Positions 1-31,277 of a DNA stretch of 31,277 nucleotides are shown here, piece by piece. A model generated the notes under the pieces. It searched no databases, was not told the origin of the DNA, and worked only from the letters and a program-made list of their open reading frames with translations. This stretch comes from Myxococcota bacterium. Lineage in GTDB: Bacteria > Myxococcota_A > UBA796 > CAJQPC01. The stretch is taken from the NCBI GenBank assembly GCA_036012755.1, contig DASCPX010000008.1:1-31277 (forward strand), written 5' to 3'. Positions within the stretch are counted from its first letter, which is position 1. Each line of letters begins with the position of its first letter. Made by a program: the position numbers and the translations under genes.

Positions 1-24
1 CACATCTTCAACTTAGGAACCGTC

Positions 25-450
25 ATGCTCGTACCAATCCGTTCGATTGGCGCTTTTATGCTGCTCGCCGGCCTAACACTGAGTCCGGCCGTCCAGGCCG
101 CGTGCGGCGCGTCCACGAGCGCGACCAAAATCGTCGTCACACCGCTCACATGCGAGGCCATGGATCCAGAGGACCAGGCAACAATCTGCGGCGACTTTGG
201 GTCGACCGGATCGACCAGCGCCGTCGTAGTCGCCTCAGCACCGCCAACTATAAGTGTCTACGATGATGAGGGAGTCATCACATACACCTGTGTTGACTCC
301 ACTGGATTTGGCGTCTATGAGGCAACCTGGGGACCCGGAAAGATTAAGCTCACCATGACGTCAGCTACCCAAGGGGAAGGACAGATACTCGGAGACTATG
401 GCGCCAACGGTCTGCCTATCGATTTGCGCTACCGTATCACCCTCAAATGA
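25..450 (+). CDS. Hypothetical secreted protein (141 aa), island cargo
   Basis: AGGA upstream of the ATG; signal-peptide-like N-terminus ending in AVQA; 4 Cys; sequence visibly less GC-rich than the rest of the window. No family recognised. Confidence 0.6.
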   Translation: MLVPIRSIGAFMLLAGLTLSPAVQAACGASTSATKIVVTPLTCEAMDPEDQATICGDFGSTGSTSAVVVASAPPTISVYDDEGVITYTCVDSTGFGVYEATWGPGKIKLTMTSATQGEGQILGDYGANGLPIDLRYRITLK

Positions 451-486
451 GAGCGAAGAAGCGCCAATACGAACCGGGAATCCACA

Positions 487-747
487 ATGCCGTTCTGGTC
501 CAGAAAACCCAAGAAGCCGACCTTTAACGAAGCCCAAGACGCCTACAACGCCAGTGTGGACGCATACACGGGATACCTCGTCCAGATGACCAGGGGAATG
601 GGAGCCGGCGAACAGAGCTGGTTTGAGGCCCCCGCCGTGGAAGAACTCGTTCGTCTTCTTACCATCTGCAACACGAAGATGGACATGGTCATCACGGTCG
701 AGCTTGCCGGTGTCCGCGGCAGGCTGAGGGGCGTCACGACTGACTAG
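487..747 (+). CDS. Hypothetical protein (86 aa)
   Basis: Protein-like composition, follows the previous ORF on the same strand. No family recognised. Confidence 0.5.
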   Translation: MPFWSRKPKKPTFNEAQDAYNASVDAYTGYLVQMTRGMGAGEQSWFEAPAVEELVRLLTICNTKMDMVITVELAGVRGRLRGVTTD

Positions 748-777
748 CACTGTGAGGCCGATTCATGGTGGCTATCT

Positions 778-863
778 TGGACACACCCTGGACACATCGG
801 ATGGCGCTACGCGGCTTTTCGGCGCCGATTCAGTCCGGACGCGTCCACTACAACCAATTGATT
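778..863. promoter_or_regulatory. Putative integrase att-arm region: tandem TGGACACA repeats plus IHF-consensus site
   Basis: TGGACACA at 778-785 and 789-796. 851-863 reads AATCAATTGGTTG on the minus strand, matching the IHF consensus WATCAANNNNTTR. Lies ~50 bp before the tmRNA-like core. Confidence 0.55.
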
Positions 864-911
864 TCACTACGCTATCGTTCTAAGTACGCGAAAGCCCGTG
901 GCCCCGCCACA

Positions 912-977
912 CTCCCGCCGCCTCCACCATCTTTTTCCAGTAAAACCCGCCATTTACGGCGGGTTTTCTGGTTCTGG
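912..977 (+). repeat. att-like duplication of tmRNA (ssrA) 3' end plus hairpin, copy 1
   Basis: CTCCCGCCGCCTCCACCA (912-929) is a 3' T-stem, an Ala-type acceptor strand (U70 for a G3:U70 pair) and CCA, without the rest of the RNA. Repeated at 4003-4020. Confidence 0.75.
942..967 (+). terminator. Rho-independent terminator-like hairpin
   Basis: AAAACCCGCC-atttac-GGCGGGTTTT, a perfect 10-bp inverted repeat including A/T tracts. Confidence 0.7.
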
Positions 978-1064
978 AAGGCGTTTTCCGTCACTTTTCC
1001 GCAGGAATCGCGCTGGCTTCAGTGCGTCTCCCTGGACTCTCAGGATGCGCTGGACGCCTAGACG

Positions 1065-1562
1065 CTACGGGTCCACGCCCTTGCAGGCTTCCCATGCCGT
1101 GGCGCTCGCGCCAGAGGCAGCCGTGGTGTCCAACTTCTCGGCATCGTGGAACGTCGCGGCATAGTCCGCGGCTTCCTTGGCCTTGATGGCACCTCCTACG
1201 CTTGACTGCTTTGCCCCTGATGCCGCAGCCAAAGCAGACTGCCAGTGCCCCAGATACCCAATCACTACGTCACACTCGGGGGCTCCCCAGCCATTGTCGT
1301 CACAAATCTGGCGGTAGTAAGCAACCGTCCCAGCCGCCACCACCCGGACGGCCTCCCACGCATCGAACGCCACCTTCTTGGCCTGGGCGCACTTCACTGG
1401 ACCCTCAGCCGCTTCCTGTTGCTTCTCGGCGTCCTGCTGGAGTTCCCCAACCTCCACCTGTAGCGCCTCAACCGCAGCCTCCAGCCGGACAATCCGCTCG
1501 AGTTGTTCCGAATCGGGACCACACGCCGAGAGGAGAAGTAGGACTGGCAAAGAGTAGCGCAT
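1065..1562 (-). CDS. Hypothetical lipoprotein with N-terminal coiled coil
   Basis: MRYSLPVLLLLSA-C lipobox, heptad segment LERIVRLEAAVEALQVEVGELQ, Ala-rich helical remainder with 4 Cys. Confidence 0.7.
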   Translation of the reverse strand: MRYSLPVLLLLSACGPDSEQLERIVRLEAAVEALQVEVGELQQDAEKQQEAAEGPVKCAQAKKVAFDAWEAVRVVAAGTVAYYRQICDDNGWGAPECDVVIGYLGHWQSALAAASGAKQSSVGGAIKAKEAADYAATFHDAEKLDTTAASGASATAWEACKGVDP

Positions 1563-1639
1563 GAGAGGTCCGTAGTATTCGGCGGCAAGAGCCTAACAAA
1601 CCGCCATGGGCGCTATCTCCGCAAGGGAGGGGGCCCAGT

Positions 1640-1694
1640 CTGACAATCAGCATGCGCGATCTGTCCGATTGTCAGGTTCGCAGGTGATTGTCAC
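1640..1694. promoter_or_regulatory. Operator-like repeats (TGACAATC / GATTGTCA x3)
   Basis: CTGACAATC 1640-1648, its inverse GATTGTCAG 1667-1675, and GATTGTCAC 1686-1694, all in a divergent intergenic region. Confidence 0.45.
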
Positions 1695-1804
1695 CCAGAA
1701 CATAATCTCGTCTCCAGCGTGACGATTCCAAGCATCAGTCGTTCAGACAGGTGGCACACACGGCGGAGGTCGCGGCGTGCTGTCACACAGAACCTGGAGA
1801 CCTG

Positions 1805-1970
1805 ATGCACGCTCATCTTCCAACACACACACTCATCCACGCGGAGTTGTCACTCCGTCGTCTCTCGAGCACCGACCTGAGCACATGGACCGGTATCGCC
1901 CCTTCTACGGTGCGTTCCTACCTCTGCGGGGCACGCACGATGTCCCGAGTGGCGTTGGTGGGGATGTTCC
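1805..1970 (+). pseudogene. Truncated XRE/Cro-like helix-turn-helix protein
   Basis: GGAGA before ATG 1805; ELSLRRLSSTDLSTWTGIAPSTVRSYLCGAR fits the XRE HTH pattern. The frame then runs into the antisense strand of istB (open to 2293). Confidence 0.5.
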
Positions 1971-2430
1971 AGGTACCCCATCTCATCGATCACCAGCAGA
2001 TCGATGCGTGCGAGGCGGTTCAGCAGCTTTCGCGACGACCGGTCGGCGAGGCTTGCGTACATGTCGTCGAAGAGGTCCTGGGCCTTGATGAACAGGCCGC
2101 GATGTCCAGCCTCCAGCGCCTTCAGCAGGATGCCGATCGACAGCCCCGTCTTGCCGACGCCGGTCGGGCCGACCAGGACCAGATTGCCGGCGCGGTCCAT
2201 GAAGTCGAGGCGCGCCAGCTGCTCGATGACGGCGCGCTGCACGCCGGGCTGACGGTCCCATGGGAAGGACTCCAAGGCCCACCTCTCGGGTAGCTTCGCG
2301 CGGCCGATGCGGTGCCCCAGAAAGCGGGTCTGTTGGCAGTCGTACTCGGCGCGCAGCAGGTCGCGCAGGAACTCGGCGTAGCTGGGGCCTTCGTTCTCGG
2401 CGCGCTCGAGGTGCTCGTCGAGGATTGTGT
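1970..2430 (-). mobile_element. istB: IS21-family helper ATPase IstB, internal fragment
   Basis: SYAEFLRDLLRAE, RAKLP..LESFPW, Walker A GPTGVGKT, Walker B LLVIDEMGYL. Similarity stops right after GYL, the N-terminus is missing and no istA lies nearby. Confidence 0.85.
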
Positions 2431-2762
2431 CGCGACGGACGGGCCGGACTGCGCCCTGAGTGGGAGCGAAGGCCAGAAAGGGACCCTCGGAGGTGCCAAC
2501 TAGCGCCCCAGGCATGAGCCTGAAGCCCGGCTGAGCCACCAAGGCGACGGGTGCGGGGCTCTCGCCCGGAATGCTGCTAGCTTGGGAGGGGCCTAATGCT
2601 TCCTATCCATGCTGCCTGGTGGCGTCAGCGCGAGGAGAGCTGAAAGACCACGTTTGTCAAAGGACTTCCAGGACTATGTCCCCGTCAGGACGACGGCGGT
2701 CGAGCCCTTGGCTGGTACCGCCATTGGTCAATGAGGCAACAGCCAGCCCAGTAGCAGGAGCG

Positions 2763-3806
2763 TCATGGGTCGAGAAGCAGGTGGTCGAGGAAGACCACGT
2801 CCGAGAAGTCCCGGCTGTCGCTGAGTAGCGCCACGACCAGCTGCTCCTGAGGGATAACGTAGAGCCGCTGACCGCTGGCGCCAGCGGCCACTACCAGGTC
2901 GGTGTGCCCCTCGGCGTGGAAGATCGGGCCCTCCTCCTCGATGTCCGCATTCACGGTCAGCGCCGGGTCGTCGCTGCCCACTGGCTGGTTCAGCCAGACG
3001 CTCAGACCGTAGGCAGGGTTCGGCGTGCTGCCTGTGCCACAGGTGGCCAGGGTGCCCTCGGGCAGCACCCGCTCCCCCTCCCACATCCCGTCGTCCCGCA
3101 AGAGCACCCCGAAGCGGAGCCATTCGGCCGCCGTGGTCCAGGTGCCGAGATGGACCAGGAGGGTGCCGGAGGGGTCCCGCTGCCACCCCGCCCAGCGGAA
3201 ACCGATTGGGGACAGGACCTGGGCGTCCAGCCAGTCCAGCACGTCGCCGTCCAGCTTCTCCTCCATCAGCCCGGAGAAGAGGAGGAGGTGGACCGGGGAG
3301 TACTCGAAGACCTCGCCAGGAGGGTGGGCCTGGGGCTGTGCCAGCGTATACGCCACCTTGTCCTCGGTGTGCTGGTCCGCGTACCAACTGTCCCTCTGTA
3401 GCGCCCAGAAGTCGTGCTCCACCCCGCTCGTGAAGTTCAACAGGTGGCGGATCTGCATGTCCTGCTGCTCCTCCCGGATCTCTAGGGTGTCGGAGACTGG
3501 CTCGTCTAGTGTCAGCAGGCCCTGCTCGACCCCCTCCATCGCGAGGGCGCAGGCGAAGGTCTTGGTACCGCTCCAGAGCGGATGCGGCGTGCTGGCAGCG
3601 TTGCCGTTCGCGTACTCCTCATAGACGAGGGCGTCCTGGTGGACCACCAGCATGGACAGGCCGCCCACCGAGGCGTGGTAGCTGCGGGCTGCCTCGAAGC
3701 GTGCAGCCCAGCTGGCGTCGGCCTCCTCGACCGCCCATGGGTGCTCGGGCTCGATTGAGGTGGTGTAGGAGACTCGCTCGCGACAGGCCAACAGCAGCAA
3801 CCACAT
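2763..3806 (-). CDS. Serine hydrolase, beta-lactamase/AmpC-like family, lipoprotein
   Basis: SxxK (WSGTKT), IRHLLNFTSG, PGEVFEYS, AxG motif (AAGASGQRLYVIP); N-terminal MWLLLLA-C. Confidence 0.88.
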   Translation of the reverse strand: MWLLLLACRERVSYTTSIEPEHPWAVEEADASWAARFEAARSYHASVGGLSMLVVHQDALVYEEYANGNAASTPHPLWSGTKTFACALAMEGVEQGLLTLDEPVSDTLEIREEQQDMQIRHLLNFTSGVEHDFWALQRDSWYADQHTEDKVAYTLAQPQAHPPGEVFEYSPVHLLLFSGLMEEKLDGDVLDWLDAQVLSPIGFRWAGWQRDPSGTLLVHLGTWTTAAEWLRFGVLLRDDGMWEGERVLPEGTLATCGTGSTPNPAYGLSVWLNQPVGSDDPALTVNADIEEEGPIFHAEGHTDLVVAAGASGQRLYVIPQEQLVVALLSDSRDFSDVVFLDHLLLDP

Positions 3807-4002
3807 GCTTACAGCATACCGCTGATTACCGCCAATGCTGTCCGCTTCGTGTTGGGTCCAGCTACCCGAGGATAGACCACGAGCACGCCGCGAGCTGGAC
3901 TACACCGACGGCCTGGGCGCCGAGTCCGACAATCTCACCACGCACTCCACCGGCTCGACCGTGCGGTCCCTCCCTTCGGTCGGACTTTCGCCCAGCTTCG
4001 CT

Positions 4003-4070
4003 CTCCCGCCGCCTCCACCATTTATTTGCCAGTAGAACCCGCCAGGTACGGTGGGTTCTTCTCGTTCTGG
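4003..4070 (+). repeat. att-like duplication of tmRNA 3' end plus hairpin, copy 2
   Basis: Identical 18-mer CTCCCGCCGCCTCCACCA (4003-4020), followed by hairpin AGAACCCGCC-aggtac-GGTGGGTTCT and GTTCTGG, as in copy 1. Confidence 0.75.
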
Positions 4071-4152
4071 GGGGCGACTCCGCCGAAACCCACCAGATGG
4101 GTGCCCACTTGCGGCCCGCTTCCTGGCTCGTGTCAGCGACCCAGGCGCCCAG

Positions 4153-4905
4153 TCAGGGCAGCGGAGAGGCCCCCATCATCCACGCGTGACCCCACAGGGC
4201 CAGGCCAAAGGCCGCGAGACCCACCAACGAGCGCCAGCCGATGCCCGGCAGGTCCAGGCGACAGCGTCCTCGGATGACCGCCGCCAGCGGCACGAAGGAG
4301 GTCTGGCGGGCGAAGCCAGCCCACTGTTCGGGGTGGCTGCGGGAGCGTCTGTGGTCGATGTGGAGGCTGCCAAGGATGGCCAGGGCGAGCAAGCCCCCGA
4401 AGAACAACACAGACGCCAGGTCCCCGTTCGGGAAGAGGTGGGCTCCCGCCCAGAGCGCGACGCCCCAGTTGGCCGGATGCCGCGTGATGGTCTGGATTCC
4501 GACAGGGCCCGCGGCCATGGCGTCCTCCTGGCCGGTCTGGGTCCCGCTGCGGGTCGTGTAGCCGGCGACGAGCATCACGAAGGCAACCGGCATGACGACC
4601 AGCGGCACCCAGCGCTGCCACGGAGCAGGGGCCCAGACCTCGAGGTAGGGCGCCTCGGACCAGGCCCAGATCATCCCGACAAGAGCAAGGGCCATCGGGG
4701 CCGACAACAACCCCTGCTGTCCCTTCGGCCCCAGGCGCCGGATCATCGCGTCGCGCACCCACTCCATGGTGCCGACCAGGTGCAGGAGCACGAAGGCACT
4801 CGAGCACAACCCGAGCAACCAGAGCCAGGGGACCGGGTCTGCCTCGGCATCCTCGACCGCGGGAGCGGCTGCCAGGGCGGCACTCATCAACAGGAGACTG
4901 GTCAT
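4153..4905 (-). CDS. nnrU: NnrU-family membrane protein
   Basis: Signature ITRHPANWGVALWAGAHLFPNGD and TSFVPLAA, several TM helices. Start placed at MTSLLL (4905) to avoid overlap with the divergent gene. Confidence 0.85.
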   Translation of the reverse strand: MTSLLLMSAALAAAPAVEDAEADPVPWLWLLGLCSSAFVLLHLVGTMEWVRDAMIRRLGPKGQQGLLSAPMALALVGMIWAWSEAPYLEVWAPAPWQRWVPLVVMPVAFVMLVAGYTTRSGTQTGQEDAMAAGPVGIQTITRHPANWGVALWAGAHLFPNGDLASVLFFGGLLALAILGSLHIDHRRSRSHPEQWAGFARQTSFVPLAAVIRGRCRLDLPGIGWRSLVGLAAFGLALWGHAWMMGASPLP

Positions 4906-4939
4906 GGCCCACCGCTTGCTCTCGGGAGGATAGATCCAC

Positions 4940-5281
4940 ATGACCATGAACGAGCTCCAGAGCGACCTCGAGCAAGAGCAGAGAGCCGGCGAGGAGCGGG
5001 TGCTGCGCTGCCGGCGGTGCTCCTCGGAGCTGGCCGACGCCGAGCACGAGATCCCGGCCAGCCGGCGCGCCTACATGAACCCCCACGGCCTGGTCCGCGA
5101 AATCGTCGCCCTCACGGACGCGCGAAACGTCGTCGGTGACGGCAGGCGCCACGCCGAGCACAGCTGGTTCCCCGGCCACACCTGGGAGGTCCTGTTCTGC
5201 GCGAGCTGCCAACACCACGTGGGCTGGCGCTTCGAGGGACCGGAGATCTTCTACGGTCTGCTCGTGGAAGCGCTGGCCTGA
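4940..5281 (+). CDS. Cereblon-like CULT domain protein
   Basis: Two CxxC Zn pairs (CRRC, CASC), NPHG motif, HSWFPGHTW and HVGWRF providing the three cage tryptophans. Confidence 0.9.
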   Translation: MTMNELQSDLEQEQRAGEERVLRCRRCSSELADAEHEIPASRRAYMNPHGLVREIVALTDARNVVGDGRRHAEHSWFPGHTWEVLFCASCQHHVGWRFEGPEIFYGLLVEALA

Positions 5282-5344
5282 GGCCACCTGTGCGCGTCGC
5301 GACAGAACAGGGTAGGTCTAAAAAGACCGTCTGTTGGAGATCCC

Positions 5345-5566
5345 ATGGCGAAGTCCCGACCCAGTGTCCAGAAGCGCCGCGCCGAGGCCGCCAAGCTCGA
5401 GAAGAAGCAGGCGAAGGCTGCCCGCAAGGCCGCACGGGATGCAGCCAAGGCCGACCGCACCGCCGAAGCAGGCGTGGACCCTGATCTCGAGGGCATCGTC
5501 GGCGGCCCGCAGCCCCGACTCTACGAGGGCGGGGACCCCATCTGGCACGACGACGACCTCGCCTAG
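5345..5566 (+). CDS. Small hypothetical protein, basic N-terminus and acidic C-terminus (73 aa)
   Basis: GGAG RBS before the ATG; K/R/A helix followed by DPDLEGIVGGPQP; GC3-rich codons. Confidence 0.7.
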   Translation: MAKSRPSVQKRRAEAAKLEKKQAKAARKAARDAAKADRTAEAGVDPDLEGIVGGPQPRLYEGGDPIWHDDDLA

Positions 5567-5598
5567 CAAAGAAGGCCACAGGGAGTAGCATCACGGGC

Positions 5599-6894
5599 AT
5601 GCCCGTCAGCTCGCTCGACCTCGTCCGCCACTTCCAGACACGCACGGCTGAAGCCAGCGGCGTCCTCGACCACACGACAGAGCTCTCCGAGAGGATCGGA
5701 GCAGCACGAGAGCAGGTGCTCGCGGAGCGCCAGGAGGCGCTCGCGGCGCTGGCCCAGGCCTACCTGCCCGCCCTCGAGCGCCAGGCCCTGCAGCGGGCCG
5801 AGAAGCTCACCGGCTTTCGGGGCTTCACCCGGCGGGATCCCCTGCAGGCCCTGGCCCACCAGGCGAGCGTCCTGCAAAAGACCGTCGCCCGCATAGAGGC
5901 AGACGAGCGCTACCAGCGCCGGCAGTTCCTCGTCGGTCCGCACGGGGAGTTCACGACAGAGCTCGAAGAGCGGACCTCGCTCCTGGAGCCCTGGGACAAG
6001 GAGTGCGAGCGCTTCGAGTCCCAGCCCGGCTTCGAGGAGCTGCTCGAGACCCGCTACGACACCGCCGAATACGGCGTCTCCTTCTTCGACGCCCGCTACT
6101 GGCGGCTCTGGGCGGCTGGGGACCGGATCTGCAACGCCCTGGAGATGGACGACTTCGGCGACGACGTGCTGCCAGCCTATGGCAAGGCGGCTGGGGAGCG
6201 CCTCAAGTGGCTGCGCCAGGTCAAGGAGACCCAGGACGAGATCGACGCCGTGCACGACCTCGTCCAGCGATACGACGCGGCGCTGGCCATGCAACCTCGT
6301 CTCCCCGAGACCATGCTCTCGACTTGCTGGGGTGCCCTCGCCGAGCACCTCGAACACGCCGACGCCGCCCTGTTGGAGCAGTGGCTCGGAGACCCACCCG
6401 ACCGGGCGCTGCTCATCGCCTTGCGCCGGATGGCCGGCCAGGGTGCGAAGGTCGAGTTCCTCGACGAGTTCGCCTCCGGGCTCGAAGCCCAGGCCACCGC
6501 GCTGCAGACCCGCCTCGCCAAGTACGAGCGCAAGGCCCGGAAGTACTCTCGCGGGAAGTACGTGGGCGCCCACTTCGACGAGTCGAACATGGACAGGAAG
6601 TTCGGGGACAAGTCCAAGAAGATGCGGTCGAACCTCCAGAAGACGCAGGTCCTCGTCGATCGCATGGTGCGCTACGACACCTACGAGCGCTTCTCCCTGT
6701 CCAATGACCCCGAGCTCTGGTGGTACGAGTTCACCCGCAAGCGTCCGCCGCGTCACTGCCCGAGGCTCCGCAGCTGGTACGACCGCAACCCCGACCGCTC
6801 GCCCAAGGTGGACGTCGAGGAGCGCGAGGCGCGGGCCGTCGCAGCCGCCACCGCGGCCCAGGCAGAGGAAGAGGACCTGGGGTACATCTCGTGA
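5599..6894 (+). CDS. Hypothetical alpha-helical/coiled-coil protein (431 aa), first gene of the rSAM operon
   Basis: Strong GC3 bias, E/R/A/L-rich heptads, no signal peptide or TM segment. Stop overlaps the next start (GTGA). Confidence 0.85.
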   Translation: MPVSSLDLVRHFQTRTAEASGVLDHTTELSERIGAAREQVLAERQEALAALAQAYLPALERQALQRAEKLTGFRGFTRRDPLQALAHQASVLQKTVARIEADERYQRRQFLVGPHGEFTTELEERTSLLEPWDKECERFESQPGFEELLETRYDTAEYGVSFFDARYWRLWAAGDRICNALEMDDFGDDVLPAYGKAAGERLKWLRQVKETQDEIDAVHDLVQRYDAALAMQPRLPETMLSTCWGALAEHLEHADAALLEQWLGDPPDRALLIALRRMAGQGAKVEFLDEFASGLEAQATALQTRLAKYERKARKYSRGKYVGAHFDESNMDRKFGDKSKKMRSNLQKTQVLVDRMVRYDTYERFSLSNDPELWWYEFTRKRPPRHCPRLRSWYDRNPDRSPKVDVEEREARAVAAATAAQAEEEDLGYIS

Positions 6895-8360
6895 GTCGAC
6901 TGGTCGTCGTCTCCTACGCCATCAACGGACGGGGCATGGGACACCTCACGCGCCAGCTGGCGATCCTCCGCTGGGTGCGCAGGATCGGCCTGGCGCTGGA
7001 CCGGAGGGTCGAGTGCTGGGTCCTGACCAGCTCGGAAGCAGACACCCTGGCCCGCCGCGAGGGCTTCTGCTCCTTGAAGATCCCCTCGAAGGCGATGTTC
7101 CGGGACGCGGGCATGGAGCCGGCCCGCTACCTCCGCATCGCGCGAGCCTGGGTCCTCAACGCGGTGGCCGGACTCCAACCAGATCTGTTGCTGGTGGACA
7201 CCTTCCCAGGCGGCTCCTTCGGCGAGCTGACAGCTGTCCTCGAGCTCGCGAAGAGGCGCGTGCTCGTGGCCCGAGCTGTGCGGCCGGAGTTTGCACGACA
7301 GGACGCCTACCAGGCGCTCCTTCCGCTCTATTGTCGCGTCATCGTGCCAGAGGCCAGCGACGTCGGCCCCATCCTGCTGCGCGGACGGGACGAGGTCCTC
7401 TCACGGGACGAGGCCAGGCGAAGGCTGGGGGTGTCACGCCGCACGGTCTACGTCTCCCTCGGTGGAGGCGGGGATGACAGCGCCGACACCGTCCTCCCGA
7501 CCCTGGTCGAGGCGCTCCGGGGCAGCTGGGACGTAGTCGTCGGGGCTGGCCCGCTCTACACGGGCGCAGAGATGCGCGGAGCCGGGGTGGTCTGGATGGA
7601 CCGCTACGTGCCGGCGGAGCTCTTCGCCGGCCTGGACGCCGCGGTGAGCGCCGGTGGCTACAACAGCTTCCACGAGCTGATGCACCACGGGGTCCCGACG
7701 GTCTTCCTGCCCCAGGCCCGCATCGCAGACGACCAGCACCTCCGAGCCGAGCGAGCCCGGGCTGCGGGCGCGGGACGGGTAGCGCGAGACCTCGGCGAGG
7801 TCCCGGGGCTGCTCGATGATCCCGGCTCCAGCGAGGCCGCGAGAGCGCTCGTTCCCCACAACGGCGCCAAGGCGGCAGCCCTCGCAGCGCTCAGGGGCCT
7901 GATCCCGGACGCAGAGCTCGACCACGCGGACGCGCTCTTGGACGCCGGCTTCGTCCGCGTGCTGGACCGAGCGGGGCCGGAGCTCGTGAAGCTGGTCGGC
8001 GGCGCCGCGCCGGCGGAGCGCTTCCTGGAGGTCTGCGACCAGTACGGGGTTCACCAGGAGGGCCCCTCGCTGCTGAAGAGCCTCGGGCGCAAGTTCCCGG
8101 CGGCGACCCCGGGCCAGCTCCTGGACGCAGCAGAGGTGCTCTTCCCGGTCTGGGCGGGCTTCGACGACTGGATGGGGGCCGTGAGCCTCCTGCGCGCCGT
8201 GCCGACCCAGCGCAGCTACAGCATCGGCCGCTTCGCTCGCGACATGGCCGCGTGGCTGGGGGGCCAGGAGGACCTCTTCGACGCCCTCCGCGACTTCACG
8301 CGCCTGGAGGGACGAGGCCGAAAGGCGGTGGCGTCCGTCCTCACAGAGCTGTCGCCGTGA
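6891..8360 (+). CDS. GT-B glycosyltransferase (MurG/GT28 C-terminal-like) with helical C-terminal extension
   Basis: GTG start overlapping the upstream TGA; NGRGMGHLTR, PDLLLVDTFP, VSLGGGG, AVSAGGYNSFHE, DDQHLRA. Confidence 0.82.
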   Translation: MSRLVVVSYAINGRGMGHLTRQLAILRWVRRIGLALDRRVECWVLTSSEADTLARREGFCSLKIPSKAMFRDAGMEPARYLRIARAWVLNAVAGLQPDLLLVDTFPGGSFGELTAVLELAKRRVLVARAVRPEFARQDAYQALLPLYCRVIVPEASDVGPILLRGRDEVLSRDEARRRLGVSRRTVYVSLGGGGDDSADTVLPTLVEALRGSWDVVVGAGPLYTGAEMRGAGVVWMDRYVPAELFAGLDAAVSAGGYNSFHELMHHGVPTVFLPQARIADDQHLRAERARAAGAGRVARDLGEVPGLLDDPGSSEAARALVPHNGAKAAALAALRGLIPDAELDHADALLDAGFVRVLDRAGPELVKLVGGAAPAERFLEVCDQYGVHQEGPSLLKSLGRKFPAATPGQLLDAAEVLFPVWAGFDDWMGAVSLLRAVPTQRSYSIGRFARDMAAWLGGQEDLFDALRDFTRLEGRGRKAVASVLTELSP

Positions 8361-9388
8361 CACGCAACAGGATCCTGGCGGGCATGCGCCTGGGGCGGCC
8401 CGAGACCGGACCGACGCAGGTGCACATCGACATCACCAACAGCTGCAACGCCGCCTGCGTGACCTGCTGGGACCACAGTCCGCTGCTCGGGACCCCCCGC
8501 TCGGCGGACTGGAAGCGCCGACGCATGCCCGCCGATGTCTTCGAAGACCTCCTCGCCCAGCTCGAGGCGATGGGCTCCGTGGACGCCGTCGTCATCAGCG
8601 GCATGGGCGAACCCCTCACCCACCCCCACGTCTACGAGATGCTGGCGGCGGTCAAGCGCCGCGGATGGCACCTGACCGTGCTCAGCAACCTCCTCGCCGC
8701 CGACCTCGAGACCCTCGTCGGGCTCGGCGTGGACAACCTCCTCGTCGGCGTCCACGGCGCCACGCCCCAGACCTACGCCAGCTTCCACCCGGGCTGGACC
8801 GAAGAGCACTTCAGCCGGCTCTGCCGCAGCCTCCGGCGCCTGACCCGGGCGGGGGTCCAGACTCGCCACGTCCAGGTCATCAACCGACACACCGCCGACG
8901 AGGTCGTCGAGATGGTGCGCTTCGGCCGGCTCTTTCGAGCACAGCGCGTCAACTTCAAGCTCGCGGCCCTGGCCGACGGCACCGAGACCAGCCGGACCAC
9001 TCCGGAGCAGCTGTTGTGGCTCCAGGACGAGGGCATCCCCGAGGCCCGGGAGCTGGCCGTGCAGCTCGACGTGAACACCAACCTCGAGCTCTTCGAGGCC
9101 CAGGTCGCCGCGGCGGCACGAGCGGAGGCTACGACCACGCCCATCGGCGATGTCGGCTGCTGGATGGGCTTCGTCTACACCCGCATCACGGTGGACCAGG
9201 AGGTCCTCTACTGTTGCAACACGAACGTGCGGGTCGGGAGCTTGCAGCAGGCATCGCTCTCCGAGCTCTGGGGAGGCGCGCGGTGGCAGAAGCTGCGTGA
9301 GAGCCTGGCGGCTGGGCACTTCTTCAGGGGCTGCGAGGCCTGCGGCAAGTTCGAGCAGAACAAGAAGTGGGCGGCCCGCCTTGTCTGA
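8357..9388 (+). CDS. Radical SAM protein with Twitch/SPASM-type auxiliary domain
   Basis: GTGA overlap; CNAACVTC (CxxxCxxC), SGMGEPL; C-terminal C-x17-CC...CEAC. Confidence 0.9.
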   Translation: MTRNRILAGMRLGRPETGPTQVHIDITNSCNAACVTCWDHSPLLGTPRSADWKRRRMPADVFEDLLAQLEAMGSVDAVVISGMGEPLTHPHVYEMLAAVKRRGWHLTVLSNLLAADLETLVGLGVDNLLVGVHGATPQTYASFHPGWTEEHFSRLCRSLRRLTRAGVQTRHVQVINRHTADEVVEMVRFGRLFRAQRVNFKLAALADGTETSRTTPEQLLWLQDEGIPEARELAVQLDVNTNLELFEAQVAAAARAEATTTPIGDVGCWMGFVYTRITVDQEVLYCCNTNVRVGSLQQASLSELWGGARWQKLRESLAAGHFFRGCEACGKFEQNKKWAARLV

Positions 9389-10193
9389 GCCGAGGCCAAC
9401 GGTCGAGTGGCAGGTCGCCGGGGCCTGCAACCATGACTGCAGCTATTGCATACAGTCTTCGAAGTACCGGAGGGGGCGACCGGAGCGCAGCGAACTCGAG
9501 CGCGCGCTCGCCGTGTTCGGGTCCTTGCCGGGGCGCTGGGAGATCAAGTGCAGCGGCGGCGAGGCCTTCGCCCACCCCCTGTTCCTACAGTTTGCGGTCC
9601 CCGGACTCATGGAGACCGACCACGACATCTCGGTGCTCACCAACTTCTCTGCATCCCACACAGACTTGATGCGCTTTGCGGCGCTCACCCGGGGGCGGCT
9701 GAAGGTCTTCAGCGCCTCTCTGCACCTGGAGTTCACGACCCTTCGAGCCTTCGCGGACAAGGCCGCGTGGTTCGTGGCCCAGCTGGATCCAGAGGTCGAC
9801 TTCGTGGTGAACCAGGTCGTGCTCCCGAGCCGCCTGGATGAAGCCCGCCGCTGCCGAGACGAGCTCGAGGATCGCGGCCTGCGCTGGTTCGCCCAGTGGC
9901 TGAAGGTCCGCGGCCACCCCGTCGACTACGACGGCGACATCGAGGCCCTCGTCGGCTCTCGCCCGGCCAACCGAAGCCCCAGCTTCCGGGGACGCCCATG
10001 CTTCGCGGGCGCGCTCTACTTCACCGTCGACGCGGACGGGAGTGCCTGGTCCTGCCGCACCGCCAAGCGCCGCGACGAGGGCCGCATGGGCAACCTCCTG
10101 CATGGCTCGGTGGCGCTCGGATCCGGAGCCTCGCCCTGTCCCTACGACATCTGTCCATGCACCGTCCCCGTCAATCGAGGCATGGTCCAGTGA
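9381..10193 (+). CDS. Radical SAM protein (paralog A)
   Basis: TTG start overlapping the previous stop by 8 nt; CNHDCSYC, SGGEAF, LTNFS; C-terminal C-x17-C...CPYDICPC. Confidence 0.88.
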   Translation: MSEPRPTVEWQVAGACNHDCSYCIQSSKYRRGRPERSELERALAVFGSLPGRWEIKCSGGEAFAHPLFLQFAVPGLMETDHDISVLTNFSASHTDLMRFAALTRGRLKVFSASLHLEFTTLRAFADKAAWFVAQLDPEVDFVVNQVVLPSRLDEARRCRDELEDRGLRWFAQWLKVRGHPVDYDGDIEALVGSRPANRSPSFRGRPCFAGALYFTVDADGSAWSCRTAKRRDEGRMGNLLHGSVALGSGASPCPYDICPCTVPVNRGMVQ

Positions 10194-11017
10194 GCCCCCG
10201 GTACCCCCTCGAGGGCGTGGTGTCCTGGAACATGAACACCACCTGCGACTACCGCTGCAGCTACTGCACGCAGCGCTTCGCAGACGACCGCAAGCAGTGG
10301 GCGCGCGATCTTCCTCGCTTCATGAAGGCCTTCGCTGCCCTGCCGGGGGACTGGGAGATCAAGCTCTCCGGGGGCGAACCCTTCCGCCACCCGGACTTCC
10401 TCGGCGCCGTGGCCGCGCTGATCGACGGCGGCCTGCGGGTGTCCGTGGTCACCAACCTCAGCGCCTCGGACGAAGTGCTCGCCGAGTACGCCTCGATCGT
10501 GAACGAGCGGCCCGGCGTCTTCAGCGCCTCCCTCCACCTCGAGCACAGCTCGGCCGAGGACTTCTTCTCCAAGCTCGCGACCTTCGAGGCCCGGTATGCG
10601 GGCGGGATCTCGGCCACGATCGTCGCCACGCGCTCGAACATGGAGCTCGTCGACACCCTGCGCGAGCGCTGGCCGGCGCTGAAGGTCCAGCCCGAGAAGC
10701 AGGACCGCCAGGTCATCTCGTATGAGCCGGAGGAGCGGGACAGGCTGCAGAGCTGGGGCGGTCACAACGGCACGGGATGGATCGACCCGGACTTCTCGGG
10801 ACGACCCTGCTGGGCGGGCGCCCGCTACTTCATCGTGGACCACAAAGGCGACGCCTACCGGTGCTACCCGGCGCGACGCCTCCGCGCGGAGTCCATGGGC
10901 AACCTGCTCGACGGTAGCTTCCAGATCGCACTGGGAGCTAGTGTCTGTGCGTACGACTACTGCAACTGCACCGTGCCGCAACAGCGCGGCATGGTGAGCA
11001 TCTCTCGGAGGGCCTGA
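10190..11017 (+). CDS. Radical SAM protein (paralog B)
   Basis: GTGA overlap; CDYRCSYC, SGGEPF, VTNLS; C-terminal C-x17-C...CAYDYCNC. Confidence 0.9.
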   Translation: MSPRYPLEGVVSWNMNTTCDYRCSYCTQRFADDRKQWARDLPRFMKAFAALPGDWEIKLSGGEPFRHPDFLGAVAALIDGGLRVSVVTNLSASDEVLAEYASIVNERPGVFSASLHLEHSSAEDFFSKLATFEARYAGGISATIVATRSNMELVDTLRERWPALKVQPEKQDRQVISYEPEERDRLQSWGGHNGTGWIDPDFSGRPCWAGARYFIVDHKGDAYRCYPARRLRAESMGNLLDGSFQIALGASVCAYDYCNCTVPQQRGMVSISRRA

Positions 11018-11496
11018 TGGGACTGGCCGGAAACATGAAACTCAGCACGTTCATCACCGCGCTCGCATGCACGGGTGTCATCGGAGGTGTGCTCGCCTAC
11101 GTCTTCTGGCCCGATCCGGAGCCAGCGCCGGAGCCGACCCCGCACGTGGCCACCACCCACACAGAGGTCCCCCAACCGGAAGTGGTGCCGACCCTGCCCG
11201 ATCCCGTCCCTGCGGGCTCGGACCTCGACGCCGAGCTCCTGTCATGGGCAGGCAGGGACCTCGGCGGCGCCTCGAAGAAGAAGGACGTCAGCTCGGGCAA
11301 GCCCTACAAGATCAACGTCTACCAGGACGACACCTTCTCCACCGCCAACCGCGCGAAGGTCGACCTCGACCGAGACGACAAGTGGGACATCAAGATCACC
11401 TACGGCGACGTCATCAGCCGCAAGGTGTCCTCCGCCGACGACGAGGACTACGACGTCGAAGAGGTCTGGAACGGCGAGGCCTGGGTCAGCCCCTGA
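11017..11496 (+). CDS. Membrane-anchored hypothetical protein with Pro-rich linker and Asp-rich domain
   Basis: TGATG overlap (alternative start 11035); one TM helix, PDPEPAPEPTP linker, DLDRDDKWD and SADDEDYD motifs. Confidence 0.8.
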   Translation: MGLAGNMKLSTFITALACTGVIGGVLAYVFWPDPEPAPEPTPHVATTHTEVPQPEVVPTLPDPVPAGSDLDAELLSWAGRDLGGASKKKDVSSGKPYKINVYQDDTFSTANRAKVDLDRDDKWDIKITYGDVISRKVSSADDEDYDVEEVWNGEAWVSP

Positions 11497-11506
11497 GCAG
11501 GCGAAC

Positions 11507-12535
11507 TCAGAAACCCCGCTGGCGACGGTACTTGCGCCGCTTTTGGCCCTCCTTGGTGCGCGCCCGCTTTCGCTGTCGTCGCTGTTCGTACTGCAGCTCG
11601 CGTTCGAGCTTCATGAAGCTCTCGACCCGAGCGAGCTCGATGCGTCCCTGGGCGATGGCCTCGGCGACTGCACAGTCAGGCTCGCCCTCGTGCTGGCAGT
11701 CCCGGAAGCGACAGGAGGCGACGAGCTCGCTCACGTCCTCGAAGGCGCCTTGCAGATCGGCCTCGTCGAGCCCGAGCTCCCGCATACCGGGGGTGTCGAC
11801 GAGGGCGCCGCCCCCTGGAAGAGGCAGGAGTCGGCGGGCCGTCGTCGTGTGGCGACCCCGAGCGTCGTGCTCCCGGATCTCGCCGATGTCCTGAGCGGGT
11901 TCTCCGAGCAGGGCGTTCACCAGCGTGGACTTGCCGACCCCAGATGAGCCGACGACAGCGACAGTGCGACCTCCTCCGAGCCAGGGCGCGAGCCCATCGA
12001 GGCCCCAGCCCTTCAGGGCAGACAGCGCGACGACGTGCTCGCCGGGGACGAGCTCGGACAGGCCGCTCCGGTCCTCGACGAGGTCGGCCTTGGTGAGGAC
12101 CACTACAGCCTCGGCGCCGCCAGCGCGAACGACCGCGAGGTAGCGCTCCAGGCGTCGCACGTTGAAGTCGCGGTTCAGCGAGGTCGCCACGAAGACGGTG
12201 TCGACGTTGGCGGCCACGACCTGGCCGGTGGAGTGGGTCCACACCGTCTTTCGGACGAAGCGGGTTCGGCGTGGGAGGACCGCCTCGACAGACGCCGGGA
12301 CAGCGTGGGTCGGCGTCGCACGGAGAGCGACCCAGTCCCCGACGGCACAGCGGGCGAGGTCTCCAGCCTCCGCGAGGGGGAGGGTGGCGCGAAGGCAGGC
12401 ATGAGCACACTGGACCTCCACCTGCGCGCGATGCTCGGCGAGCACGCGACCGGGGAAGGTCTCAGGTAGGTTCAAGTCATTGAAAACGGTAGAGAAGACA
12501 GAGTCCCAGCCAAGCTGGGTGAGATCGAAGATCAA
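11507..12535 (-). CDS. rsgA: Ribosome small subunit-dependent GTPase A
   Basis: Circularly permuted GTPase motifs TKAD, GSSGVGKST, GRHTTT, DTPG; Zn finger CRFRDCQHEGEPDC; OB-fold AVGDWV. Confidence 0.95.
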   Translation of the reverse strand: MIFDLTQLGWDSVFSTVFNDLNLPETFPGRVLAEHRAQVEVQCAHACLRATLPLAEAGDLARCAVGDWVALRATPTHAVPASVEAVLPRRTRFVRKTVWTHSTGQVVAANVDTVFVATSLNRDFNVRRLERYLAVVRAGGAEAVVVLTKADLVEDRSGLSELVPGEHVVALSALKGWGLDGLAPWLGGGRTVAVVGSSGVGKSTLVNALLGEPAQDIGEIREHDARGRHTTTARRLLPLPGGGALVDTPGMRELGLDEADLQGAFEDVSELVASCRFRDCQHEGEPDCAVAEAIAQGRIELARVESFMKLERELQYEQRRQRKRARTKEGQKRRKYRRQRGF

Positions 12536-12601
12536 GGTACTGGCTCGATTCGGGAGTTGGGGATCGAACGCGGGGGGCGACTGCCGCGTGTTCCGCCGGA
12601 C

Positions 12602-12643
12602 TCAGCCCGTACGGAGGAGACGCCCGATGCATGCAGTGGTCAT
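12602..12643 (-). CDS. Putative leader peptide MTTACIGRLLRTG upstream of rsgA
   Basis: GAGGAGG (12648-12654), 4 nt, ATG, 13 codons, TGA; ends 66 nt before the rsgA TTG start. Confidence 0.55.
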   Translation of the reverse strand: MTTACIGRLLRTG

Positions 12644-12702
12644 CAAGCCTCCTCGGTTGCGGGTTCCGCCTCAGGGTAGACGCCGCCGAAACCGCCGGCA
12701 AG

Positions 12703-13650
12703 TCAGCCCGCGGATGCCTCGCAGATCGAGCGGTAGGGCTCCCCCTCGCTCGCCGAGCACAGGCATGGGTAGTCGTTCCAGCAGCCACCAGCGGCCCAGC
12801 CGATCACGGCACAGTCCTCTTCCCTGCTCGTCGACACGCACTCCAGCCCGTGGCTGTTGTTCGGCTCGCCCGAGCACCAGTTCGTGTAGCCCCACGCCGT
12901 GCCGTCGTTCCACTCCCAGGTCCCCTCGGTGGTCTGGTCGTTGCCTCCCACCCACCAGTAGCTGGAGGCATAGGTCAGCGCCGTGGTGTAGAGCCAGCTG
13001 TCCTCGTCCGCGTCGTCGGCGCTGGCGAGCTCGTAGCCGTAGAGCTCGCAGAAGGTCTGTGCCGTATACCAGTTCGAACCCGTCGTACAGAACAGGTAGG
13101 TCTCGTCTTCGTAGAACTCCATGTTGCAGGGGCATGGCGCCCCGTCGTCGACGACGCCGTCACAGTCCTGATCGGCACCGTCACAGTCCTCTGTGTTGCC
13201 AGGGTAGACGCTGGCGTCCGTGTCGTCGCAGTCCCCGCTCGTGGCAGCGTATCCGGACGGTTCGGCGCAGTCTTCCACGGTCGAGTCCTCGACGCCGACC
13301 CCGTCCCCATCGGAGTCCTCGTACCAGGTCGAGGACGCGACACCCTCGTCGATGGACCCATTACAGTTCTCGTCCACGTCGTCACAGGTCTCTGTGGCGC
13401 CGGGATACACACCGTCGTCGACGTCGTCGCAGTCCGTGCAGTCCTCGACGTAGTTGTTGGGGGCTTCGCAGGACTCCGTGGAGCGCTCGGGATCCCCGAA
13501 CCCGTCGTGGTCGATGTCCACACAGAAGGTGCGCTCGAGGCAGCTGTCCACGGGCTTCGAGTCCAGCGGAGACGACTCTGAGACCTGCGAGTCCGCGTCG
13601 GAGCCCGGGGTCTCGGGGAGCTTCGTACAGGCGAGCAGCACCAGGAACAC
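12703..13650 (-). CDS. Lipoprotein with DCDD (MopE-related/putative metal-binding) repeats and C-terminal C-type lectin domain
   Basis: MFLVLLA-C; two DCDD..VYPG..E.CD..D..C.G..D repeats; WVGGND..EG.W.W, EPNN, EDC, WND. Confidence 0.88.
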   Translation of the reverse strand: MFLVLLACTKLPETPGSDADSQVSESSPLDSKPVDSCLERTFCVDIDHDGFGDPERSTESCEAPNNYVEDCTDCDDVDDGVYPGATETCDDVDENCNGSIDEGVASSTWYEDSDGDGVGVEDSTVEDCAEPSGYAATSGDCDDTDASVYPGNTEDCDGADQDCDGVVDDGAPCPCNMEFYEDETYLFCTTGSNWYTAQTFCELYGYELASADDADEDSWLYTTALTYASSYWWVGGNDQTTEGTWEWNDGTAWGYTNWCSGEPNNSHGLECVSTSREEDCAVIGWAAGGCWNDYPCLCSASEGEPYRSICEASAG

Positions 13651-13659
13651 CTCCGGAGT

Positions 13660-14358
13660 CTACCCTGCCGGCGCACCGAGGCGAGCCGTAGTGAGCGCCG
13701 CGAGGGCTCCTGTCTGAAGCTCGGTCACGTCACCGTGGGCCGGGACGAGCAGCGCGGGGGCATCTGTGGCCAGCCGCTCGTGCAGCCAGTCCCGATACGC
13801 GCGGCGGTCGTCGAGCGCATACCACTTGAAGCTGTTTCCGATGCAGAGCCCAGGCGAGTAGCGCAGCGCCCAGAACATCAGGCCCAGGAACGTGTTCGGC
13901 GTGCGCGGCACATAGGAGAACGCGTCGCCGACCACCCAGGCGAGCCCACGGGAGGTCTGTATCGACAGCCAGACCTCTCCGGTCCGGGAGCCTGGAATGG
14001 ACAGGGCCCGCGCATGCGGCGGGAGGCGCTCGGCGAGGAACTCGACGGTCCTGGTCTCCAGGCCGGTGAGCCGGGCCACCCGCGGGCTCCGGGCGACCAC
14101 CTCGGCCCCATGGCGCTCTGAGAAGCTGGGCAACCCGAGGTTGTGGAAGTGGTTCGGCGCGAGCAACACAGAGACCCCTCCCCGCTCCTCGAGCCAGCCG
14201 TGGCCCTCCTCCGCCGTCCCGCGGATGGGGCTCACGACACAGAAGGTGCCGTCGGCGAGCCGGAGCGCAGTCGCCCGGAGGACGCACACATCGTCCTCCA
14301 GGCGCTGGCAGTCGTAGAGTCCAGCCTGCTCGTCGATGACCGTCCACGCTCCGCTCAT
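13660..14358 (-). CDS. Metallo-beta-lactamase-fold-like hypothetical protein (DUF4336-like)
   Basis: LRLADG..VVSP, LLAPNHFHNLGL, VGDAF, LVPAHG. Confidence 0.65.
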   Translation of the reverse strand: MSGAWTVIDEQAGLYDCQRLEDDVCVLRATALRLADGTFCVVSPIRGTAEEGHGWLEERGGVSVLLAPNHFHNLGLPSFSERHGAEVVARSPRVARLTGLETRTVEFLAERLPPHARALSIPGSRTGEVWLSIQTSRGLAWVVGDAFSYVPRTPNTFLGLMFWALRYSPGLCIGNSFKWYALDDRRAYRDWLHERLATDAPALLVPAHGDVTELQTGALAALTTARLGAPAG

Positions 14359-14367
14359 CCGCCGATT

Positions 14368-15045
14368 CTAGCACTCGTCCAGATCTTCCTCGTGGCGCTC
14401 GTCCTCGTCGTCGGTGAGCTCGGGCAGGGACAGCTCCACGTCCTCGGTGATCGGGTGGCAGCCATCGTGGGCGACGGTCACGAGCGCCCCGTCGTCGCCG
14501 CCGACCCCGTAGGCCTCGATGGCGATGTCACCGCTCATCTCGAGGGCACAGGCCCAGAGCCCGGCCTCGTACTCGATGCAGAGCTCCCAGAACTCCGGCT
14601 GCATGTCGCCGTTGGGGAAGGACCAGTAGACCTCTGCGGTCTCGACGTCGCCCAGGATGGTGGTCATGACCGCGGGCACCTCTTCGGTGGTGCAGGCCTG
14701 CTCCTCGAGCTGGAGCTCGACGAACTCCGTGTCCACCGTGCAGTCGTCCTCGCTCGCGCTGACGGTGAACTCGACGCTGCCGCTCTCGAAGCCCTCGGCC
14801 TCGGCGACGACCGTAAAGTCGCCGCCCTGCTCCCAGGCACACTCGTAGCGGTTGTCCTGCTCGAAGCTGACCTCGCAAGACTGGAAGTCGACTCCGTCGA
14901 GGGAGTACTGAACCAGCGTGATGCCCTCGACGGGCTCTCCGTCGACATCCACGATGTCCACGACAGCGGACAGCGAGACGATGTCGGGGCAGAACTCATT
15001 GATGGGGTTCTCTTCGAAACAAGCAAAAAGGGAAAGGAAGATCAT
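14368..15045 (-). CDS. Acidic Cys-containing lipoprotein with two tandem beta-rich repeats
   Basis: MIFLSLFA-C at 15045; VDVDGEPVEG and VVAEAEGFES resemble carboxypeptidase-regulatory-like domains; paralogous to 16753-17382. Confidence 0.75.
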   Translation of the reverse strand: MIFLSLFACFEENPINEFCPDIVSLSAVVDIVDVDGEPVEGITLVQYSLDGVDFQSCEVSFEQDNRYECAWEQGGDFTVVAEAEGFESGSVEFTVSASEDDCTVDTEFVELQLEEQACTTEEVPAVMTTILGDVETAEVYWSFPNGDMQPEFWELCIEYEAGLWACALEMSGDIAIEAYGVGGDDGALVTVAHDGCHPITEDVELSLPELTDDEDERHEEDLDEC

Positions 15046-15157
15046 GACGGGCCTCGGGCCCTGCACCACGACCTTCCTCAGCAAGATGCGGGCCACCCCT
15101 CGCGGATCCGCACAAAACCACGACCTCCTGACCTTGACCTGTGCAGGATCGCGACAT

Positions 15158-15772
15158 CTATGTCAGGACTTCCCCGAGCCAACGGCGCAGGGCTTCGATC
15201 TCCTCCAGGCAGACCTCGTGCCCCATCGGCCAAGAGCCCCAGGTCACCTCGCGGCCCGCTGTGGACAGAGCCTCCGCGGCCTCCCTGCCCTTGTGGATCG
15301 GCACGACCTCGTCGAGCTCACCGTGTCCGAAGAAGATGGGCGTAGCCGCGTTGTCGCGGTGCACGACGCTGCCCTCGAGCCGGTATGCACTCAGCACGAC
15401 GATGCCCGCCAGGGCACGCTCCATCGCGAGGCCCGTGTGGAGAGCCATGGCGCCCCCCTGAGAGAACCCGACCAGGACGACCGGCACCTCCTCGGCCAGG
15501 GCCAGGCCCTCGATGTAGCGACGGGACTCCTCGATGTGCGCCGGGTCGTTGCGTCCGGGACCATGAGACAGGCTCGTGATGTCGTACCAGGCTGGCATCA
15601 CCCAGCCGCCGTTGATGGTGACAGGCCGATCCGGCGCCTGGGGCAGGACCACTCTCAGATCCGGACGCTGGAGCATCGGCAGGACGGGGACGAAGTCGTC
15701 GCAGGTGGCGCCGAGGCCATGCATCCAGACCAGGGTGCCGCGATGTTCGGCCTTGGGCTCGAAGATCCGCAC
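15158..15772 (-). CDS. Phospholipase/carboxylesterase-family alpha/beta hydrolase
   Basis: HGLG, PVTINGGWVMPAWYDI, nucleophile GFSQGG, HGELDEVVP, MGHEV. Confidence 0.93.
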   Translation of the reverse strand: MRIFEPKAEHRGTLVWMHGLGATCDDFVPVLPMLQRPDLRVVLPQAPDRPVTINGGWVMPAWYDITSLSHGPGRNDPAHIEESRRYIEGLALAEEVPVVLVGFSQGGAMALHTGLAMERALAGIVVLSAYRLEGSVVHRDNAATPIFFGHGELDEVVPIHKGREAAEALSTAGREVTWGSWPMGHEVCLEEIEALRRWLGEVLT

Positions 15773-15773
15773 C

Positions 15774-16073
15774 CTACTCGCAGTAGTACTCGAAGCCGTG
15801 GCCCGTGCAGCTCACGCTGCCAGGGATGTCCTCGTCGACTGGCAAGGTCAGGGTGCAGCTGGTGGTCTCCGACATCTCCCAGCCACGGCTCTCGGCGTAG
15901 GCGTACTGGCAGGCCGTGTCGCAGTCGACCTCGTCCCAGCTGTCCAGGCCCCAGGACTCGACGACCTGGTCGAGGTCGTCCGCCGTGAGCTCATCGTCGA
16001 CGTCGAAGTCCTCTTCAGCGGGGTCGCACCCCCAAGAAGAACAACCAGACAGGACGATCGCGGTGATGATCAT
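15774..16073 (-). CDS. Small acidic Cys-rich lipoprotein (99 aa)
   Basis: GGAGG RBS, ATGA overlap with the GST stop, MIITAIVLSG-C lipobox, 7 Cys in total. Confidence 0.7.
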   Translation of the reverse strand: MIITAIVLSGCSSWGCDPAEEDFDVDDELTADDLDQVVESWGLDSWDEVDCDTACQYAYAESRGWEMSETTSCTLTLPVDEDIPGSVSCTGHGFEYYCE

Positions 16074-16711
16074 GCTCGACCTCCAGGGGGCGGCGGCGCT
16101 GCGGATATGAAGGCCGCGTTGGCCTTCATCCGACCGAAGTATGCGACAACGTTTGGGGAACTCCGGATGAGCTCCTCGCCCTCCGGGCCGCGGGCGATGA
16201 CGAACAACAGCGGCGCCAGGAAGAGATCGGCCATCGTGAGCTGGTCGCTGACGAGGTGCTCCTGATCGAGGTTCTCCTCGAGGATCGCGATGAACCGTTC
16301 GAGCTTGGGCAGGGCCGCGTCGATGCGCTCGCGGTCAGGCGCGCCATCCTCTGTCCCAGGGAAGATGTAGCCGAAGAGGTAGCCCCTCACCGCCGGCATG
16401 TAGAGGTAGGACGTGATGGCCGAGATCCACTGGAACATCGTGGCCAGCAGGTGCGGATTCGTGGGCTGGAGCGGCCTGCCACCGAATGCCCGATCGACGT
16501 ACTGACAGATGGCGAGGGACTCGTACAGCCGCACGTCCCCGTGCTCCAGCGCCGGCACCTTCGCGAAGGGATGGAACTGCAGGTAGTCCTCGCTGTTGAG
16601 GGCTTGCGGAGGCAGCGGGCGAAGCTCGTAGTCGACCCCTTTGAACGCGAAAGCCGCGCGGACCGTCCAGACATAGCTGGACTGAGGAAAACCATGGATG
16701 ATCGGCTTCAT
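16070..16711 (-). CDS. Glutathione S-transferase family protein
   Basis: HPFAKVPAL, LYESLAICQY, LTMADLFL. Confidence 0.93.
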   Translation of the reverse strand: MKPIIHGFPQSSYVWTVRAAFAFKGVDYELRPLPPQALNSEDYLQFHPFAKVPALEHGDVRLYESLAICQYVDRAFGGRPLQPTNPHLLATMFQWISAITSYLYMPAVRGYLFGYIFPGTEDGAPDRERIDAALPKLERFIAILEENLDQEHLVSDQLTMADLFLAPLLFVIARGPEGEELIRSSPNVVAYFGRMKANAAFISAAPPPPGGRA

Positions 16712-16752
16712 GCCCGTGCCATATCGCGCCGGGCTGCCGGGTGGTCAGCGAC

Positions 16753-17382
16753 TCACTCCGCGAGATCGAGCAGGACGATGTCGAGGTACTCCGCCACCGG
16801 GTCGCCGCACTCGTCCACGGCGATGTCGACCGCGGCGTACTCGGAGTAGCCGCCGTCGCTGGAGGCCCAGACCCCGATCTGGCCGTCGACGCCGTTGGCG
16901 CAGCCGAACTCGTTCTCGATGTCGTCGCCCACGAGCTCGCAGGGCTCGGGCTCCGAGTCCGGGTAGCCCCACCAGACCTCGGCGTCGCCGTGGGGGGTGC
17001 CGTCCGGGTAGAAGGTCGCCGCGTAGACCGACGGGCCCGGATCCAGGTCGGGGCAGACGAGGTCCTCCAGCTCGGCCGTGACCTGCTCCGTGATGACGTG
17101 GCAGGTGTCGCTGCCGACCTCGACGGAGAGCTCCTGGTCGAAGTAGTCGTCGTGCACGATCGAGATGTCGAGGACGCCCTCGACCTCGAAGCCGCAGGCG
17201 TAGGTGCCGTCGGGCCAGAGCTCACAGTCCTCGCTGGAGGATCCGCTGGTCCAGGTGACGGCGGCGTCCTCCACCGGGACCCCGTCGGGGTCGAGCACGC
17301 TCAGCGAGACGGAGATGACAGCCTCTGTCGTGCAGTCGGCCGGGTCGTCGTCAAAGCAGCCAAAGATGAGAAGAAGGAACAT
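16753..17382 (-). CDS. Acidic Cys-containing lipoprotein with two tandem repeats (paralog of 14368-15045)
   Basis: GGAGG-agacc-ATG; MFLLLIFG-C; two ~90-aa units, each with 4 Cys. Confidence 0.8.
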   Translation of the reverse strand: MFLLLIFGCFDDDPADCTTEAVISVSLSVLDPDGVPVEDAAVTWTSGSSSEDCELWPDGTYACGFEVEGVLDISIVHDDYFDQELSVEVGSDTCHVITEQVTAELEDLVCPDLDPGPSVYAATFYPDGTPHGDAEVWWGYPDSEPEPCELVGDDIENEFGCANGVDGQIGVWASSDGGYSEYAAVDIAVDECGDPVAEYLDIVLLDLAE

Positions 17383-17439
17383 GGTCTCCTCCGGCCCTGC
17401 CCCCGCAACGTACCCGCGCCGGAGGGACGTCGCTGACGC

Positions 17440-18699
17440 TCACTGCTCGGGGACCACCTTCACCAGCCTGAAGTTCGCCGGGTCGTAGAAGTCCGAGATC
17501 CACCCGTTGATGTCCTCGACGCTCAGCTCCTGCGTCGCCAGCATGAGGTCCCGGTAGTAGTACTCCGGCCATTCCTGGGTGATCTCGGAGACCCGATCCC
17601 ACATCAGGTTCCAGGGGGCCTGGTTCGAGCGGGCCATCTCGCCGAGGAGGTAGCTGATGGCTTGCTCCCGCTCGGTCTCGGTGATGCCGTCGACGTGGAA
17701 TGTCGCCAGCGTGTCCCGCATCACGTCGATCGCCTCCTCCCCCGTCTCCACCTTCGAGTACGAACTCAAGCGGTAGCAGGTCTCGCTGTTTCCGAGCCAG
17801 TCCGAGCCGCTGACCCCGTAGGTCAGCCCCGAGTCGTGGCGCAGGGCTCGGCTCATGCGGCTGTAGAAGTGCCCGACCAGCACGTGGTGAGCGACGGACT
17901 GGTGCGAGGTGTGGGGATCTCCGTGCACGAGCCCGGGGCGATACAGCGAGAAGTAGACCTGGGTCAGCTCCGGCAGCTCGACGACGACGTCACCGACGTC
18001 CCGCTCGGCGAGATCAGGAAGGGTGATCTCCATCTCCGGCAGGCGCGAGGTGGACTCGGGGAGGAGGCCCTCTGTGAGCGCGCGAGCTTCTTCGAGGCTG
18101 ATGTTCCCCGAGTAGGCGACGACACGGTCCGGCACCGTGACGATGGCCATCTTCGCCTCCGCGTTGTCCTGGGCCTTCGTCGAGACCTTGGCGGGCTTCT
18201 CGACGTCACGCCGGCGTGGGTCCTCCTCTACGTACATCGCCCGCTCCGCCGCTTGACGACGCACGAACTCGGGGTCCGAGAGCCTCGCCTTCCAGCCCGC
18301 CTTCTGGCCCTTCTTGCTGCGCTTGAGTTCGTCGACGTCTATGTCTGTCGACAGCAGGATGTCCGACAGCAGCTGGGCGCAGGCAGCCATGTCCTCGCGC
18401 AGACAGAGGGCTGATATCGTTGCTGTTCTGGAGCTGCTGTACAGATCGATGTCAGCGACCAGGTCCTCTGCCCGCTGGCGGAACACGCCCTCTGAGTCGT
18501 AGTACTGGTAACCCCAGGCGTCACGGATGTGCTCGTCCTGCCAGTAGGGGCTGAAGTCGCCGACCGGAAAGCGGACGACCATCTTCACGAGGTCTGCCCG
18601 ATCGTCCTCGACGACGATCAGCGTGTCCCCGGACGGAAGCTCCTCTACCTGGGCTTCGAAGGCGAGCGCAGAGGCGACGATGGCGAGGTGCATGCTCAC
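17440..18699 (-). CDS. M16 peptidase-like protein, non-catalytic subunit
   Basis: No HxxEH; has SRMSRALRHDSGLTYGV (R/Y pair) and GITETE; ATGA-type overlap with the upstream M16 gene. Confidence 0.8.
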   Translation of the reverse strand: MSMHLAIVASALAFEAQVEELPSGDTLIVVEDDRADLVKMVVRFPVGDFSPYWQDEHIRDAWGYQYYDSEGVFRQRAEDLVADIDLYSSSRTATISALCLREDMAACAQLLSDILLSTDIDVDELKRSKKGQKAGWKARLSDPEFVRRQAAERAMYVEEDPRRRDVEKPAKVSTKAQDNAEAKMAIVTVPDRVVAYSGNISLEEARALTEGLLPESTSRLPEMEITLPDLAERDVGDVVVELPELTQVYFSLYRPGLVHGDPHTSHQSVAHHVLVGHFYSRMSRALRHDSGLTYGVSGSDWLGNSETCYRLSSYSKVETGEEAIDVMRDTLATFHVDGITETEREQAISYLLGEMARSNQAPWNLMWDRVSEITQEWPEYYYRDLMLATQELSVEDINGWISDFYDPANFRLVKVVPEQ

Positions 18700-20027
18700 T
18701 CCTTGTGGGCGTAGATGCGCACGGGCGTGCCGTTGGTGACGTAGGTCTCCCAGACTCGGGCGATGTCCTCGAGGGTGACCCCCGCGATCTCGTCCGCCCG
18801 GGAAAATGCCAGCTGCGCATCATCGCGGTTGCGCTGGGCCCAGCCGATGCGCTCCGCCATCTCGTCCGCGTAGTAGACGTCCAGGAGGAGCTCTCGACGC
18901 ATGCGCTTGGTGACCCGTGCCAGGGCCTCCGCGTCCAGCCACGCGCCCTCGCCCAGGACCCCGAGCGCCTCGTCCATCTCTGCCCAGGTCCGATCCGGCG
19001 AGCCCAGCGGCAAGGTGATGGCCAGGAACATGAACATGCCTCCCGAGCGGTCGACCGCGCCGGCGCCGGAGCCCTCCAGCGCGCCCTTCTGCACCTCGAC
19101 CAGCTGCTTGCGGAAGAGGTTCACCTCGTCACCGCTGACGAGATCCAGCATCACCTCGACCGCCGCGGCGTCCTCGTGCTCCAGGGATGGGAGTGGGTAG
19201 GCGAGGCCAAAGGCGCGGATGGGCGGGATGTCCTCTGTGACGTCGACCTCGGCGGGGAAGTCCCACGTCAAGGTGTCGGGAACGTTCGTCTTTTCAGCTG
19301 CGCCACCGGGAAGCTCGGCGTAGAGCTCCCCGACCTTGTCGATGGTCTCCTGTCCATGAACAGGACCGGAGACGACCAGGTGCATGTTGTCAGCTCGGTA
19401 GTAGCGCTCCGAGAAGGTCGCGACGTTCTCCATCGTGAAGTTGTCGATGTCGTCCAGCGTGCCCACCGGAGAGCGCTCGTAGGGATGGCCCTCCCACATC
19501 TTCGTCTGGAGCTCGACAAACATGCGCGCGAGGGGATCGTTCGTGGTGCTCATGCGGAGCTCCTCCGCGACGACCTTCTTCTCCCGGTCCAGGGTCGCCT
19601 CGTCGGGGTCGATGGACAGGAAGTGCTCGGCGCCCATACGCAAGACCTCGTCATGGTATTGTGGTGCTATCTCCGACACATAGGCAGTACTGTTCTTTGA
19701 CGTCCAGGCGTTCTTGTAGCCACCATGGATGACGTGGTAGCGGCTGTAGGAGGCCGGACCGGCGTCCGGCGGCGCAGAGAAGACCAGGTGCTCGAAGAGG
19801 TGGGCCAGTCCACGCTCTCCGTCCAGCTCGTGGGCGCTGCCGACGTGCACCCACATCTGGGTCGCCACGACCGGCATCTCCGGGTCGCTGTAGACACTGA
19901 CCGTCAGACCGCTCTCCAGGGTCGTGTGGGTCAGGCCTCGCTCGATCGGTCCGTACTCGACGGGCTCCTCGACAGGCTCCTCGCCGAGGCCAGTATCCTG
20001 GGCGAGAACCAACGATATCAGTAACAT
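18696..20027 (-). CDS. M16 (pitrilysin/insulinase) zinc peptidase, catalytic subunit
   Basis: VGSAHE..GERGLAHLFEHL (HxxEH), NAWTS, EKKVVAEE, HPY..SPVGT, YYRADNM. Confidence 0.92.
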   Translation of the reverse strand: MLLISLVLAQDTGLGEEPVEEPVEYGPIERGLTHTTLESGLTVSVYSDPEMPVVATQMWVHVGSAHELDGERGLAHLFEHLVFSAPPDAGPASYSRYHVIHGGYKNAWTSKNSTAYVSEIAPQYHDEVLRMGAEHFLSIDPDEATLDREKKVVAEELRMSTTNDPLARMFVELQTKMWEGHPYERSPVGTLDDIDNFTMENVATFSERYYRADNMHLVVSGPVHGQETIDKVGELYAELPGGAAEKTNVPDTLTWDFPAEVDVTEDIPPIRAFGLAYPLPSLEHEDAAAVEVMLDLVSGDEVNLFRKQLVEVQKGALEGSGAGAVDRSGGMFMFLAITLPLGSPDRTWAEMDEALGVLGEGAWLDAEALARVTKRMRRELLLDVYYADEMAERIGWAQRNRDDAQLAFSRADEIAGVTLEDIARVWETYVTNGTPVRIYAHKE

Positions 20028-20030
20028 GCG

Positions 20031-20414
20031 CTACTCCAGGATGTGCTTGTCGAGGACGAAGGCGACCAGCTCACCGGAGAGCACGACGCGCTCGCCGACC
20101 CTCCCCGCGACCTGAAGCACTCGTTTCTTGCGTGCGATCTCAGTGACTTGGGCCCGACAGACCACGCGCTCACCTACCCGGACAGGAGCCGTGAAGCGCA
20201 CACTCGCCGAGCCGAGCACGACGTTGGGATCGTTGACGGCGACCATGGCCGCATAGTCGACGGCCCCAAAGACGAAGCCGCCATGGACGAGGCCCTCTGG
20301 GTCGGCCGCCATCACCGCCGTGGTCGCGAGCACCACCTCGGCGAGGCCTGCTTCCTGCAGTGTCGGTTCACCGCAGAGGCTGCGATCGATCTTCGGGTGG
20401 GTGCGGATGTCCAT
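20031..20414 (-). CDS. PaaI-like hotdog-fold thioesterase
   Basis: GLVHGGFVFGAVDYAAM and VRFTAPVRVGE. Confidence 0.88.
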   Translation of the reverse strand: MDIRTHPKIDRSLCGEPTLQEAGLAEVVLATTAVMAADPEGLVHGGFVFGAVDYAAMVAVNDPNVVLGSASVRFTAPVRVGERVVCRAQVTEIARKKRVLQVAGRVGERVVLSGELVAFVLDKHILE

Positions 20415-20423
20415 CCGCGAGTG

Positions 20424-21581
20424 TTACCACGAGAAGGTCACTTCTCCGCGAACAGGGGCGTCCCAGCCGGCGGTCGCGCGATTCCAGAATCCACCAGCCA
20501 CGAGGACGTCCACGTGATCGGCGAGGTGGTAGCTGATCGAAGCCTCGGTCTTGGTGACGGTGTCCGGGTAGCTGACGGCACCCTTGTAGAGCTCGAAGCG
20601 CGTGCCCCCCTCGAGCCCGACGCCGAGCCGGCTCCCGAGCATCTGCTCCCACCGCGCGAAGACGTAGTGCCAGTGCATCGTGCCGGTGAAGAAGCTGTCC
20701 TCGAGCCCCTTGTCGTAGCCAGCCGACAGCGCCGTGCCCCGGCGTGCGTGCCAGGTGACCTCTGCGACGACGGTGATGCCGTCCAGCGGCGAGGAGACCC
20801 CAATCGAGGCCGAGCGGATCTGCGTGTAGCCGATGACGCCGTTGACCACGATGGCGGGCGTCACCCGGCCCATGACCCCAGCCCAGGCCGCCCACTGCAT
20901 GGCCGGCGTCCAGCTGGCCGTCGGTGCCGGTCCAGGCGTACCAGTCCATGCTCCCGCCGATCCAGAGGTCGGTGCGAGGGAAGAAGGACCAGCGCATATC
21001 CAGGCGGGGACCGGCGCCAAGCTTGGTGGTGCGCTGTGGGCTGGTGAAGGTCGGTCCGGTCCCGACGGCGTGCTGCTCCAGGAAGGCACCACCGCCAACG
21101 TCGAAGTGGAGCGCGGAGCCCGGCGCGATGCGGATCGCGGCCTCTGTGTCCGCCCTGGTCGTTCCGACGAGCGCCTTGCCGCCAGCCCACGTAAGCCCGC
21201 TGGGAGCGAGTCGATGCCTCAGCGAGAGATCCTCCGAGAGCACGAAGCCGACCAGTCGATCCGGCAGCAGGGCGAGGTCGGCCTTGGCACCGAGATCCAT
21301 CCGGGACAGCTGGTAGGCGTACTCGCTGGGGTCGCCGTCGCCGGCGGTCCAGACAACCTGGTGCCGGGTGATGTGGGCGGCCAGGTCGAACTCGAGCTCC
21401 GGGGTCTCCCACCGGCCGTCGATGGCGGGGGTGATGATGAAGGCCTGGGACCAGACGGGGTTGTTCCAACTCCGGTAGGTGTTCGGGCTGAGCTCCGTTC
21501 CGAAGGCGACCGAGGGTCGGACGGAGGCCCCCTTCGCGGTGACTTCGGCCTGAGCAGCGGCGAGGAAGAGGATGAGGACAT
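20424..21581 (-). pseudogene. Outer-membrane beta-barrel protein, frameshifted
   Basis: Signal-like LILFLAAAQA and amphipathic strands (MRWSFFPRT) in one frame, continuing in another frame from ~20905 to a terminal aromatic (EVTFSW). ATG 21581 is one base out of frame with the signal. Confidence 0.7.
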
Positions 21582-21689
21582 CAAGGGATGAGGCACATCT
21601 TGCCCGAAGATCGCAACCGGGAGTCTCAGGGGTGAAACCGCGATGACACCGCCCGAGGCGGAGGGTCCCCGACGGTCCGCCGTCCGAGC

Positions 21690-22922
21690 TCAGCCGATCA
21701 GGCGCGACAGTCCGGAGAGACCCCGCTTCACGACCTCTACCGAGGGTCCGAAGGAGAAGCGCGCGAAGCGGTCGAAGCGGCTCGGACGGTCCGGTCTGCG
21801 CTGCCCGGGATCGATGTCGAAGAACTCCCCCGGCACGATGATGACGCGCTCGGCCAGCGCGGCGCGAAAGAGCTCCCGCCCGGTCCGCAGGCCCTTCGGA
21901 AGGCGAGAGAGCTCGCCCCAGCAGTAGAACCCCCCCTGTGGAGGCAGGTCCACCCTGACGCCAAGGGCCTCCAGCCCCTCGAGCATGCGCTGGCGCTTCA
22001 CGCGGAAGACCCGCTGCAAGGCCTCGGCCTCGGTGTCGGCGACCTCGCGCGCGACCAGCGGCACCGCAGCCCGCTGGAGTGGATGGGCGCAGCCGCCGTC
22101 GAGGAACGACCCGGCGCTGCCGACAGCCTCGATGACCGCCTTGGGGCCGACCGTCCAGCAGACACGCCAGCCAGGGTAGCGCCAGTTCTTCGTGAGGCCA
22201 TCGAGGATCACGACCGGGTCCTCGTCGACGTCCTCGACGAAGGCCGCCGCAGAGGTCGTCAGCGCCTCTCCGACGTAGGTGTAGTGGCTGTAGAACTCGT
22301 CCACCACCAGCGTGCAGTGGAGCTCGCGGCCTACGTCGACCCACTTCCTCAGCGCGTCGCCGTGGATGAGCTTCCCGGTGGGGTTGCAGGGGTTCGACAG
22401 CAGCACGGCGGAGAGCCCACGCCCCAGGATCTCCTGCTCGAGCTCCTGGCTGGAGAAGGTGTAGCTGCGCTCCGCGTCGAGCAGCACAGGGATCGGGACG
22501 AAGCTGTGGAAGCTGCCCAGGAGCTCCTCGTAGGCCGTGTAGTCCGGCAGGAAGTGACCGACGTTCACCCAGCCAAGGGTGGAGACCAGCCGGGTCAGGC
22601 CGAGGCGCCCGCCAGCGCAGATGGCCACGTTCTCCGCCGTGTACTGGCTCCTGTGGCCCTGCCGATAGCGCTCGTTGTAGAGCCGGGCGACAGCCTCCCG
22701 CAGCGCGCGCAAGCCGTCGACCGGGGCGTACTCGTGCTGGGTGTCGTCGACCGGGATCGAGCCCACCCGCTCCGGAGCACCCGGCAGCGGTCCGGTCTCC
22801 GGGGCCCCCTGGCCGAGGTTCGCCCAACCCTCTGCGTCGGAGCTCCACCCCGCCTTGGCGGCTTCGGTCATGACGTAGATGACGCCGGTCCGGGGGACCG
22901 GTCGGAAGGCGGTGCTTCGCAT
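21690..22922 (-). CDS. PLP-dependent aminotransferase class I/II
   Basis: NLGQGAPE, SNPCNPTG, VVDEFY, PLP lysine in GLTKNWRYPGWRV. Confidence 0.93.
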   Translation of the reverse strand: MRSTAFRPVPRTGVIYVMTEAAKAGWSSDAEGWANLGQGAPETGPLPGAPERVGSIPVDDTQHEYAPVDGLRALREAVARLYNERYRQGHRSQYTAENVAICAGGRLGLTRLVSTLGWVNVGHFLPDYTAYEELLGSFHSFVPIPVLLDAERSYTFSSQELEQEILGRGLSAVLLSNPCNPTGKLIHGDALRKWVDVGRELHCTLVVDEFYSHYTYVGEALTTSAAAFVEDVDEDPVVILDGLTKNWRYPGWRVCWTVGPKAVIEAVGSAGSFLDGGCAHPLQRAAVPLVAREVADTEAEALQRVFRVKRQRMLEGLEALGVRVDLPPQGGFYCWGELSRLPKGLRTGRELFRAALAERVIIVPGEFFDIDPGQRRPDRPSRFDRFARFSFGPSVEVVKRGLSGLSRLIG

Positions 22923-22932
22923 GGGCGCGCTC

Positions 22933-23931
22933 TTAGTCCGGGGCCGGTGCCCAGGCGAACGCCTCGTCGGTCAGAGAGCCCATGTACAGCCGGTCTCCTC
23001 GCACCTGCACGCTGGTCACGACGACGATGTCCCTGCCGTTGGGATCGAAGAGGTCGTGGACCACCTGGCCCTGGTCATCAACGGCGATGACGCGCCCCGT
23101 TCGCTCGGGCTTCGGCTGAAGGGGCTCAGGGATGCGGAGGAGCGCGCCGCGCAGCCGGGGGTTGTCGGAGAGAGCATCGACGAGCTCGTTCCGTGGCGAG
23201 GCGACGGCGATCCAGAAGCGGTCGCCGTCGGAGCTGATGCCGTCGTTGAAGCCGGGGAGATCGTCGAGGAAGACGCTGGTCGAGTTGTCGGCGAGGTCGA
23301 CCTTCGTGACCCGGTAGCGCGAGGTCTCGTTGACGAGCACGAAGCGGCCCTCTGGATCCACCGCGACGCCGTTGGCGAAGTAGAGCTGGGGGACCAGCTC
23401 GCGCACCTCGCCGGTGAGCGGGTCGTAGCTGCAGAGCCGACCGTTGGGCCGCGCCTCGACGAGATCGTGCTTCCACCTGCCCTGGTCCCACTTCGTTGAA
23501 GCGTCCGAGAAGTAGATCATGCCGTCGGGCCCCAGCTCGACGTCGTCGGTGAAGCCGAGGGGGCGTCCGCCGCACTCGGTCGCGAGCACCTCGATCTCTC
23601 CCCCCGGACTCACGGCGAGCAGTCCGGCCTGGGCGTCGGCGACGACCAATGTGCCGTCCTTCGCCAGGTCCATGCCGAGCGGTCTCCCGCCCGTGTTCGC
23701 GAGCTCCTCCCAGCTCTTGCCGTCCCAGGCGAGCAGCCCACCGCCCTCGACGCCGACCACGACCCTCCCATCGGCTAGGACCTCGACATCCTCTGGGCCC
23801 ACTCCGGGCACCTCGACACGGGTAGCGCCAAGGACCGCCGTGGGCTTCCAGGGCTCGGCGGGCGGGGCCTCGAAGGACACAGGATCGAGCTTAGGTGCGG
23901 AGGTTGCGGAGGTGAGCAGAGCGAAGAGCAT
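22933..23931 (-). CDS. Strictosidine synthase-like / SMP-30 family beta-propeller protein
   Basis: GPEDV, GGRPLG, IYFSDAS, LYFANGVA, LPGFNDGI. Start set at MLFALL because the upstream part of the track ORF is antisense to the next gene. Confidence 0.9.
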   Translation of the reverse strand: MLFALLTSATSAPKLDPVSFEAPPAEPWKPTAVLGATRVEVPGVGPEDVEVLADGRVVVGVEGGGLLAWDGKSWEELANTGGRPLGMDLAKDGTLVVADAQAGLLAVSPGGEIEVLATECGGRPLGFTDDVELGPDGMIYFSDASTKWDQGRWKHDLVEARPNGRLCSYDPLTGEVRELVPQLYFANGVAVDPEGRFVLVNETSRYRVTKVDLADNSTSVFLDDLPGFNDGISSDGDRFWIAVASPRNELVDALSDNPRLRGALLRIPEPLQPKPERTGRVIAVDDQGQVVHDLFDPNGRDIVVVTSVQVRGDRLYMGSLTDEAFAWAPAPD

Positions 23932-23973
23932 GGGCCGATGATATTGGCCGCTGGCACAGAAACGGGACTCCAG

Positions 23974-25059
23974 ATGCTCCTTGTCCTCCTTGGCGTCGCC
24001 CGGGCAACCTGCCCGGCCGAGGTCGGAACCCCCGACGAGCTGACCTGCAGCAGCAAGATCAGCGGCGCCATCGCGGCGGCGGACACCAGCCACCTGGGCG
24101 GCGAGTGCGGAGCCGAGGAGTGCTACACCTGCGGCAAGCCCTACGCGAACGAGTCCCAGATCGCGCCAGAGGCGATCTACTCCTTCTCCTGCCAGAAGGC
24201 CGGCACGGTGAGGCTGCTCATCACGGATCTGCCCTGCGATCTCGACATCTACGTGCTCGACGACACCTGCGACCCCTACTACGGCTGCGAGCACGGCAGC
24301 ACCGCCCCCTACGCGGTCGACGACGAGGTCATCTTCGACTGCCTCGCCGGGAGCACCTACTACGTGGTCGTCGAGGCCTACGGCACGAACCACCTCGACC
24401 TGGCCAGCGGCCCCTGCACGGACGACGGCACCTCGACCGGCGCGGTCTTCGACCCGACCTACACCCTGTCCTTCGACGTGAGCGCCTCGACCGGCTGCGC
24501 AGAGGACTGCGACGACGGTGAAGACAACGACCTCGACGGAGACATCGACTGCGCGGACAGCGACTGCCTGACCGAGGCGCTCTGCTGCGATGACGACGGC
24601 GACGGCTACTGGAAGGAAGACTGCGGCGGCGACGACTGCGACGACACCCTGGACACCGTCCACCCCGGCGCTCCAGAAGACGGCGGCACCGGCGACGGCA
24701 TGGGCGACGGCCTCGACAACGACTGCGACGACCTCGTCGACGAGGGCACCCTCGACTACGACGACGACGGCGACGGCTTCACGGAGAACGAGGGCGACTG
24801 CGACGACGAGGATCCGGACAGGAGCCCAGGCGCCGTGGAGATCCCCGACAACGGCGTCGACGAAGACTGCGACGGCGAGGACGAGGTCACTCCAGAGGTC
24901 GAAGACACGGGCGACACGGGGAGCCGCACGCCGGGCAACCCAGAGGGGAGCGCGAAGCAGGGTCCCTGCGGGTGCGCCGCGCCGGTGTCAGGCTCAGTGG
25001 CGGTCCTGGGACTCCTGGGCTTCCTCGTCGCGCGACGTCGCGAACAACCCGCTCACTGA
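23974..25059 (+). CDS. Surface protein with PPC-like domain, DCDD repeats and MYXO-CTERM-like anchor
   Basis: Short signal MLLVLLGVARA; DLDIYVL and TYYVVVEAY; DDDGDG..DCDD repeats; tail CGCAAPVSGSVAVLGLLGFLVARRR. Confidence 0.85.
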   Translation: MLLVLLGVARATCPAEVGTPDELTCSSKISGAIAAADTSHLGGECGAEECYTCGKPYANESQIAPEAIYSFSCQKAGTVRLLITDLPCDLDIYVLDDTCDPYYGCEHGSTAPYAVDDEVIFDCLAGSTYYVVVEAYGTNHLDLASGPCTDDGTSTGAVFDPTYTLSFDVSASTGCAEDCDDGEDNDLDGDIDCADSDCLTEALCCDDDGDGYWKEDCGGDDCDDTLDTVHPGAPEDGGTGDGMGDGLDNDCDDLVDEGTLDYDDDGDGFTENEGDCDDEDPDRSPGAVEIPDNGVDEDCDGEDEVTPEVEDTGDTGSRTPGNPEGSAKQGPCGCAAPVSGSVAVLGLLGFLVARRREQPAH

Positions 25060-25703
25060 GAGGAGCGCTTCTCGGCCTCCCGGAACAGGTCCTCGATGTT
25101 GTTGGGCAGCATCATCCTAGCGGCCTTCTCTCCCGCCCAGGCCGGGACGGAGCCTCCGACGTTCGTGCAGCTCCGGAAGCGAGCGAGGGTGCCGCCCTCG
25201 GTCGGAAGCAGGGCCCAGCTGCCGACGTTGACGTCGACCTCGACCAGGTCTCCCGTCGCGACCTCCTGGTAGATCTCCGGGTAGACGTCGGCGCCCTCGA
25301 GGTGGCTCCAGCGGAAGTGCCAGACGTCGTCTCCCTCCTCGACCTCGCCGTGGAGGAACCAGTAGCGGTCGCTGAGCGGGACGGGGACGTCGAGGACCTG
25401 CACGTAGTCGATCTCGGTCGCGGTCTCCTTCAGCACATCAGAGCGCGTCAGCTCCGCAGAGGACCAGTCCGTGTTGCCGCGGATGTCGAGCACGATGCCC
25501 TTCATCGTCTCCACGTCGTGGGTCGTCACCGCGCTGGCTTCCAGGCAGTCGACACCCTCGATGACCTTGTGCCTGCCCTGCACCGTGATGGCGCCCCGCT
25601 CCATCGTGCCGACGTCCTCCCAGCCGGCGTCCTCGTCCAGGGCCTCGCGGGCCGTCTCGTTGAAGGGGTTGGCCCAGGCCAGGGCGACAACTGCGATGTT
25701 CAC
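25053..25703 (-). CDS. START/SRPBCC lipid-binding domain protein, probably exported
   Basis: VPVPLSDRY, GSWALLP, NVGGSVPAW followed by a C-terminal helix; short hydrophobic N-terminus. Confidence 0.75.
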   Translation of the reverse strand: MNIAVVALAWANPFNETAREALDEDAGWEDVGTMERGAITVQGRHKVIEGVDCLEASAVTTHDVETMKGIVLDIRGNTDWSSAELTRSDVLKETATEIDYVQVLDVPVPLSDRYWFLHGEVEEGDDVWHFRWSHLEGADVYPEIYQEVATGDLVEVDVNVGSWALLPTEGGTLARFRSCTNVGGSVPAWAGEKAARMMLPNNIEDLFREAEKRSSQ

Positions 25704-25822
25704 CGGTGACCGTCCTCGAAGCTAAGCGTGACTCGCACGCAACGTAGACCACCGTGGTAGCTATGGCCCTCGGAGGTTGCAATGGGTGGCGCGGACATCG
25801 GCCCCAACGAGCAACTCGAGGC

Positions 25823-26194
25823 TTGATCACGGCGGTCGCCAAGGCCCGGCTGAGGCCCGTCGTCCGGGCCCTGCTCCACGATCTCGTCGCGGAGGAGTTC
25901 GGGCTCCAGTTCCTGGACGAGGCGACCGAGCGGCTGCTCGCGCGCATCCGAGGCATGCCGCCCCACCTCGGCGGGGGCATGGCCATGCTCACCCTGATGT
26001 GGGATCTGAGCTCCGTCGCAGAGGTCGGTCACCGGGCCCACCAGCTCGCCCCGTCCCTGCGTCGGGAGCGCTTCGCGTCCTGGAAGACAGGACCGGTGGG
26101 CCCCTGCCGGGACTGGACCCAGTTCTACGAGAAGATGGGCGTCTTCGTCTTCTTCTCGACGATGGAGGACCATGGCCAACACGTTGAACTGTGA
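25823..26194 (+). CDS. Small helical partner of the GMC oxidoreductase (hypothetical)
   Basis: GAGG before TTG 25823 (start uncertain); overlaps the GMC start. Resembles the small subunits that often precede GMC genes. Confidence 0.6.
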   Translation: MITAVAKARLRPVVRALLHDLVAEEFGLQFLDEATERLLARIRGMPPHLGGGMAMLTLMWDLSSVAEVGHRAHQLAPSLRRERFASWKTGPVGPCRDWTQFYEKMGVFVFFSTMEDHGQHVEL

Positions 26195-27590
26195 GGTCCT
26201 CGTCGTCGGCAGCGGGCCCAGCGGGGCGGTCACCGCGGCGATGCTCGCCGAGGCGGGTCGGGACGTGCTCCTCGTCGAAGAAGGGCCGAACCTGACCCCT
26301 GACAGCGCGGCGAACTTCAGCTACGCCGAGATGGACCAGAAGTACCGCAACGGCGGGCTCACGACGACCTTCGGAAAGACCAACATCACCTACATCGAGG
26401 GTCGCTGCGTCGGCGGCGCCAGCGAGATCAACGCTGCGCTCTACCACCGGCCCATCGACGAGGTGGTCGACGGCTGGGCCCGGGACTTCTCCATCTCGGA
26501 CTTCTCGGCGGATTCCCTCGGCGAGCACTTCCAGGTCATCGAGGACGAGGTCCGGTGCAGCGGACGCCCCTACGGCTTCTCGCCCGCGTCGATGAGGCTG
26601 AAGCAGGGCGCCGACGCCCTGGGCTGGAAGGAGGGGGAGATCGAGCGCTTCTGGCGCTTCGACGAAGAGGACGGGCGCTGGGGTCGTCGCCAGTCCATGA
26701 GCCGAACCTGCGTGCCGCGAGCGGTCGCGGCCGGCTGTCGCCTCGAGGCCGACCTGAGGGTTCGCAAGCTCATCTTCAAGGGCAATCGAGCCGTCGCCGC
26801 GTGCGCCCGCAGGCGCGCCAGGGACGTGAAGTTGACCTTCGATACGGTCGTGCTCTGCTGCGGCGCGGTCCAGACCCCCACGATGCTCCGGCGAAGCGGG
26901 GTCACCAAGGGCATCGGGGACTCCCTGCAGCTCCACCCCATGGTGCGCATCGCCGCGCGCTTCGACGACGTGGTCAACGACCCCGCATGGGGTGTGCCCG
27001 TCCGCCAGGTCAGCGAGTTCAAGCCCGAGCTCACCCTGGGCTGCTCGCACAGCTCCCTGCCACACATCGCCCTGTGGCTGGGCCAGGAGGTCGAGGACCG
27101 CAGGGCCATCCTCGCCAACTGGGACCACGTCGCGGTCTTCTACGCGGCGGTCTGCGGCAAGGGGACCGGCACCGTCCGGGCGCTGCCGCTCTTGGACGAG
27201 CCCCTGATCCGCTACGAGTTCGCCCCGAGCGACATGGGGCTCCTCGGCGAGGGCCTGGTTCGCCTCGGGGAGCTGGTGCTGGCTGCCGGTGCCAAGGAGA
27301 TCTTCTCACCCTTCGAGGGACAGCCCGGGCTCTCGACGCGACGCCAGGTGGAGAAGCTCAGGCGCCTGCCTTCGGGCACGGCGATCAACGTGACGACCAT
27401 CCACCTCTTCTCCAGCTGTCCCATGGGCGAGGACGAGCGCTGCCCGGTCGACTCCCACGGCAGGGTGAAGGGTCTGGACAACGTGCGCATCCACGACTCG
27501 AGCCTCTTGCCGACCTCGCCGGGGGTGAATCCCCAGGGCACGATCATGGCCATCGCACGCAGGAATACCGCCCACCTCCTGGGCGGATGA
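26172..27590 (+). CDS. GMC-family FAD oxidoreductase
   Basis: VVGSGPSG, GRCVGGASEINA, GAVQTP, HLFSSCPMG, DSSLLPTSPGVNPQGTIMA. Confidence 0.93.
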   Translation: MANTLNCEVLVVGSGPSGAVTAAMLAEAGRDVLLVEEGPNLTPDSAANFSYAEMDQKYRNGGLTTTFGKTNITYIEGRCVGGASEINAALYHRPIDEVVDGWARDFSISDFSADSLGEHFQVIEDEVRCSGRPYGFSPASMRLKQGADALGWKEGEIERFWRFDEEDGRWGRRQSMSRTCVPRAVAAGCRLEADLRVRKLIFKGNRAVAACARRRARDVKLTFDTVVLCCGAVQTPTMLRRSGVTKGIGDSLQLHPMVRIAARFDDVVNDPAWGVPVRQVSEFKPELTLGCSHSSLPHIALWLGQEVEDRRAILANWDHVAVFYAAVCGKGTGTVRALPLLDEPLIRYEFAPSDMGLLGEGLVRLGELVLAAGAKEIFSPFEGQPGLSTRRQVEKLRRLPSGTAINVTTIHLFSSCPMGEDERCPVDSHGRVKGLDNVRIHDSSLLPTSPGVNPQGTIMAIARRNTAHLLGG

Positions 27591-27690
27591 TGCTAAGAAA
27601 GACTTGACCTCGGCAGCAAAGGTAGGCGTGCGCGCAACCAGTCCGCCGGGTCGCCCTTGATCTGTATGACCTCGAGACAAGGCGGCGAAC

Positions 27691-29025
27691 ATGCCTGAGC
27701 ACACTCACTCCGAGACCACCAGTACGTCCACGTCGACCGCCTCGGCCGACACCGCGACCGCCACGACGAGCACCGAGCCCCAGGATCTCGTCGGCAACCA
27801 GGCGATCGTCGACGTCATCAAAGCCGAGAACAACGAGAACACGAGCCCGGAAGCGGATCCGAACAAGACCGGCATCGTGCACGTCGGCATGAACAAGTAC
27901 GCCCGCGACGAGGCCAACACCCTGAACCGGGCGAACCGGGACCGGGGCGGCGCCATCGGCATCCGGAACCAGCGCACCCAGGACCATTACATCTGGAACG
28001 GGGTCGACTACGACCTCACCAGCGTCGAGGACGCCGCGCGCTTCGTCGCCACCCTCGGCATGCCCGCGCAGCAGGCGGTCAACGCCGTCCAGTGGATCGT
28101 CGACGGTGGCAGCGAGGCCAAGGACGAGATGGCGCAGATGGTGCGCGTCTGGTCAGAGGCGGAGCTCGGCATCCGCAAGATGGAGCGGGTCGTGCTCTCC
28201 GGCCACAGCGTCGGGTCCGAGATCTGGGGGGACGACAACGGCGAAATCAGCTTCGCCGCATTCATCGAGCTCTCCGGGATCTTCCCGAAGGCCGTCGCCC
28301 AGGTGAAGCACGTCATGCTCAGCGCCTGCTACGGCGGCGGCGAAGCGAACATGGACCAGTACCACGAGATGTTCCCGAACCTGGACAGCGTCTGGGCCTA
28401 CCACGGCTCCTCGCCCGGCACCTGGTCCGGCGCGATGACCCACATGAAGAAGTGGGAAGCCGCGACGGAGCCCGGGGACGAGGCCGGTGGGGTGGACCCC
28501 GACCTCGTCGCCGGCACGCGCAAGGCGAAGAACGTGTCCACCTGGAACGCCGACGACGGCTACCAGGGCGGCGAGCCCATCACGATCGGCGAGATCGAGA
28601 CCCAGCTCTCGGACAACCAGAGCGTCTTCGACGATCACTTCGCCGGCACCGTCGAGGTCACCGACACCCAGAACGGGCCGCTCCGCGGCTACTACAACAT
28701 CGTCCAGCGCTACCTCCAGCACCCGGACGGCTCGGACCGCGCGACCTACACGGCACGTCGTGACGTCACGATCCGCCTCATCTTCTGGGGTGTCGTGCGT
28801 GGCAAGTTCGCCGGGCACTACAAGTCCGAGATGGAGGCTGGCTACGCCGAGATGGGCGTGGACATGCCGGATCTCTCGTCCATCGGCAGGGGCGACTTCA
28901 TGGCCCACTTCGAGACGGTGAAGGGCCTGGCAGGCTCCGGCCAGGACGCCCTGTCCGTGATCGACCTGTTGAGGCGCGGCATGAAGGACCTGAAGCCGGA
29001 GATCATCCCGTCGACGTGGGTCTGA
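27691..29025 (+). CDS. Hypothetical protein with Thr/Ser-rich leader, VGNQA motif and caspase/CHAT-like His-Cys motifs
   Basis: QDLVGNQAI near the N-terminus; VVLSGHS and VMLSACY 41 residues apart; strong GC3 bias. Confidence 0.75.
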   Translation: MPEHTHSETTSTSTSTASADTATATTSTEPQDLVGNQAIVDVIKAENNENTSPEADPNKTGIVHVGMNKYARDEANTLNRANRDRGGAIGIRNQRTQDHYIWNGVDYDLTSVEDAARFVATLGMPAQQAVNAVQWIVDGGSEAKDEMAQMVRVWSEAELGIRKMERVVLSGHSVGSEIWGDDNGEISFAAFIELSGIFPKAVAQVKHVMLSACYGGGEANMDQYHEMFPNLDSVWAYHGSSPGTWSGAMTHMKKWEAATEPGDEAGGVDPDLVAGTRKAKNVSTWNADDGYQGGEPITIGEIETQLSDNQSVFDDHFAGTVEVTDTQNGPLRGYYNIVQRYLQHPDGSDRATYTARRDVTIRLIFWGVVRGKFAGHYKSEMEAGYAEMGVDMPDLSSIGRGDFMAHFETVKGLAGSGQDALSVIDLLRRGMKDLKPEIIPSTWV

Positions 29026-29483
29026 TCGCGCTGCTGAGCTGCGGCCCCAAGGACGGGCTCGAGGCTCTACCCGAGCACTCCGCGGTCGTCGCCTTCGAGA
29101 TGAACGTCGGCGAGACCGGCCGCCCGAGCTGCCTCTGGGCCCTGGAACCGGACGGCGACCGCTGCTCCACCACCGGGGACCCGGTGGAGTTGACGAAGAG
29201 CCAGGCCGCGATGGTCGACACGCTGGTCTCGACCCCAGAGAGCTGGGGCGAGCCCGCCAGCAAGTGCTTCGTCCCCTGGCACGGCTTCGTCTTCTACGCA
29301 GAGGACGGGACGGTCACCCAGCAGGTCTCCGTGTCCTTGATCTGCGAGGGCGTCCGAGCCGACCCCGAGCTCGCGGCGATGCCTCGCAGGGAGACACAGC
29401 AAGGGCTCTCTCCGGGGGCTCGGATCCTCTGGCTCCAGCTCTGTGAGGAGCTCGGAATGGGGCGCTGCCAGCTGGAGCCCTAG
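29016..29483 (+). CDS. Hypothetical Cys-rich lipoprotein
   Basis: GTG start overlapping the upstream stop by 10 nt; MGLIALLS-C; KCFVPWHGFVFY. Confidence 0.7.
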   Translation: MGLIALLSCGPKDGLEALPEHSAVVAFEMNVGETGRPSCLWALEPDGDRCSTTGDPVELTKSQAAMVDTLVSTPESWGEPASKCFVPWHGFVFYAEDGTVTQQVSVSLICEGVRADPELAAMPRRETQQGLSPGARILWLQLCEELGMGRCQLEP

Positions 29484-29516
29484 CTTCGGTCCATATCCGC
29501 GGGGCTTGTTGGCAGC

Positions 29517-31277
29517 TCAGTCACCGCCGCGGAAGACGTAGACGGCGCCCGGGCCCTTGTCGTTGGTCGAGGTGTCCAGCTCGTAGCCCGGCGCTCCGAC
29601 CAGCAGGTCCTCGTAGCCATCGTCGTCCACGTCGCCCGCGTTCTCGACGGTGAAGCCGAAGAGGCTCCCCGGGTGCTCGCACCCATCGGTCTCACAGGTC
29701 TCGAAGGGCTCGATCGATCCCTCGAGGGTGCCGTCCGCATCGAGCTCAGCGTCGTAGACGCCACTGAGTGGGCCCAGGAGGAGGAAGACGCGCCCCGAGC
29801 CGAAGAGATCGGCGGCGAAGCGCGTCGGTGTCCGTGGTCAGCGTGAGCGTGGCGCTCGACGCCACCACCGGGTTCGGAGCCCGCAGCACGGTGCTGAAGT
29901 ACACCCAGTCGTTGGTACCTGGTGAGGACCCGCTCGACGCCACGCTGTCGTGGTAGTCGCTGGAGGTGGCCCAGAAGGAGATCTCGTAGTCCTCCGTGCC
30001 GCCGGGGCCGACGATGCGGTAGCGACCGCGGAGGTCTTCCTTGTCTTCGATGAGCGCGTGGAAGCCGACGACGTAGAGGCGGTCTGCGGTCTCGGGAGTG
30101 ACGGGAACAGACACTGTGAGAGTCCCTCCCGCAGAGCAAACAGTCGAATCCAGATCGCCGTACTCTCCGTCGAAGTCGGTTGCCGTTGAACCGAAGCAGG
30201 CCCCCAGATCCGATGGTGTCCAACTCACCGACACTGGCGAGGGCAAGATCGCGGTCCAGTCCACCACGTCCGACACCCAGATGCTGTCCCGAACCGCGAC
30301 GCCCGTCGAGGAGTCCCAGTACTTCGTGCACGGGTCCTCGCCCGCGTCGAAGTACGAGGCCTCGGGCATCGGACTCAGGAACGCCCCGATCTGGTCCTCG
30401 CAGACCAGGAACTCCTTCTGGATGACCCCCAGCCCCTCGGAGCGCGGGAAGTTGCCGAACTTGCCGAACTGCGAGGCCGCGGCCCAGCTCGTGGTGTCGT
30501 CCTTGTGGTGGCCGCCGATCGGCTCCTCGATGCTCCGGCTCTACAGCCCGAAGGCGGAGGGGACCATCAGGACGCTCCGCTTCCTGAGGTAGTCCCACAT
30601 GTGGTCGTAGAGATAGGCCGGCTCGCAGCCCGTCTTGTGCTGCAGGTAGCCGCTCTGCCACTGGGCGTAGCTCTCGTCCAGCGCGTGGGTGAACTGGCCC
30701 CAGACCAGCGCGTCCAAGCGACGCTCCGCGGCCTGGCACAGTGGGTCCCCGTAGCGCGAGCAGTTCAGCACGTTGCCGTCGAACCACGCGGCGGCCTCGA
30801 CGTCCGGCGCTCCCGAGCCGGGACAGTCGGGCGTGAGGCTGGGCTCGAGCACGTTCGAGATGAAGTTGGCGCCACGACCGCCGCTGAAGCCGGGGAATCC
30901 CAGGCGGTAGTCGACGTCGGGGTAGTTGAGCACCTCCTGGGGGCACCAGGTGACCTCTGTCACCGCCTCCCACTCGGCCCCAGGCCCGTGTCGTAGCAGG
31001 GCGTGCCACCCGCCCCACAGGTGCTGTTGTAGTCCTTGCAGTAGACGGCAGCGCCAGTCGTGCTGGCGGTGACCGGGTCAGGCGACCAGGTCCAGCCCGA
31101 GGCGGAGGGATCGAACTTGACCTCGTCCAGGCTCTTTAGGAAGTCGACGAGTCCGAACTGCAGGCCCTGCCGGCTCGCGCCGACGATCAGCACCTTCTCG
31201 TCGATGCGGTCGTAGGCGACGATGTAGGCCTGCTCGTCCTCGGGGTCGTCCAGCGTGTCCCACCAGGCCGGGCTGAA
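29517..31277 (-). pseudogene. Disrupted large gene: GH20 domain-2-like segment, unknown middle, C-terminal FG-GAP fragment (runs off the window end)
   Basis: QAYIV..VLIVGASRQGLQFG then NYPDVDYR. Frameshift near 30980, in-frame TAG at 30541-30543, frame change near 29822 into FGFTVENAGDVDDDGYEDLLVGAPG..GAVYVFRGGD-stop. Confidence 0.65.

What the first reader, a model, noticed from the sequence alone, without database searches (positions are those of the whole stretch)
5599..11496. Fully coupled six-gene operon: helical protein + glycosyltransferase + three radical SAM enzymes + membrane-anchored protein
Seen: every junction overlaps (GTGA at 6891, 8357 and 10190; 8-nt overlap at 9381; TGATG at 11017). 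A TAGCAT -10-like box lies 7 nt before the first ATG, and the unit ends convergently at rsgA. Known: GT-B enzymes transfer nucleotide-sugars, and CxxxCxxC enzymes with auxiliary Fe-S domains include sugar dehydrogenases, epimerases and peptide/protein modifiers. Inference: this is a self-contained pathway that attaches a sugar and radically tailors it, or modifies a protein. The two non-enzymatic flanking genes could be substrate, scaffold or partner. I do not recognise this architecture as any described cofactor, RiPP, hopanoid or LPS cluster, so it is the best candidate here for an undescribed system.
Basis: partly seen in the sequence, partly recalled or inferred. Interest (0 to 1): 0.82.

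Follow-up and report, generated by a model that had tools for sequence, protein, structure and literature searches.

The report
Sugar-and-radical cassette targeting a terminal serine
Six tightly linked genes recur in the same order in many uncultured bacteria and match no pathway I could find; the sugar-transferring enzyme likely attaches a sugar to the near-invariant last serine of a long helical protein, three iron-sulfur radical enzymes likely reshape that sugar, and a membrane-anchored protein predicted to face outside the cell has an untested role.

Summary
The operon is real, and all five overlaps are as stated. It encodes A (431-aa orphan helical rod), B (GT-B glycosyltransferase), C (BtrN-like twitch radical SAM), D and E (paralogous, distantly STM4011-like radical SAMs) and F (membrane-anchored orphan). 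Across 106 related loci the order never changes: 46 are complete, 52 are cut by contig ends and 8 are broken. In 301 genomes of the host phylum (probably Myxococcota), A occurs in 21, always next to B; 20 of these also have C and F. A ends in serine in 72 of 72 loci, with all six codons and with or without gene overlap, on a flexible tail. The serine is kept in one genome that has only the B-A pair. Best reading (0.4): B glycosylates A's terminal serine and C, D and E tailor the sugar. None of this chemistry was tested, and the A-B complex could not be folded. The cassette is not mycofactocin, viperin or STM4011, and shows no defence-island signal. This scan noted the same cassette twice before on other DNA (e1-4617433, e1-7667701).

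The parts
5586..5591 (+). TAGCAT hexamer, possible -10 box 7 nt before the start of A; not shown to be a promoter
   Evidence: no promoter found; 3 of 64 homologous starts
5599..6894 (+). A: 431-aa orphan all-helical rod with a flexible acidic/Ala-rich tail ending in a near-invariant Ser (GYIS here; YxS or DxS in the family); proposed acceptor or scaffold
6891..8360 (+). B: GT-B glycosyltransferase (GT1/GT28-like; His18 in NGxGxGH, Asp103, GGYN..E and DDQ nucleotide-sugar motif) with an extra C-terminal helical domain of about 150 aa and unknown family
8357..9388 (+). C: radical SAM with a twitch domain; Cys268/286/326/329 align with the BtrN C-terminal cysteines, plus an invariant extra Cys287
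9381..10193 (+). D: radical SAM, paralogue of E (39% identical), distant full-length relative of the STM4011 family, five conserved C-terminal Cys
10190..11017 (+). E: radical SAM, paralogue of D, same auxiliary Cys pattern
11017..11496 (+). F: conserved short N-terminal motif, one transmembrane helix, Pro-rich linker and a helix plus beta-meander domain with Asp-rich loops (DLDRDDKWD); the domain is often doubled in relatives; predicted extracytoplasmic

Best explanation
This conserved six-gene cassette likely modifies a protein: glycosyltransferase B likely transfers a sugar from a nucleotide-sugar to the near-invariant C-terminal serine on the predicted flexible tail of helical protein A, and radical SAM enzymes C, D and E likely remodel that sugar. 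Shown: gene order, co-occurrence, enzyme classes, intact catalytic motifs and the protein-level constraint on the terminal Ser. Inferred: Ser as the acceptor (hydroxyl, or carboxyl as an ester); B's extra helical domain as a docking site for A; C as a sugar epimerase or dehydrogenase with Cys287 as hydrogen donor; D and E as further sugar-radical enzymes, possibly a heterodimer; F as an outside-facing, possibly calcium-binding partner anchored in the membrane. No peptidase, exporter or sugar-nucleotide synthase travels with the cassette, so the product is more likely modified A itself, made from a housekeeping UDP-sugar, than a released metabolite.
For: 1) Terminal Ser: 72 of 72 closed A ORFs in loci end in Ser, with codons TCG 41, TCT 10, AGC 9, TCC 6, TCA 5, AGT 1 and stops TGA 65, TAG 6, TAA 1. 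It is kept where B does not overlap A and in 145 of 145 length-filtered homologues down to about 20% identity, where position -1 is the only fully invariant column. Background is 7% of 4051 ORFs in G000. 2) The tail is poorly ordered (pLDDT 74 falling to 34 over residues 401-431) on a confident body (mean 94.6). 3) A is in 21 of 301 genomes and all 21 have B, adjacent wherever the locus was read. G140 (99% complete) has a coupled B-A pair ending DAS, with no C, D/E or F found, which ties the Ser to B and not to the radical enzymes. 4) B aligns with UDP-glycosyltransferases YjiC, MurG and CalG1 and keeps its His motif in 44 of 44 complete loci. 5) C's twitch cysteines align with BtrN, a sugar-like-substrate dehydrogenase with a four-Cys auxiliary cluster (PMC9012708 passages). 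Its best PDB hit is the nucleoside-sugar decarboxylase BlsE. The nearest outside relatives of C lie beside GT2/GT4, sugar transferase, epimerase, Wzt, methyltransferase and sulfatase genes. A sister of B is fused to GT4 and a twitch radical SAM in G199. 6) NeoN uses a cysteine as H donor for epimerisation (PMC10991966 passage). Glycosylation of a C-terminal Ser has precedent in TfpO/TfpM (PMC9829042 passages).
Against: No biochemical evidence exists. An invariant free C-terminus fits a docking motif just as well as a modified site. At least 13 of 259 unfiltered homologues end otherwise; most are fragments, but P0265 (506 aa) is full length with an extended non-Ser tail. Homologues are kin, so the counts are not independent (44 complete loci fall into 35 clusters at 90%). 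The B-A-only case is a single genome. PDB hits for C, D and E are weak (E about 5e-10) and mostly cover the shared radical SAM core. A has no signal or transmembrane segment whereas F's domain is predicted outside, so how the two meet is unexplained. GT1-like enzymes usually glycosylate small molecules (general knowledge).
Confidence: 0.4

Rival explanations
1. A is a scaffold or activator whose terminal Ser docks into B without being modified. B, C, D and E make a radically tailored small-molecule or lipid glycoside at the membrane, and F binds or presents it.
For: B resembles small-molecule GT1 enzymes and weakly hits EryCIII-like and activator-dependent GT models. A's conserved aromatic clusters on a long helical rod suit a structural or membrane role. 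Strict A-B pairing fits an obligate partner.
Against: Docking motifs usually tolerate substitution, yet no Thr or Ala replaces the Ser in 72 of 72 loci. No aglycone or lipid biosynthesis gene is conserved nearby. A has no P450-like fold such as known GT activators have (activator fold recalled).
Confidence: 0.27
2. A is an unusually long RiPP-type precursor. The radical SAMs act on its C-terminal residues (decarboxylation or cross-linking), and B glycosylates the product, as in mycofactocin.
For: Mycofactocin combines a radical SAM acting on a C-terminal dipeptide with a glycosyltransferase (PMC7491314 passages). Daptides modify a C-terminal Thr (PMC10028931 abstract). The -3 residue is conserved as Y or D, split by clade.
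Against: The Ser persists in G140, where no C, D or E was found. No peptidase or PqqD/RRE domain is in the cassette. The 400-aa body of A is folded and conserved, unlike a leader peptide. C's cysteine pattern is a single twitch cluster of BtrN type.
Confidence: 0.18
3. An anti-phage or conflict system that makes a modified nucleotide or glycosylates a target, with viperin-like D and E.
For: Patchy distribution (20-21 of 301 genomes). D and E hit pVip models over their first 90-100 residues (E up to 1.6e-13). A seventh gene with a possible nuclease-like motif precedes A in 13 loci. The B-A pair in G140 lies near pglW.
Against: Of 124 flanking genes from 33 loci, only 2 sigma-54 activators and 2 generic kinases hit PADLOC, while the PglW control scored E 3e-264. 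The viperin match stops at about residue 120 and the KINF strand reads WEIK. One intact copy per genome, with high enzyme conservation. No match in viral contigs or plasmids.
Confidence: 0.1
4. A divergent form of an already described pathway (hopanoid side chain, nucleoside antibiotic, STM4011 cassette) that my searches missed.
For: The paper library lacks most subscription journals. D and E are full-length remote relatives of STM4011.
Against: No NCBIfam cut-off is reached. The STM4011 partners seen in G003 (ATP-grasp, HAD, HemN-like radical SAM) are absent. A and F have no family.
Confidence: 0.05

Closest known systems
Mycofactocin pathway (MftA-F)
   Same: Radical SAM chemistry and a glycosyltransferase centred on a conserved C-terminus (PMC7491314 passages)
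   Different: The precursor here would be a folded 431-aa rod ending in Ser, not a 31-aa peptide ending Val-Tyr. There is no chaperone or peptidase, the GT is GT-B rather than GT2, and there are three radical SAMs
BtrN, NeoN and BlsE twitch radical SAM enzymes of aminoglycoside and nucleoside pathways
   Same: C has the BtrN-type auxiliary cysteines. BlsE is the top PDB hit for C and D/E. These enzymes act on sugar-like substrates
   Different: Weak overall similarity; no aminocyclitol or nucleoside genes; two orphan proteins are core members
TfpO/TfpM pilin O-glycosylation
   Same: Sugar placed on a C-terminal Ser or Thr of a protein (PMC9829042 passages)
   Different: Those are oligosaccharyltransferases using lipid-linked donors; B is a soluble nucleotide-sugar GT-B, and A has no export signal
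STM4011 radical SAM family (NF038073) and its cassette
   Same: D and E align over their full length, including the C-terminal cysteines
   Different: 45-65 bits against a cut-off of 200; the cassette partners are entirely different
Siderophore-microcins (microcin E492; MceC, MceI, MceJ)
   Same: A glycosylated moiety attached to a peptide C-terminus (PMC6071977, start of abstract in listing; that the residue is Ser is recalled)
   Different: No siderophore genes, exporter or MceIJ-like genes and no toxic peptide; radical SAMs are present instead

Membership tests
GT-B nucleotide-sugar glycosyltransferase (GT1/GT28-like) | N-terminal GxGH His motif and C-terminal nucleotide-sugar motif (GGxN..E, D/E-Q) | tested here: met
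   (His motif 44 of 44, DQ motif 40 of 44)
Named GT families (MurG, MGT, PseG, MJ1255) | Score above the curated cut-off | tested here: not met
   for example MGT 35.8 bits against a cut-off of 260
Twitch radical SAM (BtrN type), gene C | CxxxCxxC plus four C-terminal cysteines aligned to BtrN | tested here: met
   (44 of 44)
Radical SAM epimerase (NeoN/HygY type), gene C | Extra active-site Cys acting as H donor | tested here: inconclusive
   Invariant Cys287 sits next to the second ligand, where BtrN has Phe; its role is not testable here, and the HygY paper was not held
STM4011 family / cassette | NF038073 score of 200 bits or more | tested here: not met
   45-65 bits
STM4011 family / cassette | Neighbours ATP-grasp, HAD hydrolase, HemN-like radical SAM | tested here: not met
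   Seen beside the true member in G003; absent from the cassette
Prokaryotic viperin | Full-length match to viperin models and structures | tested here: not met
   Match only over the first 90-120 residues; NF038283 25-42 bits against 180
Mycofactocin / RiPP | Short precursor, RRE/PqqD chaperone, peptidase, GT2 | tested here: not met
Mycofactocin / RiPP | Post-translational modification of a ribosomal product | not testable with these tools
   needs mass spectrometry
TfpO-type O-oligosaccharyltransferase system | Oligosaccharyltransferase and exported pilin acceptor | tested here: not met
   B is GT-B; A has no hydrophobic segment
Hopanoid side-chain genes (HpnI GT2, HpnJ with B12-binding domain; features recalled) | GT2 fold and B12-binding radical SAM | tested here: not met
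   No GT2 or B12-binding Pfam hit in any of the six proteins
Known fold for A or F | Significant structural match | tested here: inconclusive
   A: best Foldseek E 0.02, best VIA Z 10.3 to a designed helical bundle. F: best E 0.24, best Z 5.8

The most novel reading that the evidence does not exclude
A new kind of post-translational modification system: a cytoplasmic GT1-like enzyme glycosylates the very last residue of a 430-aa rod protein, three radical SAM enzymes rebuild the protein-bound sugar into an unknown moiety, and a dedicated membrane-anchored partner reads or relays it. I know of no radical tailoring of a protein-linked sugar (recall, plus the listed searches).
Probability: 0.35. 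Interest if true: 0.85.

Novelty: categorically new. Interest (0 to 1): 0.68.

Why it matters
It gives a compact, self-contained six-gene system with a single-residue prediction (Ser431) that one co-expression and mass-spectrometry experiment can test. If right, it adds a new protein modification and three new radical SAM reactions on sugars. It would also give first functions to two orphan families (A has 407 clusters at 50% identity) and to the uncharacterised STM4011-like radical SAM branch. The cassette is present in about 7% of sampled genomes of a largely uncultured phylum, and A homologues are labelled from at least two other phyla.

Tried and rejected
Fold searches for A (Atlas 22) and F (Atlas 34) gave only generic helical or beta-meander matches. 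Sequence searches of A against Pfam and PDB with a broad alignment and of B's C-terminal domain found nothing. A and B share no homology. No relative of C was found in viral contigs or plasmids. No RNA holder was listed. No short precursor peptide is conserved near the cassette: neighbour clustering (ORFs of 60-70 aa or more only) found just gene G and generic kinases, and the 73-aa ORF at 5345-5566 did not appear among the clusters printed. The Ser as a by-product of the GTGA overlap was rejected. Defence-island association was not found. Literature searches for the architecture (0 papers; 55, 77, 94, 109: nothing matching in the listings; PMC7159879 passages describe other systems) cover only open-licence PMC and bioRxiv. 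The HygY paper was not held. An IQ-TREE run timed out, so FastTree was used. My Pfam query of the 73-aa ORF was in the wrong frame and is void. D and E were not surveyed across the 301 genomes, only in loci and in 9 chosen genomes.
Full report
Observation. The six ORFs and five overlaps are exactly as described. The unit ends 10 nt from a convergent rsgA. The TAGCAT hexamer is present 7 nt before the ATG. No sigma-70 promoter is called, and only 3 of 64 homologous starts have a TANNNT at that spacing, so it stays a guess. The stretch is held by marine metagenome runs. Source names of close homologues are mostly Myxococcota or Deltaproteobacteria, with some Alphaproteobacteria, Oligoflexia and other labels. 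I infer that the host phylum is Myxococcota; no tool named it.

Conservation. Loci anchored on A in relatives and across the phylum, and 80 metagenome loci anchored on C, show the order A-B-C-D-E-F. I scored 106 loci, leaving out L054, which is identical to the window. Of these, 46 are complete, 52 are cut by contig ends, 8 are incomplete despite room, and none has a changed order. With stricter thresholds 44 are complete and fall into 35 clusters at 90% identity. Two of the broken cases, G001 and G318, carry the missing genes on other contigs. In 301 genomes of the phylum, G000 included, A is found in 21 and B in 22. C orthologues above 480 bits are in 20, and 5 more genomes have only a weaker sister clade. 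F is in 24. The same 20 genomes have all four. The 21st with A (G140) has a reversed B-A pair only, and the 22nd with B (G199) has sister enzymes. No other neighbour is conserved except a 115-aa gene G upstream of A in 13 loci of the distant clade. G is fused to A in P0349 and was not found in G000. A homologues are also labelled Acidobacteriota and Candidatus Xenobia. Two metagenome loci show the cassette split or dispersed.

Protein A. It has no family and no fold match. AlphaFold2 gives a confident all-helical rod (pLDDT 94.6, pTM 0.80) with a poorly ordered last 30 residues. The tail is acidic, then Ala-rich, then Y/D-x-S. The last residue is Ser in 72 of 72 closed ORFs, with all six codons and three stops, and it is kept where B starts well downstream. 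It is also Ser in 145 of 145 homologues of 405-470 aa; this set was every fourth of the first 120 hits plus the profile hits. About 7% of ORFs in G000 end in Ser. In the unfiltered 259 proteins at least 13 end otherwise, mostly fragments, with one full-length exception, P0265. Y versus D at -3 changes once on the tree. These sequences are kin, but the codon spread and the divergence to about 20% identity show selection at the protein level.

Protein B. It is a GT-B enzyme below every named cut-off. Its C-terminal lobe aligns with YjiC, MurG and CalG1, and its His and DQ motifs are retained. That His18 and Asp103 form the GT1-type catalytic dyad is inference from general knowledge. A further helical domain of about 150 aa has no match.

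Proteins C, D and E. C's C-terminal cysteines align with BtrN's, and an extra invariant Cys287 sits where BtrN has Phe. BtrN oxidises an aminocyclitol with a four-Cys auxiliary cluster (PMC9012708, passages). NeoN uses a Cys as hydrogen donor to epimerise neomycin (PMC10991966, passage), so I propose C as an epimerase or dehydrogenase. Some of C's nearest outside relatives sit in surface-glycan loci, clearest in L136/L137 and L138. A sister of B is fused to GT4 and a twitch radical SAM. D and E are 39% identical paralogues, both with intact CxxxCxxC and five auxiliary Cys. They align end to end with a true STM4011-family protein but score far below its cut-off and lack its partners. The viperin similarity covers only the N-terminal core.

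Protein F. It has one transmembrane helix (102 of 114 homologues; positive-inside in 77 of those), a Pro-rich linker and a confident beta-meander domain with invariant Lys, Arg and Asp residues. Atlas neighbours with EF-hand/FG-GAP-like loops score under 0.9 and are leads only. Calcium binding and outward orientation are predictions.

Mechanism. The strongest clue is that A never occurs without B in the sample, and that its terminal Ser survives in the one genome where C, D/E and F were not found. I therefore commit to B acting on A's terminal Ser, with C, D and E as later sugar-tailoring steps (0.4). Precedents exist for each element separately: C-terminal Ser glycosylation by TfpO/TfpM (PMC9829042, passages), radical SAM plus GT on a C-terminus in mycofactocin (PMC7491314, passages), and C-terminal Thr modification in daptides (PMC10028931, abstract). 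The main rival is that the Ser only docks A on B while a small molecule or lipid is glycosylated (0.27). A RiPP-like order of events (0.18) is weakened by G140 and by the lack of a peptidase or RRE. Defence (0.1) is weakened by the flanking-gene test: 4 generic hits in 124 genes, with a PglW control that scored. The A-B complex could not be modelled, and how cytoplasmic A relates to the outer domain of F is unexplained.

Novelty. Ten searches of open-licence PMC and bioRxiv returned no description of this cassette in their listings. Subscription journals and supplements were not seen. This scan's own notes recorded the same cassette twice on other genomes. I had written down the terminal-Ser idea and the mycofactocin analogy before reading them, and they are not independent evidence. 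The enzymes belong to known superfamilies. The system, its two orphan families and the proposed chemistry match nothing I could find, hence 'categorically new', with the function untested.

Noticed in passing
L119:5498-5848 and 12 other loci; fused in P0349: A seventh, 115-aa gene (G) directly upstream of A in the distant clade, with invariant DGxD..G(F/Y)E..TTExGDR; no Pfam or PDB match; not found in G000.
   Followed up: partly
L153:7119-10476 (G140:C57): Reversed, coupled B-A pair without C, D, E or F, about 1.2 kb from a pglW (BREX/Pgl) gene.
   Followed up: partly
L154:8321-14807 (G199:C20): A different cluster: B-like GT, then a 1255-aa ORF fusing GT28-like, GT4 and twitch radical SAM domains, then another radical SAM.
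   Followed up: partly
L134-L139, L144: A sister clade of C, 2-4 copies per genome in two families; some copies lie in surface-glycan loci with GT2/GT4, sugar transferase, Wzt, methyltransferase or sulfatase genes.
   Followed up: partly
L143:248-907 (G000:C71): A second, divergent protein with two F-like domains elsewhere in the same genome, without the cassette; stand-alone F homologues also occur in G220, G268, G129 and G167.
   Followed up: no
L155:2702-8837 (G003:C8): An STM4011-type cassette (ATP-grasp, HAD, HemN-like radical SAM, STM4011) in a relative that lacks the six-gene cassette.
   Followed up: partly
window 5345-5566 (+): A 73-aa ORF with a Lys/Ala-rich N-terminus and acidic C-terminus just upstream of A; not seen as a conserved neighbour.
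   Followed up: no
window 4940-5281 (+): A 113-aa Yippee/Mis18-like zinc-binding protein; not conserved beside the cassette.
   Followed up: no
window 1-2542: Lower-GC contig end (57-61%) with an IS21 IstB-like ATPase at 1850-2542 (-).
   Followed up: no
window 12703-13650 (-), 17440-20027 (-), 23938-25059 (+), 26172-27590 (+): A protein with MopE-type metal-binding repeats and a C-type lectin domain, an M16 peptidase pair, a second MopE-repeat protein and a GMC oxidoreductase; none is a conserved neighbour of the cassette.
   Followed up: no
L043 (G263) and L053 (G207): Copies with genes in pieces (B and E in L043; A, D and E in L053), either decay or assembly error.
   Followed up: no
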